A DNA stretch of 44,509 nucleotides, taken from the sequence record PZ049723.1; one strand, written 5' to 3'. This document shows positions 1 to 44,509 of the stretch, in pieces; within the stretch, counting starts at the first letter, position 1; the number at the start of each line of letters is the position of its first letter. The position numbers were made by a program, and so were the translations under genes. Under the pieces are notes generated by a model. That model made no database searches. It was given only the letters and a program-made list of their open reading frames with translations, and was not told where the DNA came from. Source of the stretch: a phage.

Positions 1-14
1 CAGGAGATGATACC

Positions 15-233
15 ATGAAAACTTTAATTATGATTTGTGCGGTTCTTTTGTCCGGTTGTGCCGACATGCCGTCTAAAATCTGCGACGCAACATACATGAA
101 TAGCGGCATTGATTATGCGGTCCCTGTGTATGGTGTCGCAGACTTCTCCGGGCATAAAATGCTAAGGGCGGGTTATCCGTTTAGCTTCCAGTACGTGTCG
201 GTAGACCATTTCAAAAACACCACCTGCGAATAA
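15..233 (+). CDS. Putative secreted lipoprotein; candidate receptor-blocking superinfection-exclusion protein (Cor/Llp-like by position)
   Basis: ATG at 15 with AGGAGA RBS 7 nt upstream; N-terminal signal peptide with lipobox LLSGC; 72 aa; next to the tail-tip genes but on the opposite strand; hairpin terminator follows. Confidence 0.5.
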   Translation: MKTLIMICAVLLSGCADMPSKICDATYMNSGIDYAVPVYGVADFSGHKMLRAGYPFSFQYVSVDHFKNTTCE

Positions 234-253
234 TCCCCGAAAGGGGATTTTCC
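234..253. terminator. Hairpin terminator between convergent genes
   Basis: tcccc-gaaa-gggga stem-loop followed by TTTT on plus strand; lies between plus gene end (233) and minus gene end (254). Confidence 0.5.
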
Positions 254-928
254 TCAGTCGTAGTTGGCAGTGTTAATCGCCATGATTGCGTTGCCGTTAT
301 TCGTATACCCCACCACATCCCCCGTGGCGTTCCCTGACGACGCTGCCGATATACGCGTTCGCGACCCATCAAATCTGGCCCCCGTGTACGCCGTTACCGA
401 TACTACCTGCGGCTGGCCCTGCACAAAAAACCGGATCAGCGTAGACCCCAATATGCCCGGTGCGACGGCGTAGCTGCCGTTTAGCGTCTGGTCAATGTTA
501 ATCCCCCCGTTAGCGCCAGGCGATCCGACGGTAACTAAATCGCTTAATACGCGACTCTCATTAGTAAGCACTAGCTTCCCCGTCTTATCCCAAATAGCGA
601 AGCCCCACCGCGGAAGGGTCTGTGGGAATATGGCAAAGATGTAAGCCGTCATAGTGAAGCCTTTCCCGAATGGATTGCTGGCGCTCACCTTCACCACATT
701 ACCAACGCGAGAAGACCCTACGACGGTCGGCTGGGCGGTGTGCGTAGTTTTCACAAACGCTATTGCAGGGTAGTCACCGCCCAAATTAATATCGGCAGCC
801 GCCGACTGCGCAGTGCCGTTAGCCGAAGACCCAACAACCACACGGCGGAATAGACAAAACGGCGTCGATTCTGGCGTGATAAACGGGTTGCCGTTTGGTA
901 AGTCAATCAACGCGCCGTAATTAGCCAT
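254..928 (-). CDS. Hypothetical protein downstream of J-like gene (tail-associated by position)
   Basis: 224-aa ORF, ATG at 928 overlapping stop of upstream gene; Gly/Ser/Thr/Asn-rich; no motif recognised. Confidence 0.5.
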   Translation of the reverse strand: MANYGALIDLPNGNPFITPESTPFCLFRRVVVGSSANGTAQSAAADINLGGDYPAIAFVKTTHTAQPTVVGSSRVGNVVKVSASNPFGKGFTMTAYIFAIFPQTLPRWGFAIWDKTGKLVLTNESRVLSDLVTVGSPGANGGINIDQTLNGSYAVAPGILGSTLIRFFVQGQPQVVSVTAYTGARFDGSRTRISAASSGNATGDVVGYTNNGNAIMAINTANYD

Positions 929-1230
929 TAAGCTCGCTCCACAAAAACAATAACGTCACATTCAGATGCGGAGTAAACCCCGCCACCTACCGCACTTGCC
1001 GCGGAAACCGTGATAGTGTTCCCGCTGGCGGTTATTCTGCGTCCTGGCCCGACCGCGCCTTTATCCAGTGCGACCACGTATCCGACCTTCATCCCCGCCG
1101 GTACTGGGAACGACCACGCGCCTGATTTTTGTCCTTCCGCAAGATGAATCCTTCCGATCACGCTTACCGGTTTAATGCCGTAGTTGTTTGGGCGTCCTTG
1201 CGCGTCCCACGTTGCGATACCGAATGCCAT
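928..1230 (-). CDS. Hypothetical protein (tail-associated by position)
   Basis: 100-aa ORF, ATG at 1230 with GAGG RBS; follows J-like gene after a hairpin. Confidence 0.5.
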   Translation of the reverse strand: MAFGIATWDAQGRPNNYGIKPVSVIGRIHLAEGQKSGAWSFPVPAGMKVGYVVALDKGAVGPGRRITASGNTITVSAASAVGGGVYSASECDVIVFVERA

Positions 1231-1242
1231 AAATAACCTCGT

Positions 1243-1263
1243 TAAAAAGGGGCCAAAGCCCCT
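1243..1263 (-). terminator. Rho-independent terminator-like hairpin after J-like gene
   Basis: aggggc-caaa-gcccct stem; on minus strand followed by TTTTTAAC. Confidence 0.45.
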
Positions 1264-1266
1264 ATA

Positions 1267-4200
1267 CTACCAGCGACCAGTAAGCTCGCCAATTTGCACG
1301 CGTAAAACACCGTTCGCGTCTTTAACGCTGTAGTTGGTGTTGGTCTGCTTTGTACCACCACCGCTTCCAGTACCCAGGTTGATAAACGTCCCGTCTTTGC
1401 CTAAGCGCCATCCGCGCGTGCTGCCGTCGAAGTTATTCGATTGCAGCGTGTCTGTGATCTGCGCGAAGTTGATGGACGCGTTCTTGATGCGCGCCGTGTC
1501 AATATACACCTGCCCTCCGTCAACGATAAACGCGGACGAAAGCGACCCATTAGATGGGTGCATGATGTAGAACTGGTCGGCTTTGAATGCGATACGAGAT
1601 TTAACCGCGCTGCCAGACGTCACAACGGAAAGCTGCATACCGGCGTCATAGTAAGTCCCGTTATACGTCACGCCAGCCTTAAGGCTGTAAGTGGCGCTAC
1701 CTCCAGAGTGGTTAAACGAAGACGTCATCTTCTGCTCGATAGCCGCGGACTGCTGACCAAACTGCGCCGCGACCTGGGTCTTATACTCCGCCAGCGCGCC
1801 CGCTACGTCTGCCGTTGCCGTTTGTACCTGCTGGATAGCGGCTTCCTGTTCCGAAAACTTAGCGGCAACAGTTTGCTGGTACTGGGCGAACGCTTGTTCC
1901 TGCGTACTCTGCGCTGTCTGCAACGTGTGGATTGCCGCTTCAGCATCGTCAAGGCGAGTACCGATCAACGTTTCCAGTTGCGCTACCGCCTGGTGGGCCT
2001 CTGCCGCCACGTTATACGCGACCGAGATTTCTGCATAAATCCCCTTGTACTCGGCACGGGCGTTAAACAACTGCTGCGCGTCGGTGAGCATAGCCTCATA
2101 AATGCCTTGCGGCATGGTGTCGATCGCTTCCTGGAAGCGTTTACCATCTTCGGAAGTCAGGAACTCGTCATCAAGCCCCTTCATATACTCGTCAACATTG
2201 TCACTCACCTGCCCTTCAAACGGGGCAGACCAGTCCGATAGGTTGCCGATTTTATCCGCTACACGGGCGCGTAACTGCTGATAGATGCCGAACTCCAGCG
2301 ACGTTTGCGCATACTCCGACCCAGGATATGGGACGTTGGTTAAGAACTTCCATTCCGTTTCACCGGTCTTGCGCACTTCAAGCTCGGTGTACGAAATATC
2401 CGTCGCGGCGTTGTTGTGGTTCCACTTCCACAAAATCTGGTGAAGGCCCGAAATCGCGTTAGTGATGATAGGCGCGTTAAGCCCACCGAGACGACCTTCT
2501 ATCGGCGTGATGGCAGACGACACCCACGGGGATGAAATCTCGCCCATACCGATTGCGCGGACGCGTGCCTGGTAGTTACCGGAGAACACGTTAGGGATGT
2601 GCGCGCCGTTCGATGCCGTGCGGGGGATGTTCACCCAGTCGTTACCCCACTGGATTTCCATATTCTGCAAGCTGGTACGTCGCCACTGGATTTCATACAC
2701 CACGGCATCCTTCACCGGAGGGAATACAATATCCACGTTGGTGATTAGCTGGCCTTGCGATGAGATCTGCGACGGGGTGATGGTAACGGATTCCGGCCCC
2801 TTCATTACACCGTCTGGCACTTGCGTAAAGATGCCTGGGTCTAGGCGCGCGCCATTATCAACGGCATCATATTTGCTATCGTTGTATTCAATCCCGCGCA
2901 CCGAAAAAGTGCTGGTAGAGTCGTCATACTCCAGGTCGGTGATGCGGAATTTCTGCAACTGGATATCATCGCCATCAACGCAAAATGGTTGATCTGGAAT
3001 CGGGTCTGCATCCAGCGCGGTTTTTAGCGTAACCTTGTTGCCGTTGACGCTGGCGATCTCGCGAGTCTCCACATTACCGCTATCGGTGCGTACCAGGAAT
3101 TTATCACCGGGGCGGAACGTGATTTCGCTGTCTGTGTTCAGCACAGTCCGCGTGCCTGGATCTGACAACAGGCGACCGCCGCGGATCTCGAATCCGCCAG
3201 AAATATTAGTATCTGCGATCGCGACTACGCTACCGGGAATAAAGAATAACCCCTCCATGCCAACCTTAAAGCTAACTTGCTGGTCAAGCTGGTTGGAGAT
3301 TAGCGCCCAGTGCCCCCGGCGTTGCGCTTCTGATTCACGTGTACAGCCGATCGCCGTAATATCCAGACGGTTAATCTTATGGCGGCGTACCAGTTCGACA
3401 CGCTGCCCCGTAGCAATGGCATCTTCATAGTGGTTCTTCGGGTTGCCGTATGCTACCGCGAAAGTGGAGTACCGCGTTTTCTGGCTGCCAGATGCGTAGT
3501 CGAATCGACCATCAATAACCGAGGCGTTGGTGATAGTGTGCGACACTGCTGCGACAGGTTGGTCACTGACGATATTCAACATCTGGTTTCCCCACCAGGT
3601 CATCCCGGCGAAGATGGCAGCTAAATCCTTAAGCACGGTCCAGGCGTCTGTCTGCGACTGGATGTACATATCATTCTTAAATCTGATTTCCCGTCCGCCG
3701 TTGCCGTCGCTGACCAACTGATCGCAGCGCTGCGCGATCTGGTAGAGCGCGTACCGGTTCAGCATTTGCGGTTTGATCCGGCGACCGAGGCCGAAGCGCT
3801 CAGTAATACAAATATCGTACCAGTGCCACGCAGGGTTATCAGTCCATGCGCGTTTAAACGTGCCGTCCCAGTCCCCGGAATAGGTATGATTAATCGGGTC
3901 ATAGTTGTTCGGCACCAGCACTTTACGCCCTTTGCACTTGATGGACACGCGCGGGATGTTCTGGAACGCTTTGGCGTCGAACTCCACGAACAACAGCGCG
4001 GTTAGCGGGTATCGCAGGCGGGCGTCGATAATCTCAGTGATGGATTGCACCCGGATATCATTAACCACTTTCGCCGATGTGGAGTCTGCCGTTATGCGGT
4101 GCACCTCCACGCGCCAGCCGGTGTTAACGTTCGGCGGTAGCTCGATGCGGTGATCGCGCTCGTATAGCGACATTGTTTTACCAACGGCAGCGAAGGTAAA

Positions 4201-4686
4201 CTCACGCGGGTCGGCGTTATCCGTATACACAACGATCTTATAGTCGATGCGCCCGCCCACCAGGTCGCCATTATCTTCGCTAGTGTACAGGGCCGGAATG
4301 CCGATTCGAATGCGCACGGCGTCAAGACTGGTGTCATTAATCTGGCGCACCCACGGCGTGCCGTTTTCCAGTTTTACGCCGACTGACTGCTCACTTTCCA
4401 CCGCTGAAAATCCGTGGATCACATCCTGGTGCTGTGTGCCGGGGCGGAACTCCACGCGCGCGCCGGGGAAGTTTTCCGACAGGTCGGCGTTCTGGATCGG
4501 TGTTCCGTCCAGATATACGCGCTGCCGTAATTCGCTGGCGCTGGTAATACTTTCGAATTCACCTTCCCCCAGCGCAAGCAAGATGCGGATTTTAGCCAGG
4601 GAATGCAGGCTATCCGGCGTTTCCTGCGGGGTGTGCTGTTTGCCGCCGCCGCCTTTATGGCCCGTGACGTCGTAGATAATCGTCAT
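1267..4686 (-). CDS. Tail tip / host specificity protein (lambda J-like central tail fibre)
   Basis: 1139-aa ORF, ATG at 4686 overlapping (ATGA) the upstream gene; size and position after I/K/L-like genes are typical of J; fibronectin-like middle region. Confidence 0.85.
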   Translation of the reverse strand: MTIIYDVTGHKGGGGKQHTPQETPDSLHSLAKIRILLALGEGEFESITSASELRQRVYLDGTPIQNADLSENFPGARVEFRPGTQHQDVIHGFSAVESEQSVGVKLENGTPWVRQINDTSLDAVRIRIGIPALYTSEDNGDLVGGRIDYKIVVYTDNADPREFTFAAVGKTMSLYERDHRIELPPNVNTGWRVEVHRITADSTSAKVVNDIRVQSITEIIDARLRYPLTALLFVEFDAKAFQNIPRVSIKCKGRKVLVPNNYDPINHTYSGDWDGTFKRAWTDNPAWHWYDICITERFGLGRRIKPQMLNRYALYQIAQRCDQLVSDGNGGREIRFKNDMYIQSQTDAWTVLKDLAAIFAGMTWWGNQMLNIVSDQPVAAVSHTITNASVIDGRFDYASGSQKTRYSTFAVAYGNPKNHYEDAIATGQRVELVRRHKINRLDITAIGCTRESEAQRRGHWALISNQLDQQVSFKVGMEGLFFIPGSVVAIADTNISGGFEIRGGRLLSDPGTRTVLNTDSEITFRPGDKFLVRTDSGNVETREIASVNGNKVTLKTALDADPIPDQPFCVDGDDIQLQKFRITDLEYDDSTSTFSVRGIEYNDSKYDAVDNGARLDPGIFTQVPDGVMKGPESVTITPSQISSQGQLITNVDIVFPPVKDAVVYEIQWRRTSLQNMEIQWGNDWVNIPRTASNGAHIPNVFSGNYQARVRAIGMGEISSPWVSSAITPIEGRLGGLNAPIITNAISGLHQILWKWNHNNAATDISYTELEVRKTGETEWKFLTNVPYPGSEYAQTSLEFGIYQQLRARVADKIGNLSDWSAPFEGQVSDNVDEYMKGLDDEFLTSEDGKRFQEAIDTMPQGIYEAMLTDAQQLFNARAEYKGIYAEISVAYNVAAEAHQAVAQLETLIGTRLDDAEAAIHTLQTAQSTQEQAFAQYQQTVAAKFSEQEAAIQQVQTATADVAGALAEYKTQVAAQFGQQSAAIEQKMTSSFNHSGGSATYSLKAGVTYNGTYYDAGMQLSVVTSGSAVKSRIAFKADQFYIMHPSNGSLSSAFIVDGGQVYIDTARIKNASINFAQITDTLQSNNFDGSTRGWRLGKDGTFINLGTGSGGGTKQTNTNYSVKDANGVLRVQIGELTGRW

Positions 4687-5300
4687 TCGTTCAAGTCCTC
4701 GGTTACGATTCCGGCAGAAATAATAGCGCCGCCGATCTCACGCTCGCCCCATAATACACCAAGTGCCGTGCCTTGCGCGGTCGTGTTCACAGGCCCGCCG
4801 AACGCGTACGACGCCTTGTTATCAACGTCCTGCCGTGTCTGCAATCCCTTCGGTTGCGGAGACAGCAATTGCATAACGCCCCCCAGCGCCATCGACATCC
4901 CGAACGAAAACGTCGCTGCGCCGATAGAGGCCGCGGTTGCCGCTGAAGCTCCAAAAGCGGCAGTCGCAAGCCCGCCGGTATAGAACGACGCCACCACGAT
5001 TGCTACACCCGCCAGCAATTGGCCCAGTCCGCTTTTTGCACCAGTCATAACCGGCGCGATGGTCACTACGCGATTGCCGTGGAACTCGCCTAGCTCATCG
5101 TAGCCGGTCAGAGTGTGATTGCCCTTGCGCACTTTGAACATCATGTTGTCCAGGTGGGCCGACATTAGAAAGTCCTGTAAGCCGGGTAACTTCACGCACA
5201 GGCCGGTGATACCCTCGCCCGGTGTGAAGCAGTCCAGCTTATGCACTTTACCAAAACGACGTCCTAAGACGCCGTACAATTTAAATGTGGTCATTGCCAT
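4683..5300 (-). CDS. Tail assembly protein I-like
   Basis: 205 aa; C-terminal Gly/Ala-rich hydrophobic segment; position between K-like and J-like genes. Confidence 0.65.
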   Translation of the reverse strand: MAMTTFKLYGVLGRRFGKVHKLDCFTPGEGITGLCVKLPGLQDFLMSAHLDNMMFKVRKGNHTLTGYDELGEFHGNRVVTIAPVMTGAKSGLGQLLAGVAIVVASFYTGGLATAAFGASAATAASIGAATFSFGMSMALGGVMQLLSPQPKGLQTRQDVDNKASYAFGGPVNTTAQGTALGVLWGEREIGGAIISAGIVTEDLNE

Positions 5301-6031
5301 TCTGTGATATTCCCCGGTAGGTCTTTATGACGTACCCATTTAACCACATTGTCGCGGAAAAATCCTGCCCGGAAGGGTATCACGCTCGACAGGCTGCCGT
5401 AGATATGGTGTAGTAGTTGGTTGCCCGGAAGGTAGATTCCGGCATGGTTAGGCACTGGCGCGCTAATCTGCATGATGACCATCGCCCCCGGCGTATTCTC
5501 CTCACACTCCCGGAAGCCCGCGCTATACCAATTGTCCATATACAGGTTTTCGCCTGTCTCCCACCAGTTATACGGAACACGGAAGTCTGGCAGGTTTACG
5601 CCCTGCTTTTTATGCCAGTCCATAACGAGGCCATAACAATCCGTAATTCCGAGAACAAATCGGCGACCCACCAGCGGCGGGTCTTCCGGGTCGATCTCGA
5701 TAAAGTCGCCATATTCGTTAGTGATGGTCCAGACGACGCCGCTGCCGTTGCATCCGTTAACGTCGCCCAATGACGGGGTTAGCTCGCGCTGGCCCGGATG
5801 CGAGTGGACTACGCGCACGACGTCGCCCATATCCTCGGCATCCATCCAGGCCATATCACTAATCGTGAACGCGTCTTTGCGTGAGCGCACGCCGGTCGGG
5901 TCTTCGAATACGTTAACGCACGGGATAAAAACTTGCTTACGGCCCACCATGACAACCAGGCCGCAGGCTTCTTCCGGCAGACATGCCGCGACGTGTGCGG
6001 CGATATCGCTTTTAACCTTTTTCGTTAACAT
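5291..6031 (-). CDS. Tail assembly protein K-like (JAB/MPN plus NlpC/P60-like domains)
   Basis: Contains VVHSHPG (JAB-type HxH) and a downstream TDCYGL Cys motif; track ORF starts at GTG 6037, ATG at 6031 has AAGGGG RBS. Confidence 0.7.
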   Translation of the reverse strand: MLTKKVKSDIAAHVAACLPEEACGLVVMVGRKQVFIPCVNVFEDPTGVRSRKDAFTISDMAWMDAEDMGDVVRVVHSHPGQRELTPSLGDVNGCNGSGVVWTITNEYGDFIEIDPEDPPLVGRRFVLGITDCYGLVMDWHKKQGVNLPDFRVPYNWWETGENLYMDNWYSAGFRECEENTPGAMVIMQISAPVPNHAGIYLPGNQLLHHIYGSLSSVIPFRAGFFRDNVVKWVRHKDLPGNITEWQ

Positions 6032-6033
6032 GG

Positions 6034-6822
6034 TCACCCCTTGATTAATTTGGACCCAGGAAAACCACCGAAGTCCAGCACCGCAGCTTTAGGGTCCGCA
6101 AGCCCTTGCCCGAAACGAAGATAGCAGTCGGATAGACAGCCTCCGCATCGGTCCATATTCATCGCAATTACTTCATTACCCCGCTCGTCGTAATACTTGA
6201 TCCCAGGCTTCGCAAGGTTCCATGTGCACCCGTCCCCGCTGGCGTACTTCCCGTTGAGCGCCCATTCGCACATATTCATGATTTGGCGACGGGGAACGAC
6301 CTGCCCTTCCATATCCGCGGGTGAGGATAGTGCGAAGGTGATTTGCTTTCCCGGATTGCGCCCGACCTGCGAGTCGATGTAATACTCCTGGACTCGTTTC
6401 TGCGTCGGGTCTGGGTCTGTCCCGTTGTCCAGGAACTTCGCGAACGTATCAATGATCTCAACCTTCGCCCCCAGTAGCTGGTCGTGGTTCAGCGACAGCC
6501 TGGTGATTATGCCGCCAATATCGACAATGGTCAGCTGCGGTTCCGCTGCCGTTGACGTGGAGAAGTTGAGGCCGGACAAATCAAAGGGCCAAAATTCGAA
6601 CTCCTGCCCGCCGAAGAAGATGGATTTAGGCTTCAGCTTGTCCTCGTCACCCCCAGCGGCAGCAATATCCTCGGCAGTGTGTGGTATAAAGCAGTAATGA
6701 AAATAGTGGTGGCCCGCGCCGATCGCACCGTCTCCTGGTTCCACGTCCTGCGCGTCAATGTGAATCAGGCGAACGCGGCCCGATGGGTCAAAGCGCGTCG
6801 CCTCACGATATAATTTATTCAT
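6034..6822 (-). CDS. Minor tail protein L-like
   Basis: 262 aa; C-terminal Cys cluster (CGGCLSDC) as in lambda gpL; position between M-like and K-like genes. Confidence 0.65.
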   Translation of the reverse strand: MNKLYREATRFDPSGRVRLIHIDAQDVEPGDGAIGAGHHYFHYCFIPHTAEDIAAAGGDEDKLKPKSIFFGGQEFEFWPFDLSGLNFSTSTAAEPQLTIVDIGGIITRLSLNHDQLLGAKVEIIDTFAKFLDNGTDPDPTQKRVQEYYIDSQVGRNPGKQITFALSSPADMEGQVVPRRQIMNMCEWALNGKYASGDGCTWNLAKPGIKYYDERGNEVIAMNMDRCGGCLSDCYLRFGQGLADPKAAVLDFGGFPGSKLIKG

Positions 6823-7418
6823 CTTACAAACCCGATAGCAGTCTTAAGGGTGGCGGATACCGTTGCCGTGTAGTGTCCGTTGTCAGTGTACGACAAGCTC
6901 GAGCGCTCGACCACGAATAAACCTGTTTCTCCATCCGGCGCGGTGACGACAAACGGCTTGACGAAGTGCCCGCGAAGGAAGTTGTAAACCAGTTTAGGGT
7001 TGCACCACTTGTCGGTAGTCAGTCCTATGAATTGCACGGGGAACTGTTTCGTTTCGGCGTTCGGGCCGTCCGCAATGTTCTGTCCGTAACCGTTACCGAA
7101 TTGCAATTCCTCGGACCGGAAAGCCAACTGCACGTCTCCGCCGCCTTGCAATTGCATGTGCCAGTAATAGGGCCATTCGTTTGATCGCGGGTCGTGTGCT
7201 TCGATTAGCTCATATACCGCACCGGATTTCGTTGGCCCGGCCCAGTTATCCACCAGAGTGATGACGGTGTTAGAGTTGAATGCCGCAATTTTTCCGGTGT
7301 AGTCGTTGCCGTCGATGCTGGCGAATACGCGTACCTTCCCGATCTCGCTCAAGAACGCCGTCCCAGCGCCCGTGACGGTCTTACTTCCTTTCGTTAGTGT
7401 GATTGTACCTTGTGACAT
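6819..7418 (-). CDS. Minor tail protein (gpM position)
   Basis: ORF immediately after tape measure; ATG at 7418 preceded by GGGGG RBS; an upstream in-frame ATG at 7457 overlaps the tape-measure stop (ATGA) and is an alternative start. Confidence 0.5.
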   Translation of the reverse strand: MSQGTITLTKGSKTVTGAGTAFLSEIGKVRVFASIDGNDYTGKIAAFNSNTVITLVDNWAGPTKSGAVYELIEAHDPRSNEWPYYWHMQLQGGGDVQLAFRSEELQFGNGYGQNIADGPNAETKQFPVQFIGLTTDKWCNPKLVYNFLRGHFVKPFVVTAPDGETGLFVVERSSLSYTDNGHYTATVSATLKTAIGFVR

Positions 7419-7453
7419 AAAAAAGCCCCCACGCTGTAGTGAGGGCCATTTTA

Positions 7454-10096
7454 TCATCGTTTGTAAAGTACACCACCCGGTTTCGTTGCCTTCACGATCT
7501 CGGCCTTGACCGCCTCGGTGATTTGCTTACCGAACGCCTGCGCTGTGCGTGGGTCTGGGCCGCTCACACTGGTGTCTGTTTTACCGGCCCCCGTGTAAAC
7601 GTTAGTCGTCACGACCATACCACCGCCTGCCCCCGACGCGGCAACGCCAAGTTTCCCGTCCGGCCCGCGCTTCAGTGGCATGATGGCCTCGGGTCCCGCC
7701 TCACCCATCAATCCTGCGCCCTTAGCGAACGCCTGGACGCCATAACTGAAAAAGGTAGGCTGGCTTACCACTTTCCCCGAATAGGCCGCCAGATTGCCTC
7801 CTGCGTACGCTCCGCCGTCCGCATTCTTAGTGAGGCCCGAGAAGATAGCGCCGAACAATCCGTTTTTGCCGCCGTCACCACCGAAAGCGCTAACAATCGA
7901 CTTGAACGCCTGCGAGGTAGCCAGCTTGATTAACTCGCTCAGGATGGACTTAACCATATCCTTTGCGTTCAGCTTGCCAGTCTCGAAAAACTCGTTCATC
8001 GTGTCCTGCATAGCGCCGAACGTGAATTTTGTGAGTGACGTCATCTGCGTGTAGCCGTTACCCATTTCATCCACGCTATCCTTAAGCCCACGGCTGAATC
8101 CATCCCATAGTGAGGCGTTAGCACCGGTCTGTGCTTCCTGCACTTCGCGCAGTTTAGACACCGCCAGATCAATATCGGTATCACTAGCGCCCACCCGCTT
8201 AAGGCGGTCAATTAGCTGCAATTCTTCGCGCAGGTTAGCCGCTTCGCGAGTGGAAAGCGCATAGCCCGCCGCGGTGGCTTTTAGCTCGGCGTTCTGGTTC
8301 TTAACGAAGGCGTCGATCTGCGCGTGCGCCTTGACCTGCTTCTCTTTCGCGTCCAGCAATTTGGCTTCTTCGACGATCTGCTCGCGGACTTCCTTCACGC
8401 GCCCGAACTCGACTAATTGCTGCTTCTCTGCTGCCGTTAGTGCTCTTTCTTTGCTCGCAGCGATTAACTGCTCGTTGTCGGCAATCAGCTTGTTAAGGGC
8501 CGCTTGCGCGCGTTGCGTTCGGGTCTGCGTCGATGCGTTGGCTTCGATCTGCTTTCCAGACTCACGAAGCTGGGCTAATTCGCTTCGCGCGACTTCCAGC
8601 ATTTTCAGCCCTGCATCGACTCGAACAGCGGCGGCCTTCTTCGGGGCGGGGTCTTTGTAACGCTCGTTTACCTGCTTCACCGCCTCGGCAAGCTCTTTCT
8701 CGTCAATCACGCCGCGCTTATTCAGCAAATTGAGGCGGGCGATCTCGTCGGCTCGCCGCTTCGCGTTGGTTGCGTACTCCTTCTCGAACGCGGCGCGGTC
8801 GCGGGCGGTGCGGTTGGCCTCTTCGTTCGCCTTTGCTGCTTCGTCCGCGGCACTTGCGTTGTCCCGTTCGGCACGGTTGCGCAGGGTGAGCGACGCCACT
8901 ACTTTTTCCTGGGCGACCAGTTCGCTGTAAAGCATGTTAATACGCGCTTTCTGCGCTTCGGTCATCACCCCACCGGCAGCGTTTACCGCTTTCATCTCGG
9001 CATAGTAAGCCGTGGTCAGTCGCTGCAATGATTCACGCGCTTTCATCTCTGACTCATTCGAGGACTGCGCGCGTCCAACATCCAGGATGGCATCCCACAT
9101 AGATTTCGCTGCCGATGTGACGATGTTCATCGACCGCTCGAGCGTTCCCATGTTGGACTTAATATCGTTGGTCATGGTGGTGAACGACGCCGCGGCTGTT
9201 TTATTAGCCAGCGCCACCGCTTCAGTCTCACGACCCATATCCACCAGGGATTGTACCTGCTGGATCTGCGCTTCGTTTACGACGTGATACTTATCAGCCA
9301 ATGCTCGCAAGCCGCCTACCGGGTCTGTAGACAGCTTCGCCACCGCCGCGACCACATCCTCGATCGGCTGGCTGGACACCTTCGCGAAGTCATTCACTAC
9401 CTTAGCCAGCGTGCCGAAGTCTGCACCCGCTTTCACACCAGCCGCCGCCAGCGCCTGGATTGTGTCACGCGTCTTGCGGAATGACCCGCCCATGCGCTCG
9501 GCGTTCTCTGATAGCACCAGGATCTGGTTTGCCGTTAGGCCGGAAATGTTACCTGACAGCGCCAGCGTCTTGTTAAGCGCTGCGACCTGGTTCTCTGCGC
9601 GGGACGTAATTGCCACCCCTACGCCTAACGTTGCCGTTAGTGCTGCGATGCCGATCCCTACCGGACCGAGGACGCCCGCAACATAACGCAGCGTGTTTCC
9701 CAGTCCGCCAAACGCCCCAGTAAGCTGCGGTAGCTGCTGAAGCATAACGCGGTGGACCGGCATACCCATCTCAAGCGTTACCGCAATATCCTGTAACTGG
9801 AATGCGGCGTTACGCGAGGCAAAGCCCAGGTTTTTGGTCGACATGCCTAACCTGTTGGCGAGTCGCTCCTGTTTCGTCATACCGTCGGCGGCGCGCTGCG
9901 ATTCGTTCGCCAGCTTTTCCATTCCGCCCGCGGCATCACTCGTCACCTTTTTGGATTTGCCGAGGGTGTCGTTTAATTTCTTAACCTTGTTTTCTGTGTT
10001 CTCGGATTTCTGTGCGAAGGAGTCCAGCACAGTATTCGCCGTTCTGATTTGTGCAACATCAGCCTTTAGCGTGATGCCTGCTGCCTGATCTGCCAT
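7454..10096 (-). CDS. Tail tape measure protein
   Basis: 880 aa, Ala/Gln/Glu-rich coiled-coil-like sequence with Gly-rich hydrophobic segments; lies between G/G-T chaperone and minor tail genes; ATG at 10096 with AGGGGA RBS. Confidence 0.85.
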   Translation of the reverse strand: MADQAAGITLKADVAQIRTANTVLDSFAQKSENTENKVKKLNDTLGKSKKVTSDAAGGMEKLANESQRAADGMTKQERLANRLGMSTKNLGFASRNAAFQLQDIAVTLEMGMPVHRVMLQQLPQLTGAFGGLGNTLRYVAGVLGPVGIGIAALTATLGVGVAITSRAENQVAALNKTLALSGNISGLTANQILVLSENAERMGGSFRKTRDTIQALAAAGVKAGADFGTLAKVVNDFAKVSSQPIEDVVAAVAKLSTDPVGGLRALADKYHVVNEAQIQQVQSLVDMGRETEAVALANKTAAASFTTMTNDIKSNMGTLERSMNIVTSAAKSMWDAILDVGRAQSSNESEMKARESLQRLTTAYYAEMKAVNAAGGVMTEAQKARINMLYSELVAQEKVVASLTLRNRAERDNASAADEAAKANEEANRTARDRAAFEKEYATNAKRRADEIARLNLLNKRGVIDEKELAEAVKQVNERYKDPAPKKAAAVRVDAGLKMLEVARSELAQLRESGKQIEANASTQTRTQRAQAALNKLIADNEQLIAASKERALTAAEKQQLVEFGRVKEVREQIVEEAKLLDAKEKQVKAHAQIDAFVKNQNAELKATAAGYALSTREAANLREELQLIDRLKRVGASDTDIDLAVSKLREVQEAQTGANASLWDGFSRGLKDSVDEMGNGYTQMTSLTKFTFGAMQDTMNEFFETGKLNAKDMVKSILSELIKLATSQAFKSIVSAFGGDGGKNGLFGAIFSGLTKNADGGAYAGGNLAAYSGKVVSQPTFFSYGVQAFAKGAGLMGEAGPEAIMPLKRGPDGKLGVAASGAGGGMVVTTNVYTGAGKTDTSVSGPDPRTAQAFGKQITEAVKAEIVKATKPGGVLYKR

Positions 10097-10159
10097 TATG
10101 CAGTCCCCTTTTTTATGCAGTTGCCGATTGACATTGTATCAGCGAATTTAAAACAAACC

Positions 10160-10480
10160 TTATTCAGTCTCAGACGAGGGGGGCCGCCGACCCCCGTCTA
10201 GTCTGAAAGACTGGTGGTTGTCCCGCCTGTCCCGATCGGCTAAAAACCGCGGCAGCACTGGCGGGGACGGGGTGCTGTCCCGCTTTGTCCCGTCCCTTAT
10301 TTGTCCCGCTTTTTGTCCCGCTTAGTTTATGCAATAAAACTGCATAGGTATGCATATTTGCGGGGTGGGACAAAGCGGGACGTCCCGTCTGTCCCGCTTT
10401 TAGTTTATGCAATAAAAGTAAATAGGTATGCGGTTTTTGAGGGGCGGGACAAAACGGGATGTACCGCTTGTCCCGCTTCA
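10160..10480. repeat. Composite non-coding element, copy A (stem-loop + GTCCCGC arrays + TATGCA palindromes)
   Basis: 10160-10214 is a 55-nt GC-rich stem-loop identical except 2 nt to 27166-27220; 10269-10345 matches 27275-27351; about 12 GTCCCGC/GCGGGAC heptamers including palindrome CGGGACGTCCCG; TTAGTTTATGCAATAAAA box present twice. Confidence 0.7.
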
Positions 10481-11157
10481 TTATGCGGGGTTTTGTTGCG
10501 CCATTTCATCAAGCGCGATTCGCTCCATTAGCTTGATATCTTTAAACGCGCGCTGCTCGTTTTCGATACCGTGCATCTTAAATAACCACTCCAACACGCC
10601 GTAGTCGATGCCGTATGCGCCACCAAATCCGGTGCGCCATTGCGTGGAGCAATCTGTGAAGACTGCGACTACCTTCGCGTTGTCGGGCCATAGCGCAACA
10701 GGCGGACAAACATCTTCGGGGGCCGCACCCCATAAACTTGCTGCTAAATCTTCGGAGGGTGGCGGCGGGCCATAAAAGCGTCGCGCCGCCTCAATTAGTT
10801 TTTTTCACGCAACCCCATCAGTTCGAGATAGTACGACGTGTGGAACACACCGAACGCGCGTGGATAGTTGACCACCAGGCGGCGGACGTTCTCCGCGTTA
10901 AATTCGTCCGGCAGATTCCAGCCTTCAGCGACGTGCATGATGGCCTCGACCATAACGTTAAAGCCGTCCGGGTCATTGTCGTCATATTCCGACAGCTTGC
11001 GTTCGGTGTCCTGCATGGTCTGCGAAAATTCGTCGATAGGGCGGTGGCGGACGGTAAACGTCATCTTGCCCGGTTCGTTCTCGCCAGGGCGCGGGATCTC
11101 AATCGGCAGCTTAAAGGTTGGTTTAGGGTCAAGTGTGAAGAGTGGTGCTTTAGCCAT
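10481..11157 (-). CDS. Tail assembly chaperone G-T fusion made by programmed -1 frameshift
   Basis: Canonical slippery heptamer A_AAA_AAC at 10798-10804 (minus strand); the -1 frame stays open for about 105 codons to TAA at 10481; architecture matches the conserved G/G-T pair upstream of tape measure. Confidence 0.55.
10795..11157 (-). CDS. Tail assembly chaperone (lambda G-like)
   Basis: ATG at 11157 with GGAGAA RBS (track ORF begins at TTG 11172); 120 aa; ends GAA AAA AAC TAA, placing a slippery heptamer directly before the stop. Confidence 0.65.
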   Translation of the reverse strand: MAKAPLFTLDPKPTFKLPIEIPRPGENEPGKMTFTVRHRPIDEFSQTMQDTERKLSEYDDNDPDGFNVMVEAIMHVAEGWNLPDEFNAENVRRLVVNYPRAFGVFHTSYYLELMGLREKN

Positions 11158-11172
11158 TGTAGTATTCTCCAA

Positions 11173-11196
11173 TAAAAAAGGGGCCGTGCTGGCCCC
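11173..11196 (-). terminator. Terminator/attenuator hairpin after major tail protein gene
   Basis: ggggcc-gtgct-ggcccc stem followed on minus strand by TTTTTTATT; sits between major tail gene end (11227) and chaperone start. Confidence 0.55.
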
Positions 11197-11226
11197 ATAT
11201 TAACACTCGCTATTTAAGCGACCAAA

Positions 11227-11952
11227 TCAAGACAACGCCTCGACCAGGTCCTTACGGTAGATAACCATATCAGACTGCATGGTCAGAGTAGACTGTACCG
11301 TTTCCACGTTGTTTACTTCAGCGGAAGGAATCTTCTGGAAAGATACCTTTGCCGGGTAAATACGGATCTCACCTTTGCCGCTTGCCGCTGCGGGGTTAGT
11401 GAACTTAATCACAGTGGTTTTCTGTGTGTCGTCCAGGTCTTCCAGGATTGGGCGGATCGGGTCTTCTTCGTCGTGGGTGAAAGTGTAAGTCTGTACCAAC
11501 GGGTTTTTCGTGGTGTTCAGACTGATTGCGGTGTTCACCTGCAACGGCTGGAAGGTAGTCGTCTGCTGGTCGCCACCAGACACGGCAACGTTAGTAATGA
11601 AAGGGAAGTCGATAAAGCCCGACACCTTCACCACTTCGCCCGGAGTGCCTACGCTGAAAGCGCCGGTCGGGTATTTTGTGACGTCTTCGGTGTCGAAGCG
11701 CGCCAGCGTAACGTCGTTGGTGTCCACTTTACCCACGATGAATGCACGGTTAAGCGCTCGGACCCACGGGGTTTTAGTGAACATAACAACGTCGCCAACA
11801 ACCAGACCATGCGAAGCCGCACAGGTAATTACGCAACCTTGCGTAAGGTCGGAGATCGACGCCGCGGCGTTGGTAGCTGCCGTAACAGCGATGCCGCTAC
11901 CCAGTACGGACCCAATCTGGACGCTGGACCCGTTAGGAAGTTGATAACCCAT
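11227..11952 (-). CDS. Major tail protein
   Basis: 241 aa; ATG at 11952 with AGGAG RBS; position upstream of chaperone and tape measure; followed by an attenuator-like terminator. Confidence 0.7.
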   Translation of the reverse strand: MGYQLPNGSSVQIGSVLGSGIAVTAATNAAASISDLTQGCVITCAASHGLVVGDVVMFTKTPWVRALNRAFIVGKVDTNDVTLARFDTEDVTKYPTGAFSVGTPGEVVKVSGFIDFPFITNVAVSGGDQQTTTFQPLQVNTAISLNTTKNPLVQTYTFTHDEEDPIRPILEDLDDTQKTTVIKFTNPAAASGKGEIRIYPAKVSFQKIPSAEVNNVETVQSTLTMQSDMVIYRKDLVEALS

Positions 11953-12012
11953 AATGAAGCTCCTGTTTAGATATACGGATTAATGATACAGCACGCGCAG
12001 AAATGCGCCAAA

Positions 12013-12435
12013 TCAGGCGCAACAGGTGTAGGGGACTGTAACCACGATGCGGGCGCGATCAACATCCTCAATCACTGAACTGGTGTATGGCGCGTCCTGA
12101 AGCTGGAATGAAGCGCCTGCAAGCCTTACGGCCCGCCACTTGTCAGACGTCGCGATGGCGTCCGCCAGTTCGCTCGCATACTGTGTGCCAGTGCCCGCAG
12201 GAAATACCACGGCGACCTGATACACACCTGCATAGATCCGGCCCTTCTGCTGGAAGCCCACAAACTGGGTCGGGGCCGGAAGCAAATATGGTTCCAGGTA
12301 GACACCGCTGCCGTTTGCGTGGTCGCCGCTCACGTTCTCCCAGTTAACCTTTATCGGGCGCGTGCTAGTGCTCAGGCTAACCGATAGCTCTTCGACAACG
12401 CTGTTAAGCGCCTTGCGGATTAGAGTATTGCTCAT
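12013..12435 (-). CDS. Tail terminator / tail completion protein (by position)
   Basis: 140 aa ORF between head-tail joining genes and major tail gene; ATG at 12435. Confidence 0.4.
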   Translation of the reverse strand: MSNTLIRKALNSVVEELSVSLSTSTRPIKVNWENVSGDHANGSGVYLEPYLLPAPTQFVGFQQKGRIYAGVYQVAVVFPAGTGTQYASELADAIATSDKWRAVRLAGASFQLQDAPYTSSVIEDVDRARIVVTVPYTCCA

Positions 12436-13028
12436 TATTTCACCTTCGAATTAATTTCTGCCGCTACGACGCGAACAATCCCCGCGGGCGCTTGTTTACT
12501 CCAACCATACTCAAGTCGCTGCGCATACGGCACATTGTTAGTAAACCAGATCGACCCGTATTCACCTGAATCGTAATGTGCCAGCACTTCACGCCCTGCG
12601 GCTAATGTTGCCGTTCCGGCTTTGTCCACGCGGTCAATAGCGCCGACAGCCGGGCGGTCGAACGTAACCTGCCAGTTTCCCCGGAAGCGTCCGCCGGTGT
12701 AATTCTTCGCGGCCCAGCCACGCTGCCGGAATGTTACATTGCCGTTTTTAGTCTTGAATGAAACGAGCACACTGGCGTGCTTCTTCTGACCGCGCTTCAG
12801 TTTGCCACCATTCTTGCGACGCTGTGCGGCGTTCACCTTGTTCGCGTGCTGGCGGGCCATTGCATAAGCCTTGTTAATCTTCCACCGGCGAGGGTCGCCC
12901 ACCGGGGAGATCTCAATAAGGCGTCCGAGTATTTGCATCCCATACGCCCGCACAGCCTTGTCGTTGTTCTCCTTCGTCTTATCTACCCACGTAGCAATCG
13001 TGGCGGCGAACGAGTAGACTTCAGCCAC
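12435..13028 (-). CDS. Head-tail adaptor / neck protein (by position)
   Basis: 197 aa; only start available is GTG at 13028 with AAGGGG RBS; basic region in the middle. Confidence 0.4.
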   Translation of the reverse strand: MAEVYSFAATIATWVDKTKENNDKAVRAYGMQILGRLIEISPVGDPRRWKINKAYAMARQHANKVNAAQRRKNGGKLKRGQKKHASVLVSFKTKNGNVTFRQRGWAAKNYTGGRFRGNWQVTFDRPAVGAIDRVDKAGTATLAAGREVLAHYDSGEYGSIWFTNNVPYAQRLEYGWSKQAPAGIVRVVAAEINSKVK

Positions 13029-13029
13029 G

Positions 13030-13389
13030 TTAGCCCCTTAGCTGTAGTTGAAACAGCATGGTTGTGCCTGCCGGTTGCAGGGGGTTTGGATTGATGACCC
13101 TGTAGTCTGTATTGTTCAGGCTAACCAAATCCCCTACCTTCACCGGCTTGACGGCCTGGCACAAAAACTTCACATCACCGGCAACGATACGCGTTCCGTC
13201 GATCTCGCTAGGCTTGTACTCCTCGCGAAGACCGATGACGTCAAACGAGGTCGCAGGGATGACCACTTCGTCGCCGTCTACGCGGTCTACGGTGCCTGGA
13301 CGCGTCACCGTAGCCGTCATGCCGAACTTTTTAATCAGCGGATTGACTTTCCGCTTTAACCCCGCGTAATTAAAGCCCGCCATTATCAT
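13030..13389 (-). CDS. Head-tail joining / head closure protein (by position)
   Basis: 119 aa; ATG at 13389; small protein in the head-to-tail block. Confidence 0.4.
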   Translation of the reverse strand: MIMAGFNYAGLKRKVNPLIKKFGMTATVTRPGTVDRVDGDEVVIPATSFDVIGLREEYKPSEIDGTRIVAGDVKFLCQAVKPVKVGDLVSLNNTDYRVINPNPLQPAGTTMLFQLQLRG

Positions 13390-13487
13390 CCCCCTGTACC
13401 GGTGGTTCCGGTTCTGGCGCTGGTTCCGGTTCTGGTTGGCGTTTAGTATTTGCGGCGATAATAGCCGCCAGTAATGCAGGATTCATA

Positions 13488-13988
13488 TTACCCCCGGAAT
13501 ACATCAAAATTACCCGCTGCGTTGCCGTCTGAGTCAATCCAGTGGCCCAGCAAGCCATCCCACCACGGGAACGAGACACCGCTACCAATCGTCGCAGGGT
13601 CATATTCCATCGTGATCGGGCCAACAGTTTCGCGGATAGTCTCCTTACCGCTGCCCACAGGAGAAATATCAACCTCGTCCGCCACCAACATCGCCAACCG
13701 GTAAACGGCTTGCTCAACGGCAACGGGGATTGATGCGAAGTCTACGATTTGCCCCGCTGGAACTACTGCCAAATCTTCAGTAAGCGTGTTTTGCACCGGC
13801 TTACCGTCTGACGGGTAATTGATGCGGGGCCATGCGTCGATGCCTGTCTGGTCCGCTGGTTCTCCGATCCAGTTGATGCCGTTAAGGAAGTCATTAACGA
13901 CGGTAAGGTGGCGCGTCGCATCGATCAGCGTGACTTCAACGCCTCGCGCGGCGGCATAATCAATAAAGGTTTGTGGGTCGCCATACAT
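13488..13988 (-). CDS. Head completion / connector protein (by position)
   Basis: ATG at 13988 with AGGAG RBS (track start 14018 lies inside the upstream terminator hairpin); 166 aa. Confidence 0.4.
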   Translation of the reverse strand: MYGDPQTFIDYAAARGVEVTLIDATRHLTVVNDFLNGINWIGEPADQTGIDAWPRINYPSDGKPVQNTLTEDLAVVPAGQIVDFASIPVAVEQAVYRLAMLVADEVDISPVGSGKETIRETVGPITMEYDPATIGSGVSFPWWDGLLGHWIDSDGNAAGNFDVFRG

Positions 13989-14001
13989 TTCATTCACTCC
14001 T

Positions 14002-14027
14002 ATAAAAAAGGCGGGCATAAGCCCGCC
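14002..14027 (-). terminator. Terminator-like hairpin after major capsid gene
   Basis: ggcgggc-ataa-gcccgcc stem followed on minus strand by TTTTTTAT. Confidence 0.5.
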
Positions 14028-14046
14028 CCTTTGGGATGTGCGCCTG

Positions 14047-15147
14047 TTAGGACGCTGTGGTCGCAGTCAGCGTAACCAGTACGCCCGCCGTTTCCTTGAT
14101 GTGACGGGTAGGCACTGCCTGTGCGGCCTGGGTCTTACGACGGCCTTTAGTATCGCCATCACCAACGGCGCCGACATCCTGCACGGTTGCCGGTGCGTTG
14201 TCTACCTGGCCCTGGTCCAGTTCCCAGTTAGAGGAAGTGGTGATATCGGACAGCTTGAACGAACGAACGCCTTCGATCGGGGTACGAGCGTCCGCCTTCA
14301 GACGATAGCCTTTAACAGCCACGTTGAAGTCGAACTCGCCCTGCCACCAGCGCTCAATGTTCTCGTTACCGCCTTTTTCCTGCGCCAGCATATCGAGGCC
14401 GTTGGTGGTAACTGCAACCGCGCCAGGGACCAGGCCCAGCATTTTGCCAGCGCCCATAGCATCGGCAGCGGCATCGGAGATAATAAAACGGCGGCCCAGG
14501 CCGTCGCCCATCACTTGCAGATCGCCGATCGCGAATACCTGCTCGGCGGAAGGGAGCGCCTGGTAAGCAATGAAGTTTGCCCAGGTAACGCCGTCCATAA
14601 ACCAGGATTTAATCAAAGACGCCTGATCGCCGAACTTAGAAGCCGCCAGCGGGAAGTCTGCCAGGGTTGGGAAGGTACGACCGCCAACGCCGTCAACGCG
14701 CGCCGGTTGGGTGTAGTTTGCTGCTGTGTTGCTTTCAATAGCTGCTTTGCCCGCACCGATACCAGCTTTGAGGTAATGCAGCATAATCGCTTGAGTAGCC
14801 TGTGCCGCAATCTCAGCCGCAACGCTGTTAACGTTGGTTTCGATCTTAGCCATCATGGCCTTAGTGATCGCCACCGGACCCACTTTCGCGGACAGGTTAA
14901 CGGAGTTGGTCAGCATACGCGCCAGCACTTTTGCGGTAGCCGGAGTACCTACAGGGGCGTAGGCGTTACGGTCGGTAACGAGGTTGGCGATCAAGCCTAC
15001 GGACATTTTTTCTACAACGTCCTTCAGCACTTCACCCGTGCCGAGAACAACAGCACCGTTAGCGGCAGCGTTGAACACGTTCAGGTTATCAGGGATCATT
15101 TGCGTAACCGCGGTGACGAGTTTACGCTGGAACACTGTTAAAGACAT
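14047..15147 (-). CDS. Major capsid protein
   Basis: 366 aa; ATG at 15147 with AAGGA RBS; downstream of scaffold-like gene and upstream of head-tail genes; composition typical of coat proteins. Confidence 0.8.
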   Translation of the reverse strand: MSLTVFQRKLVTAVTQMIPDNLNVFNAAANGAVVLGTGEVLKDVVEKMSVGLIANLVTDRNAYAPVGTPATAKVLARMLTNSVNLSAKVGPVAITKAMMAKIETNVNSVAAEIAAQATQAIMLHYLKAGIGAGKAAIESNTAANYTQPARVDGVGGRTFPTLADFPLAASKFGDQASLIKSWFMDGVTWANFIAYQALPSAEQVFAIGDLQVMGDGLGRRFIISDAAADAMGAGKMLGLVPGAVAVTTNGLDMLAQEKGGNENIERWWQGEFDFNVAVKGYRLKADARTPIEGVRSFKLSDITTSSNWELDQGQVDNAPATVQDVGAVGDGDTKGRRKTQAAQAVPTRHIKETAGVLVTLTATTAS

Positions 15148-15213
15148 ATCGAAATCCTTTGAGTTGTGAGCATTCGCCCAGTACCGTTAATGTTACCTTA
15201 GATTTACGCGCTC

Positions 15214-15239
15214 GCAAAATTGCCCGCTTTCGCGGGCAA
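15214..15239 (-). terminator. Hairpin between scaffold and capsid genes (attenuator-like)
   Basis: ttgcccgc-tttc-gcgggcaa stem followed on minus strand by TTTTGCG. Confidence 0.4.
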
Positions 15240-15244
15240 TCTGC

Positions 15245-15946
15245 TTACTCGTCGCCCATTTTAGCGATGATATCCCCGGCCTGTTTGGTGAGATCGGTGA
15301 TACCGAAGCTATGGCCCATCGTAATTTTCGACTTCACATCTTCGACAACCTGCGTCGGTTTGCTAGGCGCGCCGCCTGCTGGCGTGCCAGCCAGGACGGA
15401 TGCAAAATCGGCGTTATTACGGAACTCTTTTTCCAGCTCTTCCATAGTCAGCGCGGACGGTTTGCCATCCTGCAATACTCGCACTTTCAAGCTGCCGTCT
15501 TCGCCGTCTTCCAGCGTCAGGCGGTCCATTACGTGGCGTTGCATGATGCCCGCATTCTTACCGAACAGCTTCGACGCCAGGTCTTTGGCAGCGCTGCCGA
15601 TGGTTAGATCGTGGATCTGCTTGCGGTAGGCTTCGATTTTTCCCGATGTGTCTGCTTCGTGTTTCGCAAACTTATCTTTCCAGGACTTGTCGATCGCTTC
15701 GAGGTCGCCATTTTTGCGCGCGGCGGCTTCCTCTTTCTCTTTCGCAAGGCGCTCAGCTTCGGCGCGGCGTTCGGCTTCTGCTTTCTTCTCGCTCACCAGC
15801 TTCGCGTTGTTGTCTTTCAGACCCTTAATTTCCGCCTGTACTTCTTCTGCGGTCATGAACGTTGATTTATACCCGTCGCCATCGGCAACAAAAAGCGCCT
15901 TCATACCTTCCGGCAACGCGTCATATTCTGCTTTAGTAAGTTTCAT
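15245..15946 (-). CDS. Scaffolding protein (putative)
   Basis: ATG at 15946 with GGGGGA RBS; 233 aa, highly charged with an Ala/Glu/Lys/Arg coiled-coil stretch; directly upstream of major capsid gene. Confidence 0.55.
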   Translation of the reverse strand: MKLTKAEYDALPEGMKALFVADGDGYKSTFMTAEEVQAEIKGLKDNNAKLVSEKKAEAERRAEAERLAKEKEEAAARKNGDLEAIDKSWKDKFAKHEADTSGKIEAYRKQIHDLTIGSAAKDLASKLFGKNAGIMQRHVMDRLTLEDGEDGSLKVRVLQDGKPSALTMEELEKEFRNNADFASVLAGTPAGGAPSKPTQVVEDVKSKITMGHSFGITDLTKQAGDIIAKMGDE

Positions 15947-16036
15947 GCTATCCCCCTGGGATTGTGGCAGAGCGGGCCACCCGCTCGACTTCACGCTTCT
16001 AATATTATCAGCGATAAAAATAATCGCAAAATTCGC

Positions 16037-16065
16037 TTGCAATCATCGTATTGGTTGCATATATT
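16037..16065 (+). promoter_or_regulatory. Sigma70-like promoter with embedded TTGGTTGCA motif pair
   Basis: TTGCAA (16037-16042), 17-bp spacer, TATATT (16060-16065); TTGGTTGCA at 16051-16059 and 16065-16073; GAGGA RBS and ATG at 16095 follow. Confidence 0.45.
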
Positions 16066-16094
16066 GGTTGCACACCAACAACGAGGACACAAAA

Positions 16095-16859
16095 ATGAGA
16101 CTGACGAAAGACATTAAAAACCAGATTCTGGCTAACATCCTGCGCGACCACGAAATCGCGACCGAAGCCAAATCAATAATGATGGACTCGCGCGACCTTG
16201 CGTACGCCATTACGCTGGACTGTATGCCGGAAGGCATTCGCACGTTCGCCGAGCTATTCGCGCACATTGAAGCAATCAGCGATGACCCGTCGCAGATGTA
16301 CGGCGTCTGCGTATACACCAACAAGGCGACGTATAGTTATAACACCGACCGCCCGAAAGGTATCGGCAGCGTTTACGACGCCACTTTCGAAATCAATGCG
16401 GGCGGAAATGTGCGCACACTGTCATTGAGCGGTGACGGACGACAATACCGAGTACATCGCGGATACTGGGAATATAAATACATGAATAAGCTATCTCCCG
16501 ATCTCGGCGATATTGTACCTGGGTACGAAGAAGTAATGCTGGCTTCTGTGTGCGAAGTGGACGAGGATGGGAAAGCGCTGCCGATCTATAAGCCGCGCTG
16601 TCGTGCAGAGTTCCCGGCGGATCATGATTTCTGCAAGCGCCTTGACCGTAACGATAAGGCCCGCCGCGATTTGCGAGCTAAGTATGACGCGTTCAAACTC
16701 ACCGTTACCGGTGTGCTGGACCTGCACAATACTGACAAGAAGCTGATTAAGGCATGGCCTGAAGTTGAGCAATTCATACCATACCCGGACAAGCAAAAAT
16801 CCACGGCGGTGGCGCTGGACGTGAAAACACTCAACGAGATTTGCGGCATTCCGCGCTAA
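16095..16859 (+). CDS. Hypothetical protein; opposite-strand moron inside the structural cluster
   Basis: 255-aa ORF with own promoter-like sequence, GAGGA RBS and bidirectional terminator; only plus-strand gene between 234 and 30437; no recognisable motif. Confidence 0.6.
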   Translation: MRLTKDIKNQILANILRDHEIATEAKSIMMDSRDLAYAITLDCMPEGIRTFAELFAHIEAISDDPSQMYGVCVYTNKATYSYNTDRPKGIGSVYDATFEINAGGNVRTLSLSGDGRQYRVHRGYWEYKYMNKLSPDLGDIVPGYEEVMLASVCEVDEDGKALPIYKPRCRAEFPADHDFCKRLDRNDKARRDLRAKYDAFKLTVTGVLDLHNTDKKLIKAWPEVEQFIPYPDKQKSTAVALDVKTLNEICGIPR

Positions 16860-16864
16860 CAAAA

Positions 16865-16893
16865 AGGGGCCATTACGGCCCCTTAATTATTTG
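16865..16893. terminator. Bidirectional hairpin terminator
   Basis: aggggcc-attac-ggcccct stem flanked by AAAAA upstream and TAATTATTTG downstream; between convergent gene ends. Confidence 0.55.
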
Positions 16894-17103
16894 CTGCAAC
16901 TCCAGCACCTGCGCCCTTAGCTTCGCCCCGCATTCCATATTTTTAACATCAATCATCAAATCTTCGTCGGGGTCCGCGGACGGGTTATCGAACTTGCACG
17001 GCGGTCGCAGTGCCGACTCCGTTAGCGGCATCAACGGCACGCTGCTTGATCCGCACGCGCTCAGCGTCAAAACTACAATCAGGGCGGTTAGGGCGCGTAA
17101 CAT
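16873..17103 (-). CDS. Outer-membrane spanin-like lipoprotein (o-spanin candidate)
   Basis: 76 aa; signal peptide with lipobox LTLSAC; Pro-rich; overlaps the 3' end of the preceding membrane-protein gene in another frame. Confidence 0.5.
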   Translation of the reverse strand: MLRALTALIVVLTLSACGSSSVPLMPLTESALRPPCKFDNPSADPDEDLMIDVKNMECGAKLRAQVLELQQIIKGP

Positions 17104-17314
17104 ATTTTACAACCTCTTTTGTGATAGTCCGGTATTCCACGTCGCGGGCTTGTTCTGCCTGCACGGAGCGCTCAATTACTTTAGTTTGCTGCCGTTGGGC
17201 TTGGGATTGCGCTTCTTGCGCCGCCTTCGCCACTACGCCAGCGCGGTAGGAGTCACCTAGCCAGAATCCTACCGCCAGACCTATAACCAGTCCAATAGCC
17301 GCATACTTAATCAC
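16985..17314 (-). CDS. Inner-membrane spanin-like protein (i-spanin candidate)
   Basis: 109 aa; N-terminal transmembrane helix then Gln/Ala/Glu-rich helical region; GTG start at 17314 with GGGGG RBS; overlapped by the lipoprotein gene. Confidence 0.45.
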   Translation of the reverse strand: MIKYAAIGLVIGLAVGFWLGDSYRAGVVAKAAQEAQSQAQRQQTKVIERSVQAEQARDVEYRTITKEVVKYVTRPNRPDCSFDAERVRIKQRAVDAANGVGTATAVQVR

Positions 17315-18410
17315 GCCATAACCCCCGGTTTTTAAGCTGTGCGATAGTCATCAGTTCGCCCGTATCGGTGAACATCTTCGGCACTTTCACGCCGCGCATA
17401 ATCTGGTCGGCGCGCTGCACTCCATATAATTCCTCCAGAATATGGCGCGGCTGGCGCTGCACCCATGAGAAGAAATCAGTCTGCGCGTCGACCTGCTCAC
17501 TCAGCAATCTGCCCGCTTCAGCCTTCAGTGCCGGACGCTTACCACTGGGCCAATCTTCCATGCCCTTAACTTTCCACGTCTCCGTCGAACGGCAGCAATA
17601 ATGCAGCTTGCCCGGACCAGCGCCATATTGTGATCCAGCCACCACTTTCCCGCCGCGTTTTCCTTTGGTGTCGGGAGTAATATCAACCGGATAAAACAGG
17701 CGATCGCGTAGCTGGCACATGGGAGAAGTATGCGTGTCCAATGTAGATAACCATTGGCGACCTTCGAGAATATCGACATTTGCTTTTACCATTAGTTCGC
17801 GGGCTGTAGCCGCATAGTGGTTGACTGCGGATTTAACAACGCTCGAGATGGCTTGCGCACTACGACCACCTAGCGCGCGCCTCACGTCCGCTATAATTTC
17901 CATAGTCGGCTTACCCTGGATGAATCCGGCGCGCACCTGATTGCCGATCTGCGTTCTGGTCCATTCTGAAAGTGAATCGGGCCATTGCATCAGGGTATTG
18001 CCCTGAAACGGGTTTTTCATTGCCGTCGCTGCGATCTGCGCACCGGTCACTACGCCAACCACCTCGACCGCAGGTACAGCGACCACCGGCTGGATCGCTG
18101 CCGTTAATGTGTCGGTAAGATAATCAGCCTCCGTGTCGGCAAACTCCTGAAGGCTTTCAGCTAACGCCTTAAACTCGGTGCGCAGTTCCGTTTTGACGGT
18201 CTTGTCCAGTTGCGTCAACAGTGTGGTAAGTGCCTTGTTACTCATGGTCTTTTTGCCATCAAGTAACTCGGTCAGCTTACCCAGTAACGTGGGCCGGAAC
18301 TTCTCCCACATAGCCAACACCCTTCGCGCCTGGTCATTACTCAGGCGCTGGGTGAAGATGTGTCGGCGGATCATTCGATCCGCCATATATTGATTAATTG
18401 TCTTCGCCAT
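17307..18410 (-). CDS. Head morphogenesis / minor capsid protein
   Basis: 367 aa ORF immediately downstream of portal, the usual position of this protein; ATG at 18410. Confidence 0.6.
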   Translation of the reverse strand: MAKTINQYMADRMIRRHIFTQRLSNDQARRVLAMWEKFRPTLLGKLTELLDGKKTMSNKALTTLLTQLDKTVKTELRTEFKALAESLQEFADTEADYLTDTLTAAIQPVVAVPAVEVVGVVTGAQIAATAMKNPFQGNTLMQWPDSLSEWTRTQIGNQVRAGFIQGKPTMEIIADVRRALGGRSAQAISSVVKSAVNHYAATARELMVKANVDILEGRQWLSTLDTHTSPMCQLRDRLFYPVDITPDTKGKRGGKVVAGSQYGAGPGKLHYCCRSTETWKVKGMEDWPSGKRPALKAEAGRLLSEQVDAQTDFFSWVQRQPRHILEELYGVQRADQIMRGVKVPKMFTDTGELMTIAQLKNRGLWRD

Positions 18411-19914
18411 TGTCCGCTACCTTGTCCGGGTCTTCTTCGGTGGATTCTACCGCATCAGGGGACATTTGAGGCAATGGATTCTGATTTCGCAGTTCGTCTT
18501 CCACCTGCTCGACGGTTTGCGAGTCGTCGATAACGCCCTGCGCCATCATCCACTTGATGAAGTCAGCCAGGCGGACCGTGCCAGTCTGCACACCAGACAT
18601 CATCGCGGTCATAAGCTGCGCATCAACCGTGATCTCGGTGTAGAACTTATTCAGCGTCACACGCTGGTCGGCGGTGTCACCTGTGAATAGCTGGACGATT
18701 TGCAGCGCACGGTTGAAAGCCTTCTCAACGTTACCGGCAATAAGCGACAGGATACTGTTATCAGTCTGCGCATCGTAGGCCGCCTCGGTTGCCGTCTTAG
18801 GTGCGGTCCCCTTCTCGACCAGGGCCGCGCCCAGTTTAGCCATTTGCAATTCGCGTCGCTCACACAGCGCAACAGACAAGTTGCGCTCCTCTGCCTGAAT
18901 AAGTTTAGCGTCCATGTTCTGGCCCAGGATAACGCCCTTAGTCGCTCCGAGGGCAATGCCGCCCTTCAGGTTCTTGTCCGCCCATGATTGAGTCAAGCCC
19001 GTCGCAACCAGGGTTGGTTGGCCCACGATGTGCGCAATCTCGGCGACGTCCGCTTCGGCGTTGTAGTGCTTAATGTTGATGGACGCAATATCCGCCAGCG
19101 GAGCGGCGTCAGGCGTTGCGTTGTTGTCCACCGCACCACACCAGCAAAACGGGAGTTGTGTCAGCGCTTTACCGGCAGCATCCACCAGCGGCACAAGGTC
19201 GGTGCGGGTAAATCCACGCGGCAAGTCCATTTGCACCTCTGACGTGTCCGCGTTATAAAACCAGCGGCGGGCGTGTGCCGCACCATTAATCATACGAAGC
19301 TCGGTCCAGATTGTTACTTCGTGGTTTGCGAAGTCGTCCGGGTCTTCGGTGCTGATTTCGTCCGTTTCCTTCAGCACGATTAGCGTATCTACGCCGTGGG
19401 TCTGCCGCCAGTTGATGATCTGCTCTGCCGTATACAGGCGGATAAGCGGGCGATGTGACGCCATCTCGGCGGCTGTCTGCGGCACTACGTTGCCCAGTTC
19501 ATCAAAATGCGCCTGGCGGTCGTAGTCCACCATAAAGCCCGCACGGCCTGATTGCAGCACTTCCGACATAGCACCGCGCAGGAGTTGCGGCAGCGGCATA
19601 CCACTGCCGTCTACGTCGTCAATCAGGTCAGCCATCGCCCCGGAAAGGTCCAGACTTACCGGTTTAGCAAAGGCGACGCCTAACAGGGCATTCAGTGTGC
19701 GGGCGGTGGCGTTCAGGAATACAGCGCGTTGCTTGTACGCCTTATACCGCGCCCGTGCTTTCGGGTCAGTGTTATCGCCACTGGCGGGAGGAGGCAGGTA
19801 CAAAGGACCACACGCCTTCACGGCGCGCTCGCCTGCTACACAGTCACGAATCATCTTCCACTCTGGCGCGATGCGCGCATATAGTGGGTGCTGGTTGTCA
19901 ACGTTAACGGTCAT
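18394..19914 (-). CDS. Portal protein
   Basis: 506 aa ORF directly downstream of large terminase; acidic C-terminus; ATG at 19914 with AAGGAAA RBS. Confidence 0.8.
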   Translation of the reverse strand: MTVNVDNQHPLYARIAPEWKMIRDCVAGERAVKACGPLYLPPPASGDNTDPKARARYKAYKQRAVFLNATARTLNALLGVAFAKPVSLDLSGAMADLIDDVDGSGMPLPQLLRGAMSEVLQSGRAGFMVDYDRQAHFDELGNVVPQTAAEMASHRPLIRLYTAEQIINWRQTHGVDTLIVLKETDEISTEDPDDFANHEVTIWTELRMINGAAHARRWFYNADTSEVQMDLPRGFTRTDLVPLVDAAGKALTQLPFCWCGAVDNNATPDAAPLADIASINIKHYNAEADVAEIAHIVGQPTLVATGLTQSWADKNLKGGIALGATKGVILGQNMDAKLIQAEERNLSVALCERRELQMAKLGAALVEKGTAPKTATEAAYDAQTDNSILSLIAGNVEKAFNRALQIVQLFTGDTADQRVTLNKFYTEITVDAQLMTAMMSGVQTGTVRLADFIKWMMAQGVIDDSQTVEQVEDELRNQNPLPQMSPDAVESTEEDPDKVADNGEDN

Positions 19915-19925
19915 GGTCGTTTTCC

Positions 19926-21311
19926 TTAGTAGAAGTCTACAGTTGGAACAACGGCGATCGGACGAATTACTGGGAACAGGTGCGCAATTGGATAGCCCGC
20001 GGCATCGTTCATGTGGTCCACCCCAGCGGTTTTATCCGGCTCGCCTTTCTTCAGGTCGTAAACCTGCTGTTCCAGGCATTTCGCTAGTGTAGGGCATTTA
20101 TCCAGGTTGACAAAATACTGGCGCACGCCCTTCGAGTTGCACATCATCGTATTCATCGCGATCAATCGGTCTTTCACAGGTGGGTTAACACTGTCATACT
20201 CCACCTCGAAGCCCGCGTCTTCCAGTTGCGCTATATCGGACGATGATGCGTTTACAGTCTTGCGAGACTTGCCGCTGCTGTCCGGGTAAACGACGACCCG
20301 ACCGGCAGCACAATGATCGGGGTAGCGCTCCTCGATCGCCTCAATCATAGCTGGGGTATCAAACAGGTCCACAAACTCATCCACTGCGTGGATCTCGTCG
20401 CGGAACTCCTTGTTCTCGGTGATACGCTGCCGTCTGACATACACAACCGCCGCCATTTTCGTGACGTTAAAGTCCATACCGATAATCAGTGTGTCTTCGG
20501 GCTGCACTTCTTCGGTGCTGGCGTTCTCCTCACGGTTGAACATCTTGTATACTGCGCCAGACGTAAGGTTTACAAACAGGCCGTTCAAGTACGCATCAAT
20601 CAGGTTAGCCGGGTACTGACTGCGCAGCGTGTCGATAAAGTCTGCGGGCAAATGGTGGTTATCGGTAGTCTTCGCCCGGATCAAACGTTTTTGGCTATCC
20701 TTCTCCACTTCGAAAATCTGGTACATCGCCCGGTAGCCTTCCGGGGTGGACACGATGACGAACTGGCGGACAAAGCCCGCACGCAGACGACCGAGCAATT
20801 TGTGATACGCCGCCAGCGCAACGTCTTGCTTCGTGGTATCGAACTCGTCGGCAACAATCCACGCGGCGTTAACCCCGATCAGGCGGGTATAGTTCTCCAT
20901 TGACTCACAGATAACGCGGGTCCATTTGCCTTTCACAAGCACGTTATAGATCTTGTCCTGCTTATTGAACTTCCACCGGAAGCCCGCCTCGTCGAATGCC
21001 TTTTCCAATTCCGGGTACATGATTTTAACCAGAAGTGGAATAGTCGGTTCTGTCACGATGCCATCATGACCGGGGTTCAGTGTTAAAAGCTGGATAACCT
21101 TTCTCGCCGCAACCCATGACTTACCGCCACCGAAGCCGGAACACAGGCCGAGGATTTTAGTCTTCGTGTCGCGCAGTAGTTCCACCTGGTGGGGAAGGCA
21201 ATCAGGCTGGTAAAGGCGGACGGCCTGCGCAACGCGTGTCGGACGCGGCGGTCGGTTTCGCTTTGCGATCGCTCGTTCAAGGGCGCGATGTTCTGCCGCA
21301 TAGTTACGCAT
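19926..21311 (-). CDS. Terminase large subunit
   Basis: 461 aa; Walker A-like GFGGGKS near N-terminus, Walker B-like VADEFD, C-terminal nuclease-like acidic residues; ATG at 21311. Confidence 0.85.
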   Translation of the reverse strand: MRNYAAEHRALERAIAKRNRPPRPTRVAQAVRLYQPDCLPHQVELLRDTKTKILGLCSGFGGGKSWVAARKVIQLLTLNPGHDGIVTEPTIPLLVKIMYPELEKAFDEAGFRWKFNKQDKIYNVLVKGKWTRVICESMENYTRLIGVNAAWIVADEFDTTKQDVALAAYHKLLGRLRAGFVRQFVIVSTPEGYRAMYQIFEVEKDSQKRLIRAKTTDNHHLPADFIDTLRSQYPANLIDAYLNGLFVNLTSGAVYKMFNREENASTEEVQPEDTLIIGMDFNVTKMAAVVYVRRQRITENKEFRDEIHAVDEFVDLFDTPAMIEAIEERYPDHCAAGRVVVYPDSSGKSRKTVNASSSDIAQLEDAGFEVEYDSVNPPVKDRLIAMNTMMCNSKGVRQYFVNLDKCPTLAKCLEQQVYDLKKGEPDKTAGVDHMNDAAGYPIAHLFPVIRPIAVVPTVDFY

Positions 21312-21862
21312 TAATCACCCTGGCCTTTGCCGGTAGGTTCCACAACGACGTCGCCGTTATCATCTTCGTCGTCGTCCAGCGGCACATCGTCCCGGACGCC
21401 GTGGTTTGCTTTAAGCAGGAACGTAGCGAAGCCTGCCGCGATGGTCACGCCGCCAGCTTCCATCAGGAAAGTTTTCTGTAGCTCCATAGCGTCCGCCATC
21501 GCCTCGGCGAACTCCTCATGCGCACGCGCCCAGCGATACAGGCAAGCTACGCCCACGCCGATTTCCGCGGCAAATCGACCGAAGGTTGGCATTTTGTTGC
21601 GGGGGATTACTTGCGCAGCGCCTTTATCGGAGTAGTTTACCTGCCAGGCGTCGGCGTCGGCAAAATAGCGGCGAAGCTGGTCGCAGTAAACGGATCGGTA
21701 GTCAGTAGGGCGCCCACATTTGCCGCCTTTACGACGCTTGCCATATTCGATCTCAGGTCCGAGATTGGTATGTTCTGTTTGCTCGCCTGGTTTACGGCGC
21801 GGGGTTACTGCCACTCGTCCGTCCAGTTTGGCGCGTCGGCCCTTAACTTTGATTTCTGCCAT
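21311..21862 (-). CDS. Terminase small subunit (putative)
   Basis: ATG at 21862 (MAEIKVKG...); 183 aa basic protein immediately upstream of large terminase with overlapping stop/start. Confidence 0.5.
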   Translation of the reverse strand: MAEIKVKGRRAKLDGRVAVTPRRKPGEQTEHTNLGPEIEYGKRRKGGKCGRPTDYRSVYCDQLRRYFADADAWQVNYSDKGAAQVIPRNKMPTFGRFAAEIGVGVACLYRWARAHEEFAEAMADAMELQKTFLMEAGGVTIAAGFATFLLKANHGVRDDVPLDDDEDDNGDVVVEPTGKGQGD

Positions 21863-21992
21863 GATATAAGCCCTTTTGTGCATATGCGCCGACCATCGGC
21901 AACATAGGAGACGGCCCTGCCATCTAATTGGGATTATAACAGGCACAAAAAAGCCCACCAAATCGGCAGGCTGGGAGGGTTACGGGTCGCCG

Positions 21993-23135
21993 TTACTTCA
22001 ACATTTCCGGGCTAATGGTTAAGCGCGCTACTTCGCCGTAGTTGGCGCTGTAGGTGATGACGTTTGCGCTGCGGCCGGACATCCAACCGCCACGACTGGC
22101 GTAGGCGTCTTTCGCTGCGAGCGTCCTGTGCTGTTCAACAATCATGTTGCGGGATTCAACAATCTTCTGGTGGTGCAAATGGCCTACGTGCGCGTAGCTG
22201 TATTCGCTCGACCCGAACGCCTGTCTGAATTTAGCGATCATAACCTGCTCGATAACATCGAATCGCGCTTTGTGCCCGTGGTGGAAGAACAGCGTTGTTT
22301 TACCGTGCTGCACCATTTTGTAGACGTCCGGGGACGTATCCACATCGACGCGCGGCTCGTTCTCATACAGAGTATTGAACATCTCCGCCAGCCAGATCAT
22401 GCCAGACTCGTCATGATTACCCTGGACGATTAGAAGTTTGACTTTGTGGTGTTTTTGCAGCGCCAGCTCCACCACGTTGCGCACCATGCGAATCATGTAG
22501 CGGACCAGCTTCTGGTATCGGGTATCCGCGTCCAGGATGTGACCGCTGGCAGGTGTGACGGCATCAAGGCTATCAAAGTGCGCCATATCACCGAGGATAT
22601 TAATTACGGCAGTGCCTGCGTCCGGTGCGCGTGCAAAGGCTTCGACAAACCAGCGGTAGAACAGGTCTTCGGCAATCGCCATATCCCAGTCCTCGCCAGT
22701 CTCCTCGCCCCAGGCCAGCATCCCCAGGTGGAAGTCTGACACGGTGTACAGGTTGAGTAGGTCAAGTGCCTGGATCGGTACTGGCGGGGAGCTTACTGGT
22801 GCTGCCGGTGTGATTTCGCTGTTCATGCCCTCGACAACGGCGCGCATTGCTTCAAGCTGGCGCTCTTTGTCCTGCTCTGTGATAACCCACGACATGACCT
22901 CTTCGCCATTGCCACGCACCAGGGCGGAGACACGCTTCACGCCGAAGCCATCGGCAACGCGCTTACGGATTACGGCATCATTACCGTGACCAATACCTTT
23001 CTTCGACAGGCGGGCTTTGCGCATGTAGACGTTTCGTAGGGAAAGGCCGTACTTCTTCGCAATCTCTTTCGCGGTAGTGCCGGATTGCAACTCGGCGATC
23101 AATTGCTCGTCGGTGATTTTAGTTTGCGGGTGCAT
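21993..23135 (-). CDS. HTH domain fused to calcineurin-like metallophosphoesterase
   Basis: 380 aa; N-terminal helix-turn-helix (TAKEIAKKYGLSLRNV); phosphoesterase motifs SDFH, GDMAHFD, GNHDE, HHGH, GHLHH; ATG at 23135. Confidence 0.7.
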   Translation of the reverse strand: MHPQTKITDEQLIAELQSGTTAKEIAKKYGLSLRNVYMRKARLSKKGIGHGNDAVIRKRVADGFGVKRVSALVRGNGEEVMSWVITEQDKERQLEAMRAVVEGMNSEITPAAPVSSPPVPIQALDLLNLYTVSDFHLGMLAWGEETGEDWDMAIAEDLFYRWFVEAFARAPDAGTAVINILGDMAHFDSLDAVTPASGHILDADTRYQKLVRYMIRMVRNVVELALQKHHKVKLLIVQGNHDESGMIWLAEMFNTLYENEPRVDVDTSPDVYKMVQHGKTTLFFHHGHKARFDVIEQVMIAKFRQAFGSSEYSYAHVGHLHHQKIVESRNMIVEQHRTLAAKDAYASRGGWMSGRSANVITYSANYGEVARLTISPEMLK

Positions 23136-23196
23136 ATTAATTCACTTCCAGATTATGGGACCGAGGACAATATACCACGGCCCATATTGTGGCGGG

Positions 23197-23277
23197 TTAT
23201 AGCAATTCGCAAATAACCATACCGATAAACGCTGCGGCGGACCAGATTGCCAATACCCAAATATCACTACGTGCCAT
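23197..23277 (-). CDS. Small hydrophobic peptide (26 aa), speculative
   Basis: ATG at 23277 preceded by GAGGAG RBS; MARSDIWVLAIWSAAAFIGMVICELL; between promoter-like sequence and phosphoesterase gene. Confidence 0.25.
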   Translation of the reverse strand: MARSDIWVLAIWSAAAFIGMVICELL

Positions 23278-23307
23278 AGTGTAATACTCCTCTCGTTGAT
23301 TGGTAGC

Positions 23308-23337
23308 AGTATGGTCTGATAGTTGGTTGCAAGTCAA
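23308..23337 (-). promoter_or_regulatory. Promoter-like sequence at head of the structural operon
   Basis: Minus strand TTGACT (23337-23332), TGCAACCAA motif, about 18-bp spacer, CATACT (23313-23308); follows the lysis-operon terminator. Confidence 0.4.
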
Positions 23338-23340
23338 GCA

Positions 23341-23366
23341 ATAAAAAGCCCGGAATTAACCGGGCT
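23341..23366 (-). terminator. Rho-independent terminator after lysis-region operon
   Basis: agcccgg-aattaa-ccgggct 7-bp stem followed on minus strand by TTTTTAT. Confidence 0.6.
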
Positions 23367-23373
23367 GGTGGTT

Positions 23374-23787
23374 TTATTCTTCTGCTTCCGTTACGGTGAA
23401 GATGGCGGACGCCATTGCCCCGCTACCATCGGATGCCACCCAAAAGATGTGAGCGCTACCTGCCGTTTGGGCTGTGATTTCGCCGGTAGTCTGATCGATT
23501 GCCGCACAGGCAGGATTCGACGACACCCACTTCCCTGCCTTGTTAGTTGCGTCGGATGGCAGGACGGCAACAGAAGCGGAGGCCTTCGCACCAACTGCGG
23601 CTGACACTGGAGTGAGGGTTACGGTCGCACTTGCTACCGGCTTACTTTCTGGCACGCTAGGCAGCTTCGCGTCAAAGACGCCCGCATGGCTGATAGTGTC
23701 CGCAATAATAGCGCGTGCGCCTGGGTCTTTGGTTTTAGCCAGCGCGGCGAGCGCGTCGGCGTTATGATCAAGAATACTTTTTAACAT
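23374..23787 (-). CDS. Bacterial Ig-like (Big_2-type) domain protein
   Basis: 137 aa; Ala/Ser/Thr/Val-rich beta-rich region whose spacing resembles Big_2 domains; last gene before terminator. Confidence 0.45.
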   Translation of the reverse strand: MLKSILDHNADALAALAKTKDPGARAIIADTISHAGVFDAKLPSVPESKPVASATVTLTPVSAAVGAKASASVAVLPSDATNKAGKWVSSNPACAAIDQTTGEITAQTAGSAHIFWVASDGSGAMASAIFTVTEAEE

Positions 23788-23803
23788 ACTGTGTTACCCC
23801 ATG

Positions 23804-24295
23804 TTATGCTGCGTTACGTCCGATCTTCTCGGCAACGTCCCACTGCTTCCCATCAAACAACGCCTGTCTGCCGATTGCTCGACGGACAAGTCCCTTCAGC
23901 ACTTCCCCGCCTTGCTTGCGGAACTGTGGCAGCGTAGCACGGACCTTCGCCCAGTCACCCAGGCGCACCGCATCATCGAAATCACCGGCTACGTCGTCCG
24001 GCATGATCGGACCAGGACCGGCATTGATTACCAGGTCCACCAGCGCGTCGAATTGCGCCTGATTGATGCTCGGGTGTGCGTACTTGTTCACCCAGTTCTC
24101 GGCATATGCCACATCGCGCTTGAGTAGCTCCAGTGCTTCCGCACGGGTAATGCTCCGCGGCGGGTTAGTGCCGGTGTGACCATAGCCCCAGGTATACAGG
24201 CCGCGGGCCTGCTCTTTCTTAGTCGCGAAATACGGCACTGGGCTGAACGCCTCCCATGCTGCCGTAAATCGTAGACCGTTGTCACTGAATCGCAT
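23804..24295 (-). CDS. Endolysin, GH24 (T4 lysozyme-like) family
   Basis: 163 aa; N-terminal catalytic pattern E..F....Y then TWGYGHTG; follows two membrane-protein genes. Confidence 0.8.
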   Translation of the reverse strand: MRFSDNGLRFTAAWEAFSPVPYFATKKEQARGLYTWGYGHTGTNPPRSITRAEALELLKRDVAYAENWVNKYAHPSINQAQFDALVDLVINAGPGPIMPDDVAGDFDDAVRLGDWAKVRATLPQFRKQGGEVLKGLVRRAIGRQALFDGKQWDVAEKIGRNAA

Positions 24296-24527
24296 GTTTT
24301 ACCCCATTCAAAACAGCATTACGCAGTGTGCGCAATGCAAACAGCCATATTAACGCGGTCCAGGTGGTATCAGATACGTCTCCGGTTTGCAACAATCCGA
24401 TAAAACAGACCATTGCCGTTAACAGATACAGCACCCGACCGAAAAAGCCATCCCGGACGGACGGCGCATACACGTTAAACAGGGACGAAGCCCCGATGAT
24501 AACAAACAACAGGACGGAGATAATCAT
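24282..24527 (-). CDS. Holin/antiholin-like small membrane protein
   Basis: 81 aa with two or three hydrophobic helices and charged C-terminus; GGGGGG RBS; overlaps endolysin start. Confidence 0.5.
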   Translation of the reverse strand: MIISVLLFVIIGASSLFNVYAPSVRDGFFGRVLYLLTAMVCFIGLLQTGDVSDTTWTALIWLFALRTLRNAVLNGVKHAIQ

Positions 24528-24814
24528 TTTGCACCCCCCGGAAGTCGGAACGACGCAATAGTCTCCCTGATCCGGTCGGCGATTGGCATCCAGAAGATGG
24601 CAGTTACGAAGCCCAAACCGGCGACAGTGCGCTCACCCGACAAACCAGCCCACTCAGCGATAGCCGGTGCGCCAAATATGGCACACAGGAAGCCAACTAC
24701 AACATACAAAACGAAGTTTAGCGGCCCCTTCGTAGCCTCACCATGAATGCGTGCGCCTACGAAGCCACCCGCCAGACATGCCAGGGCGAATAGCCACTCG
24801 TTTAGCTTATCCAT
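24524..24814 (-). CDS. Holin-like membrane protein
   Basis: 96 aa with three predicted transmembrane segments; first gene of lysis cassette. Confidence 0.55.
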   Translation of the reverse strand: MDKLNEWLFALACLAGGFVGARIHGEATKGPLNFVLYVVVGFLCAIFGAPAIAEWAGLSGERTVAGLGFVTAIFWMPIADRIRETIASFRLPGGAK

Positions 24815-24866
24815 AAAAAAGTCCCAGTAAGTTTTATCTCACTGGGACTATATCACGCTTGCATAA

Positions 24867-25166
24867 TTAATCGAAAACGGACCACTTGCCGACGCCTTTC
24901 CACTCCCACCCGGATGAGCGGACGGCTTCGAATGTTCGACCGCCTATCATATCCCGATACCACAGCCACCACATGCGCAACCTGGTCGGGTGCTCCGTTA
25001 TTCCACGGCGCTTGTAGATCTCGAACGTCATGCGGGTAATACTGGCGGCTTCCACTGCTGGCCATACGACGAACATCAGGATGCCAAACAGCACCGCGGT
25101 AAGCAGGCACAGCCCGCAGATCAAACCAAACCAATAAATCACATCATGAATCATAATCTGCCCCAT
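24867..25166 (-). CDS. Hypothetical membrane protein
   Basis: 99 aa with N-terminal hydrophobic helices; two short overlapping ORFs (48 and 33 codons) lie upstream at 25231-25377. Confidence 0.4.
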   Translation of the reverse strand: MGQIMIHDVIYWFGLICGLCLLTAVLFGILMFVVWPAVEAASITRMTFEIYKRRGITEHPTRLRMWWLWYRDMIGGRTFEAVRSSGWEWKGVGKWSVFD

Positions 25167-25373
25167 AGGTATTTAACCAGACTAATAACCGACGCCAACA
25201 GCACCAGGGCCGCCAGACTACCGCCACATACTACCGCGAAGACGTATAGCATCGAATTGCCCCTTCCGGTTTGCCAATATGGCGCGCCCATGCACGCGCC
25301 ACGAAGTAATTGCGAAACACACGACCGCCGATCTCAAAGCGGTTGTGCATGAGTATATCGCGGATGGTCGCAC

Positions 25374-25991
25374 TCATTTCAGAATCACCGAGCGCGGGTC
25401 TATGGCCTTCATGCTGCCGTCACGTTCGACCCGGATGAATCCAACGCCGTATTCCTGCGCATGACGCTGTGCGTTCGTCACGGCATCAAAACGATTTATG
25501 ATTTCGTGCGCGGTACGTTCCATCTTCGATTGCACCTGGTGGGCGTCGTAGGTTGCATAGGCTGGCTGTGACTTGCGGAACTCCACACGCGTCTTTTGCG
25601 CCACATCATGCGTTACGCGGTTAACGGCATCCGCTATAGCGTTCGCGCGCTCATGCGGCTGGCGGTCGCGCAGGCAGTATTTGCGGCCCACGCGCTCGTA
25701 ATTTACGAGGCCGAAGTAAGTCATACCGGCGACGCCATCCTTGCGGGATTGCATACGCAGGCCATGAAGCCCGGCATACTCGACGACCCACATACTGCCG
25801 TCGCGAATATCACGCAGCACATCACCGCGCTCAATATCATGCGTGACAATATCGTATTTCTCCGGCAGCTTTGCCTTACTCGCCCACCAGACACGATCGC
25901 TTGCGGCGTGGTGCAAGCGGACGTGTGCCGCAAGGGTCTGTATTGGCCTCAGGATTTTGCCATCTGCTTTACGGCGGAATAATAATTTCAT
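25374..25991 (-). CDS. Hypothetical protein
   Basis: 205 aa ORF, ATG at 25991; no motif recognised. Confidence 0.5.
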   Translation of the reverse strand: MKLLFRRKADGKILRPIQTLAAHVRLHHAASDRVWWASKAKLPEKYDIVTHDIERGDVLRDIRDGSMWVVEYAGLHGLRMQSRKDGVAGMTYFGLVNYERVGRKYCLRDRQPHERANAIADAVNRVTHDVAQKTRVEFRKSQPAYATYDAHQVQSKMERTAHEIINRFDAVTNAQRHAQEYGVGFIRVERDGSMKAIDPRSVILK

Positions 25992-26003
25992 TGCTCAATC
26001 TCC

Positions 26004-26213
26004 TTAAAGTTTAACCGTGCCGCACTTGTCGCACACGATGATTTCATCTTGCGGGTTGTGGTCGCATTCGCTTTCGTCGATCTCGTCGGCGGTTTTGCTG
26101 TCGCCGTCGCATACCGTAGCGATGCCGTAATAGGTGTAGGAGTCGCGGCAGCTGTCAAGGTCGATATTACCTTGCAAGAAGCCGTCCATTAGCGTTATTT
26201 GCATTGGTGTCAT
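26004..26213 (-). CDS. Small acidic Zn-ribbon-like protein
   Basis: 69 aa with Cys pairs (C..C .. CDKC) and acidic stretch. Confidence 0.4.
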   Translation of the reverse strand: MTPMQITLMDGFLQGNIDLDSCRDSYTYYGIATVCDGDSKTADEIDESECDHNPQDEIIVCDKCGTVKL

Positions 26214-26479
26214 TTGCTCAGTCTCCAGTGTTTGCCTACCCGCTCAACGGCGGGCTTCCGGCGTAATGTAATACGGATCCCCATTGGTTGCAAGGAGGTC
26301 CGCACCCTGAAATCGTGTTGTGCTGCGAACTGGTGCAAGTAGCGAGTCTGCGTCAACGGCTTTACGTCGTCGCGATAGCACCAGAATACAGATTCACCCT
26401 CAACCGCATTCTCAGCCCATATTCGTATGCAATGCAGGGGAATATGCCACGAAAGCTGTTTGGCGCGCCTACGGCTCAT
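26210..26479 (-). CDS. Hypothetical protein
   Basis: 89 aa ORF with overlapping stop/start to neighbours. Confidence 0.4.
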   Translation of the reverse strand: MSRRRAKQLSWHIPLHCIRIWAENAVEGESVFWCYRDDVKPLTQTRYLHQFAAQHDFRVRTSLQPMGIRITLRRKPAVERVGKHWRLSK

Positions 26480-26488
26480 TTTGGCCCC

Positions 26489-26779
26489 TTATTTCGCAAG
26501 CTGGGCGAATAGTTCGCGCTGGGCTTTAATCCGGGCGACGTTTGTCACTGCCTTATCGCCAATACCGAAGCGATAGGCCAGGCGTTCACGGGCAAATGCA
26601 AGCGCGTAAGCCCTGATAGCCGCGCGCAACGGCTCGGGGTCTTCCATGCCCGCGGTCGCATCCATGATCGCAAACCAGGTCGGAGCTACCAGGCGCTCCC
26701 ACGGTGCGCTGCCGTTGGTATATCTCACTTCGACCGGTTTTGCCACCGCCATTGTGTAATTCCAGATTAACGCTCTCAT
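26489..26779 (-). CDS. Hypothetical protein
   Basis: 96 aa ORF; ATG at 26779 overlaps the stop of the upstream small gene. Confidence 0.45.
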   Translation of the reverse strand: MRALIWNYTMAVAKPVEVRYTNGSAPWERLVAPTWFAIMDATAGMEDPEPLRAAIRAYALAFARERLAYRFGIGDKAVTNVARIKAQRELFAQLAK

Positions 26780-26955
26780 AGTTCCGTAACCCTCTCAACC
26801 GGTTTATACCCCAAACGATAGCTGTCGCCCCAAAGTAGCAGGCCCATAAATTCATCTATGCTAAACGCTCGCTTGCACACAGTGCGAAGCTCCCCGTTGT
26901 GGACTACCGTATCGCCGATCTTGATTTCGCGCTTATTAACCATTTCGGTTTTCAT
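26776..26955 (-). CDS. Hypothetical small protein (59 aa), not in ORF track
   Basis: ATG at 26955 preceded by GGAGGG RBS; MKTEMVNKREIKIGDTVVHNGELRTVCK...; stop overlaps next gene start (ATGA). Confidence 0.4.
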   Translation of the reverse strand: MKTEMVNKREIKIGDTVVHNGELRTVCKRAFSIDEFMGLLLWGDSYRLGYKPVERVTEL

Positions 26956-26956
26956 G

Positions 26957-27015
26957 TTCTACCCTCCTGTTGGTGTGCAACCAATGTAGCAAGGTGCCGG
27001 GTTGGATGCAACCAA
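26957..27015 (-). promoter_or_regulatory. Promoter-like sequence with two TTGGTTGCA motifs and conserved leader
   Basis: On minus strand TTGGTTGCAT, 17-bp spacer, TACATT, then GGTTGCACACCAACA and GGAGGG RBS; the last 15-mer is shared exactly with 16066-16080. Confidence 0.45.
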
Positions 27016-27165
27016 TATTAATCACGCGCATGAAAAAGTTGATCGCTATCTGCTGTAGCTGCAAACTGCATTTTTCACCCACCATTCTACATATCGCATT
27101 GGTTGCCTAGTTCACCCACGACCGCGATTCGCATCCTGCTGCCGTGTATTTTGCAATCCCGGATT

Positions 27166-27351
27166 TTATTCAGTCTCAGACGAGGGGGGCCGTTGACCCC
27201 CGTCTAGTCTGAAAGACTGGGGTGCTGTCCCGCTGTCCCGCTCCTCGCCAGGCCGCGCCATCCGGGGCGGGACGGGGGTGCTGTCCCGCTTTGTCCCGCC
27301 CCTTGGCTGTCCCGCTTTTTGTCCCGCTTAGTTTATGCAATAAAACTGCAT
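27166..27351. repeat. Composite non-coding element, copy B
   Basis: 27166-27220 stem-loop identical to 10160-10214 except the loop (gccgTTga vs gccgCCga); 27275-27351 near-identical to 10269-10345; GTCCCGC arrays and TATGCA-N7-TGCATA palindrome. Confidence 0.7.
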
Positions 27352-27433
27352 AACTATTCACTATATTTACACTACACGGCAACCAATGCGACCAGCTAAA
27401 AACACTCGAAATGGCAACCAATGCGACCAGAAT

Positions 27434-27664
27434 TTAATCTTTTAAATCATCATCGGTCGCAGAAAGCGTGATGGGTATACTCGTTTTAATGACAATATTC
27501 GACGACCCGTAGATGGCCCCGGTGTGCGGATCGGTATAAAAACCGAGCACGCCGCGCTCGACCATATCGTCGATTGCCTTCGTCGATGTGCCACCTTTCG
27601 CCAGCCCAGCCTGGCGGACAATTGCCGATTTACTGAATCCGGTATGGTCCGGGTTATCTTCCAT
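27434..27664 (-). CDS. Small HTH DNA-binding protein (putative regulator)
   Basis: ATG at 27664 overlaps the helicase stop (ATGA); 76 aa; helix-turn-helix-like SKSAIVRQAGLAKGGTSTKAIDDMVERG; a longer in-frame start at 27691 is possible. Confidence 0.5.
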   Translation of the reverse strand: MEDNPDHTGFSKSAIVRQAGLAKGGTSTKAIDDMVERGVLGFYTDPHTGAIYGSSNIVIKTSIPITLSATDDDLKD

Positions 27665-29040
27665 CAGTTTTTCCAGTGCCGCATAAAGCACTTTCTCTTT
27701 TCGTTGCGCGGTCCCGCGGCGTTCTCTTCCTTAACTGCTGCCTTGCCCGCGGCCTTCGCCTGTTCGATGGCGAACGGTGCCAGGGCGACCGGTACGAGGT
27801 ACAGAGTCTCGTCGCGAGGCGTGGAGGCAATCGGCTTGACGTCCCAACCGGCGACCACATCACCGAAGTCCGGCCCGGTGCTGGTGGACTGGTGGGCTTC
27901 GAACGCCTCGGACTTGCGGAGATCCACCTTAACCTTGCACTTGAGCAGGACGAAGCCGCGCGGCGCTTGCTTGATGCCGTTACGTGCCTTTTCGTGATAC
28001 AGGTTAAGTTGTCCCGGCTGGTTGTCGTCCGGCTGTTCCAGGAAGAACGCGGAATCAACAGCACCATGAAGCGCGCCGGACCCGCGTGGCGTTCTGCTGC
28101 CGTTTGCACCTTTAGCAGGGTGGTGGATGACGCCCGCACTGCCGCCTGTATTTTCCGCAATGGCCTTCAGCGCCTTGACCACTTCGCCCATATCGCTGGC
28201 GTTGTTCTCGTCGAACGGTTTAGCATCGGCGGACCGCAGCGCAACAGTCTGGTTGAGTGAGTCGAATGCCACCAGGCCAACCGGTTCGCCGTTAGCGGTG
28301 CGGTTGATAAAGCTGATAACTTCGCGCAAGCCCGATTTGCTGGTGATATCCCAGCCGCGTGACTGCAGATCGATAATGTGCAGCTTGTCCAGGTCGTGCT
28401 CGTATTTAATCTGCAATGCCTCCTTACGCTGGTTGGAGGCTTCGCCACCTTCCGCGTCGAAATAGAAGCAATGAGACTGGACGACCTTCGCACCGCCAAA
28501 CGGAATACCCGCGGCAACCGCACCCATCTGCCCCAGCACGTAGAACGATTTACCGATGTTCGATTCGCCAGCCATATACCAGGTCGATTTGAAGTTAATC
28601 AACCCCTCGATGATCGGGTCGTGCTTACTGAACAGCGCAACCGGCTCGTTGTCCAGGTCTGCATCGGTGCACACGCCGTATTCTTCGCCGTCGCCAACTG
28701 CATCAACGATATGTTCATAGCAGGATTCCACTTCCTCGTCGTCCAGTCCTGGAAGGATGGCGGCGATTTGCTTGCGGGACATATTGTGTGGCTCGACGTT
28801 CAGGTGGTCCGGGATCCCGATAAGACGCAGCGCCAGGTGCTGGTGTCTGTTCAGTTCCGAGCAACACTCGTTGCCGGTGTGCATACACTTGAAACGGATC
28901 TCGCCATCCTTGACCATGATAGCCGTCGACCCTTCGCCGCTGTGCAGATGTTCGTTCGGGCACGGCACTTCATAACCCCGACCGGACGACAGCGGTTCGA
29001 ATCCGGCCTGGAAGCACCAATCCAGAATGCCGTCAGCCAC
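27664..29040 (-). CDS. Replicative helicase with N-terminal Zn finger (RecA-fold, RepA/DnaB-like)
   Basis: Walker A GESNIGKS and Walker B-like LVAFDSL; N-terminal Cys/His cluster (CPNEH ... CMHTGNECC); ORF opens immediately after an in-frame TAA and has only a GTG start. Confidence 0.65.
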   Translation of the reverse strand: MADGILDWCFQAGFEPLSSGRGYEVPCPNEHLHSGEGSTAIMVKDGEIRFKCMHTGNECCSELNRHQHLALRLIGIPDHLNVEPHNMSRKQIAAILPGLDDEEVESCYEHIVDAVGDGEEYGVCTDADLDNEPVALFSKHDPIIEGLINFKSTWYMAGESNIGKSFYVLGQMGAVAAGIPFGGAKVVQSHCFYFDAEGGEASNQRKEALQIKYEHDLDKLHIIDLQSRGWDITSKSGLREVISFINRTANGEPVGLVAFDSLNQTVALRSADAKPFDENNASDMGEVVKALKAIAENTGGSAGVIHHPAKGANGSRTPRGSGALHGAVDSAFFLEQPDDNQPGQLNLYHEKARNGIKQAPRGFVLLKCKVKVDLRKSEAFEAHQSTSTGPDFGDVVAGWDVKPIASTPRDETLYLVPVALAPFAIEQAKAAGKAAVKEENAAGPRNEKRKCFMRHWKN

Positions 29041-29696
29041 CCCATCATCGCCCTGGGTAAGCTCGCGGCGTACTTCCTCTTCTCCACCCCCAGCTTATCC
29101 GCCAGGCGGAGCAGACGACGGACGCTGGCGCGTTTGCCGTAGTGGCACTTAACGACAGACTGCTGATGTGGCAGGTACATAAGGCGGTTTGTGTCTTTAG
29201 TACAATCGTCGAAGTCCACATCTGACAGACCCAGTTGGTGTAATAGTGCATACTGGACGCGGCCCAGGTCTTCAGCCGGTACAGGCTTGTCCGTGAGCAC
29301 CAGGAAACGGGCGCAACGCGTGCCGCCTTTCAGCGGGTGGCGGTCGCCGGTTGTGGTGTGAAATACGTGCTCCAGTCCCGCGTCGATGAACGCCTTACGG
29401 CAGCGGCGTAGGGTGCGGGTGTCGGTACGGTCGATATCGAAGAACATGATCGAGCGGTCCACCGCACTGGTCTTACGACGCAATCCGTCACGGGTATACG
29501 CCACGATGCCATCGGCCTTACGCTTGCGGCGCGCATACTCGGCTTTATCTTCCGTCTTGTTGATATGCACCGAGGAGATTTCTTTCGCATCATTGATAAA
29601 GGCGAAAAACTCTTCGGTAGTCATCTGGAAGTTTTCCGCCCTGGCTTTTTCGCCTTTTTTAGCGGGTCGTGTTACAGCGAATTTAATTAAGCTCAT
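28851..29696 (-). CDS. Primase-like replication protein, N-terminal part; 3' end overlaps helicase out of frame
   Basis: ATG at 29696; DxD-like FFDIDRTD and HTTTGDRHP motifs; last ~60 codons are Arg/Ser/Cys-rich and read as the wrong frame of the helicase N-terminus; G5 run at 29087-29091. Confidence 0.4.
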   Translation of the reverse strand: MSLIKFAVTRPAKKGEKARAENFQMTTEEFFAFINDAKEISSVHINKTEDKAEYARRKRKADGIVAYTRDGLRRKTSAVDRSIMFFDIDRTDTRTLRRCRKAFIDAGLEHVFHTTTGDRHPLKGGTRCARFLVLTDKPVPAEDLGRVQYALLHQLGLSDVDFDDCTKDTNRLMYLPHQQSVVKCHYGKRASVRRLLRLADKLGVEKRKYAASLPRAMMGWLTAFWIGASRPDSNRCRPVGVMKCRARTNICTAAKGRRLSWSRMARSVSSVCTPATSVARN

Positions 29697-29706
29697 TGCC
29701 GTGGCC

Positions 29707-30036
29707 TTACTTAGAAGTTTTATTATTGCGTACCCAAGAGCGCACTGTGCTCTGATTAATTCCGGTCAACTCGGCAATCATCGCCCAGGATTTGCCCTCG
29801 GCGCGCAAACGGATAACCTGCTTTTTGTATTCTTCCATTTCTTCATTGTGTTTTTGCAGCTTGCTTGCTGCCGTACCGTTGAGTAATTCCAGCCGGGCGC
29901 GCAATTCTTTTTCGACACTGCGCAGGCGCTCGATTTCAAATAACACCGCACCCACGGCATCGGTATAAGCCCATGACCGGCTTGTCTCACTGCAAACAGT
30001 CTTCGTTAACATTTCGATTGCGTCGTTTACATTCAT
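29707..30036 (-). CDS. HTH transcriptional regulator (LuxR/sigma region-4-like C-terminal HTH)
   Basis: 109 aa; C-terminal SWAMIAELTGINQSTVRSWV; first gene of the leftward operon from the divergent promoter region. Confidence 0.6.
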   Translation of the reverse strand: MNVNDAIEMLTKTVCSETSRSWAYTDAVGAVLFEIERLRSVEKELRARLELLNGTAASKLQKHNEEMEEYKKQVIRLRAEGKSWAMIAELTGINQSTVRSWVRNNKTSK

Positions 30037-30067
30037 TGTTCTGCCCTCAGTTGGTTAATGACCAACG

Positions 30068-30096
30068 AAACTACACCTAAAACCGCAAGGTGTCAA
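30068..30096 (-). promoter_or_regulatory. Leftward early promoter
   Basis: Minus strand TTGACA (30096-30091), 17-bp spacer, TAGTTT (30073-30068); about 30 nt upstream of the regulator gene RBS. Confidence 0.45.
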
Positions 30097-30166
30097 ATCC
30101 TTTGGATATTGAAACGGGCGCGCACGCGTGTAATAATAATTCCCGTCTCATTGTCTCTTATTGGTT

Positions 30167-30201
30167 AGCGCCGTCGCATTTTGCCTCGGCGCTTTTTTTT
30201 T
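30167..30201 (+). terminator. Rho-independent terminator in divergent promoter region
   Basis: agcgccg / cggcgct 7-bp stem with 13-nt loop followed by nine T residues. Confidence 0.6.
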
Positions 30202-30211
30202 AAATTAGTTG

Positions 30212-30241
30212 TTGACACCCATCCTGCAACCAATCTATTAT
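30212..30241 (+). promoter_or_regulatory. Rightward early promoter (strong sigma70 consensus)
   Basis: TTGACA (30212-30217), 18-bp spacer containing TGCAACCAA (30225-30233), TATTAT (30236-30241). Confidence 0.6.
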
Positions 30242-30437
30242 TCTCCCCGTCGACAGGATGCAGGACGCAAACTGGAGAGGGGCAACGCAGGGGCCGGATC
30301 GAAGTGTCAGGATTCCCAACCGTGATTATATAACCAGGTCCACTACCCGAAGGGGAGAACGCGTAACCTGGCAATATGTTAAGGCCACCGACGAAGTTAA
30401 CTGCCGACACCTAAACTTAACCAATCGGAGATATACC

Positions 30438-30950
30438 ATGTTTGAGCAAATCGTAAACCTGATCACTCGCGGCGTAGTAGCACTGGAAACCATCGCTAAA
30501 CATTATGAAACCGTTGGCGCTGCCGTTGGTAAGCAGGAGGACAAGAAGCCGTCTAAGGCCAAAAAAGAAGTTGTCGAAGATGACGACGATGACGCCGAAG
30601 ACGAAAAACCGGCTAAATCTAAAAAAGCCCCGGCGAAAGGCAAGGCCAAAAAAGAAGTCGTAGAAGACGACGACGATGCCGAAGACGAAAAACCGGCTAA
30701 GGCTAAGAAAGCACCGGCGAAAGGCAAAGGTAAGAAAGATGCCGATCCGCTGGCAGAGATGCGCGACGAGATCAAACAATATGCCGCGATTATCGCTGGC
30801 GGTGATGACGACGACGCGAACGACGAATTCGACGACCTGCTGGAGTCGTTCGAGATCAAATCAATCGCCAAGCTGGAAGATGACGACGTCGAAGACTTCC
30901 ACACAGAGCTAAAAGAAATCGTCGAAACCTATTTCGAATTGGAAGATTAA
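30438..30950 (+). CDS. Highly acidic tandem-repeat protein; first early gene (DNA-mimic / anti-restriction candidate)
   Basis: ATG at 30438 with GGAG RBS; 170 aa; two copies of KKEVVEDDDDxAEDEKPAKxKKAPAKGK and acidic C-terminus; followed by terminator. Confidence 0.65.
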   Translation: MFEQIVNLITRGVVALETIAKHYETVGAAVGKQEDKKPSKAKKEVVEDDDDDAEDEKPAKSKKAPAKGKAKKEVVEDDDDAEDEKPAKAKKAPAKGKGKKDADPLAEMRDEIKQYAAIIAGGDDDDANDEFDDLLESFEIKSIAKLEDDDVEDFHTELKEIVETYFELED

Positions 30951-30956
30951 TATATT

Positions 30957-30986
30957 CCGGCCCGCTAATCTGCGGGCCTCTTTTTA
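30957..30986 (+). terminator. Rho-independent terminator after first early gene
   Basis: ggcccgc-taatct-gcgggcc stem followed by TCTTTTT. Confidence 0.6.
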
Positions 30987-30998
30987 GAGGACGAGACA

Positions 30999-31250
30999 AT
31001 GGCACGATTCACGCTAATCGAGGCGGTGGACTCCCGCGACCAGCGCCCATATTATTGGCTATTCGAACGCATCGGCAATTTTCAGTCACGCGTTGCCGTA
31101 ATAGACAAGCGCCGCAATACCCCCGCGCAAATTAAGCGCACCACCTTTATTAATCCCGACTTTTATATTTGGGCGGATTCCAATCTGGAATTTGTTCGCT
31201 TCGCAGTTGCATCAGAAGCAAAAACAATCGACCGCTGGGAGACAAAATAA
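30999..31250 (+). CDS. Hypothetical protein
   Basis: 83-aa ORF, ATG at 30999 with AGAGG RBS. Confidence 0.5.
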   Translation: MARFTLIEAVDSRDQRPYYWLFERIGNFQSRVAVIDKRRNTPAQIKRTTFINPDFYIWADSNLEFVRFAVASEAKTIDRWETK

Positions 31251-31439
31251 ATGGCTATATTCTTTGTTTTATTTCGTTGCCGTATTACCGGCGACGAGCA
31301 ACCGGAAATTGTTATGAATCAAAACTGGAATTGCTGCTGGATGCAAGCCCGAGGACTGGCGGCTACCATGAACAATGCCGCTAAGCGGGCCAATGTTGAA
31401 CACGATTATTACATTGCTCAATTTTCAAGGGTGGAATAA
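31251..31439 (+). CDS. Hypothetical small protein
   Basis: 62-aa ORF tightly packed between neighbours; weak RBS. Confidence 0.3.
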   Translation: MAIFFVLFRCRITGDEQPEIVMNQNWNCCWMQARGLAATMNNAAKRANVEHDYYIAQFSRVE

Positions 31440-32869
31440 TGGCGATTAAACCAAAACGTAAAACGCAATCCGGTAGCAATACGGAACACTCATTACTCGG
31501 CCCATCCGGTGCTAAAAAATGGATGGGTTGCCCCGCCGCCCTGGTGGTGGAAAAAGATATACCGAACGAATCCGGGCAAGCGGCGATTAACGGTACGAGT
31601 ATGCACACCGTATCTGAAGTCGTGCTCAACCGCATCATTGCCGGTGAGAAGCTGATAACCGCTAAGACGTACAAAGGGTGCTACGTCGAGAACGAAGGTA
31701 AGGGGCCGGTAAAGGCACACCCTAAAGCACCGAAAGGCGGCGTACTGGTCAACGACGACATGGTGAAACAGTGCGACGCGTACATCGACCACTGGCGACC
31801 GCTCCTCGAAGTGGCGGAGTTTGTCCAGCTTGAGATGCGCGCCGATCTGACCCGCGTCCTTCACTCAGGCTACGAGATCGACGGCAACAGGATTAAAACG
31901 TTCGGTACTGCCGATATGGTCATGGTCATGAAAAAGACCGATGGGACGTACATGCTGATTGTTGGCGACCTGAAGACCGGGCGGCATAAGGTCGAGGCGA
32001 AAGAGAACAAACAGCTTATGTTGTATGCGCTGGGCCTGCTGCGCAAGCTGAAAACCATGTACGACATTACGACCGTGCGCCTGGTTATCTTCCAGCCGTA
32101 TTGCGGCGGGGCGTCGGAGTGGGATATTTCGGTAGAAGCCCTGGAGATATTCGCGAAGTTTGCATCCAAGCGCGCTATTGCCGCACTGGAGGCGTACGCC
32201 CGCGGCAAGAAGGGACTAACCCGAGCAGACTTCCGGCCCAGCGTTGATGCGTGCCAGTGGTGTCGATTTGCAGACCAGTGCAGCGTCCGGGCGAAGGCTG
32301 CAATCGACACTATGACACCACCAACGGCAACCGACGAAGACCTGGGCGACGACGTGAGCGTGGCAACCGAGGAAGAGTGCGCCATCCACGACCGCAATAT
32401 GGCCCGCGAAGCCCGGAAGGCTGCCAGACGTGCTAAACGGGGCAAGAAGGAATCCACCCCCGGCGCTATGAGCGCGGCGGAACTGCGCAAGGCTTATGAA
32501 GGTCTTGACGCGATGCGCCAGCACATCAAGGCTATCGAGTCCGCGGTATTCAAGGCGGTCATGGCGGGCGATGGCGAATCGTTGGGCCTTAAGATGGTTG
32601 CCGGTAAGGAAGGGATCCGTAAGTGGGCAGACGAGAGCGAAGTGATTGAAATCTTCACGAAGGCCCGGATCAAGCGCGATGTGATGTACAAAGAAACATT
32701 ACTCAGCCCTACTGATGCCGAGAAGGTATTGAAGGACGAGAAGCCGAAAGTGTGGGCGAAATTGTGTGATAAAATCACGCGCGCACCGGCTAAACCGGTA
32801 TTAGCCCCTATAGACGACCCGCGCCCAGCGTGGTCCGAAGCTACAGACGAGGATTTAAATAATGAATAA
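31439..32869 (+). CDS. PD-(D/E)XK / Cas4-like nuclease (DUF2800-like)
   Basis: 476 aa; N-terminal GPSGAKKWMGCPA and C-terminal Cys cluster (C..CQWCRFADQC) as in RecB/Cas4-family nucleases; lies upstream of SSB-like and polymerase genes. Confidence 0.6.
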   Translation: MAIKPKRKTQSGSNTEHSLLGPSGAKKWMGCPAALVVEKDIPNESGQAAINGTSMHTVSEVVLNRIIAGEKLITAKTYKGCYVENEGKGPVKAHPKAPKGGVLVNDDMVKQCDAYIDHWRPLLEVAEFVQLEMRADLTRVLHSGYEIDGNRIKTFGTADMVMVMKKTDGTYMLIVGDLKTGRHKVEAKENKQLMLYALGLLRKLKTMYDITTVRLVIFQPYCGGASEWDISVEALEIFAKFASKRAIAALEAYARGKKGLTRADFRPSVDACQWCRFADQCSVRAKAAIDTMTPPTATDEDLGDDVSVATEEECAIHDRNMAREARKAARRAKRGKKESTPGAMSAAELRKAYEGLDAMRQHIKAIESAVFKAVMAGDGESLGLKMVAGKEGIRKWADESEVIEIFTKARIKRDVMYKETLLSPTDAEKVLKDEKPKVWAKLCDKITRAPAKPVLAPIDDPRPAWSEATDEDLNNE

Positions 32870-33104
32870 AGTATTCGCAATCTTATTGATGTTTTTGCTC
32901 GGCGCGCTGGGCTTTATCCTGCATTGCGTGCAAGGCGTGTTAATGGTGGCCTGGATGATTCGCCATCCAACCCAATGGCTGGATGATGGATACAGCACCA
33001 TTGCCGTGGCGTGGATCGCGAGACATGGCGACCGACCGCCGCTAAGCTGGATCGAGAACGCCACCAACTACGTTACCCGAAATCTTTTTAATGAAAATGC
33101 TTGA
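32862..33104 (+). CDS. Small membrane protein
   Basis: 80 aa with two hydrophobic helices; ATG overlaps the upstream stop. Confidence 0.45.
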   Translation: MNKVFAILLMFLLGALGFILHCVQGVLMVAWMIRHPTQWLDDGYSTIAVAWIARHGDRPPLSWIENATNYVTRNLFNENA

Positions 33105-33129
33105 CCGCTTAGGCGCAACCAAGTAGATT
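33101..33129 (+). promoter_or_regulatory. Promoter-like sequence upstream of SSB-like gene
   Basis: TTGACC (33101-33106), 17-bp spacer containing GCAACCAAG (33115-33123), TAGATT (33124-33129); second GCAACCAAG at 33131-33139. Confidence 0.4.
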
Positions 33130-33194
33130 AGCAACCAAGCCGAACGGGGTGGCTTCCAATAGCCCCGATACATGTGAAAATGAGGAATTGGAAA

Positions 33195-33980
33195 ATGGCT
33201 AAAGTCAACCTGAAAAATGTGCGTGTATGTTTCCTGAAAATTTGGGAACGTGATACCCCTAAACAGGATGGACAAAAACCAGCATACCGTGCCGTGATTC
33301 TTCTTGATAAAGAAGATCCGCAGGTGGACAAAGTGGAAGCGGCAGCGCGCGCAGTGCTCACCGACAAGCTGAAATCTGAGAAGAATGCCGATAAGTGGAT
33401 GGACCGCCACTACGCCCAGGATTCTAAGGAATGCGCAGTTCGTGACGGTGACGAGCGCGACGAAGTAACCGAAGAATTCGAAGGCATGTTGTACATCAAC
33501 GCTAAATCGTTCAAACAGCCAAACATTCAAACGTCACTCGGCGAGAAGCAGACCGAACAGGGTCTGACCGTAGAAGGCGACGAGATTGAAGGCCAGGAGA
33601 TCTACTCCGGTTGTTATTGCAACGTGTCCCTTGATATCTGGGCGTGGAACAATACCAACGGCAAGGGGCTCGGTGCTGGCTTGCTGGGTCTGCGATTCCG
33701 TGAAGACGGCGAAGCCTTCGGAGGTGGCGGGTCTTCATGTTCCGACGAAGACCTGGACAACGACGACGAAGACGAAAGCCCGCGTAAGTCCAAAAAGTCA
33801 AAACGTCGTGATGACGATGATGAAGATGACAAGCCGCGCAAGTCCAAGAAATCCAAGCGCCGCGATGACGACGACGATGAGGAAGATGAAAAACCTCGCA
33901 AACGCCGCAAGTCCCGCGATGACGAAGATGAGGACGAAGACGACGAAGACGAAGCACCACGTAAACGTCGCCGCCGTTAA
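33195..33980 (+). CDS. ssDNA-binding protein (DUF2815-like) with unusual alternating basic/acidic repeat tail
   Basis: ATG at 33195 with GAGGA RBS; 261 aa; C-terminal ~80 aa are repeats of PRKSKKSKRRDDDDE-type units ending in RKRRRR. Confidence 0.55.
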   Translation: MAKVNLKNVRVCFLKIWERDTPKQDGQKPAYRAVILLDKEDPQVDKVEAAARAVLTDKLKSEKNADKWMDRHYAQDSKECAVRDGDERDEVTEEFEGMLYINAKSFKQPNIQTSLGEKQTEQGLTVEGDEIEGQEIYSGCYCNVSLDIWAWNNTNGKGLGAGLLGLRFREDGEAFGGGGSSCSDEDLDNDDEDESPRKSKKSKRRDDDDEDDKPRKSKKSKRRDDDDDEEDEKPRKRRKSRDDEDEDEDDEDEAPRKRRRR

Positions 33981-33999
33981 GGGCAAAGCCCACTATTCA

Positions 34000-34023
34000 A
34001 GCCCGCTTAATGCGGGCTTTTTA
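34000..34023 (+). terminator. Rho-independent terminator after SSB-like gene
   Basis: agcccgc-ttaat-gcgggct stem followed by TTTTTAAT. Confidence 0.6.
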
Positions 34024-34038
34024 ATAGGACAACGAAAA

Positions 34039-34209
34039 ATGCGTATTAAAGCCAGCGAAGTAAAAGTCGGAATGCAAGTATGGTCCAAGCTACTGGGGGA
34101 ATATTTCACGGTTGCCGAGATTCGCAACAACGGCGAAGAGATCGCCCTGTCAGACGGCATCTTCTCCATGATCGGCAGCGCTGACGCCGTAGTGAGGATT
34201 AAGCAATGA
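34039..34209 (+). CDS. Hypothetical small protein (56 aa)
   Basis: ATG at 34039; stop overlaps the polymerase start (ATGA). Confidence 0.35.
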   Translation: MRIKASEVKVGMQVWSKLLGEYFTVAEIRNNGEEIALSDGIFSMIGSADAVVRIKQ

Positions 34210-36497
34210 AAGACTTCGAACGTCTGTTTCTCGACACCGAGACATTTAGCGATGTGGACCTGAAGAAAGTGGGCGCATACGCCTACGCGGAACACCCAAC
34301 TACTGAGATTATGATTTGCACCTACGCCATCGACGAGGGGCGCGTGCAGACATGGGATTGCACCGAATCCCCTACAATGCCGCGTGAACTGCGCAAGGCG
34401 CTCCGCCGGGTATCCCGCAAGAAAGCAAAAATCGTGATGGCTAACGGCCTCCTGTTTGACCGCCTGGTCATTCGCGAGAAGTGGGGCATTGACCTGCCAG
34501 TGTGCCAGATCGAAGACACCATGATTATGGCCTTTCGCCACGCGCTGCCCGGTAGCCTCGATATGCAGTGTCAGGTACTGGGCGTTGACGCAGAGCACGC
34601 GAAGGATAAGGCGGGCAAGGCGCTGATCAAACGGTTCTGTAAGCCTACCCCTAAGACCTACAAAATCCGCCGCTACACTCGCGAGACTCACCCAGAAGAG
34701 TGGGCCAAATTTCTGCGCTATGCCGCGCTGGATATTGTTGCCATGCGTGAAGTCTACTGGCGCATACCGGACTGGGGCAACTCACCGAAGGAAGACGAAA
34801 TCCTGCTCATCGACCAGATTATTAACGACCGAGGCTTCTATGTGGACGTTGACCTGGCGAACGCCGCGATCAAGGCGGTGCGGGCGCATAAGGAAGAATT
34901 GAAGGAAGAGGCATGGGAGCGGTTTGGCGGCAAGCTGACCGGAAACGACTTCCTGCCGATTCTGCGTGATATTGCCCCGGCGTTCACGATCCACAACGCG
35001 CAGAAATCCACGCTGAACGACTTGCTTGAAGACCCGGACTTCCCCGACGAAGGCAAAGCGCTTATCGAAATGCGCCTCGGCGCGTCATCAACGGCATCGA
35101 CTAAATACAATCCGCTCGTTAATGGCCTGTCTGCCGATGGTCGTCGCCGTGGGTGTATTCAGTATGGCGGCGCAAAGCGCACGCTACGCTGGGCTGGTAA
35201 AGGCTTCCAGCCGCAAAACCTGGCACGCGGCGAGTATAGCGACGACCACGAAGGGAAGATTAAGCGCCGCGAAGGCGAGAGCGACGTCTCGTTTTGGGTG
35301 CGGTCGCACATGCTCACCAATGGCATCAATTCCCTGTTACGCGGGACAGCGCACTGGGCGTACGACATATCGAAGCTGACCGCCTCGACCGTTCGCGGGT
35401 GCATTATCCCTGCAAAGGGCAAGAAGTTTGTCGTAGCTGACTACTCCAACGTGGAAGGGCGCGGCCTTGCCTGGATCGCTGGCGAGAAAACCGCGCTAAT
35501 GGTGTTTAAGGCCGGGCGCGATATCTATTGCGAGACTGCCGGTAAGATGTTCGGCCTGGACCCGGACTACATCAAAGCCAACCGCAAAGACTTGCGCCAG
35601 ATCGGTAAGGCGTGTGAGTTGGGGCTGGGCTATGGTGGCGGCGTGGCGGCGTTCTTACAGTTCGCTAAAAACCTGGGCCTCGACCTTTACACTATGGCGG
35701 ACGTCATGAAAGGCACGTTCCCGGATCACATTTGGGCAGCGGCTAAACGGGGTTATGAATACGCCCGCATTAACGAAGCGAAGCGCCCGCCGAAGCCTGG
35801 CAAGAAAGACGAGCGACCAACATACATACTGCCGAAAAACGTATGGCTTACCTGTGACGCGATCAAACGTATGTGGCGTGAGGCTCACCCGAAGACGGTA
35901 GCCTTTTGGGCCGAGCTTGAGGACGCGGTGTTGTGTGCAATCCGCAATCCGGGCAAAGCCTACTGGGCTGGCGCTAACGTTCGCCCAGACGGTAGAAAAG
36001 CGCTCAAGATTGTGCGCACGAAGGCGAAGCACGACCCAACCTTCGACGAGGAGCGCGACGACCCGAACGCTGCGGGGTGGTGGTTGAAAATTGAGTTGCC
36101 GTCAGGGCGCATCATGAGCTATCCCGGTATCGCGCTGTCTGTCACGACCGAGATCGACGAAGACACCGGCAAGAAGCGCACCAGCACACGCATCAAATAC
36201 CAGGGCGAGAATCAGACGACGCGCCAGTGGGGTTTCCAGTACACCTACGGCGGCAAACTAACGGAGAACATCGTACAGGCGTTGTGCCGCGATATTCTCG
36301 CGTGGTCCATGCCTGGCGTTGAAGCCGCCGGATATGAGATCGTCCTGTCAGTGCACGATGAATTGGTCACCGAAGTGCCGGACACCGACGACTACACCAC
36401 CGAGGAGCTTTGCGCGCTGATGTGCGACCTGCCTATTTGGGCAAAAGGCTTCCCACTTGCCGCCGAAGGCGACATTATGTACAGGTACAGGAAGTAA
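34206..36497 (+). CDS. DNA polymerase, family A, with 3'-5' exonuclease domain
   Basis: 763 aa; exonuclease motif LFLDTETFS near N-terminus; polymerase motif KQIGKACELGLGYGGG; motif C VLSVHDELV. Confidence 0.9.
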   Translation: MKDFERLFLDTETFSDVDLKKVGAYAYAEHPTTEIMICTYAIDEGRVQTWDCTESPTMPRELRKALRRVSRKKAKIVMANGLLFDRLVIREKWGIDLPVCQIEDTMIMAFRHALPGSLDMQCQVLGVDAEHAKDKAGKALIKRFCKPTPKTYKIRRYTRETHPEEWAKFLRYAALDIVAMREVYWRIPDWGNSPKEDEILLIDQIINDRGFYVDVDLANAAIKAVRAHKEELKEEAWERFGGKLTGNDFLPILRDIAPAFTIHNAQKSTLNDLLEDPDFPDEGKALIEMRLGASSTASTKYNPLVNGLSADGRRRGCIQYGGAKRTLRWAGKGFQPQNLARGEYSDDHEGKIKRREGESDVSFWVRSHMLTNGINSLLRGTAHWAYDISKLTASTVRGCIIPAKGKKFVVADYSNVEGRGLAWIAGEKTALMVFKAGRDIYCETAGKMFGLDPDYIKANRKDLRQIGKACELGLGYGGGVAAFLQFAKNLGLDLYTMADVMKGTFPDHIWAAAKRGYEYARINEAKRPPKPGKKDERPTYILPKNVWLTCDAIKRMWREAHPKTVAFWAELEDAVLCAIRNPGKAYWAGANVRPDGRKALKIVRTKAKHDPTFDEERDDPNAAGWWLKIELPSGRIMSYPGIALSVTTEIDEDTGKKRTSTRIKYQGENQTTRQWGFQYTYGGKLTENIVQALCRDILAWSMPGVEAAGYEIVLSVHDELVTEVPDTDDYTTEELCALMCDLPIWAKGFPLAAEGDIMYRYRK

Positions 36498-36775
36498 TGA
36501 CACCAGAAGGCAAGATTCAAAGTCACCTGATGAGACGGGTGAAAGATGTTGGCGGATTCTGCCGAAAACTGGCATGGGAGGGGCGCGCAGGTGCGCCCGA
36601 CCTGATTATTATCATCAACGGCAAAATAGTGTTCGTCGAAGTGAAGCGCCCCGGCGGAAAACCGAAGCCGCACCAGGTACGTGAACATGAGAGGATGGCC
36701 CGCCGCGGCGCGGACGTTCGCGTTATAGACAACATCGCCGACTGTGATTTATTGGTTGCTGAATTGGTCGCATAG
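36497..36775 (+). CDS. VRR-NUC domain nuclease
   Basis: ATG at 36497 overlapping the polymerase stop; 92 aa; GAPDLIIIINGKIVFVEVKRPGGKPKPHQ matches the VRR-NUC D...E.K core. Confidence 0.7.
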   Translation: MTPEGKIQSHLMRRVKDVGGFCRKLAWEGRAGAPDLIIIINGKIVFVEVKRPGGKPKPHQVREHERMARRGADVRVIDNIADCDLLVAELVA

Positions 36776-36784
36776 CGGTATAGT
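36756..36784 (+). promoter_or_regulatory. Promoter-like sequence inside 3' end of VRR-NUC gene
   Basis: TTGGTTGCT at 36751-36759 supplies TTGCTG (36756-36761); 17-bp spacer; TATAGT (36779-36784); GAGGA RBS follows. Confidence 0.35.
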
Positions 36785-36815
36785 GTGCCGGTTAGCCATA
36801 TCGAGGATTTTAGAG

Positions 36816-36989
36816 ATGATTGAAGAAAAACGTTGCAGTAATTGCGGCTGCGTTAAACCGCTATCCCAGTTCCATAAATACACCGGTAAGACTGCGCGAA
36901 GCCCGGACGGGTATCGGGCAGAGTGCAAATCGTGCCGCAATAAAAAAGAGCGCGAACGGCAGCGCCGCTACCGCGCAGAGCAAAAATAA
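36816..36989 (+). CDS. Small Zn-finger protein
   Basis: ATG at 36816 with GAGGA RBS; 57 aa; CSNCGC ... CKSCR four-Cys pattern and basic C-terminus. Confidence 0.45.
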   Translation: MIEEKRCSNCGCVKPLSQFHKYTGKTARSPDGYRAECKSCRNKKERERQRRYRAEQK

Positions 36990-36996
36990 TTAATAC

Positions 36997-37019
36997 GGCG
37001 GGCTTGTCCCGCCATTTTT
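36997..37019 (+). terminator. Rho-independent terminator
   Basis: ggcggg-cttgt-cccgcc stem followed by ATTTTTG. Confidence 0.55.
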
Positions 37020-37032
37020 GGGAGACATGACG

Positions 37033-37251
37033 ATGAAAGAACATTACCGACTCACCAAGCTGGGCGAATGTAAACCGGGCGATCGCGTGTGGTTTATTGC
37101 TGGCCTGAATTACCCGCTGCCGTTGACGGTGTGCTGGCAGAAGTTTAAGAGCTTCCGGGCTACCGGTGTCCACATCGGACACGCCACCAACTACGACGCC
37201 ACAAAAAGGAACTGGAACAGTGAGACTGAAGTCTGGAAAAAGGCGGAATAA
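37033..37251 (+). CDS. Hypothetical protein
   Basis: ATG at 37033 with GGAGAC RBS 6 nt upstream (track ORF begins at TTG 37018); 72 aa. Confidence 0.4.
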   Translation: MKEHYRLTKLGECKPGDRVWFIAGLNYPLPLTVCWQKFKSFRATGVHIGHATNYDATKRNWNSETEVWKKAE

Positions 37252-37255
37252 AGAC

Positions 37256-38680
37256 ATGGCAAGATTCCGACGCCGCGAATATCAGAAGTTGATAACCGCG
37301 TTCATCCTCAAGCATAAGCGGTGTAATATTTGGGCGACAATGGGATCCGGTAAAACCGGCGCGACAATGTGGGCGCTGAATAAGATGTTCCAGACTGGTA
37401 TCCTGTCCAGCCTGGAGGACCGCGTACTGGTGCTGGCCCCGCTGCGCGTTGCGTCAGGTACGTGGCCCCCGGAGCAAGAAAAATGGCGATTCCCCGCCTT
37501 GCTGGTAGTAGACGGCACAGGATCAGAAAAAGACCGCATAGCCGCGCTGGAGAGCGACGCTAACGTGGTTTGTGTTAACTACGATGTGGTTGAGTGGCTG
37601 GTTGATTATTACGGCGATGCGTGGCCATTTACGGTCGTTGTTGCCGATGAATCCACTAAGCTGAAAGGCTACAGGAGTAAGCAGGGGAGTAAGCGCGCCC
37701 GCGCACTGGCAGCGATTGCACATAAGCACGTCAAGCGCTGGATTAACCTGACCGGCACACCCGCGCCAAATGGCTTGAAAGACTTATGGGGTCAGACGTG
37801 GTTTGTCGACGGCGGAGAACGCCTCGGCAGTAGCTATAAGGCATTTACCGATCGCTGGTTCATTAGCAAGCCTGTTAAGCCTGGCAGCTTCACGATGCAG
37901 CACGCTCCGCTAAAGAACTCCGAGAAAGAAATACAACAACGCCTGTCGGACGTATCACTAACCGTTGACGCGGCTGAATACTTCGGGTGCGACAAGCCAA
38001 TCTATACGCCGGTTGTCGTGGACCTGCCGAAGAAAGCCCGCAAGATTTACGACCAGTTTGAAAGCGAGCTATTTGCAGAACTGGAAAGCGGAACAGTGGA
38101 AGCGGCGAACGCTGCGTCGAAGACAATTAAGTGCCTTCAGCTTGCTTCCGGCGCTGTGTATAAGGTGGATGAAGACGGCGAACGGACCGACGAGTGGGTG
38201 AAGATTCACGACGCGAAGCTGGACGCGCTGGAAAGTATCGTGGAGGAGTTGAACGGTGCGCCGTTGCTCGTCGCGTATCAGTATAAACATGACCTGGCTC
38301 GTCTTAAGAAGAAATTTCCGCACGGCGTTGCGTTGGGTAAAGGAAAGCAGGGCAATAAGGATATGGAAGCGTGGAACAGGGGCGAGATCCCCATCATGTT
38401 CGCGCACCCGGCATCGGCGGGTCATGGACTTAACTTGCAGGACGGCGGACACCACCTGGCAATCTTCTCCGATACCTGGAACTTTGAGCACTTTTCGCAG
38501 ATCGTTGAACGTATCGGGCCGGTTCGCCAGATGCAGGCTGGACACCCTCGACCGGTATTCGTCTACATTATCCAGGCGCGCGGGACACTGGACGAACTGG
38601 TCGCCGAGCGTCGCGACAGTAAGCGAGATATACAGGACGATTTGATGGAATACATGAAAGCTAAAAAGGCGCGCAAATGA
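37256..38680 (+). CDS. SNF2-family helicase/ATPase
   Basis: ATG at 37256; Walker A MGSGKTG, motif II VVADESTKL, SNF2-type motif III LTGTPAPNGLKDLW. Confidence 0.8.
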   Translation: MARFRRREYQKLITAFILKHKRCNIWATMGSGKTGATMWALNKMFQTGILSSLEDRVLVLAPLRVASGTWPPEQEKWRFPALLVVDGTGSEKDRIAALESDANVVCVNYDVVEWLVDYYGDAWPFTVVVADESTKLKGYRSKQGSKRARALAAIAHKHVKRWINLTGTPAPNGLKDLWGQTWFVDGGERLGSSYKAFTDRWFISKPVKPGSFTMQHAPLKNSEKEIQQRLSDVSLTVDAAEYFGCDKPIYTPVVVDLPKKARKIYDQFESELFAELESGTVEAANAASKTIKCLQLASGAVYKVDEDGERTDEWVKIHDAKLDALESIVEELNGAPLLVAYQYKHDLARLKKKFPHGVALGKGKQGNKDMEAWNRGEIPIMFAHPASAGHGLNLQDGGHHLAIFSDTWNFEHFSQIVERIGPVRQMQAGHPRPVFVYIIQARGTLDELVAERRDSKRDIQDDLMEYMKAKKARK

Positions 38681-39387
38681 CTATTGCTAAAATGACAATC
38701 TGGCCATTATTCGACGGCAGCGGGTTGATGATTGAGCGTGCTGCCGAGATGGGGCATAAGTGTTATTGCTTCAACTACTCCGAAGCCGATCACGGGTCTT
38801 ACCTTGACTACCGGATCTATGGTCGCGGAATCCGCTATCGTAATGAGTTTATCGATCTGGACTTCGTGGACCGCGCGATGAATGGTGATTTTGGAACGCC
38901 GGATATCATCTATGCGTTCCCTCCGTGTACGGATCTGGCCGTGAGCGGCGCGCCAGCTTTCCCGCGCAAGCGTGCAAAAGACCCTGCCTTCCAGCTTAAG
39001 GCGGTGCGCACCGCGAAGATCGCCGCTTACCTGGGTGATTTCTTCGAAGTGCCGTACATGATTGAGAATCCGCGCAGTGTGCTTTCCACCAAGTGGCGCA
39101 AGCCAGACCACTCGTTTGACCCGTGGGAGTATGGGGGATATCTGCCGGAGGATGACGTACACCCGCTCTTCCCGGAATACATCAACGCCCGCGATTCATA
39201 TCCGAAGCTGACCTGCTTGTGGACCGGCAACGGCTTCCGTATGCCGGAGAAAAAGCCTGTATTCGTTGAAAAAGGGTACTCGAAGCAGTATAGTCGCCTC
39301 GGAGGCAAATCAGCCCGCACAAAATTAATCCGGTCGCTCACCCCGCGCGGCTTCGCGATAGCAGTCAATGAGGAAAATTTAAAATGA
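38677..39387 (+). CDS. Short DNA cytosine-5 methyltransferase-like protein
   Basis: 236 aa; motif I-like LFDGSG, catalytic-type FPPC (PCT rather than PCQ), ENP (motif VI-like ENV); apparently lacks a long target-recognition region. Confidence 0.45.
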   Translation: MTIAKMTIWPLFDGSGLMIERAAEMGHKCYCFNYSEADHGSYLDYRIYGRGIRYRNEFIDLDFVDRAMNGDFGTPDIIYAFPPCTDLAVSGAPAFPRKRAKDPAFQLKAVRTAKIAAYLGDFFEVPYMIENPRSVLSTKWRKPDHSFDPWEYGGYLPEDDVHPLFPEYINARDSYPKLTCLWTGNGFRMPEKKPVFVEKGYSKQYSRLGGKSARTKLIRSLTPRGFAIAVNEENLK

Positions 39388-39707
39388 ATACTACATTCGA
39401 AGCCATTGATTTTTCGGTTGCAATGACTAACCAGTTATTCTCCTACGACAGCAAAACCGGAGTCATCCGTCTGAAGTCCACAGGCTGCAAAATTGGCAAC
39501 ATCAATACTGCCGATGGTGGCACACGTATCGAATGCAACGGCAAAACGCTATCGGGCGCCCGCGTGGCGTGGATCATTGAGACTGGCAATACAATCCCTC
39601 CAGGCTATGCCGTAGTGTGCCGTCAACGCACACCAGGCCATTACGGCAACCGCATTAGTAACCTGTATCTGGTAGACGTTGCGCGCGACCCAAATTTTTA
39701 TTCGTAA
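39384..39707 (+). CDS. HNH-like (HNH_3/NUMOD-type) endonuclease-like protein
   Basis: 107 aa; pattern ARVAWIIETGNTIPPGYAVV ... GNRISNLYLV resembles HNH_3 cores, but the usual first His is not evident. Confidence 0.4.
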   Translation: MNTTFEAIDFSVAMTNQLFSYDSKTGVIRLKSTGCKIGNINTADGGTRIECNGKTLSGARVAWIIETGNTIPPGYAVVCRQRTPGHYGNRISNLYLVDVARDPNFYS

Positions 39708-39708
39708 A

Positions 39709-39741
39709 TTGGTTGCATAACCGTATTGGTTGCATTATATT
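39709..39741 (+). promoter_or_regulatory. Promoter-like sequence formed by tandem TTGGTTGCA motifs
   Basis: TTGGTTGCA at 39709-39717 and 39726-39734; TTGCAT (39713-39718), 17-bp spacer, TATATT (39736-39741). Confidence 0.4.
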
Positions 39742-39743
39742 GA

Positions 39744-39769
39744 GGGTGTCCGGTTTGGACGCCCTTTTT
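39744..39769 (+). terminator. Rho-independent terminator overlapping predicted transcription start
   Basis: gggtgtcc-ggttt-ggacgccc 8-bp stem (one G-U pair) followed by TTTTT. Confidence 0.5.
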
Positions 39770-39788
39770 AATACCCGGAGACAGTGAT

Positions 39789-40031
39789 ATGAAATCATTA
39801 TTTTTCGACTACGACGGCGACCTTCGATTTTGGGTGCTTCTCACCCTCATGATTGCCGGTTGTATTGGCATACCTTCGACGGCTATTTACTACACGGAAC
39901 GCTACGAATGCAAGACCGTGTATGCCGAGCAAACCGGACGCAATACCCAATGGCGATATGGTGTCTGCTGGGTTGAAATGGATGGCAAATTTATTCCTCG
40001 CGATGAGATTCGCACAACGGAGCTTAAATAG
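39789..40031 (+). CDS. Small membrane protein / possible lipoprotein
   Basis: 80 aa; hydrophobic helix WVLLTLMIAGCIGIP with Cys in lipobox-like context; GGAG RBS. Confidence 0.45.
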   Translation: MKSLFFDYDGDLRFWVLLTLMIAGCIGIPSTAIYYTERYECKTVYAEQTGRNTQWRYGVCWVEMDGKFIPRDEIRTTELK

Positions 40032-40496
40032 ATGAAAATTTTACAAGAAGAGAAAAATTACTGGGCCGCGCAATGCCTTGAAGCCCGCGAACAGGCCGAA
40101 CGTGCGAACGCGTTGGCGGACACCAACCAGGCGCTATATGAAGGAGAGAAGAAAGTGCGCCAGGAGCTAGCGGAGCGCTTCGGACTGCTATTCGAATTGA
40201 TGGGGATTATGCAGCGCACCGGATACACCACCAGCGTTGCACTAAACCGCATCACTGCCGATGGTTTGCGTGAACATTGTAAACGTGCTGAGGAGTACGT
40301 GCGACCGAAGGGTCGCACGTCTAAGGTTGACCGTAAAGATTTGGTGCTTATGGCGTGGCGCAACCCTACAAATGGCAGCTTCTACCCGGACGCGCGCCCG
40401 CTTAGTGCCGAGGAATCAAAGCGCGTGCAACGCATTATCAAAACCGGCAATAAAATCGCCCTGTATGCGATAGATCCAGATCATGCAGAAGAGTGA
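40032..40496 (+). CDS. Hypothetical protein
   Basis: 154 aa; N-terminal coiled-coil-like region; no motif recognised. Confidence 0.45.
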   Translation: MKILQEEKNYWAAQCLEAREQAERANALADTNQALYEGEKKVRQELAERFGLLFELMGIMQRTGYTTSVALNRITADGLREHCKRAEEYVRPKGRTSKVDRKDLVLMAWRNPTNGSFYPDARPLSAEESKRVQRIIKTGNKIALYAIDPDHAEE

Positions 40497-40968
40497 GCAA
40501 AAAGATAGCTGGCGCACGCCGCCAGCTTTATTTAAACCGCTGCGACGGAAGTACCGATTTCGTTACGATATGGCGGCAAGCGATGCAAACCACCTGCTCC
40601 CGCGATACTTCACGGCGGATAACAGCGCGCTTGAGGTGGACTGGGCAGAGTTGAAAGGGTGGAAGTGGTGCAACCCGCCGTATTCCGATCCGCTGCCGTG
40701 GGTTGAGTGCGCGGCGCACGGACGCCGGACCGTCATGCTACTGAATCAGGACACGTCGACGAAGTGGGCGAAGCTGGCCCGGAGGACCGCCAATATGATA
40801 ATTCTTCTGGACTGGCGTGTTCGATTCATTCACGCCGTCACCGGCGAAGTCGGTCCGAGCAATAGCAAGTGCCAGCAATTAATAATATTTGACGAAGCGC
40901 CGCCCCTCGGCAGCGCACAAATTGAAATAATGAGCGAGAGTGAGCTACATGAATATCTTAATCGTTGA
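40483..40968 (+). CDS. DNA N6-adenine methyltransferase (phage Dam-like)
   Basis: 161 aa; N-terminal WRTPPALF and catalytic NPPY motif (CNPPYS). Confidence 0.75.
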   Translation: MQKSEQKDSWRTPPALFKPLRRKYRFRYDMAASDANHLLPRYFTADNSALEVDWAELKGWKWCNPPYSDPLPWVECAAHGRRTVMLLNQDTSTKWAKLARRTANMIILLDWRVRFIHAVTGEVGPSNSKCQQLIIFDEAPPLGSAQIEIMSESELHEYLNR

Positions 40969-41173
40969 TCGCAGTATGCGCGTCGTGGACGAAATTGCTA
41001 AACGCTACCAAATCAACCCGCGGGAGAACAAAGTGCGGCGTTGCAGCCGCCCGGAGCAATTACTGGGTATGGACCTTACCGGTTGGCTTGTAATGACCGC
41101 CCGTTGTCATCTTGTGTGTGACACGTTTTCCGCCCGTATTGTTCGTATGAATCTTATTGAGGAATTGAAATGA
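40949..41173 (+). CDS. Hypothetical protein
   Basis: ATG at 40949 (track ORF begins at GTG 40940); 74 aa; overlaps Dam-like gene end. Confidence 0.35.
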   Translation: MNILIVDRSMRVVDEIAKRYQINPRENKVRRCSRPEQLLGMDLTGWLVMTARCHLVCDTFSARIVRMNLIEELK

Positions 41174-41640
41174 AATTACTGATTTGTGATCTGGATGGCG
41201 TTATTAACGGTTCAAGTGATGCGCGCGCCGACCTGGTGCCGGGGATAAAAACGAAATCAACATTTTGGGCGAAGTGGCACAAAGCGCACGTACGCGAAGA
41301 CCTGAACATGGATATGCTGCCGCTACTGCGCATGTACAAAGAGCAAGGCTTCGAGATCGCGTATCTGACCAACCGGCAGCGCGAATGTTGGGACACCACC
41401 GCCGAGCAATTGGAGGTCTTCCCCGTAGGTCGATTGTTCATGCGCCACATGCTGGACGACACCCCGCCGCCAGAGTTTAAGGCGTGCGCCGTTTTCAAAA
41501 TGGTCTGCTATGCGGACGTGTCGGAACTGGTCATCATTGAAGACTGTCCGAAGAACATCGCGGCAATTCGTCGGGCGTGTGGCGATCTGGTCCCGAAAAT
41601 TTACGCAATAAACGTTGCAAAATTCACTTGCAACCAATAG
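41170..41640 (+). CDS. HAD-superfamily phosphatase
   Basis: 156 aa; N-terminal HAD motif I ICDLDGVI; GAGGAA RBS. Confidence 0.6.
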   Translation: MKLLICDLDGVINGSSDARADLVPGIKTKSTFWAKWHKAHVREDLNMDMLPLLRMYKEQGFEIAYLTNRQRECWDTTAEQLEVFPVGRLFMRHMLDDTPPPEFKACAVFKMVCYADVSELVIIEDCPKNIAAIRRACGDLVPKIYAINVAKFTCNQ

Positions 41641-41657
41641 GTTGGTTGCACTATAGT
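41628..41657 (+). promoter_or_regulatory. 22-bp perfect palindrome TGCAACCAA-TAGG-TTGGTTGCA embedded in promoter-like sequence
   Basis: TTGCAA (41628-41633), 18-bp spacer made of the palindrome, TATAGT (41652-41657); a GC hairpin (41667-41687) and AAGGA RBS follow. Confidence 0.45.
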
Positions 41658-41704
41658 TAACGCGTCGGGAGGCAATACCGCCTCCCGCTAAAAAGGAAAA
41701 CATC

Positions 41705-42226
41705 ATGAAAGCGTACGAATACTGCAAAAGCGCCGCCACCACTATGGAACAGCGCGGGAAGGAAAACGGCTATGACAACGCGAAAGAAGAACGCAGCGCT
41801 AAACAAATCGCTGCCGTGTTTAACGCGCTTACCGGGCGCGACCTTACCGAGCAAGAAGCCTGGACCTTCCTGATCTGCCTGAAGCTGGTGCGCCAGCACC
41901 GTAAGCACCAGGAAGATAACATCGTTGACCTGGTAGCATACGCCGCACTGCTGGGTGAGTCTTACATGACCGTGCATGACGAGATTCAGATCGATACAAC
42001 GGCAGCACAATTCGACAGCCTCAAAGGCGGGCCCATCGCCACTGGAGGAACGTGGCATCCTTCGGCATCGGCGGGCAAGACGGTTAAGGCCCGCGATTTT
42101 GGAGTTGTAGCCCAGGACGTCCAGCCTATGGTCGTGCTCACCGGCGAAGACGGATCGAAAATCTGCATGACGCAGGAAGACTTCCGTAACATGGAAAAAA
42201 CACTGGTACGTAGCGCACTGAAATAA
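41705..42226 (+). CDS. Hypothetical protein
   Basis: 173 aa; helical N-terminal region (SAKQIAAVFNALTGRDLTEQEAWTFLICLKLVRQ); function not assigned. Confidence 0.5.
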   Translation: MKAYEYCKSAATTMEQRGKENGYDNAKEERSAKQIAAVFNALTGRDLTEQEAWTFLICLKLVRQHRKHQEDNIVDLVAYAALLGESYMTVHDEIQIDTTAAQFDSLKGGPIATGGTWHPSASAGKTVKARDFGVVAQDVQPMVVLTGEDGSKICMTQEDFRNMEKTLVRSALK

Positions 42227-42268
42227 TTCTAATCGCGGGCTTCGGCCCGCATCAATGAGGACCACACG

Positions 42269-42844
42269 ATGTACGGCGAATATGAAATATCCGGTAAACA
42301 ATTCCACCTGGCGGCAATGATAGCAAGCATCGAGTTTGATCAATGGCGCTTAAAGTCTGACGCATGCAAGCAAAGCCGACTGGTCGGTGTGCTGGGCGAA
42401 ATGTTTGCGGGCATGTATCTCGAAGGGCAAGCAGGCGGTCGCAGTTGTATACCGCAGGGTCTGCTCATGCGTACCGGCCTGTTTAGCGCCAACACCATTG
42501 ACCGCGGCGATATCATCATGGTCGGCAAGCGCAAGGTTAAGTCCGGTCCAGACTTCCGCGAGCATGTGGTCGATGCCGTATGGACCTACGAGGTTAAGGC
42601 CACCAGCGGCATCCGTAGGGGCCTGGTTGAGGCACGTTGCGCTCGCGAGTATCTCACTCGTCGAGTTGCCGGTGTTATTCTGGTTGGGGTATCGTTCGGG
42701 CAACATAGCGCCAGCGGCGTGATCGAGGATATTGCGGAGCCATACGTGATAGTGAACGACTGGCCCCTGGTGGAAGTGGACGGAAAGGAATATTACGAAA
42801 GCCCGCTTGTGCGGCGAAAAATAGACTGGGAAAACTCAAACTAA
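42269..42844 (+). CDS. Hypothetical protein
   Basis: 191 aa; GAGGA RBS; contains DAVWTYEVKA, which could be a PD-(D/E)XK-like D...E.K core but is unverified. Confidence 0.5.
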   Translation: MYGEYEISGKQFHLAAMIASIEFDQWRLKSDACKQSRLVGVLGEMFAGMYLEGQAGGRSCIPQGLLMRTGLFSANTIDRGDIIMVGKRKVKSGPDFREHVVDAVWTYEVKATSGIRRGLVEARCAREYLTRRVAGVILVGVSFGQHSASGVIEDIAEPYVIVNDWPLVEVDGKEYYESPLVRRKIDWENSN

Positions 42845-42866
42845 AAACAGGGGCCATGTGGCCCCT
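42843..42866. terminator. Bidirectional terminator between convergent early and tail-fibre genes
   Basis: Palindromic aggggcca-tg-tggcccct stem flanked by A-run upstream and T-rich sequence downstream. Confidence 0.55.
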
Positions 42867-42871
42867 TATCC

Positions 42872-44443
42872 TTATTTCTCCGCCAACTTACTTTCTAAGG
42901 CCTCAATCTTCGCCGCCAAATGCTGAACAGTCGCGACAAGGTCAAGTAGCAGGACGTTTTCGTCTAATGCCAGAAACTCTTTACCAGTTGCGTCGGCGTA
43001 CTTGCGAACATACTGCGGGTCGATCTCTTCCAACTGCTGCGCGATAAAACCACGTCTGACCGTTTCCTTTTTGTCGTAATTATAAACAAAGGAAGAGTAT
43101 TCCATAGCCATGACGTTAGTGTATGCAACTTGAGTATCGATCCGGGCGATATCATGCTTCAGCGCCCTGTCGGATACCGGGGATTTTGAGAAAATATAGT
43201 TAACCGACCCAGTGTTGTTGCCGAAGGTAATATCGTATGACTCGGCGTTAAAGAAAGTATTCCGAATGATATCGCCGTTAGGCTGTATTCCTGACGCCAT
43301 ATCATAGTCATAGACCTGCGAAATCATAGCGTTAGGGTGTGACGACACCGATGTGGGGTGGATCAACGCCCCGAACGAAATAAAGTTACGCCACCCGCCA
43401 CCAGTCGCACCAGTGCCGCCGCCGACAAAACCTACGTGACCCGAGTATTGACCGTTATTCCATGTATTCGCGAGGGTGACGTAGGTATTACCAGGCGACG
43501 CCCCGGTGGACGCTGGATTCAATCCTTTGTTAAAGATGATCTTGCCATCATATTTAAAGTCCCACGACGGCGAGGTGCTTGGATCGAGGGCGTTAACGGT
43601 TGCCAAACGGGTCCAGATGTCTACGTTATTACGCCCCTGAATCTGAAGCGATGTTCTGTATTTTTCGCCCCCGGCAACGAACACAGATGAGTCAAATCGA
43701 CCGCCGTATACTTCTGTGCCATTCGCCGGATCTGAAGCGTAATTATTGCGTAAACCCCATAGTCCCACGTCATCAAGACCGCGCCACACCCACCCTTTAG
43801 TCGCAGAGTCAAGAGGGTCGACTGGGTCCGCGCCTACGCGAAGCGGTCCTGACGGCATAAGGTTAGCCCACGACGCACTTTTGTCCGCAAGCCCGGCGAG
43901 GTTGCCGGATTTGGTTAGCAGATTGTCTGGGTTTACGCTTTGCGCCCATTCTTCGGCCTCATTGCGAAATCCTTGCGCTGCTGCTTCTGATGCCGCGGCT
44001 TGTTGTTGCAGGTTGCGCATTTCAACGGGGTCAACTTCCTTCAGCAATTGCGAAAGATAGCCCCACGACATACCCTGCATAACTTGCCCGTTCGGCAGCG
44101 TTACCGTGATTTCCTCAGCGTCACCGAAGATTGCACGCCAGTTGTTTTCGTCCGCGATCATCAAGCGCAATGCTTTCTGTGCCTGGACTGTTACGCCCAT
44201 CGTCGCCAGTGACATGGTATCGCGCGCAACGCCATCCCAGGCAAGGCCGGTTGCCGTGGGGCCGTCGAACGGCAGCACCAGCGTAAGCGCGGTGTCGCTT
44301 TCGACGGACGCGATAGCAACAGTGTAAGGGACTTGCCCCACCACCAGCGTTAAGAAGTCGCCAGCTTTAAACGCGGTGAACGTCGTGCCTACCCCGACAA
44401 CCGCCTTGCTGTTATTCGTTACGGATAGTGTACCCGCTGCCAT
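42872..44443 (-). CDS. Tail fibre protein with C-terminal intramolecular chaperone (peptidase S74-type) domain
   Basis: ATG at 44443 with GAGGA RBS (an upstream in-frame ATG at 44470 lies inside a TTGGTTGCA motif); C-terminal RGFIAQQLEEIDPQYV ... LAAKIEALESKLAEK matches the chaperone-domain signature. Confidence 0.7.
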   Translation of the reverse strand: MAAGTLSVTNNSKAVVGVGTTFTAFKAGDFLTLVVGQVPYTVAIASVESDTALTLVLPFDGPTATGLAWDGVARDTMSLATMGVTVQAQKALRLMIADENNWRAIFGDAEEITVTLPNGQVMQGMSWGYLSQLLKEVDPVEMRNLQQQAAASEAAAQGFRNEAEEWAQSVNPDNLLTKSGNLAGLADKSASWANLMPSGPLRVGADPVDPLDSATKGWVWRGLDDVGLWGLRNNYASDPANGTEVYGGRFDSSVFVAGGEKYRTSLQIQGRNNVDIWTRLATVNALDPSTSPSWDFKYDGKIIFNKGLNPASTGASPGNTYVTLANTWNNGQYSGHVGFVGGGTGATGGGWRNFISFGALIHPTSVSSHPNAMISQVYDYDMASGIQPNGDIIRNTFFNAESYDITFGNNTGSVNYIFSKSPVSDRALKHDIARIDTQVAYTNVMAMEYSSFVYNYDKKETVRRGFIAQQLEEIDPQYVRKYADATGKEFLALDENVLLLDLVATVQHLAAKIEALESKLAEK

Positions 44444-44509
44444 AGCTGAATCCTCATAAATTGGTTGCATTCTTGGTCGAGCGGTGCAATACTAAAACTC
44501 AACCAAATA

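Follow-up and report, generated by a model that had tools for sequence, protein, structure and literature searches.

The gene studied here, cor, lies close to the start of a stretch of 44,509 nucleotides (sequence record PZ049723.1), the whole of which is referred to below as the window. Positions 1..5000 of the window are 93-94% identical to many coliphages of the genus Dhillonvirus (HK578/SO-1-like). When the end and the start of the window were rejoined, an 800-bp stretch was colinear with phage Envy, with 90% identity and one gap. The window thus holds one whole genome of about 44.5 kb in circularly permuted form, and the sequence preceding cor is to be found at the end of the window. A survey of the ORFs and annotations of the genus Dhillonvirus yielded no integrase or repressor, and the phage that carries cor is virulent. 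The genes and features of the locus are listed in Table 1.

Table 1. Genes, gene segments and expression signals at the cor locus, with positions in the window
Feature	Position	Strand	Description
cor	15..233	+	72-aa precursor of the Cor superinfection-exclusion lipoprotein
gp23-like gene	254..928	-	224 aa, PHROG 425; second gene of the FhuA-type host-recognition locus, downstream of J
gp22-like gene	928..1230	-	100 aa, PHROG 557; first gene of the FhuA-type host-recognition locus
J-like tail-tip gene	1267..4686	-	
J tip, last ~45-50 codons	1267..1427	-	varies with cassette type, not with genus
Lateral tail-fibre gene	42872..44443	-	divergent from cor, on the far side of the window junction
Candidate sigma-70 promoter for cor	44465..44493	+	consensus match only
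G+C-rich hairpin between cor and the gp23-like gene	232..249	.	7-bp stem, GAAA loop

The cor gene is convergent with the tail-tip operon and divergent from the lateral tail-fibre gene. The gene order J, gp22, gp23, cor recurs in phages phi80, N15 and T1. The original prediction, made from the nucleotide sequence, had described a plus-strand gene facing tail genes that are all on the minus strand, and this is indeed the orientation of J, the gp22-like and gp23-like genes and the lateral tail-fibre gene. The G+C content of cor is 45.7%, against 54.6% for the genome, which places the gene in the bottom 3% of all 219-nt windows; the gp22-like and gp23-like genes, unlike cor, are at the genome average.

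The lateral tail-fibre protein carries at its C-terminus a Peptidase_S74 intramolecular chaperone domain. The middle of the protein (encoded at about 42880..43950) is not conserved in Envy, Oekolampad or HK578, which is consistent with a variable glycan specificity. The start of the gene is likely the ATG at 44443, which is preceded by the Shine-Dalgarno sequence GAGGA and agrees with the annotation of Envy; the start of the longest ORF, at 44470, was rejected in its favour.

The cor ORF begins with an ATG, 8 nt downstream of an AGGAG Shine-Dalgarno sequence, and encodes 72 amino acids with the N-terminus MKTLIMICAVLLSGC, followed by ADMPSK (longer stretch: MKTLIMICAVLLSGCADMPSK). Residues 1-14 constitute the signal peptide and residues 12-15 the lipobox L-S-G-C. 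The codon for Cys15 is located at 57..59, and the mature domain, encoded at 57..230, contains the conserved residues Cys23 and Cys71 and the motif RAGYPF. A lipoprotein rule in the style of PROSITE PS51257 was passed by the N-terminus, with K2, an uncharged hydrophobic stretch, L-S-G-C and Cys15, in agreement with the signal peptide and lipobox that had been ascribed to the 72-aa product. Of the window's 375 ORFs with 40 aa or more, six passed the same rule, three of them by chance and inside other genes. The lipobox motif alone is thus weak evidence, and the reality of cor rests on homology. In the Lol system, the residue at position +2 governs the sorting of lipoproteins, with Asp as the contrast case. 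As residue +2 of Cor is Ala, not Asp, sorting to the outer membrane is expected, and Cor is predicted from its sequence to be lipidated and located in the outer membrane.

Apart from cor, the genome has one bona fide lipoprotein gene, which was absent from the original prediction. It encodes an o-spanin (16873..17103, minus strand; MLRALTALIVVLTLSAC) and overlaps the gene of an i-spanin (16985..17314, minus strand). The spanin pair adjoins a head-morphogenesis gene and is about 7 kb away from a holin-holin-endolysin cluster (23804..24814, minus strand).

Residues 2-72 of the protein matched the NCBIfam equivalog model NF047972, "phage exclusion lipoprotein Cor", with 56.8 bits at a cutoff of 31 (E 1.7e-15), and residues 1-72 matched PHROG 1119, "Cor superinfection exclusion protein" (E 2.3e-26). 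In Pfam, no model matching the protein was found. A tblastn search with Cor against 50,697 phage records gave matches in 245 records. These included 77 Dhillonvirus-type records with 60-93% identity, many of them labelled "Cor" or "super-infection exclusion protein", the Cor proteins of T1-like phages (about 45-51% identity), cor of phi80 (40%, E 2e-9) and gene 24 of N15 (39%, E 9e-9). A word-indexed homology search returned only six close relatives, and the diverse Cor proteins were reached by exhaustive HMMER and profile searches. Residues G14 and C15 were invariant in alignments of 18 and of 83 homologues. Residues C23, C71, G53, P55 and F56 were invariant or nearly so across the aligned homologues, and all of them are present in this protein. 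The motif (R/K)AGYPF is near-invariant, being shared by this Cor, the Cor proteins of T1, phi80 and N15 and up to 82 further homologues.

Judged by the curated models, by the conserved neighbourhood and by homology to the Cor proteins of phi80, N15 and T1, the gene is a cor orthologue. The Cor family consists of phage lipoproteins that turn FhuA off, so that phages of the same receptor type cease to attach to an infected cell or to its debris. The original prediction of an exclusion lipoprotein of the Cor/Llp kind is accordingly supported by NF047972, by PHROG 1119, by the homology to Cor proteins that have been studied and by the J-gp22-gp23-cor context.

The Cor proteins of phi80, N15, HK022, mEp167 and T1 agree with the one described here in size, in the lipobox, in the two conserved cysteines and in the RAGYPF motif, but these tested proteins are only 38-47% identical to it. 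In phi80, N15 and T1, cor lies next to J, gp22 and gp23 as it does here, and the inferred target is likewise FhuA. The virulent phage T1 has cor in exactly the same inverted orientation as here, running towards the tail operon, whereas cor and the tail genes point the same way in the temperate phages phi80 and N15. In a comparison of strands (loci L004, 29623..29850; L006, 2601..2834; L002, 5501..5734; L003, 5495..5731), the exclusion lipoprotein gene and the receptor-binding genes were on opposite strands in three virulent lineages, T1, T5 and Dhillonvirus, and co-directional in two temperate phages, phi80 and N15, which is a small sample.

In sister Dhillonviruses, among them Envy, Gluttony, SSL-2009a, SECphi18, JLBYU37, JLBYU60 and SM_W22, Cor orthologues are 83-93% identical, with locus and orientation unchanged and only allelic differences. 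The best match is 93.1% identical, which corresponds to five substitutions. The gene is already known, since it is annotated in a well-sampled genus and its context and probable mechanism have been published. Because the family, the genus context and the probable Llp-like action are in the literature, cor itself raises no new question.

Cor sequences with 45-85% identity were also found in eight unannotated "Campylobacter phage" records (e.g. MG065648.1, MG065640.1 and MG065688.1), whose genomes have the size usual for Dhillonvirus or T1-like coliphages and which may be mislabelled or may represent coliphage contaminants of Campylobacter phage preparations. Three long proteins of a representative set, P0012 (968 aa), P0018 (315 aa) and P0021 (2404 aa), matched residues ~5-49 of Cor in five to eight stretches each; these matches may reflect repeated lipobox-like or hydrophobic segments, or be an artefact.

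The 80-nt intergenic region between the lateral tail-fibre gene and cor shows very few differences between this phage and Envy, HK578, Oekolampad and PTXU06. A relaxed scan of the rejoined sequence revealed a candidate promoter consisting of TTGCAT (44465-44470), a 17-nt spacer, TGc and AATACT (44488-44493), which matches 7 of 12 consensus positions, has an extended -10 TG and is conserved in the same four phages. A strict promoter scan upstream of cor called none, partly since the ends of the window split the region. At the other end of the gene, the hairpin separates the stop codons of two converging genes, cor and the gp23-like gene. Its folding gave z values of -3.1 and -3.6, and none of 200 shuffled sequences folded as well. 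The corresponding stem in Envy shows compensatory changes, and a terminator is annotated at this site in T1. The hairpin was not called in a terminator scan, its T-run being short; from its folding energy and conservation, it is probably a bidirectional terminator. With its candidate promoter (7/12 plus TG), stable hairpin and low G+C content, cor may be a moron, an autonomous unit of promoter, gene and terminator.

The gp23-like protein is 64% identical to gp23 of N15, 58% to gp23 of phi80 and 52% to gp31 of T1, and the gp22-like protein is 73%, 70% and 54% identical to gp22 of N15, gp22 of phi80 and gp32 of T1, respectively. The whole J protein is only 35-38% identical to J of T1, phi80 and N15. 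Its last 45 residues (1267..1401) are 53-62% identical to the termini of these three J proteins, against 26-34% for the preceding 300 residues. In comparison with LptD-type phages of the same genus, the last 45 residues are only 24-27% identical, whereas the preceding 300 residues are 90-94% identical. The identity patterns of the J tip, the gp22-like and gp23-like proteins and Cor indicate that these travel together as one cassette. The J tip is probably a docking piece for gp22/gp23-type proteins. PTXU06, a BtuB-type phage with distant gp22/gp23-like genes, keeps the same J tip as this phage. The gp22-like and gp23-like proteins both lack a signal peptide and any hydrophobic segment (highest Kyte-Doolittle value over 19 residues 1.2). 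Their genes are part of the late tail operon, and their conservation across phage families is much stronger than that of J or cor. Both proteins appear to be virion components for receptor binding, and their names are apparently inherited misnomers.

Positions 1..5000 of the window are 93.0-93.4% identical to JLBYU37 and JLBYU60, two phages that are experimentally FhuA-dependent (PMC10373560). In the BASEL study, the alleles of this locus matched receptor specificity "without exception", and cognate exclusion proteins were co-encoded (PMC8594841). Within the BASEL collection, cor together with both neighbouring genes is present only in FhuA-using Drexlerviridae and Dhillonvirus phages (2026, PMC13164509). 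Dhillonviruses that use LptD or BtuB have different lipoprotein and receptor-binding protein (RBP) genes in exactly the slot of cor: in HK578 and Oekolampad the slot is filled by an Rtp45-like lipoprotein and an Rtp44-like RBP (LptD), and in PTXU06, reported to be BtuB-dependent, by a different three-gene set. FhuA is most probably the terminal receptor of our phage, with Cor as the matching exclusion factor, and we hold with high confidence that cor codes for a Cor-family lipoprotein belonging to a virulent Dhillonvirus that targets FhuA. The use of FhuA together with a matching self-exclusion factor helps to predict host range and to anticipate resistance. It would also matter for the design of phage cocktails, as other FhuA-dependent phages would be kept out of cells infected by this one.

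Exclusion of FhuA-dependent phages and impairment of FhuA functions on expression of Cor are known for HK022, N15, phi80 and mEp167 (bioRxiv 10.64898/2026.03.26.714494; PMC3594210), and Cor of HK022, N15 and phi80 inactivates FhuA and lowers ferrichrome uptake (PMC3594210, citing Uc-Mass 2004). For the Llp protein of T5, the mode of action has been worked out: Llp binds the periplasmic face and the plug of FhuA, EL7/EL8 fold inward and the RBP is blocked (PMC9586334), and the disulfide Cys11-Cys58 is needed for binding to FhuA (PMC9586334; bioRxiv 10.64898/2026.03.26.714494). As is predicted for Cor, T5 Llp (PDB 8A60 chain B, 7QJF) is a small outer-membrane lipoprotein that targets FhuA, and it has an N-to-C cysteine pair at equivalent positions, Cys23 and Cys71 of Cor being mature positions 9 and 57, compared with Cys11 and Cys58 of Llp. 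The llp gene adjoins a receptor-binding gene on the opposite strand and has its own promoter. Differences also exist, as Llp lacks the RAGYPF motif and pb5, which binds the receptor in T5, is not related to gp22/gp23.

Sequence scores that seemed to show homology of Cor and Llp were considered and rejected as evidence. The profile match in hmmsearch (E 0.0016) and the hhalign match (94.5%) were both driven by the signal peptide; in a control, about 95% was likewise reached, over 29 signal-peptide columns, by a lipoprotein that is unrelated but has an identical signal peptide. The mature domains compared by themselves in hhalign gave no significant match (E 0.065, probability 0.9%), and a search of the single Cor sequence against the PDB reached Llp only at E 0.62. 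The proposed comparison with the Cor and Llp families thus had a divided outcome, positive for Cor, where the score is above the curated cutoff, and negative for the sequence of the mature Llp domain.

The modelled fold of Cor is closest to that of T5 Llp, and the two rank as the same fold. In a Foldseek search, no PDB match to the Cor model was significant, Llp having TM scores of 0.61/0.58 and generic Tudor/SH3-like barrels scoring similarly. In BFVD, the predicted structure of Cor of CEC_Kaz_2018, a sister Dhillonvirus, superposed with a TM score of 0.96, and the next neighbours were lipoproteins of T5-like phages. [quoted passage not shown] An Llp-like mode has also been concluded by others for T1-type Cor (PMC13164509; bioRxiv 10.64898/2026.03.26.714494), for which an AlphaFold3 model has been published (PMC13164509).

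According to this model, cor would be transcribed alone from the conserved 80-nt region that it has in common with the divergent lateral tail-fibre gene, and transcription would end at the hairpin in common with the convergent late tail operon. The precursor would be exported and then lipidated at Cys15. The mature protein of 57 residues would form a small beta-barrel, its ends probably tied by a Cys23-Cys71 disulfide, and would bind to the periplasmic side of FhuA, as Llp of T5 does. FhuA locked in this way could not be used by the J tip and the gp22-like and gp23-like receptor-binding proteins. Infected cells would consequently take up no further FhuA-dependent phages, and progeny would not be wasted on FhuA in debris.

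The last of these effects could be the main one. With the same molecule and the same target, the principal selected benefit may be lytic conversion, in which progeny are spared from FhuA in the debris of lysed cells, and we place this possibility somewhat below an even chance. It fits a virulent phage, the genus survey having found neither integrase nor repressor, and the same argument has been made for T5 Llp and for small siphophages (PMC12685063; PMC13164509). Furthermore, in the HK578/Oekolampad variant of the locus the same promoter also drives the gene of a structural RBP, so that it is unlikely to be exclusively early. Progeny protection and exclusion of other phages nevertheless follow from one mechanism and are compatible with each other, and the sequence gives no distinction between them.

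An indirect block, in which Cor would prevent FhuA-dependent entry via or together with other outer-membrane proteins and not by jamming the plug as Llp does, is unlikely. In work of Arguijo-Hernandez et al. from 2018, Cor is said to need other outer-membrane proteins, a requirement that is reported in the title. The molecular mechanism of Cor is stated as not solved in a recent preprint (bioRxiv 10.64898/2026.03.26.714494), and mature Cor has no significant sequence homology to Llp.

That Cor acts on another TonB-dependent transporter or another receptor instead of FhuA is very improbable. Cor-like lipoproteins occur in BtuB-targeting phages (PMC13164509), and PTXU06, for which dependence on BtuB is reported, fills the slot of cor with a lipoprotein distantly similar to Cor. 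However, the mature lipoprotein of PTXU06 is very different, with only 27 columns aligning (E 0.006), and the whole cassette of our phage is of the type found in T1, phi80, N15 and the FhuA-dependent JLBYU37 and JLBYU60. Finally, although the ORF has only 72 codons for amino acids and chance lipobox-like motifs occur in about 1% of the ORFs of the window, the idea that cor is a chance ORF or a decaying, functionless remnant can practically be dismissed, as the gene is intact, has a Shine-Dalgarno sequence, retains all family-invariant residues, is conserved at 83-93% identity in 77 records and scores above the curated equivalog cutoff.

We compared the limits of homology between cassettes of different types. 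Oekolampad and PTXU06 share about 90% homology with this phage through the intergenic region and the whole signal peptide (MKTLIMICAVLLSGC), which together with the lipobox is identical in all three phages, and 47 of the first 49 nt are identical in Oekolampad. The homology to these two phages stops at 58-63, which is 0-2 codons past the lipobox cysteine, and the break relative to HK578 is at nt 28. Homology resumes within or directly after the last ~45 codons of J, at 1428 in Oekolampad, at 1405 in HK578 and at 1247 in PTXU06. The edges of the cassette, at window positions 44444..44509 plus 1..63 and at 1247..1427, are sharp.

The LptD-directed exclusion lipoproteins Rtp45 and Oekolampad gp26 (PDB 9RPS) occupy the same slot and promoter region as cor, and the signal peptide and lipobox of gp26 are identical to those of Cor (MKTLIMICAVLLSGCA). 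They follow the same logic as Cor, being periplasmic lipoproteins that change the outer loops of a receptor, but their target is LptDE and their gene is co-transcribed with its RBP gene. Their mature domain is unrelated to that of Cor: between the mature domains of Cor and those of Rtp45, HK578 gp24 and Oekolampad gp26, BLASTP found no match and hhalign gave E values of 0.18-0.22; the match of Cor to PDB entry 9rps_D was confined to the signal peptide (E 1.9).

From the positions of the boundaries, the mature exclusion domain and the receptor-binding genes would therefore be exchanged as one unit behind a fixed socket. We give an even chance to the wider proposal that the Dhillonvirus promoter, Shine-Dalgarno sequence and signal peptide with lipobox serve as a fixed socket for FhuA-, LptD- and BtuB-type cassettes, so that a single recombination event swaps the RBPs and the matching exclusion domain. 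If this is true, receptor specificity and self-exclusion always switch together, and the sequence encoding the signal peptide is a recombination anchor that could be reused to engineer receptor swaps. The sharing of the socket, with divergence right after the lipobox cysteine, may be the one detail that is new. Its added value is modest and consists in mapping the exchangeable cassette exactly to the boundary between signal peptide and mature domain.

A second small protein with a lipobox had been pointed out at 39789..40031 (plus strand). The ORF encodes 80 amino acids, and I-A-G-C is indeed present at Cys25, but the lipobox is not conserved and the product is likely not a lipoprotein: most homologues have V or F at position -1 (AVC, FFC), and Cys25 lies midway in a hydrophobic stretch of about 21 residues, which is preceded by an acidic N-terminus. 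Because the lipobox is not conserved, the product is probably a membrane protein, more likely a single-pass one with a periplasmic domain that contains the conserved residues Cys41 and Cys60. Its family is found in Dhillonviruses only, in 79 records that are all labelled "hypothetical", and no match to any family of known function was obtained. It is present in FhuA-type and LptD-type phages alike and absent from HK578. On account of the non-conserved lipobox, the occurrence in both phage types, the absence from HK578 and the lack of a family of known function, the protein was rejected as a second exclusion lipoprotein.

This ORF directly abuts a 154-aa ORF at 40032..40496 (plus strand), which bears the PHROGs label "DNA ligase", without support from Pfam. 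HK578 has no annotated counterpart of either ORF at that position, and the two ORFs may thus form an accessory insert.

Follow-up and report, generated by a model that had tools for sequence, protein, structure and literature searches.

What is the role of a non-coding element of about 190 bp that stands twice in the genome of a virulent siphophage, once inside the tail operon and once beside a replication gene? The 44.5-kb stretch of DNA analyzed in this study (hereafter the window; 44,509 nucleotides) comprises the whole genome of a Dhillonvirus, one of the HK578-like virulent siphophages that infect E. coli. Such phages are common and readily isolated; the BASEL collection includes them, and they have been used for therapy and biocontrol studies. 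In the literature we found no published account of the site or mode of their replication start, and nothing relevant on the sequence GCGGGAC/GTCCCGC or on origins, promoters or replication data of Dhillonviruses. A sequence-only reading of the window had listed a replication origin, a regulator-binding site and a centromere-like site as options for the element. The analysis described below favors the first option: the module is probably a cis-acting replication origin, of which the copy next to the replication gene (copy B) would be the ancestral and probably the primary site, while the copy among the tail genes (copy A) would be a duplicate of the Dhillonvirus lineage that has been kept under selection.

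The minus strand carries all the lysis and structural genes and also the leftward early operon. Because all the neighboring genes are on the minus strand, the element should be read on this strand. Copy A is located in the non-coding gap between the genes for the tail chaperone G/T and the tape measure protein (TMP), upstream of TMP and the distal tail genes. The gap, which had been given as 385 bp, is indeed non-coding but measures 384 bp (10097-10480), and its flanks were confirmed by Pfam as tail tube, G (Phage_TAC_4), T (DUF1799) and TMP (TMP_2 plus Tape_meas_lam_C). Copy B starts 73 bp past the stop codon of the primase-helicase gene, directly 3' of this gene, and forms the exact boundary between the early replication genes and the lysis-structural genes. 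Neither the minus-strand orientation of the neighbors nor the contact of copy B with the primase-helicase gene had been remarked upon in the sequence-only reading. The genes concerned are as follows.

7454-10096, minus strand: tape measure protein gene (Pfam)
10481-11172, minus strand: tail assembly chaperone G with T extension (G, 10798-11172; T, 10484-10801; T stop codon, 10481-10483; Pfam)
27434-29696, minus strand: primase-helicase gene (AEP primase, Cys/His motif, AAA_25 RepA-like helicase and winged-helix tail), candidate initiator
29707-30036, minus strand: gene for a 109-aa HTH protein (HTH109; HTH_23/sigma-70 region 4-like), first gene of the operon

The duplication was found at the proposed positions, 10160-10354 and 27166-27360 (195 nt), but the description "near-identical" holds only for its ends, the ungapped identity being 83% overall. 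Copies A and B are essentially identical at the hairpin and, at the opposite end, over the AT box and the first and second of the four distal heptamers, and are diverged in a GC-rich middle of about 60 nt. The non-coding module of about 190 bp thus delimited spans 27171-27361 in copy B and, together with additional units, 10165-10480 in copy A. Its shared order, in transcription sense, is the AT box with TGCATAAA, four GCGGGAC heptamers, a GC-rich stretch with an inverted heptamer, two heptamers, and a 49-nt hairpin. The parts of each copy are listed here.

27171-27361, minus strand: copy B, complete module; Salmonella phage FSL SP-031 and four other lineages have a homologous element at this position
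27171-27219, minus strand: copy B hairpin, with lower stem CAGTCT/AGACTG, invariant internal TTCAGACT, upper stem AGACG plus G-run/C-run plus CGTCT, and variable loop (identity of stems 0.987, of loop 0.58)
27227-27241, minus strand: copy B proximal GCGGGAC pair, 8-bp spacing
27242-27282, minus strand: copy B variable GC-rich middle, with the inverted heptamer at 27267-27273
27283-27327, minus strand: copy B array of four GCGGGAC, with spacings of 12, 16 and 10 bp counted from the AT box
27328-27361, minus strand: copy B AT-rich box, with TGCATAAA at 27332-27339 and GTGAATAGTTATGCA at 27347-27361 (minus-strand sequences)
10165-10355, minus strand: copy A core module, homologous to and co-oriented with copy B
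10165-10213, minus strand: copy A hairpin, 49 nt
10220-10321, minus strand: copy A heptamers (at 10220, 10229, 10277, 10287, 10303 and 10315) and GC-rich middle
10322-10355, minus strand: copy A AT box 1, with TGCATAAA at 10326-10333
10356-10480, minus strand: two extra units of about 78 bp in copy A, with heptamer dyads at 10365-10397 and 10444-10476 and the AT box of unit 2 at 10400-10433

The exact heptamer GTCCCGC/GCGGGAC occurs 24 times in the window against an expectation of 8.5 +/- 2.8, a count reached in none of 100 shuffles, and 15 of the 24 fall inside the two elements; with one mismatch permitted, copy A contains 13 heptamers and copy B 7. The claim of heptamer arrays was thereby borne out, but that of a roughly helical spacing applies only loosely, as the spacing is fixed yet irregular (8-9, 10, 12 and 16 bp). 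The palindrome CGGGACGTCCCG, proposed for both copies, is present only in the extra sequence of copy A, which had been taken for one further partial repeat and turned out to consist of two units, with the layout inverted heptamer, AT-rich segment and direct heptamer. The AT box is present in three copies (at 10322, 10400 and 27328), and windows of at least 70% AT cover 27316-27379, 10310-10359 and 10392-10441. The inverted repeat TATGCA-N7-TGCATA, noticed earlier in this box, does exist in the window but is not conserved in the relatives, in which conservation is limited to TGCATAAA in both copies and GTGAATAGTTATGCA in copy B; the latter two are retained in all copy-B sequences, the second base of GTGAATAGTTATGCA being G, A or C. 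Both a repeat cluster far above chance and an AT-rich segment beside the repeats are features of iteron-type origins. The hairpin is 49 nt long, not 55 nt, and the 2-nt difference reported for its loop was found (TCGGCGG versus TCAACGG in transcription sense). Its folding energy is -27 to -28 kcal/mol for 58 nt, and -30 to -32 kcal/mol for a 76-nt segment, with z of -2.4 to -3.1 on either strand. In the copy B of phage EE09, most of the middle (about 27242-27275) and the proximal heptamer pair are deleted, and hence the GC-rich middle of copy B appears to be dispensable.

A number of familiar identities were examined and discarded. The 103-aa ORF at 10170-10481 (minus strand), annotated in some GenBank records, lacks the ATG in 11 of 17 relatives, carries non-triplet indels and is broken in frame in most of them, and thus the search for a protein-coding gene across the element left its non-coding nature standing. 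The terminator scan did not report the hairpin on either strand, in agreement with the earlier remark that no U-run follows it; a UUUGUUUU run is located 7 nt past the copy A stem, but none is present in copy B. As to a sigma-70 promoter, a conserved -35/-10 pair at 16-18 bp was not found in the AT boxes, and the final T of the candidate -10 is variable. A search of the whole window against Rfam 15 at the gathering threshold gave 0 matches. After the nucleotide search that had been suggested, both intergenic regions were matched, with an identity of 80-95%, by about 159 phage records that come nearly without exception from Escherichia/Shigella Dhillonviruses, while blastn gave zero matches in 5,426 E. 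coli genomes and 72,556 plasmids, arguing against a host or plasmid element. GC skew was dropped as an origin indicator, since in this genome (GC content 55%) it tracks gene orientation and is confounded by it.

In order to estimate the constraint on each part of the module, we calculated the mean pairwise identity across 15-18 phages, with the following results.

Third codon positions of adjacent genes: 0.74-0.78
Hairpin loop: 0.58-0.72
Spacers: 0.81-0.82
Heptamers: 0.86-0.89
TGCATAAA: 0.97-1.0
Hairpin stems: 0.987
Unpaired internal TTCAGACT: 0.99-1.0

The invariance of the unpaired TTCAGACT together with that of the stems indicates selection on the hairpin sequence, beyond folding ability alone. 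In the most diverged Dhillonvirus, the upper stem of copy A shows a compensatory change from A:T to G:C, and in diverged copies variation or an indel is found at the unpaired linker position of the hairpin. The hand-parsed register (CAGTCT/AGACTG for the lower stem; AGACG plus G-run/C-run plus CGTCT for the upper stem) fits these two informative variants, its compensatory part resting on a single event, and the RNAalifold consensus of the hairpin gave zero formal covariation in its own register. Copy A is present at 80% or higher coverage in 154 of the 159 records, including the most diverged Dhillonvirus found, and is conserved at levels of 0.89 (heptamers), 0.97 (TGCATAAA) and 0.99 (stems) versus 0.74 for neutral sites, its AT box being more degenerate than that of copy B. 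Polymorphisms are common to copies A and B across phages, and derived features are common to both within a diverged phage, indicating that the two copies evolve in concert. This pattern suggests that the copies share a function. Direct repeats of 190 bp seem to have been kept despite the loss of 17 kb of essential genes that recombination between them would cause.

The protein encoded next to copy B is the candidate initiator. Its gene is broken in this window by two 1-nt deletions, both in A-runs. The N-terminal 204 aa are predicted to form an AEP primase fold (pLDDT 94.5), for which Foldseek detected the PrimPol of cyanophage S-2L (E 2.4e-6) and the RSF1010 RepB' catalytic domain in complex with ssiA DNA (3h25; E 1.8e-3, probability 0.99). 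The core is a helicase of AAA_25/RepA type (E 2.8e-19), giving the combination of a RepB'-like AEP primase and a RepA-like helicase that is characteristic of the RSF1010 type. The C-terminal tail of 85 aa is predicted as a winged helix (pLDDT 81), and its structural neighbors are all winged-helix DNA binders (MarR/MepR-DNA complexes and histone H1), with weak Foldseek E values of 0.03-0.3. Between Dhillonvirus and FSL SP-031 the identity is 64% for the helicase, 30% for the primase domain and 27% for the tail; the most diverged parts are therefore those that would be expected to read lineage-specific DNA.

In five lineages of the primase-helicase protein, the gene is followed on its 3' side by a non-coding gap of 290-580 bp, in which a GC-rich palindrome and an AT-rich stretch accompany a cluster of repeats. 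Each lineage carries its own repeat, as follows.

Dhillonvirus and its 72%-identical relative L376: GCGGGAC
Salmonella phage FSL SP-031: GGGGAGA (7 of the 9 genomic copies in the gap)
L377: ACTCGCAA
L378: TTCCGCACA
L379: AGGGACA

Such co-variation of the repeat with the initiator lineage is a further feature of iteron-type origins. The AT-box sequence GTGAATAGTTATGCA is common to Dhillonvirus copy B and FSL SP-031. The genome of FSL SP-031 contains only one repeat cluster and no second one, and in more distant tail operons the T-TMP junction is tight (L374) or occupied by a terminator and a reverse-strand ORF (L372). From this distribution copy B is concluded to be the ancestral site, to which copy A was added in the Dhillonvirus lineage.

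Independently of these comparisons, IMG/VR was scanned with the motif alone (heptamer pair). A total of 30 loci outside Dhillonvirus, with 6-15 CGGGAC hexamers per 300 bp and GC contents of 37-72%, were identified. Typically the repeats follow one another in direct orientation, and inverted GGGAC/GTCCC often enclose a GC-rich hairpin; several arrays consist of oppositely oriented iteron clusters around an AT-rich spacer of about 50 bp. At least 7 of the 30 lie directly 3' of a gene with a homologous helicase domain (tblastn E 1e-5 to 1e-10), and for two of these (L320 and L231) Pfam confirmed Prim-Pol plus AAA_25. Six further arrays adjoin a second family of large proteins with a P-loop motif but without Pfam match. 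The tails of the distant Prim-Pol helicases that accompany the CGGGAC hexamer are unlike the Dhillonvirus tail in sequence. ORFs on the opposite strand that converge on the foreign arrays, considered as a convergent-gene test of promoter function, look spurious. When IMG/VR was first scanned with the AT-rich 14-mer TTTATGCAATAAAA, the hits lacked specificity, and the loci obtained (L004-L123) were discarded as chance matches.

We favor a replication origin because the ancestral copy lies directly 3' of the primase-helicase gene, because the repeat sequence co-varies with the primase-helicase lineage, because the adjacent protein joins primase, helicase and winged-helix domains, and because in unrelated phages, too, CGGGAC arrays are found immediately 3' of Prim-Pol/AAA_25 genes. 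A location beside the initiator gene is thus found for copy B, in five lineages and in the unrelated Prim-Pol/AAA_25 phages, but not for copy A. In the mechanism that we propose, the primase-helicase would bind the GCGGGAC heptamers through its C-terminal winged-helix tail, the AT-rich box of about 34 bp (TGCATAAA/GTGAATAGTTATGCA) would melt, and the RepA-like helicase domain would be loaded. Upon unwinding, the GC-rich hairpin with its invariant stems and unpaired TTCAGACT could be extruded and read as a priming signal by the RepB'-like AEP primase domain, in the way that RepB' acts on ssiA/ssiB of RSF1010, and the Pol I-type polymerase of the phage would then extend the primer. Copy A may be a second firing origin, or else an initiator-bound site of fork stalling that leads to recombination-dependent concatemer synthesis, as proposed for SPP1 oriR, and it may also act on transcription. 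The protein scan indicated an exonuclease and an ssDNA-binding/annealing protein of Gp2.5/Enc34 type, and a VRR-NUC nuclease is annotated in relatives; this set forms a recombination toolkit comparable to that of SPP1. Some observations do not fit easily with an origin. The co-variation of the repeat could equally track the small HTH gene that precedes the primase-helicase gene, the dissimilar tails that go with the same hexamer are at odds with a model of one tail for one repeat, and each module has a single hairpin with both copies co-oriented, versus the two opposite-strand ssi sites of RSF1010. Moreover, both copies lie inside long transcription units and point in the direction of transcription, and a late regulatory element at such positions is also plausible.

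The nearest counterparts among known replicons are those of SPP1, RSF1010, pRN1 and P4. SPP1, a 44-kb lytic siphophage of Bacillus, has two origins about 13 kb apart, oriL and oriR, which share the same organization of direct repeats together with an AT-rich unwinding element and are both bound by the initiator; one is at the initiator gene and the other in an intergenic segment that breaks up the conserved array of genes for virion assembly. According to the proposal made for SPP1, forks stall at the second copy, and this leads to concatemer synthesis (PMC6316719). The Dhillonvirus genome likewise has the same repeats with their AT-rich element at two widely separated places, the first beside the putative initiator gene and the second among the late genes. 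In contrast to SPP1, in which the gp38 initiator is assisted by a distinct loader, by a helicase of DnaB type and by the primase of the host, the Dhillonvirus candidate is a single polypeptide; oriL lies inside the gene whereas copy B is 3' of it; and the Dhillonvirus module includes in addition a sequence-invariant hairpin, without sequence homology between the two systems. A two-copy origin layout has known precedents, but had not been described before for the Dhillonvirus group, in which copy A would represent a Gram-negative counterpart to the SPP1 oriR model for the transition from theta replication to concatemer synthesis.

The hairpin finds its parallel in the IncQ plasmid RSF1010, whose oriV is served by RepC, RepA and RepB' and contains the ssiA/ssiB hairpins, the hairpin signal being recognized by RepB' in a sequence-specific manner (PMC8567376). 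Recognition of this type would explain the invariant stems and free loop in Dhillonvirus. Common to both systems are modules for initiator binding and for hairpin priming and the same three activities, which are, however, distributed over three separate proteins in RSF1010 and fused into one polypeptide in Dhillonvirus; the latter also has no RepC homologue, a winged-helix tail being in the place of RepC, and its module order differs. In the Sulfolobus plasmid pRN1, AEP primase, helicase and C-terminal winged helix are likewise parts of a single protein, ORF904. A small gene for a repressor stands before its gene, and just 3' of it is the origin, a stem-loop of lineage-specific sequence and conserved structure; similar phage replicons were noted by the same authors (PMC4234260). 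The gene order is alike in Dhillonvirus (small gene, primase-helicase-winged-helix gene and 3' stem-loop), but pRN1 employs an SF3 helicase and has no iterons, whereas the Dhillonvirus protein is of RecA-type AAA_25 and the iteron arrays are prominent. The alpha protein of satellite phage P4 is also a single primase-helicase, with a C-terminal DNA-binding domain that binds iterons (summarized in PMC4234260). It differs from the Dhillonvirus protein in having a Toprim-type primase and an SF3 helicase. Replication of P4 requires two separated cis regions, ori and crr, bearing the same iterons. To our knowledge, P4 has no hairpin module.

Control of transcription, the regulator-site option of the sequence-only reading, is the main alternative, possible though rather unlikely. 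The heptamers would then be the operator or roadblock of a regulatory protein of the phage, for example the 109-aa HTH protein; they would keep early read-through out of the late genes or switch on a late promoter located in the AT box, with the hairpin in the leader. Such a role agrees with the co-orientation of both copies with transcription, with their positions at the early/late boundary and upstream of TMP and the distal tail genes, and with an invariant extended -10-like CTGATACAAT just past the copy A hairpin. A small HTH gene precedes the primase-helicase gene in most lineages and could be what the repeat follows, but these genes belong to families unrelated between lineages, and phmmer found homologues of HTH109 in Dhillonviruses only and none near the foreign CGGGAC arrays, which rules it out as a universal array neighbor. 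The 109-aa protein is a candidate alternative binder, or autoregulator; a separate dispersed motif, ATTGGTTGC, overlaps sigma-70-like promoters and is a better candidate operator for it than the heptamers. The AT boxes are without a recognizable promoter as described above, TGCATAAA is absent upstream of other late gene clusters, and the arrays follow primase-helicase genes in unrelated phages. Action at the level of RNA, as a cis-acting leader of late transcripts (put-like antitermination, RNase III processing site or stabilizer) in which the hairpin is active and the GCGGGAC repeats are sites of protein binding or pairing, is quite improbable. It would account for the stable hairpin (z about -3) on the transcribed strand of both copies, for G:U-compatible variants at the stem top that pair in the sense strand only, and for the many predicted terminators in the long late operon of relatives, and the putL/putR sites of HK022 are likewise two copies of a structured element. 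On the other hand, no Rfam family was matched, the antisense strand folds as well, and the internal segment, though unpaired, varies no more than the stems. The heptamers are found in both orientations, with arrays around AT-rich spacers in other phages, suggesting that they are recognized in duplex DNA, and the elements accompany a replication gene and not operon starts.

The variable T-TMP junction of the phage group, the single cluster of FSL SP-031 and the more degenerate AT box of copy A could also mean that copy A has no function of its own, the origin cassette having been duplicated in a selfish or near-neutral way into a permissive intergenic site. We consider this very unlikely in view of its presence in essentially all Dhillonvirus records, the conservation of its heptamers, TGCATAAA and stems well above the neutral level, its co-evolution with copy B, and the expectation that direct repeats around essential genes are disfavored by selection unless useful. 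A packaging (cos/pac) or partition (centromere-like) site can hardly be believed. Protein-site repeats beside bendable AT-rich DNA do resemble cosB or parC/parS, and the GenBank record PTXU06 is linearized about 110 bp from copy B. For Dhillonvirus EE09, however, PhageTerm placed a 10-nt 5' cos between EE09 genes 69 and 1 (PMC10673088), equivalent by synteny to about 39.7 kb of the window, far from both copies. The packaging site was rejected on this ground; the EE09 cos decamer was not found in the 44.5-kb window, and the terminase genes are 5 kb away from copy B. The centromere-like option was left unsupported, the phage being virulent and no ParA/ParB-type genes being seen among the proteins scanned.

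If the module is indeed an origin, the co-varying pairs of repeat and protein across genera make origin specificity directly testable, and the arrays 3' of Prim-Pol/AAA_25 genes suggest a simple signature for the prediction of origins in metagenomic phages. As a tentative and rather doubtful extension, the module might be one case of a widespread, undescribed class of composite phage origins, in which single-polypeptide replicases of AEP primase, RepA helicase and winged helix serve a unit composed of iteron array, AT-rich box and lineage-specific GC hairpin; Dhillonvirus copy A might then be a programmed initiator-bound barrier that couples the theta-to-concatemer switch to late gene expression through stalling of the fork and/or RNA polymerase between the chaperone and tape-measure genes. 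The candidate origin also provides phage engineers with a cis element to spare or to exploit.

Besides the heptamers of the duplicated module, a second dispersed motif, ATTGGTTGC, was identified in the window, with 14 exact copies; when one mismatch was allowed, the number rose to 26 against 12.3 expected.

Positions of exact ATTGGTTGC copies in the window
First half: 16050, 16063, 26283, 26977, 27008, 27098, 27379
Second half: 27414, 30226, 36751, 39708, 39725, 41630, 44460

The majority of these copies lie between long ORFs, often in pairs, and copy B of the module (27171-27361), downstream of the primase-helicase gene, has ATTGGTTGC on either side. The motif also overlaps a sigma-70-like promoter (TTGCAT-N17-TACATT) that precedes the first late small gene. 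ATTGGTTGC is probably a promoter/operator motif of the phage, and the 109-aa HTH protein (29707..30036, minus strand) is a candidate for its binder. Two of the motifs fall within the intergenic region 39707-39789, the expected cos position by synteny with EE09, a Dhillonvirus with PhageTerm-defined cos; the cos decamer reported for EE09, ATCTTAAGGG, is absent from the window, even at one mismatch. A related motif, GCAACCAA, is present in L372 and L370.

Two elements were recognized between the copy-A hairpin and the start of the tape measure protein (TMP) gene.

10133-10142, minus strand: CTGATACAAT, an extended -10-like sequence (TGnTACAAT)
10112-10119, minus strand: a fourth TGCATAAA box, followed by AAAGGGGAC and overlapping the TMP ribosome-binding site

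The extended -10-like sequence is invariant in 17/17 phages, and the most diverged phage carries AAATTCGCATATTCAT at the equivalent position, after both its module copies; this element may be a promoter from which transcription of TMP and the distal tail genes restarts. The fourth box appears to be one more degenerate remnant of the AT-box/heptamer unit. In the relative L372 (60% tail-tube identity), the junction between the chaperone extension T and TMP, within L372:3930-4838, has no heptamer module and instead contains a clean intrinsic terminator, along with a reverse-strand ORF and GCAACCAA repeats. The T-TMP junction is thus an insertion hotspot.

Dense CGGGAC/GTCCCG arrays, at 6-15 per 300 bp, were also found in unrelated viral contigs of IMG/VR (30 loci, GC 37-72%; L320, L222, L242, L231, L243, L248, L302, L306, L272, L234, L240 and others), usually directly 3′ of Prim-Pol/AAA_25 genes or other genes with P-loop motifs. 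Several arrays are terminated by a GC-rich palindrome (for instance L222, L242 and L308), while others flank AT-rich spacers. It is possible that such arrays are a general origin signature in phages with self-contained primase-helicases.

Compared with the intact 2262-nt gene of HK578, the essential primase-helicase gene of the window (27434-29696, minus strand) lacks one A in each of two A-runs, at ~29082 (AAA to AA) and ~27702 (AAAAA to AAAA), and so falls into three reading frames. Homopolymer sequencing errors in the assembly are the most likely cause; a comparable split is present in the EE09 record.

Tandem and dispersed 44-84-nt repeats (families D2 and D3) were detected inside two ORFs.

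30564-30731: repeats in ORF 30258..30950
33744-33964: repeats in ORF 33174..33980, an Enc34/Gp2.5-type ssDNA-binding protein

Their sequence suggests that they encode acidic/lysine-rich peptide repeats.

Follow-up and report, generated by a model that had tools for sequence, protein, structure and literature searches.

A highly probable programmed −1 ribosomal frameshift at the G/G-T tail assembly chaperone locus of a Dhillonvirus

In phage lambda, the tail assembly chaperones gpG and gpGT are produced through a −1 frameshift at the heptamer G_GGA_AAG (Levin et al., 1993; Xu et al., 2004, 2013, 2014, as cited in PMC5009743). About 30 gpG are made per gpGT. Each of the two attaches to the tape measure protein by its G portion, the major tail protein is bound by T, and the virion contains neither gpG nor gpGT (PMC5009743). 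The locus described here resembles that of lambda in its gene order (tube, G, T, tape measure), in the position of T in the −1 frame without a start of its own and in the presence of a heptamer near the 3′ end of G; furthermore, a low-level shift yielding a large excess of G over G-T would be expected, and the same division of labour between G and T is presumed. However, there is no detectable similarity between the proteins (BLASTP E = 4.4 for G and 0.23 for T), and the lambda proteins strongly match the Pfam families Phage_TAC_2 (PF06894) and Phage_tail_T (PF06223), to which the proteins studied here have no match at E ≤ 0.01. In lambda, five sense codons separate G_GGA_AAG from the stop and T overlaps the start of H, whereas here A_AAA_AAC abuts the stop and a spacer of 384 nt follows T. 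Judged by position and, by analogy, by function, the locus is thus lambda G/GT-like, without being a member of the lambda sequence family.

The likeness to the T1-like Drexlerviridae extends to the protein families. In Escherichia phage BrunoManser (bas12_0015/0016) and Pseudomonas phage Motto (gp14/15, tape measure chaperones), a Phage_TAC_4 protein and a DUF1799 protein are likewise encoded between the genes for the major tail and tape measure proteins, the T part is in the −1 frame, and an identical A_AAA_AAC abuts TAA, with a hairpin beginning 6 nt downstream, compared with 7 nt for the hairpin predicted in the present phage. The T proteins are only 35–39% identical to ours, the T1-like G is shorter (104 aa), the hairpin has another sequence, and T ends about 35–40 nt before the tape measure gene instead of 384 nt.

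Outside the tail genes, the γ/τ frameshift of Escherichia coli dnaX uses A_AAA_AAG together with an upstream Shine-Dalgarno (SD)-like element and a downstream hairpin, and it shares with the site proposed here a −1 shift on an A-rich heptamer, a single tRNA-Lys and a hairpin, predicted in our case, a few nucleotides downstream (PMC5009743). The A-site codon in dnaX is the highly efficient AAG, whereas here it is AAC, read by tRNA-Asn, which would be near-cognate after the shift; the dnaX shift leads to immediate termination, whereas the shift here would extend the protein, and no conserved upstream SD-like element is present here. Transposase frameshift systems come closer in the signal itself, since they use the same two low-efficiency heptamers found in this chaperone family to make small quantities of a fusion protein from two overlapping open reading frames (ORFs), although their proteins are unrelated to tail chaperones. 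They include a proven A_AAA_AAC case without an established stimulator, the cluster concerned being, we presume, IS1 insA-insB′.

The window, that is, the whole 44,509-nt stretch of phage DNA analysed (record PZ049723.1), belongs to a Dhillonvirus (HK578-like coliphage), and the 1.2-kb stretch around the site is ~94–95% identical to many members of the genus. Every gene of the region is coded on the minus strand (Table 1). G and T are consecutive between the tail tube and tape measure genes. On the 5′ side, the tail tube gene directly precedes G, and the genes for the tail terminator, tail completion and head-tail connector proteins and the major head protein lie on the same side; on the 3′ side, the tape measure gene is followed by those for minor tail proteins. 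These neighbours fit a complete siphovirus tail module, and the claim of the initial annotation that the site supports a tail-module assignment is borne out, with the tube, G, T and tape measure genes all matched to their families in the expected order. The arrangement upstream of a tape measure gene, which that annotation had also described, holds for the gene order; direct adjacency does not hold, since the 384-nt spacer intervenes. Between the tail tube gene and G there is a GC hairpin with a T-run (fold −14.7 kcal/mol, z = −1.7), at the site of an annotated terminator in phage PTXU06, for which we infer a terminator function.

Table 1. Features of the G/T locus and its surroundings, in window coordinates
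Feature	Coordinates	Strand	Basis
Tail tube (major tail) protein gene	11227..11952	−	Pfam Phage_tail_3, E=7.5e-32; phrog_584, E=6.6e-74
Terminator-like GC hairpin + T-run (GGGGCCAGCACGGCCCC TTTTTTATT)	11180..11196	−	Consensus scan
G, tail assembly chaperone ORF, 120 aa + TAA	10795..11157	−	Translation; Pfam Phage_TAC_4
TGA stop in −1 frame, upstream bound for a productive −1 shift in this phage	10805..10807	−	Sequence
Slippery heptamer A_AAA_AAC, within a run of 7 A (10805..10799)	10804..10798	−	Sequence; zero-frame phase
Zero-frame stop TAA of G, abutting the heptamer	10795..10797	−	Sequence; translation
T, −1-frame extension, 105 sense codons (CTA 10798-10796 ... GCA) + TAA 10483-10481	10481..10798	−	Translation
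Predicted hairpin, candidate stimulator, 7 nt past the heptamer	10761..10790	−	Predicted fold
DUF1799 domain in T (conserved TQWR..G..G.DY core)	10502..10732	−	Pfam PF08809
Non-coding spacer, 384 nt, repeat-rich	10097..10480	−	Indels and inconstant open frames in 18 Dhillonviruses
Tape measure protein gene, 880 aa	7454..10096	−	Pfam TMP_2, E=2.9e-43; Tape_meas_lam_C, E=7.6e-14; phrog_24, E=2.2e-181

The G frame starts at ATG 11157, with GGAG 9 nt 5′ of the ATG, and its product matches Pfam Phage_TAC_4 (PF08748) over its full length (83.9 bits against a cut-off of 21.1, E = 1.4e-23; residues 1–120 on profile positions 1–124 of 124) as well as phrog_569 (E = 9.8e-41). Its last codons are CGT (10809–10807), GAA (10806–10804), AAA (10803–10801), AAC (10800–10798) and TAA (10797–10795), so that the ending GAA AAA AAC TAA given in the initial annotation, with A_AAA_AAC set directly against the stop, is present in the sequence and in the correct phase. 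The −1 frame is open from 10804, just past the TGA at 10807..10805, and reads AAA AAA CTA ATT GAG and onward, with the post-shift residues LIEAARR...QQNPA; this TGA varies among relatives, with CGA at the same place in SECphi18. The overlap of the −1 and zero frames is therefore 10 nt and accommodates only one in-phase heptamer position, and the +1 frame is closed at the end of G. Any heptamer of the form XXXYYYZ occurs at 0.0024 per position in the whole sequence, and AAAAAAC occurs 3 times in 89 kb (both strands).

The open −1 frame of about 105 codons reaching 10481 was likewise found on translation, and the limits 10481–11157 are exact. Joining 11157..10798 to 10798..10481, with C10798 read twice, gives a G-T fusion of 225 aa. 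T matches Pfam DUF1799 (PF08809) from end to end of the profile (E = 2.8e-21; 76 bits, cut-off 26; positions 1–80 of 80), the domain spanning residues 25–101 of a 107-aa −1-frame query that begins two codons before the extension, and it also matches phrog_680 (E = 9e-31). The extension had been described as Pro/Ala-rich, which is true of its first ~40 residues (38% A+P) and not of the remaining 65 (12% A+P), which are the conserved DUF1799 domain. A single 213-position profile, PHROG 17368, matches G with its first half and T with its second half. On these profile matches, G and T belong to the Phage_TAC_4/DUF1799 family common to T1-like phages, and not to the sequence families of lambda G and T; DUF1799 can be given a role, as the T domain of the G-T chaperone in this lineage. 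A sequence search of the PDB returned no relevant relatives, a homologue search with the fusion protein returned only two proteins, both G-only and uninformative on fusions annotated elsewhere, and a single-sequence AlphaFold model had a pLDDT of 40.7 and was unusable.

We consider it highly probable, from the sequence comparisons set out here, that the Dhillonvirus tail module uses a programmed −1 ribosomal frameshift to express G and T. In this mechanism, most ribosomes would make G and terminate at its TAA, while a minority would slip back by one nucleotide on A_AAA_AAC. In a tandem slip, peptidyl-tRNA-Lys would re-pair from AAA to AAA and tRNA-Asn from AAC to AAA, with CTA being read next, giving the junction ...LREKN-LIEAARR...; alternatively, a single P-site tRNA might slip with the stop codon still undecoded in the A site. 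The slipped ribosomes would then read CTA ATT GAG and onward through the 105 codons of the extension to yield the 225-aa fusion with DUF1799 in its C-terminal part. If lambda gpG/gpGT is a guide, the tape measure protein would be covered by G and by the G portion of the fusion, and the tail tube protein would be brought in by the T domain. The inefficiency of the heptamer would set a high G:G-T ratio, and both G and G-T would be absent from the virion. We infer that the shift occurs and how efficient it is, and likewise the roles of stop and hairpin and the protein-protein interactions.

The length of the open frame is no evidence for this reading, because in a compact genome downstream genes are often in the −1 frame; indeed, stops followed by an open −1 frame are common across this genome (42 of 211 open stretches, mostly the next gene). 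The case for frameshifting instead rests on homology, the missing start codon and conservation. For conservation, we compared this phage with 55 further loci, a weak partial match (L056) being left out. The resulting 56 sequences, in which T identity ranges from 100% down to ~30%, cover Dhillonvirus, T1-like Drexlerviridae, Xp10, phages of Ralstonia, Pectobacterium and Klebsiella, and metagenomic viral contigs from IMG/VR, and they amount to perhaps 8 independent lineages rather than 56. Conservation of the −1 frame in related phages had been named earlier as a check on the site, and all 56 sequences place T at −1 with respect to G. A_AAA_AAC abuts the stop in 34 of them and G_GGA_AAC in 19, the stop (TAA or TGA) following AAC immediately in these 53; the other three carry an A_AAG tetramer, at the stop or one codon before it. 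When T is aligned with its distant relatives, the protein is conserved from the first post-shift codon (L-x-x-A-...) and a W-R...G....D core is invariant; W54, R55, G60, D65 and E92 are the invariant residues (alignment A1).

Selection was analysed in 20 distinct Dhillonvirus haplotypes compared with the sequence of this phage. Variable sites in T are distributed over −1-frame codon positions 1, 2 and 3 as 23, 9 and 71, and of the codon differences counted in the −1 frame, 304 are synonymous and 65 non-synonymous; the corresponding ratios for the remaining two frames are 39:326 and 27:347. Among these 20 sequences, T is thus under purifying selection in the −1 frame only, and it is a coding sequence under selection whose sole access is through G. 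The heptamer A_AAA_AAC is invariant in all 20. Across the G-T unit, 68% of third codon positions vary among the 20 Dhillonviruses, and the longest run of invariant third positions is 8, the next longest being 3 (P ~0.013 by shuffling). This run covers exactly 10806..10784, which takes in the slip site and the stop as well as the 7-nt spacer and the predicted hairpin's 5′ arm.

Several other routes to T can be weighed against these data. T might be a separate protein that is never fused to G, made by reinitiation or non-canonical initiation at the junction (CTA or ATT overlapping TAA) or from an internal GTG, TTG or ATG. GenBank gene callers do place small independent ORFs in this region, some Dhillonviruses have a GTG at −1-frame codon 31, and a 59%-identical relative (P0005) starts with Met six residues past the junction. 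However, none of the start codons ATG, GTG and TTG occurs among the first 33 codons of the −1 frame in the present phage. Its first candidate starts, read from the sequence, are at about residue 69 of the extension, deep within DUF1799, so that an independent product would lose most of the domain, whereas protein conservation begins with the first post-shift codon. Candidate starts are also not conserved between relatives, and the called ORFs vary from record to record. Furthermore, two distinct canonical heptamers are kept at the same spot in distant lineages, and reinitiation would need neither of them. We therefore regard a separate T as very improbable. An arrangement in which a mutation or sequencing error split one ancestral chaperone gene, leaving T unexpressed as a non-functional relic, is scarcely credible. 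It could draw on one metagenomic representative (P0010, 206 aa) that has both halves in a single ORF, but the 811-nt contig that carries it, at 2.6x coverage, lacks the slip site along with the rest of the final ~9 codons of G; faulty assembly or a deletion may have produced it, and we gave it no weight. Searched exhaustively without profiles, 1.84 billion representative proteins yielded 1148 relatives, and of the best 150 of these, 149 align with one half alone, either G or T. The identical split in 56 sequences from independent isolates and metagenomes, and the strong purifying selection on T in its own frame, likewise argue against a relic or an error.

Transcription rather than translation might also change the frame, with RNA polymerase adding one A on the 7-A run (10805–10799), which would put G and T into one frame of the mRNA with the junction ...REKK-LIEA.... 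The heptamer does lie within this run, and insertion of one A gives the same frame as a −1 shift; moreover, AAAAAAA is under-represented in E. coli genes in all frames, possibly owing to indels introduced into mRNA by transcriptional slippage or to a high rate of indel mutation (PMC4066793). Against this, 19 of the 56 relatives use G_GGA_AAC, which contains no homopolymer, in the same frame and position and with the same adjacent stop, which indicates that what is conserved is a heptamer permitting tRNA re-pairing and not the run. Bacterial RNA polymerase is not known to slip efficiently on runs shorter than about 9 A or T, and the run has only 7 A here and 6 A in the T1-like relatives. Transcriptional slippage is therefore very unlikely to be the main source of G-T. 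The data support the assignment of the locus, made from sequence, as a tail assembly chaperone frameshift of the G/G-T type between the tail tube and tape measure genes, in agreement with the initial annotation: the families, gene order, absent start, heptamer, conservation and −1-frame selection all point the same way. As that annotation anticipated, it is an expected and well-known phage feature rather than a novel one, although it is unannotated in the records of the genus that we inspected.

Structure-stimulated −1 signals of the IS911, IS3 and dnaX type are characterized by a stable hairpin or pseudoknot, maintained by selection, 5–9 nt 3′ of the heptamer. A candidate stimulator here is the predicted downstream hairpin, which has a 7-bp GC outer helix, formed by the arms GGCGGCG (10790–10784) and CGCCGCC (10767–10761), and a 16-nt loop, with a minimum free energy of −17.1 kcal/mol. 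It does not stand out statistically from dinucleotide shuffles (z = −0.7), nor does it outperform synonymous variants encoding the Ala-Ala...Pro-Pro-Pro peptide (p = 0.19). Among the 20 Dhillonviruses, the arms are invariant, all local substitutions fall in the loop, and variation at synonymous sites is locally suppressed. The different hairpin of the T1-like relatives is significant (z = −4.0), and no consistent downstream structure was found in the G_GGA_AAC lineages. Together, these observations leave the hairpin a plausible but unproven stimulator. An upstream SD-like stimulator was considered and rejected, the only G-rich element being a Gly codon that varies between GGG, GGA and GGC among the 20 Dhillonviruses.

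The one feature common to nearly the whole chaperone family is the heptamer with a stop directly after it, with 53 of the 56 sequences setting A_AAA_AAC or G_GGA_AAC against UAA or UGA. Such an adjacent stop codon may itself promote slippage, as in the 'shifty stops' of Weiss et al. (1987). We tentatively raise the possibility, which we hold to be less probable than its negation, that the stop is an integral part of the frameshift signal across the whole Phage_TAC_4/DUF1799 chaperone family and that the shift is coupled to termination in this manner. The P-site tRNA-Asn would then slip from A_AAC to AAA while the binding of release factor is awaited, and the G:G-T ratio would be set by the release-factor activity in the infected cell and not by downstream RNA structure. 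For comparison, frameshift sites in the SEA-PHAGES collection lie on average 26 nt from the stop (PMC10885494). A_AAA_AAC induces little shifting in E. coli (PMC4066793, PMC5009743), which counts against the frameshift reading; the consistent use of two heptamers that are weak in E. coli, set against the stop, fits a need for a small and fixed amount of G-T. That the chaperone family keeps two such heptamers directly against the stop is a minor point, mainly for frameshift specialists.

Existing database records do not reflect this organization. A joined G-T coding sequence (CDS) is present in none of the four Dhillonvirus GenBank records inspected (PTXU06, SECphi18, Kenya-K19 and Pandora71). 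At the position of T, PTXU06 has an ORF of 38 aa, SECphi18 one of 31 aa labelled 'DUF1799' and Kenya-K19 one of 76 aa that begins at a GTG, a codon missing in the present phage, while Pandora71 has nothing annotated; the BrunoManser and Motto records carry two separate CDS that are not joined. These four Dhillonvirus and two T1-like records thus mis-annotate the locus, for which one joined CDS (11157..10798, 10798..10481) is the supported reading. No paper linking Dhillonvirus or HK578 to a tail chaperone frameshift was found in a literature search whose scope excluded most subscription journals. The practical value of the analysis lies in the corrected G-T annotation and in the confirmed assignment of the tail module.

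The 384-nt spacer downstream of T contains GCGGGAC repeats, a long GC hairpin (about 10213–10163) and a TGnTACAAT motif resembling an extended −10 element (10141–10133). Indels and changing open frames among 18 Dhillonviruses argue against coding, and we treat the spacer as non-coding. At permissive E-values, Rfam gave only chance matches to miRNAs and leaders below the gathering scores, all of them within the spacer. A second frameshift at the end of T, at A_AAC_CCC followed by a 103-codon open −1 frame (10481–10170), was also considered and rejected: this frame has no family match, the region has indels of 1–22 nt, with the longest open frame changing among the 18 Dhillonviruses, and a duplicated non-coding element makes up part of it. 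As a separate observation, this spacer is more unusual than the frameshift site.

The last codon of G, the tail assembly chaperone ORF, is almost always the same across the Phage_TAC_4/DUF1799 family. When G ORF ends were compared among the T1-like records L004 and L005 and the related loci L008, L010 and L027-L055, Asn (AAC) was almost always the last G residue, with TAA or TGA directly after it, and the first codon of T, the −1-frame extension, is thus always CTA or CTG (Leu). Which stop codon follows the AAC differs even between close relatives, whereas the slippery heptamer stays the same.

One metagenomic contig (L058) departs from this arrangement. Its 206-aa ORF carries Phage_TAC_4 and DUF1799 together, and the last ~9 G codons and the slip site are missing, so that G and T share one frame. 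This ORF represents either a deletion that arose naturally, leaving the G-T fusion as the only product, or an assembly artefact.

The G/T locus is mis-annotated in four Dhillonvirus records (L001, L002, L003 and L006; GenBank MK373789, NC_073071, PV841870 and OQ291023) and in L004 and L005. A joined G-T CDS is absent from these six records, and in the records inspected T is either not annotated or split into differing small ORFs. Some PHROG-derived annotation labels both G and T as "tail length tape measure protein", and the SECphi18 record labels G as "major tail protein".

Features of the G/T region, the second element copy and the single-ORF contig
Feature	Position	Strand	Context
Single ORF, 206 aa	L058 173-793		ENA ERZ27336856 NODE_101157, 811 nt, coverage 2.6
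Terminator-like hairpin and T-run (GGGGCCAGCACGGCCCC TTTTTTATT)	11180-11196	minus	between tail tube gene and G
Formal heptamer A_AAC_CCC	10484-10490	minus	near T ORF end
103-codon ORF	10170-10481	minus	opens at T ORF end, extends into spacer
T-tape measure spacer	10097-10480	minus	non-coding, 384 nt
Extended −10-like motif TGnTACAAT, TGATACAAT	10133-10141	minus	~37 nt upstream of tape measure ATG
Second copy of intergenic element	~27172-27355	minus	just downstream of primase-helicase gene

Upstream of G, the hairpin and T-run, which carry a terminator annotation in phage PTXU06, probably act as an attenuator, keeping expression of the chaperone low compared with that of the abundant tube protein. 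At the other end of the locus, T reads ...CAA AAC CCC GCA TAA TG, with a formal second heptamer and a TAATG stop/start overlap leading into the 103-codon ORF. We judged this combination to be due to chance, as the ORF has no family match and is not kept in relatives.

The spacer spans 384 nt in the window, compared with ~35–40 nt in T1-like relatives, and indels and shifting open frames among 18 Dhillonviruses indicate that it is non-coding. Its 3′ end (~190 nt, ~10346-10160) is a paralogue of another intergenic element in the window, with an identity of roughly 85–90% as estimated by eye (alignment A2). In both copies the head is a palindrome, TATGCA-N7-TGCATA, with AACTAA after it, and each copy has several GCGGGAC(A) repeats (15 of the window's 24 lie in these two clusters). 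A long GC hairpin with an invariant stem and a variable loop closes both copies (−27 to −28 kcal/mol; z −2.8 and −4.3). The element has no Rfam family; it could be a terminator/operator/promoter cassette present as a repeat, an array of iterons or a gene for a small RNA.

Furthermore, the −10-like motif is invariant among the 18 Dhillonviruses and its flanks are variable. Together with the preceding hairpin, this motif suggests that the tape measure gene may be transcribed from a separate promoter and not together with G/T.

Follow-up and report, generated by a model that had tools for sequence, protein, structure and literature searches.

We describe here a short, asymmetric DNA word that a group of virulent phages appears to use as an operator built into ordinary promoters. 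The window, meaning the whole stretch of 44,509 nt that was analysed, is the complete genome of a Dhillonvirus (an HK578-like coliphage), a virulent siphophage whose host is E. coli. The word is strongly enriched in this genome, it sits on the cores of ten sigma70-like promoters, and it is under purifying selection in two phage genera. We propose, with a probability of roughly 0.55, that it is a putative operator, located in sigma70-type promoter cores and beside a likely replication origin, which is bound by one DNA-binding protein that blocks RNA polymerase. Literature searches on the motif, on Dhillonvirus and HK578 promoters and on eiAU phages returned no description of the motif, and we found no description of a Dhillonvirus transcription programme in the literature searched. 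Dhillonviruses (HK578, SSL-2009a, SECphi4/18 and BASEL phages such as Bas14/TheodorHerzl) are much used in phage-defence and phage-therapy work. For these phages, the motif yields a concrete promoter map, one putative regulon and a predicted origin region, as well as promoter and operator parts for engineering.

A 10-base word is enriched in non-coding DNA

An earlier note on this DNA had reported a recurrent 9-bp motif, and we ran the enrichment check against shuffled controls that it proposed. Exact TTGGTTGCA/TGCAACCAA occurs 12 times in the whole window compared to 0.44 expected, and none of 100 shuffles reached 12. Allowing up to one mismatch gave 27 copies compared to 11.5 expected (again 0/100 shuffles). 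The top-enriched 9-mer of the window is ATTGGTTGC, with 14 copies against 0.54 expected. Hence, the recurrence is real, although the word is slightly longer than the 9 bp first given. Its consensus is A-TTGGTTGC-(A>G,C), a 10-base asymmetric word. A logo built from 79 distinct sites has A at position -1 in 62 of them; at position 9, A is preferred over G and C while T is rare, and the flanks are uninformative. No second half-site or dyad partner appeared in this logo, which points to an asymmetric site of the monomer type. Distances between paired copies vary (9, 12, 13, 16-17, 22-23 and 31 bp), and inverted pairs are rare, with gaps of 4-5 bp. What had been called a perfect 22-bp palindrome in fact consists of two perfect 9-nt arms separated by TAGG, a 4-nt spacer without palindromic symmetry.

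Non-coding DNA makes up 2,534 bases of the window, 5.7% of the genome, and yet nine of the 12 exact copies are strictly intergenic (binomial P = 1.2e-9), in agreement with the earlier description. Two further exact copies lie on gene ends, giving 9-11 non-coding copies of 12 depending on counting: the copy at 41629 is within the last codons of a phosphatase gene, and that at 44461 lies across the tail-fibre gene start on the opposite strand. The sole exact copy deep in a gene (26284..26292, + strand) has no promoter context that we could see and may be due to chance, with about 0.4 copies expected genome-wide. All of the positions listed previously do carry a copy, some displaced by one base: the correct starts are 16064 (not 16065), 33114 and 33130 (not 33115 and 33131), 36752 (not 36751) and 41629 (not 41628). 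The list had lacked the exact copy at 26284, a one-mismatch copy at 36764 and a copy at 27002 that overlaps the one at 27007.

Motif copies occupy the cores of ten sigma70-like promoters

Ten sigma70-like promoters, with recognisable hexamers and spacers of 17-18 bp, carry the motif on their cores. Most copies are placed with single-base precision on the -35, spacer or -10 elements. The promoters and their motif copies are as follows.

P1, 16037..16072, + strand: TTGCAA-17-TATATT; drives the Nmad5 cargo gene 16095-16859; two forward copies, 16051-16059 (spacer, about -21..-13) and 16064-16072 (about -8..+1)
P2, 26976..27015, - strand: TTGCAT-17-TACATT; leftward small-gene and lysis operon; copies 27007-27015 (the -35) and 26976-26984 (over -10/+1), with an overlapping inverted partner of one mismatch at 27002-27010, + strand
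P3, 39709..39741, + strand: TTGCAT-17-TATATT; copies 39709-39717 (the -35) and 39726-39734 (fills the spacer, about -22..-14)
P4, 41628..41657, + strand: TTGCAA-18-TATAGT; inverted pair, 41629-41637 reversed and overlapping the -35, 41642-41650 forward and in the spacer
P5, 30212..30241, + strand: TTGACA-18-TATTAT, 11/12 matches; starts the rightward early operon and a structured RNA leader; reversed copy 30225-30233 (spacer, about -23..-15)
P6, 33101..33138, + strand: TTGACC-17-TAGATT; precedes the SSB and DNA polymerase genes; two reversed copies, one in the spacer (CGCAACCAA, 33114-33122) and one immediately 3' of the -10 (AGCAACCAA, 33130-33138)
P7, 23300..23337, - strand: TTGACT-18-CATACT; directly past a terminator, drives gene 21993-23135; two copies reversed relative to transcription, 23323-23331 (immediately 3' of the -35) and TGCTACCAA at 23300-23308 (about -7..+2; exact TGCAACCAA in most relatives)
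P8, 36752..36784, + strand: TTGCTG-17-TATAGT; lies within the final codons of the VRR-NUC gene; copies TTGGTTGCT at 36752-36760 (the -35) and TTGGTCGCA at 36764-36772 (spacer)
P9, 44461..44493, + strand: TTGCAT-17-AATACT; reads across the window end; copies 44461-44469 (the -35) and degenerate TTGGTCGAG at 44473-44481 (spacer)
Promoter of the HTH gene and helicase-primase operon, 30068-30096 (site region 30051..30096), - strand: TTGACA-17-TAGTTT; followed by TTGGTCATTAACCAA at 30051-30065 (about -4..+11)

Every promoter-associated copy falls within about -39 to +11, whether on the -35, in the spacer or over the -10/+1 region, and both orientations are used. P8 and P9 share a 12-bp arrangement of their paired copies. 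At the HTH-gene promoter, the AACCAA core of the site is invariant in relatives, and in one of them, L017, the site is an exact TGCAACCAA. The promoter placement described earlier was largely borne out; only at the minus-strand promoter P2 do the roles differ, the 27007 copy supplying the -35 TTGCAT and the 26976 copy overlapping the -10 and +1. A 15-nt leader, GGTTGCACACCAACA, is indeed identical at two places, 16066-16080 on the plus strand and, on the minus strand, 26968-26982 rather than 26960-26974.

The slot at -8..+1 holds a forward motif in P1 and P2 and a reversed one in P6 and P7. Likewise, P1, P3 and P4 have a forward copy in the proximal spacer slot, P5 and P6 a reversed one. That the same slots are used in both orientations is more readily explained by steric occlusion than by an oriented polymerase contact. 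An operator of the occlusion type is expected to overlap the core of a promoter that is competent by itself, as we found at ten promoters, and to be non-random and under selection, as indicated by the counts (12 vs 0.44), by an invariant word between variable flanks and by its presence in Eiauvirus. Other promoter-like sites of the window (upstream of terS, the tape-measure gene and gene 15248-15946) carry no motif; hence, the motif marks a regulon and not promoters in general. Moreover, the structured-RNA module that follows P5 has motif-free promoters in other phages, making the motif an add-on. The earlier suggestion of a phage-specific promoter or operator class can accordingly be narrowed: enrichment, core-element placement and conservation amid varying neighbours speak for a promoter-embedded operator class specific to this phage lineage, while the promoters themselves are of the ordinary sigma70 type plus one further element, and a new promoter type is not supported.

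The structured RNA itself (about 30250-30415) is supported by covariation and is absent from Rfam. Rfam and tRNA scans of the window gave no matches.

How might such sites work? We suggest that one sequence-specific DNA-binding protein would recognise the asymmetric 10-bp site, either as a monomer or as an oligomer with flexible links. Once bound, in most cases at two sites of a promoter, it would cover the -35 hexamer, the proximal spacer or the -10/+1 region and so exclude RNA polymerase. The replication, nucleotide-metabolism, lysis and cargo operons would then come under a single coordinated control that is also linked to the origin. One consideration speaks against repression: it is hard to see why a lytic phage would block almost all of its early and middle promoters. 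This phage group is not known to have lysogeny functions (for the eiAU phages, PMC3025963).

The motif is under selection in two phage genera

In alignments with relatives, the motif is invariant while the adjacent spacers diverge, and the word stays constant across about 40% protein divergence. In diverged Dhillon-like contigs it is the top-ranked 9-mer or among the most enriched. The Edwardsiella phage eiAU-183, an Eiauvirus, carries the 8-mer 23 times compared to 2.0 expected and uses the same promoter designs; position -1 is A in Dhillon-like phages and G in eiAU. We conclude that purifying selection acts on the motif in both genera. No enrichment was seen in SP-031 and phiEap-2, two syntenic phages of the Guernseyvirinae. 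A scan of viral contigs for tandem motif pairs was uninformative beyond the Dhillon and Eiau phages, since most matches there were tandem repeats of 9, 12 or 16 bp, in part clearly coding.

The syntenic regulator slot is occupied by a Hin-type HTH protein in Dhillon-like phages and by the Cro/XRE-type gp29 in eiAU-183. The same word in two genera with differing regulator genes makes the identity of its reader a sharp and experimentally answerable question.

Candidate binders

Two phage proteins are candidates:

29707..30036, - strand: HTH protein of 109 aa; first gene of the helicase-primase operon
39384..39707, + strand: mini-HNH / NUMOD4(AP2)-like protein of 107 aa; syntenic core gene

Our order of preference is the HTH protein, then the mini-HNH protein, then a host factor. 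The HTH protein has a long helix followed by a C-terminal HTH of the Hin/resolvase/sigma-region-4 type, and it scores above the Pfam gathering thresholds for HTH_23 (30.9 bits, cutoff 24.6), HTH_28 (28.4, cutoff 25) and Sigma70_r4_2 (27.7, cutoff 25.7), as a Hin/resolvase-type HTH should. An AlphaFold model (mean pLDDT 83) places helices 84-91 and 95-107 after the long helix; structural matches were generic (LuxR/GerE, resolvase and IstA HTH), with none at E <= 0.001. A Hin-type HTH can read about 10-12 bp as a monomer, as at Hin/hix sites. The protein is encoded by every motif-bearing Dhillon-like phage, with an HTH that is invariant in most homologues, and a motif over the +1 of its own gene's promoter looks like the usual signature of autoregulation. 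However, tblastn found no homologue in eiAU-183 (hmmsearch best E 0.84), and P0026, the homologue in L024, is 45% identical with an altered recognition helix next to an unchanged motif. Hence, no covariation ties the motif to the HTH protein, although with one diverged homologue among mostly invariant HTHs this comparison appears uninformative to mildly negative.

The earlier note had linked the motif to three HTH proteins, and this link is not well supported. The protein just discussed accompanies the motif in all Dhillon-like phages but is missing from the motif-bearing eiAU-183. The supposed HTH protein at 27434-27664 is the C-terminal piece of a frameshift-split helicase-primase; a protein homology search with this 76-aa fragment gave one match only. 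The N-terminus of 21993-23135 has sub-threshold HTH matches, and relatives that keep the motif lack the gene, which we therefore rejected as binder. We also rejected eiAU gp54 as a hidden homologue of the HTH protein: it does match HTH_7, though short of the Pfam cutoff (E 0.013), with a GRPR arm ahead of the matched part, but the hhalign probability was 0.5% and Dhillon phages have no copy.

The mini-HNH protein is present in every motif-bearing lineage examined, including eiAU-183, and thus tracks the motif better than the HTH protein does (three independent lineages compared). A profile search of PDB sequences gave no match to it, and an AlphaFold model made without an alignment had a pLDDT of 41. 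Perhaps it is a homing-endonuclease relic, retained as a syntenic core gene by Dhillon-like and Eiau phages alike, that now serves as a monomeric site-specific DNA binder or nickase and links about ten promoters and the origin in a single circuit? We consider this quite unlikely. If true, it would be a bacteriophage parallel to the route from endonuclease to AP2 transcription factor that is known from plants and apicomplexans.

Other explanations of the motif

A host protein conserved in the Enterobacterales (E. coli, Sodalis, Edwardsiella) might bind the motif, with two phage genera exploiting it independently of their own regulators. Such a factor would explain why the motif is common to Dhillon-like phages and eiAU-183 in spite of their different syntenic regulators, and we found no regulator-type protein shared between them apart from the mini-HNH protein. 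In sequence, the ATTGGT part is similar to half-sites of the GntR/FadR family (PdhR, for example) and GTTGCA to the CytR octamer. A PdhR-type site requires a dyad whose halves are 3 bp apart (ATTGGT-N3-ACCAAT), whereas the logo shows no dyad partner and the rare inverted pairs have gaps of 4-5 bp; CytR, which binds pairs of the octamer GTTGCATT, would leave the invariant TTG unexplained. No E. coli factor is known to us to have a site in agreement with the ten conserved positions, and by-eye comparison with the consensuses for sigma54, DnaA, IHF, NtrC, Tus, CytR and PdhR found none that fits them all. The difference at position -1 suggests co-evolving phage factors, and the motif is not in use among Guernseyvirinae phages with similar hosts. 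A host factor is unlikely, though it survives best among the alternatives to our reading.

Might the bound factor instead activate or redirect RNA polymerase, like T4 MotA/AsiA, lambda CII or phi29 p4, replacing -35 recognition at the TTGCAT promoters and perhaps repressing the strong TTGACx promoters? The motif-derived -35 TTGCAT has 3/6 matches to TTGACA, and promoters of this kind are only moderate, so that they could in principle need help and not blocking. At P2, P3, P8 and P9 a forward motif gives a weak -35 (TTGCAT or TTGCTG), at P5, P6 and P7 the motif is reversed next to a strong TTGACx -35, and the HTH protein matches models of sigma-70 region 4. Yet the position of the motif varies from about -39 to +3 in both orientations, the promoters with a weak -35 also bear a second copy in polymerase-blocking slots, and Pfam and PHROG scans of the window's proteins found no MotA, AsiA or sigma-region-2 protein. 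We hold activation to be improbable.

A further question is whether the motif is primarily a replication element. The following copies surround the likely origin.

27099..27107, + strand: origin-flanking motif variant TCGCATTGGTTGCC, on the far side of the GCGGGACA iteron array
27378..27421, - strand: two copies of CTGGTCGCATTGGTTGCC, between the helicase-primase gene end and the iteron array, with the motif at 27378-27386 and 27413-27421

The iterons of the window are AGCGGGACA, with 10 copies in two clusters. Three motif copies, of the TTGGTTGCC variant, flank the cluster downstream of the helicase-primase gene, and relatives carry 2-3 units of the CTGGTCGCATTGGTTGCC type. The motif does not itself form a regularly spaced direct-repeat array in the window, as an origin iteron would; in eiAU-183, where nine copies cluster at the origin, it partly does. 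The C-terminal winged-helix-like domain of the helicase-primase was rejected as the binder, given that it diverges strongly and the iterons change alongside while the motif stays constant; more likely it reads the iterons instead. An origin, primosome-loading or site-specific nicking site, with promoter overlap secondary, would account for copies beside the iteron array in every lineage, for the cluster in eiAU-183 and for a best co-occurring protein that is HNH-nuclease-like. It would leave the single-base-precise placement at ten promoters unexplained, the second iteron cluster (10276-10477) has no motif copy, and motif orientation at the origin is not conserved between phages. We judge a mainly replicative role to be no more probable than activation.

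Finally, P1 and P2 share the 21-nt block TAyATTGGTTGCACACCAACA, BLAST aligned the P1 region to the P2 regions of relatives, and some copies reflect promoter duplication, but it is very improbable that all copies are remnants of one ancestral promoter cassette spread around the genome with no trans-acting factor, since the other promoters share just the 9-10 bp word, at differing positions and orientations between unrelated flanks, and the word has stayed invariant while adjacent bases change.

Comparison with known systems

An operator read by a single protein remains our preferred explanation, and several known systems resemble it in part. In a sigma54 promoter (TGGCAC-N5-TTGCA), a GG at -24 is followed about 10-12 bp further on by a GC at -12; we rejected this match given that GG and GC are 4 bp apart within the motif and paired copies are offset by 13, 16, 17 or more. 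The sites of the phage-encoded early/late switch proteins phi29 p4, T4 MotA/AsiA and lambda CII, the last of which recognises TTGC repeats, have a fixed position and orientation. Like them, the motif lies inside or beside the -35 region or spacer of host-type promoters; unlike them, it varies in position and orientation, and a switch of the p4, MotA or CII type is therefore not supported. The same variability excluded a T4 MotA box in the strict sense of sigma appropriation, which is fixed near -30 in one orientation and replaces the -35.

The C-terminal DNA-binding domains of Hin and the resolvases bind as monomers to half-sites that are asymmetric and about 12 bp long. The HTH of 29707-30036, placed after a long helix, is of this kind (HTH_7/HTH_23), and eiAU gp54 has its sub-threshold match; in contrast to the recombinases, neither protein has a recombinase catalytic domain, and the two are not detectably homologous to each other. 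KorA and KorB of RK2 use palindromic operators, and omega of pSM19035 uses 7-bp heptads in direct or inverted arrays of variable number. There, as proposed here, one short operator is reused at many promoters and co-regulates replication and other operons, but those systems are plasmid-borne, with palindromic or heptad operators and other protein families.

DnaA boxes are 9-bp asymmetric sites read by a single HTH domain, in both orientations, at the origin and inside promoters, whose transcription they modulate. The motif is likewise short, asymmetric, used in both orientations and found at a likely origin and in promoters. However, the great majority of its copies are in promoters, the origin has separate iterons, and it is not itself a DnaA box: direct comparison with the consensus TTATNCACA matched 4/9 positions. 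The operators of the phage P1 repressor C1 are 17 bp long and asymmetric and lie over core promoter elements of many promoters in either orientation; P1 is temperate. The motif differs from them in its unrelated sequence, in belonging to a virulent phage and in having a binder that is so far a candidate. In its asymmetry, its scatter over the genome, its use in either orientation and its overlap with core elements, it is like the P1 C1 operators.

Enrichment of a promoter-embedded word

The window is a complete Dhillonvirus genome (HK578-like virulent coliphage; 44,509 bp) that shares 91-96% identity with ZCEC12, the bov phages, TheodorHerzl/Bas14 and many others. We transferred the annotation of Bas14, whose orientation is opposite, onto it; the resulting gene map leaves ~2,534 bp (5.7%) non-coding. 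Exact copies of the motif TTGGTTGCA, counting its complement, number 12 (0.44 expected), a count that none of 100 shuffles reached; with at most one mismatch there are 27 (11.5 expected). An unbiased k-mer screen of the window returned ATTGGTTGC as the most enriched 9-mer (14 vs 0.54 expected) and ATTGGTTGCA as the most enriched 10-mer (10 vs 0.12). Of the 12 exact copies, nine fall wholly in intergenic DNA (binomial P = 1.2e-9), two lie on gene ends and one is within a gene.

A logo was drawn up from 79 distinct sites, taken from the window and from five diverged relatives. The core TTGGTTGC is invariant, but was fixed by site selection; position -1 is A in 62 of the 79 sites, position 9 favors A over G and C, and the flanks carry zero information. 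Because of this logo, we regard the motif as asymmetric, about 10 bp long and without a regular partner half-site. The motif coordinates in the earlier note were all correct to within one base. Two of its details needed amendment: the "perfect palindrome" does have two 9-nt arms, but the 4-nt spacer between them is non-palindromic, and the shared leader GGTTGCACACCAACA exists, with its minus-strand copy at 26968-26982 rather than 26960-26974.

Other words are also overrepresented. GCTGCCGTT/AACGGCAGC occurs 16 times genome-wide (0.8 expected), in genes, in all frames and on both strands; the kindred words ACGGCAGC and AACGGCAAC are likewise enriched in phages SP-031 and eiAU-183. The window has nine copies of the E. 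coli Chi sequence GCTGGTGG.

Placement on sigma70-like promoters

Wherever a copy of the motif is associated with a promoter, it sits on the core, and the promoter is sigma70-like with a spacer of 17-18 bp.

Motif-bearing promoters of the window (position, strand, name, -35 hexamer, spacer length, -10 hexamer)
16037, plus strand: P1, TTGCAA-17-TATATT
27011, minus strand: P2, TTGCAT-17-TACATT
39713, plus strand: P3, TTGCAT-17-TATATT
41628, plus strand: P4, TTGCAA-18-TATAGT
30212, plus strand: P5, TTGACA-18-TATTAT
33101, plus strand: P6, TTGACC-17-TAGATT
23337, minus strand: P7, TTGACT-18-CATACT
36756, plus strand: P8, TTGCTG-17-TATAGT
44465, plus strand: P9, TTGCAT-17-AATACT
30096, minus strand: promoter of the HTH + helicase-primase operon, TTGACA-17-TAGTTT, then TTGGTCATTAACCAA

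Three slots recur. In the first, a forward motif provides the -35 element as TTGGTTGCAT (P2, P3, P8, P9). In the second, the motif occupies the proximal spacer, stopping 0-2 bp short of the -10; these copies are forward in P1, P3 and P4 and reversed in P5 and P6. The third runs across about -8 to +3, with forward copies in P1 and P2 and reversed copies in P6 and P7. Most promoters hold two copies, arranged as direct or inverted repeats at a spacing of 12, 13, 16-17, 22-23 or 31 bp. Some promoter-like sites do not have the motif: TTGGTG-17-TATAAT, which overlaps a terminator, ahead of terS; TGaTACAAT ahead of the tape-measure gene; and TTGCGA-16-TAATAT ahead of gene 15248-15946. Hence, the motif marks a subset of promoters, not promoters generally.

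Several of these loci have features of their own. P7 drives only gene 21993-23135, which is flanked on both sides by terminators and forms, with its own motif promoter, a single-gene cassette (21952-23366, minus strand); the gene is absent from the diverged Dhillon-like contigs, where P7 precedes other small genes or terS. The cargo locus at 16037-16884 points against the structural genes and has a bidirectional terminator at 16864-16884. Here P1 drives an Nmad5 (nucleotide-modification) gene; in Bas14 the gene under its control is another one, with a DNA polymerase III beta-like annotation. In the interval separating the two divergent early promoters, a short transcript may arise from 30109-30200 (plus strand), where an extended -10 promoter (TTGAAA-17-TGtAATAAT) is followed ~30 nt on by a terminator (GCGCCG...CGGCGC and a T9 run); it would contain the motif-like word ATTGGTTAGC.

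Conservation across phages

In alignments of every promoter against as many as 18 related loci, motif and hexamers were constant. The intervening bases varied freely, for instance in the spacer of P2, in the upstream half of that of P5 and in the middle of that of P7. ATTGGTTGC was the top 9-mer or among the most enriched in diverged metagenomic relatives (L013-L017, L019, L021, L024) whose replication and lysis proteins are only ~40-85% identical to those of the window. Their orthologous promoters retain the design: at the position of P5, for example, both L017 and L019 have TTGACG-CAACCAACGCAACCAATC-TATTAT, and at that of P7 TTGACGTGCAACCAAT...AATACT.

Scanning viral contigs for tandem motif pairs reached Edwardsiella phage eiAU-183 (Eiauvirus; contig L151); the remaining matches were short tandem repeats and uninformative. 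Its major capsid protein, large terminase and DNA polymerase are 60%, 65% and 63% identical to those of the window. TGCAACCAA occurs there 14 times (0.41 expected), with G instead of A at position -1 in most copies. The architecture is that of the window: TTGGTTGCAT serves as the -35, accompanied by another copy in the spacer or at the -10, and TTGCAC-CGCAACCAA...TAGTAT stands upstream of the scaffold gene. The syntenic Guernseyvirinae showed no enrichment of the motif (FSL SP-031, 2 vs 1.7; phiEap-2, 3 vs 1.8). The searchable literature holds no description of the motif or of Dhillonvirus or Eiauvirus promoters; the eiAU genome paper, which concluded that these phages are virulent, does not discuss promoters or repeats (PMC3025963). 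We conclude that the motif is real and functional.

Motif copies at the likely origin

Three non-promoter copies, of the variant TCGCATTGGTTGCC, flank a GCGGGACA repeat array directly downstream of the helicase-primase gene, a region that is likely the replication origin. The eiAU-183 origin region holds nine copies, and origin-adjacent copies are present in every lineage, which suggests that the motif-binding factor acts at the origin too, much as DnaA acts both at oriC and at promoters. Local iterons vary by phage (GCGGGACA in the window, GGGGTGCCA in L024, AATCGCCCCG in eiAU, GGGGGAGA in SP-031), as does the C-terminal domain of the helicase-primase. Since domain and iterons change and the motif does not, that domain more likely reads the iterons.

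The helicase-primase (27434-29696, minus strand) is one 754-aa protein in Bas14. In the window it is broken into three overlapping reading frames (28851-29696, 27664-29040 and 27434-27664), which could reflect sequencing error, a pseudogene or programmed frameshifting.

Other repeats were seen in and beyond this region. AGCGGGACA occurs ten times (~0.3 expected in the window), always on the minus strand, in two clusters of five (27226-27328 and 10276-10477), each adjoining a TTTATTGCATAAACTAA element. The first cluster is at the likely origin, directly downstream of the helicase-primase gene; the second lies 17 kb from it, among tail genes, and the pair is reminiscent of the ori/crr pair of phage P4. 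Small ORFs annotated at the clusters may be spurious; their Bas14 homologues are genes 18 and 52. Unrelated viral contigs (L052 310-345; L031, L038, L040, L079, L125 and others) carry the motif 9-mer in head-to-tail arrays that repeat every 9 bp; some of these clearly encode protein (Ala-Thr-Asn repeats). In L052 the array leads into an AT-rich stretch that has ATGCATAA-like elements and resembles the origin region of the window.

A structured RNA leader below P5

P5 transcribes a leader of ~165-175 nt (~30250-30415, plus strand), with which the rightward early operon begins; the gene that follows has its real start at the ATG at 30438. Homologous non-coding elements occur in unrelated siphophage groups, namely Tempevirinae (Motto, PHB17, JK16), Sortsnevirus (sortkaff, IME279) and BUCT618, and in several metagenomic contigs (overall L025, L027-L030, L154, L156, L158, L163, L164, L166, L167 and L170). 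They lie in gaps of 105-260 bp (most ~200-260 bp) between unrelated genes, and the genes downstream are unrelated to each other. A motif-free sigma70-like promoter or -10 element stands just upstream in all four examined (BUCT618, sortkaff, Motto, JK16).

We specified a structure by hand from the folds of 13 distinct sequences and tested it on them: it was 87.9% paired, against 30-51% in slid controls, and 14 pairs showed compensatory changes, a number reached in none of 500 shuffles. A closing helix joins the 5' and 3' ends; the structure also has an invariant hairpin and a long variable arm rich in compensatory changes. Neither Rfam, even at E <= 10, nor the literature gave a match, and the element may be the most novel feature of the window.

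Mode of action

How would the motif act? We argue that it is read on DNA, not RNA, because it lies on core promoter elements, occupies its slots in both orientations and, in its downstream copies, ends at about +1. It is very probably an operator-type regulatory site, and the earlier idea of a phage-specific operator class holds. A bound factor would compete with RNA polymerase, and such an operator, acting by occlusion, fits these features best. An activator that contacts polymerase normally needs a fixed position and orientation; the motif is found anywhere from -39 to +3. A dual repressor/activator role, like that of phi29 p4, is possible: the motif-derived -35, TTGCAT, matches TTGACA at only three of six positions, so the promoters that use it are moderate. 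Under the occlusion reading, nearly all early and middle promoters would be damped, the purpose of which is not obvious in a lytic phage; negative feedback, or titration by replicating DNA, might provide one.

Candidate binders

The earlier note had tied the motif to particular HTH proteins, an assignment that is only partly tenable. Its 27434-27664 protein is not a separate HTH protein; it is the winged-helix-like C-terminal end of the frame-broken helicase-primase. Gene 21993-23135 has only sub-threshold N-terminal HTH matches, along with metallophosphatase-domain matches below the curated cutoff of both Pfam models, and is missing from relatives that keep the motif.

The 29707-30036 product (109 aa), encoded by the first gene of the helicase-primase operon, fares better. 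It scored above threshold on HTH_23, HTH_28 and Sigma70_r4_2, and in its AlphaFold model (mean pLDDT 83) a long helix spans residues 23-79 and precedes a C-terminal helix-turn-helix; fold matches are generic (LuxR/GerE, resolvase, IstA HTH). Across 18 homologues with differing N-termini, the last 60 residues do not change. Every phage that encodes a homologue has the motif, and the gene's own promoter has a motif site over +1. Two observations count against this protein. L024 encodes a 45%-identical homologue with a changed recognition helix and has an unchanged motif, and eiAU-183 has no homologue. There the syntenic slot is taken by gp29, of Cro/XRE type, which shares 38% identity with gp15 of SP-031, a phage without the motif.

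Another eiAU protein, gp54, carries a GRPR arm and ends in an HTH that matches the Hin-type HTH_7 below threshold (E 0.013); its promoter (L151 42934-43017) consists of two motif copies, TTGGTTGCATTGTTGGTTGCACACTGCTATAGT. We detected no relation to the HTH protein of the window and no copy in Dhillon phages. Its gene (L151 42367-42720, minus strand) runs in the reverse direction, with the tape-measure chaperone genes on one side and the tape-measure gene on the other.

Of the small non-structural proteins that the window and eiAU-183 have in common, only the 39384-39707 product (107 aa) is of a sequence-specific DNA-binding type. It matches just the central part of HNH endonuclease family phrog_99 (NUMOD4/AP2-like sheet and HNH core) and has diverged about as much as core genes. 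Its gene keeps its place after the SNF2 helicase in Dhillon phages, L017, L024 and eiAU, directly adjacent in the relatives and with a Dcm gene between in the window. It is absent from SP-031 and phiEap-2. Its distribution matches that of the motif perfectly, over only three independent lineages, and is shared by the PF05869 Dam-like methylase and many structural genes. A host factor might possibly bind instead, against which we know of none with a site that fits all ten motif positions.

Comparison with known systems

Tested on sequence, the motif was not a MotA box, a sigma54 promoter, a DnaA box or an origin iteron. In mode of action, the closest analogues of the predicted operator include the dispersed, asymmetric C1 operators of phage P1, DnaA boxes, which serve both origin and promoters, and the sites of the global plasmid repressors KorA/KorB and omega.

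Follow-up and report, generated by a model that had tools for sequence, protein, structure and literature searches.

The lone plus-strand gene of the late cluster of this phage encodes a full-length Nmad5 protein, orthologous to the product of the locus at which related Dhillonviruses escape the defence system Tmn. nmad5 is thus already in the literature, both as a Pfam family and as a Dhillonvirus Tmn-escape locus. What is new here is a natural deletion of the gene in phage HK578, a slot in its 5' UTR that holds three different cargo genes among related phages, an apparent phage-wide operator motif, TTGGTTGCA, the lack of any solved or enzymatic relative of the predicted fold, and the position of lambdoid family members directly after the antiterminator gene N. 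We lean towards the view that Nmad5 belongs to the non-structural programme as an accessory protein without catalytic activity, of benefit to the phage in its natural hosts.

Gene, reading frame and transcription signals

The window (the whole 44,509-nucleotide stretch analysed, record PZ049723.1) comes from a Dhillonvirus, an HK578-like siphophage of E. coli. Within it, positions 15900-17000 are found at 80-99% identity in 159 phage records, 137 of which cover at least 80% of this region; the features in and around it are as follows.

15946, minus strand: likely true start of the scaffold gene (product name from relatives' annotation)
16037-16065, plus strand: putative sigma-70-like nmad5 promoter from a consensus scan, with -35 TTGCAA at 16037-16042, a 17-nt spacer and -10 TATATT at 16060-16065
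16051-16059, plus strand: TTGGTTGCA copy 1, exact, in the spacer immediately 5' of the -10
16064-16072, plus strand: TTGGTTGCA copy 2, exact, spanning the end of the -10 and the presumed start of transcription
16073-16082, plus strand: 5' UTR segment caccaacaac, the cargo insertion point in other Dhillonviruses, empty here
16083-16087, plus strand: Shine-Dalgarno GAGGA, 7 nt 5' of the ATG, read from the sequence
16095-16859, plus strand: nmad5 coding sequence, from the ATG at 16095 to a stop codon ending at 16859, 254 aa plus stop (255 codons)
16864-16884, both strands: predicted bidirectional intrinsic terminator, AAGGGGCC-ATTAC-GGCCCCTT, ending nmad5 (plus) and the spanin operon (minus)
16873-17103, minus strand: o-spanin gene, overlapping its spanin partner; the N-terminus of the product reads LTLSAC, by our reading a lipoprotein-type signal
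16985-17314, minus strand: second spanin gene, an Rz-like spanin in relatives' annotation

When the proteins of the related phage SM_S22 are mapped onto the window, nmad5 is the sole plus-strand gene between 27 and 30036, lying on the opposite strand between the scaffold gene and the convergent spanin genes, and plus-strand genes start again at about 30058. The original prediction, a 255-aa ORF alone on its strand in an otherwise minus-strand block from 234 to 30437, was right that there is a real and solitary gene, but made the protein one residue too long and set the right boundary of the block too far out. Pairwise dN/dS of nmad5 among six phages is 0.05-0.16, and by this measure the frame at 16095-16859 is a real gene under strong purifying selection.

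The protein begins MRLTKDIK, and relatives down to 23% identity begin MRLT(K/N). The start codon at 16095 is secure: this MRLT start is conserved, and in four of six phages stop codons interrupt the frame upstream of it. A longer frame of 334 or 403 aa was considered as the true product and set aside: besides carrying those stop codons, it overlaps the scaffold gene and the promoter and is missing from all distant homologues. The SM_S22 record annotates a 334-aa nmad5 product, with 80 residues more at the N-terminus than the 254 aa found here, which on this comparison is an annotation artefact. The "K296" of the literature stems from that annotation and equals K216 in the 254-aa numbering.

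The scan found one sigma-70-like match in the 2.2-kb region against 1.9 expected, which is not above chance. The 9-mer TTGGTTGCA occurs in 12 exact copies in the genome against 0.44 expected, a count reached in none of 100 shuffles, and all 12 sites are kept at orthologous positions in SM_S22. Across seven Dhillonviruses the -35, the -10 and both TTGGTTGCA copies do not vary, in contrast to the 8-9 nt that separate them, and this pattern, together with the over-representation of the motif, makes the putative nmad5 promoter credible. Elsewhere in the window, TTGGTTGCA is found at the following places.

23337-23308: promoter with TTGGTTGCA, upstream of exonuclease and terminase genes
26976/27007: TTGGTTGCA sites associated with a sigma-70-like promoter
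30212-30241: the region's best promoter, TTGACA-18-TATTAT, with TTGGTTGCA, heading the replication operon
33101-33129: promoter with TTGGTTGCA, preceding the ssDNA-binding protein gene
39709/39726: TTGGTTGCA sites preceding the operon that holds an anti-Tmn homologue
41628-41657: promoter with TTGGTTGCA

A near-identical leader, TTGGTTGCAcaccaaca..GAGG..ATG, also stands at 26976 on the minus strand. Copies in either orientation lie in the spacer beside the -10, cover the -10 together with the start site, or cover the -35, and at the promoters 30212-30241, 33101-33129, 41628-41657 and 23337-23308 the motif takes the same position relative to the -10 as copy 1 does at nmad5. Because its orientation and position vary, we infer that TTGGTTGCA is a phage-wide, promoter-associated operator to which a phage regulator binds, and not a contact site for sigma; a 109-aa HTH protein encoded at 29710-30036 is a candidate for its binder. 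As the promoters of the replication operon, the ssDNA-binding protein gene and the anti-Tmn operon share this architecture, nmad5 is probably co-regulated with the non-structural genes and not read within the late operon. What the motif shows, as far as shared promoter architecture goes, is co-regulation of nmad5 with the phage's other host-polymerase promoters; since it also marks the exonuclease/terminase promoter, sharing it proves no early timing. An assignment of nmad5 to the early class by TTGGTTGCA is, for the same reason, only partly possible.

Downstream, both strands give a terminator score at the hairpin 16864-16884, and the predicted folding energy of a 56-nt stretch around it is -18.7 kcal/mol (z = -2.9). 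The hairpin overlaps the o-spanin stop codon and is stronger as a terminator in the minus direction, with a 9-bp stem plus TTTTTGTT; the PTXU06 and HK578 records annotate it as a terminator. The promoter-like sequence with two TTGGTTGCA motifs, the GAGGA ribosome-binding site, the bidirectional terminator and the placement between the scaffold gene and the spanin pair had all been predicted from the letters of the window, and each is borne out.

Conservation, natural deletion and cargo slot

nmad5 is present at 60% or higher amino-acid identity in about 150 records, and the capsid gene finds 159 Dhillonvirus-level records, a proportion of about 94%. The orthologues are 84-98% identical and all 254 aa long, and both the GC content of the gene (52.3%) and its GC3 (62%) match the genome. 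Because it is near-universal (about 150 of 159), typical of the genome in GC and GC3, and under purifying selection, nmad5 is by these sequence measures a long-resident, nearly core accessory gene and no recent insert.

Classical morons, such as bor and lom of lambda, carry their own promoter and terminator within a late structural operon and are dispensable for lytic growth. Like them, nmad5 is a self-signalled, dispensable gene embedded in a late operon, with a promoter and terminator of its own that can be read at the sequence level; unlike them, it is near-universal in its genus and of genome-typical composition, where a moron would be patchy in its presence and atypical in its composition. 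The expectation of an independently transcribed insert therefore holds for a self-signalled, non-structural unit, as judged from its signals, but not for a recent arrival, given its presence in about 94% of genomes, its genome-like GC and its low dN/dS.

The type phage HK578 is without nmad5 (no match by tblastn). Its locus reads promoter, cargo gene gp06, ribosome-binding site and then ATGAGACTGACGAAA, joined straight to the terminator hairpin; the promoter, the GAGGA and the first five nmad5 codons are retained, and the deletion is clean, about 750 bp long and bounded by short A-rich repeats. This natural loss independently confirms that nmad5 is dispensable on laboratory hosts.

In other isolates the 5' UTR between the second TTGGTTGCA copy and the nmad5 ribosome-binding site serves as a cargo slot, for which three families of genes were found.

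Cargo family 1, 135-140 aa: PTXU06, Zar3M, HK578 and SM_W22
Cargo family 2, about 104 aa: JLBYU60 and similar phages
Cargo family 3, 53 aa: EK99P-1

The three cargo genes are mutually unrelated and of low GC (45-48%). Among the best 30 of the 159 records, an insertion splits the match in 17, and no cargo gene occupies the slot at 16073-16082 in this window. The moron-like elements proper are these cargo genes, which come and go in the nmad5 5' UTR. A conserved two-gene module was also considered and rejected, as the 156-158-aa product encoded just before nmad5 in distant relatives does not match that of the PTXU06/HK578 cargo gene. Variability of the locus among related phages, which the original prediction had proposed to look for, is thus found in two forms, the three unrelated cargo genes and the loss of nmad5 from HK578.

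Family membership, predicted fold and genomic contexts

The protein matches the Nmad5 family over its full length (PF18757, 197.3 bits against a gathering threshold of 27 bits, E = 4.1e-58; residues 1-253 aligned to profile positions 1-206 of 206), so that the first impression of a protein with no recognisable motif does not hold. It also matches PHROG 1965, annotated as "unknown function" (E = 2.7e-61), and the Pandora71 record already names the product "Nmad5 domain-containing protein". The PADLOC and NCBIfam libraries gave no matches for the nmad5 product. An "NMAD" domain listed by DefensePredictor was set aside as evidence, as the paper leaves the Nmad family unspecified.

In an alignment of 31 sequences, L217, W221, L246, N247 and P253 are invariant, and at least 90% of the sequences share M1, R2, L3, T4, G103, G104, C250 and G251. 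The motifs of the family are all present, namely the N-terminal MRLT, a central GG, and the C-terminal L-x3-W-P and T-L-N-x2-C-G-x-P, and conservation falls mainly on hydrophobic residues, Gly or Pro, in the termini. The escape residue K216, in the context ..NTDK-K216-LIKAWPEV.., adjoins the family-invariant L217, W221 and P222.

An AlphaFold2 model built from the same 31-sequence alignment (pLDDT 75.5, pTM 0.75) predicts an N-terminal helical hairpin, a small beta-sheet at 75-110, a low-confidence, lineage-specific insert at 118-131, a long helix at 178-209 and short helices that bear K216 and W221-P222. The C-terminal tail is highly conserved yet modelled with low confidence, a combination that would be expected of a docking peptide. 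Foldseek against BFVD retrieved other Nmad5 proteins (E = 7.8e-28 and 4.9e-11, TM-scores 0.59-0.80), Foldseek against the PDB found no relative (best E 3.3), a profile search against PDB sequences gave no match, and no enzyme-like fold was found for the Nmad5 model.

All homologues cited here were verified as PF18757 (87-243 bits), and their genomic contexts are diverse. The best Pfam scores (239-243 bits) belong to lambdoid proteins, among them HK542_033, PhiR12_2_star and those of Stx-converting phages. In lambdoid PL operons Nmad5 is the first gene after the antiterminator N, upstream of erf/bet and abc2. Like nmad5, the lambdoid genes are non-structural and accessory, and the stretches inspected around them hold no annotated hypermodification genes; they share the strand of their neighbours, whereas nmad5 stands isolated on the opposite strand in a late cluster. 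In relatives at about 26% identity, Nmad5 is encoded close to the start of the early replication operon, with an HTH gene diverging from it, and the replication module of these phages (DUF2800 exonuclease, Enc34-type ssDNA-binding protein, PolA, SNF2) resembles that of the phage studied here. C130_2 and PTXU04 carry Nmad5 among blocks of small hypothetical genes, M6 and CN1 carry it inside a thymidine-hypermodification cassette, and one verified member sits in the tail module of a Vibrio myophage, after the tape-measure gene.

Tmn escape and the role of Nmad5

The closest characterised genes are the nmad5 genes of SM_S22 (CDS6) and SM_A8 (CDS7) (Yamashita et al. 2025, Commun Biol 8:290, PMC11846954). 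They are orthologous to nmad5 here (89.8% amino-acid identity to SM_S22), and in SM_S22 the gene has the same position between scaffold and spanin genes and the same promoter and terminator. In two Dhillonviruses, independent Tmn-escape mutants share a Lys-to-Glu change, K216E (K296E in the published numbering); reverting it restores Tmn sensitivity and introducing it confers escape (PMC11846954). An engineered nmad5 deletion is viable and still Tmn-sensitive, with no escape, and cloning of nmad5 failed, apparently through toxicity (PMC11846954). The clone in question was probably the mis-annotated 334-aa ORF, including the promoter region, which makes the toxicity hard to interpret. The protein in this window has the escape residue as K216. 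The proven anti-Tmn gene is ORF35, distinct from nmad5 (PMC11846954), and an ORF35 homologue maps to 40032-40496 in the window by comparison with SM_S22.

Tmn is activated by direct binding of RIIB of phage T2, and one point mutation uncouples binding from activation (PMC13001434). RIIB resembles nmad5 in that it is a non-structural protein in which single substitutions decide Tmn success (PMC13001434). The two differ in that nonsense mutations in RIIB allow escape and RIIB is by itself enough to activate Tmn (PMC13001434), whereas deletion of nmad5 gives no escape (PMC11846954); between Nmad5 and RIIB no similarity was found (hhalign probability 0.2%). Because the deletion does not lead to escape and RIIB similarity is absent, K216E appears to give the conserved C-terminal surface a new or altered function, and not to remove a trigger. 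The suggestion that the gene has a host-interaction, exclusion or anti-defence function is thus upheld in so far as genetics tie it to Tmn; anti-defence or exclusion is not demonstrated, since only the K216E-type change escapes and deletion has no effect.

nmad5, whose product is a 254-aa cytoplasmic protein of the phage-specific Nmad5 family, is a self-contained, monocistronic unit on the opposite strand between the scaffold and spanin genes. Beyond that, we hypothesize the following for the accessory role that we favour. Host RNA polymerase would start at the sigma-70-type promoter, whose -10 is flanked by the two TTGGTTGCA copies, and the bidirectional terminator would insulate the gene from the convergent spanin operon. 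The protein would be a non-enzymatic binding or adaptor protein that acts in the non-structural phase on DNA-metabolism or host-interaction machinery, with the invariant C-terminal module at about 176-254 (long helix, K216-L217, W221-P222 and the tail TLNxxCGxP) as its putative partner-binding surface. On this view K216E would alter the surface neomorphically, and the fitness gain from Nmad5 may arise in natural hosts only, through counter-defence or host takeover. The adaptor reading draws on the missing fold match of a model of moderate confidence (pLDDT 75.5). Two family contexts count against it: the recurrent position of Nmad5 in hypermodification cassettes, a real association that a pure host-interaction model leaves unexplained, and the single verified member in a myophage tail module.

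A more specific version of this reading, which we regard as possible though rather doubtful, takes the whole plus-strand unit as a counter-defence islet within the late operon, in which an operator-controlled promoter and a swappable 5' UTR cargo slot accompany a non-enzymatic, early Nmad5 that binds a host or phage component of DNA metabolism or defence. If true, it would overturn the label of "DNA modification enzyme" for the family across lambdoid, M6-like, Dhillonvirus and Vibrio phages, and it would explain K216E as a neomorphic binding-surface change that blocks Tmn activation.

That label underlies an alternative in which Nmad5 modifies DNA as an enzyme, or is an accessory that such an enzyme cannot do without, Tmn senses modification of Dhillonvirus DNA, and K216E alters it; we consider this unlikely. 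The family is said to have been named for its association with nucleotide-modification genes, and its only functional label is reportedly a guilt-by-association inference of 2013. In M6, SN1 and CN1 the gene lies between aGPT-Pplase1 and a thymidylate-synthase-like hydroxymethylase, and the phage studied here encodes two DNA methyltransferases elsewhere, according to the mapped SM_S22 annotation. M6 gp56 and SN1_019 belong to the same Pfam family (116-181 bits), and M6-type proteins are, like nmad5, single-domain and about 190-250 aa long, with conserved N- and C-terminal motifs, although a BLAST alignment is confined to the C-terminal third, with about 37% identity there. Around the M6 copy stand aGPT-Pplase, kinase, rSAM, PLP and hydroxymethylase genes, whereas none of these is annotated in SM_S22 as mapped onto the window; SM_S22, a gene-for-gene match, has no annotated aGPT-Pplase, 5-hmdU kinase or thymidylate-synthase homologue, and the neighbours of nmad5 are scaffold and spanin genes instead of base-hypermodification genes.

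Further evidence argues in the same direction. Of all the contexts of the family, the M6 type alone has to do with base modification. The predicted structure has no enzyme-like fold and no solved relative, and high-scoring members (243 bits) stand directly after N in temperate lambdoid phages, for which we know of no report of DNA hypermodification. Dhillonviruses are, moreover, comparatively sensitive to restriction-modification systems. The paper on the attempted reconstitution of the M6 pathway in vitro used gp51-gp55 only, and neither shows a role for the Nmad5 protein gp56 nor mentions it. Modification is the interpretation of the authors of the escape study, and their finding that nmad5 deletion leaves Tmn sensitivity unchanged is hard to square with a sensed, Nmad5-dependent modification (PMC11846954). 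Given the absence of a fold relative, the lambdoid early-operon members, the lack of annotated hypermodification genes and the natural loss in HK578, the "DNA modification enzyme" label is unsupported, and a non-catalytic host-interaction role is more likely.

It is improbable, in our estimation, that Nmad5 is a direct protein trigger recognised by Tmn in the manner of T2 RIIB, with K216E abolishing productive engagement. Independent escapes in two phages do strike the same conserved lysine, with reversion restoring sensitivity (PMC11846954), and Tmn is activated by direct binding of a phage protein, in which a single substitution can uncouple binding from activation (PMC13001434). However, the nmad5-deleted phage is still Tmn-sensitive, so that Nmad5 is not the sole trigger, and failed cloning precluded co-expression (PMC11846954); RIIB homology, as noted, is absent.

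Least probable by far is a head-assembly or virion protein, as suggested by the location among scaffold, capsid and head-morphogenesis genes and by the Vibrio member after a tape-measure gene: nmad5 is found on the other strand from its neighbours and has a promoter and terminator to itself, HK578 is without it, phage engineered to lack it are viable (PMC11846954), a lysate proteome of the Dhillonvirus EE09 with 24 phage proteins contains none of 254 aa, and most family members are found in early, replication or recombination operons. The original prediction had named universal conservation with a structural role as what would speak against it; conservation is indeed near-universal, but the EE09 lysate and the viability of HK578 speak against the structural part.

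More generally, nmad5 determines whether therapeutic Dhillonvirus phages are stopped by Tmn, and recognising it, with the correct numbering (254 aa, K216), is of practical use in engineering phages. The functional label of Nmad5 should not pass as mechanism, and the remaining interest lies in the biochemistry of this widespread family, in the cargo slot and in the operator system.

A repeated operator-like motif

The motif TTGGTTGCA occurs in 12 exact copies in the window, against an expectation of 0.44, and all 12 sites are retained in SM_S22, a close Dhillonvirus relative.

Exact matches to TTGGTTGCA in the window
16051, 16064, 23323, 26284, 39709, 39726, 41642 and 44461; no minus mark; exact match
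26976, 27007, 30225 and 41629; minus strand; exact match

The copies often come in pairs and in both orientations, and they flank or overlap the -10 or -35 elements of sigma-70-like promoters, including those of the replication operon, the ssb gene, the anti-Tmn operon, the hyp31-30 genes, the exonuclease/terminase genes and nmad5, the lone plus-strand gene in the structural cluster. Judged from this sequence arrangement, TTGGTTGCA looks like an operator for an uncharacterised phage transcription regulator, for which a 109-aa HTH protein encoded at 29710-30036 is a candidate.

One double-TTGGTTGCA promoter (39709-39750) precedes a gene at 40032-40496 (plus strand) whose product is 82% identical to ORF35 of SM_S22, a protein experimentally proven to counter the bacterial defence system Tmn. 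The PHROGs label for the ORF35 family, "DNA ligase", is probably wrong. Small sequence differences alter anti-Tmn efficacy (PMC11846954), and the anti-Tmn activity of the window homologue is therefore not predictable from its sequence.

Gene integrity, order and content

The primase-helicase (27437-29696, minus strand) is spread over three reading frames in the window and is a single 754-aa ORF in SM_S22. Both frameshifts, near 29075 and 27700, lie beside C-rich runs and, because the gene is essential, most likely stem from indel errors in the sequence of the window; a pseudogene is less likely. After its DNA polymerase gene, SM_S22 also carries an endonuclease VII gene (29663-30265 in L004) without a counterpart in the window (~36494-36500), and in the type phage HK578 this position is taken by a small gene other than that for endonuclease VII.

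The spanin pair (16873-17314), two overlapping genes of which one encodes a lipoprotein-type o-spanin, is located among the head genes. The two holin genes and the endolysin gene are at 23807-24814, about 7 kb away, and the lysis cassette is therefore split. The stop codon of the o-spanin gene overlaps with the terminator on the minus strand.

The nmad5 locus and its 5' UTR

An A/T-rich segment 5' of the nmad5 promoter is strictly conserved and includes the palindrome GCGAT-N7-ATCGC.

Features upstream of the nmad5 promoter
16002-16029, minus strand; weak TTGCGA-16-TAATAT element, below scan threshold
16011-16027; palindrome

By its sequence, the TTGCGA-16-TAATAT element could be a divergent promoter, from which transcription of the scaffold and capsid genes would start again past the spanin terminator.

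Vibrio phage 1.093.O also encodes a bona fide Nmad5 protein (L013 4557-5276; 175 bits). Its gene immediately follows the tape-measure gene, within a myophage tail module, and is a second example of a family member among structural genes.

In HK578 (L016 2440-2500, corresponding to 16095-16884 in the window), nmad5 has been removed by a clean deletion of ~750 bp, which leaves the RBS and first five codons joined directly to the terminator hairpin; gp06, a cargo gene upstream of the deleted nmad5, is still present. Across different Dhillonviruses, the nmad5 5' UTR holds three mutually unrelated genes of low GC content (45-48%).

Cargo genes in the nmad5 5' UTR (slot at ~16073-16082 in the window)
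Phage sequence L003, 2204-2611; cargo gene
Phage sequence L017, 948-1316; cargo gene
Phage sequence L018, 997-1158; cargo gene

None of the three has a match in Pfam, PHROG or PADLOC, and the 135-aa cargo gene has homologues in Serratia and Erwinia phages as well (52-56% identity). In their behaviour these genes resemble exchangeable morons, and they are candidate anti-defence genes.

Follow-up and report, generated by a model that had tools for sequence, protein, structure and literature searches.

The two-component spanin systems that have been tested experimentally are those of phages lambda, T7 and P2, and experiments on T4 and T1 have also been reported (PMC6139136). In their survey of spanin genes, Kongari et al. 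(2018) placed HK578, EK99P-1, EP23, JL1, SSL-2009a and SO-1, with both components, in an overlapped family termed 'Jersey', whose short subfamily is characterized by two helices, one beta motif and o-spanin cysteines conserved at two positions (PMC6139136). Spanins are also annotated in RefSeq and GenBank, at the same genome position as the pair described here, for EK99P-1 (NC_024783, where both genes are labelled 'Rz-like spanin'), Pandora71, SETP7 and K1ind2 (GU196280, 'putative spanin; overlapping gene'). In the literature that we searched, no genetic or biochemical tests on members of the Jersey family were found.

The pair considered here lies in a window (the whole stretch of DNA analysed, 44,509 nt) whose c. 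3 kb surrounding the two genes matched 158 phage records at 80–95% nucleotide identity. Nearly all of these are Escherichia or Shigella phages, and the records that we opened are of the genus Dhillonvirus, that of the HK578-like coliphages, which are siphophages. As related records measure 44–46 kb, much the same length as the window (44.5 kb), the latter probably holds essentially the whole genome. On the evidence of its sequence, the pair very probably serves to break open the outer membrane of the bacterium when infection ends, and we hold the spanin explanation as a whole with high confidence. The finding is correct but ordinary, since for the Dhillonvirus group it is on record already that the pair exists and that it lies apart from the other lysis genes; the separation of the spanin genes from the holin and endolysin genes is not a discovery, because the NC_024783 and K1ind2 records already annotate the pair in place.

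The inner-membrane component (i-spanin) is encoded at 16985..17314 on the minus strand by an ORF of 109 codons (MIKYAAIGLVIGLAVGFWLG...), which begins with GTG 7 nt after a GGGGG Shine–Dalgarno sequence. Its best 19-residue hydrophobic window comprises residues 1–19 (mean Kyte–Doolittle value 2.0), and a transmembrane helix is predicted at approximately residues 4–20, with Lys3 preceding the hydrophobic stretch and 89 mostly charged residues following the membrane segment. The protein is thus predicted to have type II topology, with a single N-terminal transmembrane segment and the bulk of the chain in the periplasm, and its sole cysteine is Cys80. An AlphaFold2 (AF2) model of low confidence (pLDDT 56), usable for secondary structure only, consists of a helix at residues 3–72 that runs on from the membrane segment, a loop at 73–83 that includes Cys80, and a second helix at 84–97. 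This arrangement of two helices and a linker in a mainly alpha-helical periplasmic domain agrees with the short Jersey subfamily as described by Kongari and colleagues (PMC6139136). The protein matches the PHROGs family phrog_2536, 'Rz-like spanin' (6.9e-36), and is 81–97% identical across Dhillonvirus phages by tblastn (95–97% to EK99P-1 and SSL-2009a). Its length among 17 distinct Dhillonvirus sequences is either 109 or 102 residues, the shorter forms ending 7 residues earlier. The periplasmic part of the window's i-spanin is short (c. 89 residues), a point that we counted against the spanin reading, as we did the low confidence of the model and the lack of a Pfam match for either protein.

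The second component (o-spanin) is a 76-residue lipoprotein precursor (MLRALTALIVVLTLSAC...) encoded at 16873..17103, also on the minus strand, with an ATG start 9 nt downstream of an AAGAGG Shine–Dalgarno sequence. Its signal is of the SPII type: a positively charged N-terminus (M-L-R) leads into a hydrophobic core of 11 residues and the lipobox L-S-A-C17, after which comes Gly18, so that there is no Asp at position +2; the mature protein has 60 residues and contains Cys36 and Cys58. Two PHROGs families were matched, phrog_5672 (2.5e-26) and phrog_1267 (2.4e-11), both labelled 'Rz-like spanin', and significant similarity thus places both components in the Jersey family and in PHROGs 2536 and 5672 + 1267, respectively. 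The AF2 model of the lipoprotein (pLDDT 82) comprises the signal-peptide helix and a 29-residue C-terminal helix (residues 45–73). When this model was compared with BFVD by Foldseek, the only significant match was the orthologue from SO-1, and other annotated o-spanins appeared only at E-values of 0.3–9, too weak to be informative. Neither protein had a match at E ≤ 0.1 in a scan of Pfam-A: the pair, though predicted to work like Rz/Rz1, does not belong by sequence to any of the Pfam spanin families.

The original prediction had read these two ORFs as an overlapped i-spanin/o-spanin pair, and both are present on the minus strand where it had put them (16985–17314 and 16873–17103). The o-spanin frame is +1 relative to that of the i-spanin; the two ORFs share 119 nt (16985..17103), and the o-spanin ORF runs on for 112 nt beyond the i-spanin stop codon. 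Within the shared stretch, the C-terminal part of the i-spanin and the signal peptide and N-terminal linker of the o-spanin are encoded together. A small mature o-spanin whose gene partially overlaps the i-spanin gene in this way belongs to the 'overlapped' class of spanin architecture (PMC6139136). Every feature by which the prediction was to be checked in the sequence could be recognized: the pair has a predicted membrane anchor, a mainly helical domain in the periplasm, a lipobox and periplasmic cysteines, besides the +1 overlap. Its spanin interpretation is supported, and the function itself we infer from homology and architecture.

Three other readings of the two ORFs were considered, as a superinfection-exclusion lipoprotein, as virion proteins and as chance ORFs, and all were rejected. 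The last of these holds that one or both are chance frames, the lipoprotein ORF being for example an accidental +1 frame, and it could draw on the abundance of short ORFs in six-frame lists and on the several records that omit one of the genes or shorten the o-spanin. Conservation argues otherwise. All 17 distinct Dhillonvirus sequences preserve the two ORFs intact and with unchanged start codons, the o-spanin having 76 residues in each, and variable sites are concentrated at third codon positions both in the part that encodes only the i-spanin (45 of 80) and in the part that encodes only the o-spanin (22 of 39, with 5 at position 2). The o-spanin has its own Shine–Dalgarno sequence and 189 database homologues. 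Across 27 diverse homologues, down to 26% identity, 11 of its residues are invariant, including all three cysteines (C17, P35, C36, D46, D48, L49, D52, C58, L62, R63 and Q70). On this sequence conservation the pair is more than chance, and the chance reading, to which we give next to no credence, is effectively refuted.

Conservation extends to more distant overlapped loci (L020–L022, 37–39% identity), in which the +1 overlap and the lipobox are retained, as are the three periplasmic cysteines, namely Cys80 of the i-spanin and Cys36 and Cys58 of the o-spanin. At least one periplasmic cysteine is expected of such a pair, since in two-component spanins it serves homotypic intermolecular disulfides (PMC6139136). 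A further constraint is visible at the point where the o-spanin begins. The i-spanin signature ITKEVVKYV, encoded at 17099..17125 on the minus strand, doubles as the translation start site of its partner: the K-E-V codons (AAA GAG GTT) supply the AAGAGG of the o-spanin Shine–Dalgarno sequence, and the Y-V codons (TAT GTT) supply its ATG. The same arrangement occurs in all but one of the 17 Dhillonvirus loci retrieved (the exception, L018, was simply not caught by the search pattern), in L020–L022, and in a set of distant loci of embedded architecture (L023–L026) discussed further below. This dual coding probably accounts for part of the conservation of ITKEVVKY.

Set against its nearest relatives, the locus offers few surprises. 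Members of the short Jersey subfamily have the same +1 overlap, two-helix i-spanin, two o-spanin cysteines and genome position, and nothing of substance is different; the window simply carries the 109-residue variant of an i-spanin that has 102 residues in some relatives. The pairs of Jerseyvirus and Kagunavirus (Guernseyvirinae; SETP7 gp08/gp09, K1ind2 ORF5/ORF6) belong to the same spanin family and, as in the window, lie between an SPP1 gp7-like head-morphogenesis gene and the scaffold gene, apart from the holin and endolysin genes. Their i-spanin is longer, however (128 as opposed to 109 residues), their o-spanin starts a few codons further upstream rather than at the Y-V codons, and they have no opposite-strand Nmad5 gene downstream. 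In P2, the spanin genes lie within the lysis cluster. P2 LysB/LysC is the experimentally tested prototype of the overlapped +1 architecture that the window shares, and P2 is assigned to a separate overlapped o-spanin family in the survey of Kongari et al. (PMC6139136); P2-like phages were absent among the listed tblastn matches of the window's i-spanin. Lambda Rz/Rz1 resembles the window's pair in predicted mechanism and topology, in that a type II protein of the inner membrane is paired with a lipoprotein of the outer membrane, cysteines lie in the periplasm and the second gene is in the +1 frame. In lambda, however, Rz1 is wholly embedded in Rz and is without secondary structure (PMC6139136), and Rz/Rz1 close the lysis cassette, whereas the window's o-spanin gene continues for 112 nt past the end of the i-spanin gene, and its product has a confidently modelled 29-residue C-terminal helix. 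Finally, the textbook example of spanin genes situated far from the holin and endolysin genes is T4 (PMC6139136), but its PseT.3 and PseT.2 genes are separated rather than overlapped, and they belong to a sequence family unrelated to the window's pair.

The genes around the pair are those of head assembly and DNA packaging. Directly upstream of the i-spanin, on the same strand, is a head-morphogenesis gene of the SPP1 gp7/Mu F-like type (17307..18410; phrog_241, 1.5e-114), preceded in turn by homologues of the portal, large-terminase and small-terminase genes (named from the annotations of related records). The GTG codon of the i-spanin (17314..17312) overlaps the last codons and the stop codon of the head-morphogenesis gene by 8 nt (GTGATTAA), with GGGGG just upstream (junction 17307..17330, minus strand). 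The same 8-nt overlap is found in the Dhillonvirus phage EE09. This junction and its Shine–Dalgarno sequence suggest that the i-spanin is co-transcribed and translationally coupled with the head-morphogenesis gene. On its other side the pair ends at a GC-rich hairpin, AAGGGGCC-attac-GGCCCCTT (16864..16884), common to the converging o-spanin (minus strand) and Nmad5 (plus strand) genes. The bidirectional terminator that had been proposed to flank the pair is borne out by this hairpin, which scored as terminator-like on both strands: on the minus strand nine pairs are followed by a good T-run (TTTGTT), and on the plus strand eight pairs are followed by a weak one (AATTATTT). The neighbour that had been described as a 'moron' is present as a plus-strand gene (16095..16859) encoding an Nmad5-domain protein (PF18757, 4.1e-58; phrog_1965), with a promoter-like site at 16037..16065 in a promoter scan; it is not a variable moron, as it is annotated in the three Dhillonvirus records inspected.

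Beyond the small-terminase gene lie genes for a 380-residue exonuclease/phosphoesterase (phrog_704) and a 137-residue Ig-domain protein, and then the lysis cassette (23804..24814, minus strand). Its three genes encode a holin (24524..24814), a second holin (24282..24527) and an endolysin of the soluble lysozyme type (23804..24295; PF00959, Phage_lysozyme), the PHROGs matches being phrog_2359, phrog_2508 and phrog_7. PHROGs and Pfam thus agree with the original assignment of holins and endolysin to this stretch, and no N-terminal transmembrane or SAR segment was found in the endolysin sequence. The distance between the spanin pair and the cassette (17314 to 23804) is the 6.5 kb that had been predicted, and lysis functions are accordingly split over two loci rather than gathered in a canonical cassette. 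Between the two are exonuclease, terminase, portal and head-morphogenesis genes and terminator-like hairpins on the minus strand: one at 23347..23366, after the Ig-domain gene, separates the lysis cassette from the downstream genes that run from the exonuclease to the spanins, and another lies before the small-terminase gene (21972..21952). A further such hairpin precedes the first holin (24849..24820, minus strand). From this layout, the spanin pair would be the last pair of cistrons in a late transcription unit for terminase, portal and head-morphogenesis proteins, in which the stop codon of the head-morphogenesis gene would be coupled with the i-spanin start and which would end at the hairpin 16864..16884. 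Being last in such a unit, the spanins would accumulate during late expression with no need to adjoin the holin and endolysin genes.

This location inside the head cluster, between head-morphogenesis and scaffold genes, might equally be taken to mean that the two products are head-assembly or virion proteins, and a proteomic study has pointed the same way. In EE09, the product of CDS34 was detected by mass spectrometry (one peptide, 12% coverage), and the authors, because of its gene position, called it 'very likely' structural (PMC10673088). We identified CDS34 from the EE09 GenBank record: by sequence it is the i-spanin, 102 residues long and encoded directly downstream of a 367-residue head-morphogenesis homologue with an overlap of 8 nt. 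The detected peptide shows that the i-spanin ORF is translated. The sample, however, was an 82,000 g ultracentrifuge pellet of crude lysate that also held lysin, terminase and phosphoesterase (PMC10673088), and hence was not a clean virion preparation and offers no evidence of virion association; membrane fragments would co-sediment in such a pellet. An N-terminal membrane anchor and a lipobox are, moreover, not features of capsid proteins, and both the PHROGs and the literature assignments are to spanins. We therefore consider a virion role very improbable. The case also illustrates what a correct annotation is worth, as one proteomics paper took an i-spanin for a structural protein from the position of its gene. 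In many Dhillonvirus and Jerseyvirus records one or both genes are called 'hypothetical', or the o-spanin is shortened such that it loses its signal peptide and lipobox, and correct spanin calls matter for the use of these phages in therapy or for the engineering of their lysis timing.

Small outer-membrane lipoproteins of another kind are also encoded by phages: T5 Llp and Cor are similar in size to the 76-residue protein. The latter could accordingly be a superinfection-exclusion or receptor-blocking lipoprotein of the Cor or T5 Llp type, in which case the 109-residue protein would have nothing to do with lysis, and the two conserved cysteines of the mature part would suit a disulfide-stabilized blocker as well. 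The window already encodes a Cor-family superinfection-exclusion lipoprotein, however, at 15..233 (phrog_1119, 2.3e-26), which is the only other ORF in the window with a good lipobox. Every relative has its counterpart of the 76-codon ORF tied by a +1 overlap to the gene of a transmembrane protein, the lipoprotein has homologues in phages and prophages of Salmonella, Klebsiella and Cronobacter, and its distant relatives lie directly 3' of endolysin genes, so that a receptor-blocking role seems to us highly unlikely. No other spanin candidates were found within the window.

As spanins, the two proteins would act in the manner established for lambda Rz/Rz1 (PMC6139136). The N-terminal helix of the 109-residue i-spanin would anchor it in the inner membrane, with its helical domain reaching into the periplasm, and the 76-residue precursor would receive its lipid at Cys17 and, since the next residue is Gly and not Asp, be directed to the outer membrane. 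The two would then bind through their periplasmic domains, with intermolecular disulfides (Cys80 of the i-spanin; Cys36 and Cys58 of the o-spanin) stabilizing a complex that spans the periplasm through the peptidoglycan mesh. Once the two holins had released the soluble endolysin and the wall had been degraded, the complexes, now free, would destroy the outer membrane, probably through fusion of the two membranes.

To these results we add an evolutionary side lead, which is unproven. A search of IMG/VR with the i-spanin retrieved distant relatives with long i-spanins (155–181 residues; L023, L025 and L026). Loci of this kind belong to uncultured phages and to Deefgea and Chitinibacter prophages. 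A profile of the long i-spanins in turn retrieved Dhillonvirus i-spanins (E 1e-9 to 1e-7, 5.8 billion sequences), and the long proteins match phrog_2536 at c. 1e-13. Matches of the long i-spanins to GenBank phages by tblastn were few and weak, so that these relatives were taken from metagenomic and prophage data. Several of the loci have an endolysin gene upstream, and L025 also a holin gene, i.e. they are canonical cassettes, and a +1-frame ORF for a lipoprotein of 51–73 residues is embedded in the i-spanin gene in all 10 of the long-i-spanin loci examined.

These embedded pairs share with the overlapped ones the way in which the o-spanin starts. In L023–L026 the o-spanin ATG comes from Y-V/A codons (tATg) and its Shine–Dalgarno sequence from K-E-V codons (AAA/G GAG GT), and in four out of five loci measured the locus ends at a similar distance past that ATG (231 nt in the window, 240 in L020, 236 in L023 and 239 in L026, as against 275 in L025). 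The N-terminal half of the o-spanin profile also matches the embedded o-spanins (E 4e-5 to 7e-3, 3,581 ORFs). That the overlapped Dhillonvirus/Jersey pairs and the embedded pairs form one family with a shared o-spanin start site is well supported.

The two architectures differ in the frame that carries a C-terminal module consisting of a cysteine and a helix. This module (consensus D.DL..DV.N.EC.RQLRLKVYRLQDWIRN versus DA.DAL.VVT.NYE.C..WR..LIGWQ.WY) was present a single time in each pair checked: all 10 embedded loci have it in the i-spanin frame, and all of the overlapped loci in the o-spanin frame. When profiles were aligned with hhalign, columns 56–93 of the o-spanin, i.e. the module, fell on columns 133–170 of the 176 columns of the long i-spanin as the top match (score 23.7, P 0.0019), and the score was not attained in any of 997 valid column shuffles; another three runs, with scores of c. 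131, were discarded as suspected file artefacts. Of 27 long i-spanins, 25 had their best match to an o-spanin module HMM in register and at the very C-terminus. HMMER with the full o-spanin HMM gave only E of c. 1–7 against the long i-spanin C-termini (3,581 ORFs); in the reverse search, with an HMM of the i-spanin C-terminal module, the best non-self matches were the o-spanins of L020–L022, at only E of c. 1. HMMER alone does not establish homology of the module, and such support as this homology has comes from the hhalign comparison, the in-register placement and the occurrence of one module per pair; we regard it as suggestive only.

Since the module is read in the i-spanin frame in embedded pairs and in the o-spanin frame in overlapped pairs, a net one-base shift would have moved the point at which the periplasm-spanning complex is broken into its subunits. 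That such a net one-base frameshift did transfer the module between subunits, and so links the two architectures, is an idea towards which we lean slightly. Kongari et al. (2018) found no family bridging embedded and overlapped architectures and proposed parallel evolution from separated genes (PMC6139136); a full-text search for spanin papers that treat frameshift together with embedded and overlapped architectures returned only that survey. If the idea is true, this would be the first such bridging family, which would revise the published view of independent origins, and a clear case in nature of overlapping genes in which a frameshift has transferred a functional module between the subunits of a complex. 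It would also explain the conservation of ITKEVVKY, the most conserved motif of the i-spanin, as this encodes its partner's ribosome-binding site and start codon. Natural frameshift fusions of i-spanin and o-spanin do occur in the database, with two such proteins seen here (P0097, 159 residues, and P0073, 108 residues).

The most conserved motif of the i-spanin, ITKEVVKY(V/A), has a second role, as its codons double as the translation start of the o-spanin (17099-17125 in the window, - strand). The Shine-Dalgarno sequence of the o-spanin, which is AAGAGG or AAGGAG, is supplied by the K-E-V codons; its ATG comes from the Y-V/A codons. This dual-use start site is kept from Dhillonvirus through distant embedded spanin pairs (the window and compared loci L005-L017 and L019-L026).

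In such embedded pairs, long i-spanins of the same family (155-181 aa) each contain a short o-spanin gene wholly within their own (L023, L025, L026, L028-L034); these loci come from IMG/VR, Logan and ENA contigs and from Deefgea and Chitinibacter prophages. The C-terminal module of a Cys and a helix segment is carried by these long i-spanins, whereas in overlapped pairs it is carried by the o-spanins, and it was possibly passed between the two subunits by frameshift. The 2018 survey found no family bridging embedded with other architectures (Kongari et al., 2018; PMC6139136). A further variant of the family is the pair in L024 (2821-3412), which is directly preceded by a cell-wall hydrolase gene. 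Its 170-aa i-spanin has the ITKEVVKY motif and no recognisable C-terminal module. Its 100-aa o-spanin overlaps the i-spanin, reaches 79 nt past the i-spanin end and has a different C-terminus, which contains Cys. Finally, in two database proteins from the L020-type subfamily (Cronobacter/Salmonella prophage-like), P0097 (159 aa) and P0073 (108 aa), the N-terminal part of the i-spanin (to ...NRTVC.FD) is joined directly onto mature o-spanin sequence; each is a sequencing error, a pseudogene or a fusion that arose naturally by frameshift.

Deposited records often obscure the pair. The o-spanin is frequently annotated from an internal start, as a product of 47-52 aa, and thus loses its signal peptide and lipobox (EK99P-1 gp06, L001 10051-10209; SETP7 gp09, L003 6291-6434; and, at 48 aa, P0098, P0107 and others). 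PHROG 5672 (47 positions) resembles these short annotations, covering only o-spanin residues 32-76. One of the two spanin genes is left out of the Pandora71 and EE09 records, the latter being deposited without the o-spanin (CDS33). The EE09 i-spanin homologue, CDS34 (L027 21776-22084), was seen via one peptide in pelleted crude lysate, and was read as a probable structural protein on the grounds of its genome position (PMC10673088).

Between the spanin genes and the scaffold gene, on the opposite strand, lies a gene for a 254-aa Nmad5-domain protein (16095-16859, +; PF18757, 4e-58), with its own promoter-like site (16037-16065) and a hairpin terminator common to it and the spanin genes. It is annotated in all three Dhillonvirus records inspected, and is absent from the corresponding spot in Jerseyvirus and Kagunavirus.

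Elsewhere in the window, a 137-aa Big_2 Ig-like domain protein is encoded immediately after the endolysin, outside the structural module (23374-23787, -). In EE09, the homologous CDS40 was detected in the pelleted lysate at 28% coverage. The Ig-like protein may serve to decorate the capsid or the tail. A 380-aa exonuclease/calcineurin-like phosphoesterase gene (21993-23135, -; phrog_704, 4e-161), placed between the terminase genes and the lysis cassette, is flanked by terminator-like hairpins (23366-23347 and 21972-21952). Apart from the o-spanin gene, only one ORF of the window has a convincing lipobox, and it encodes a 72-aa Cor-family superinfection-exclusion lipoprotein (15-233, +; phrog_1119, 2.3e-26).
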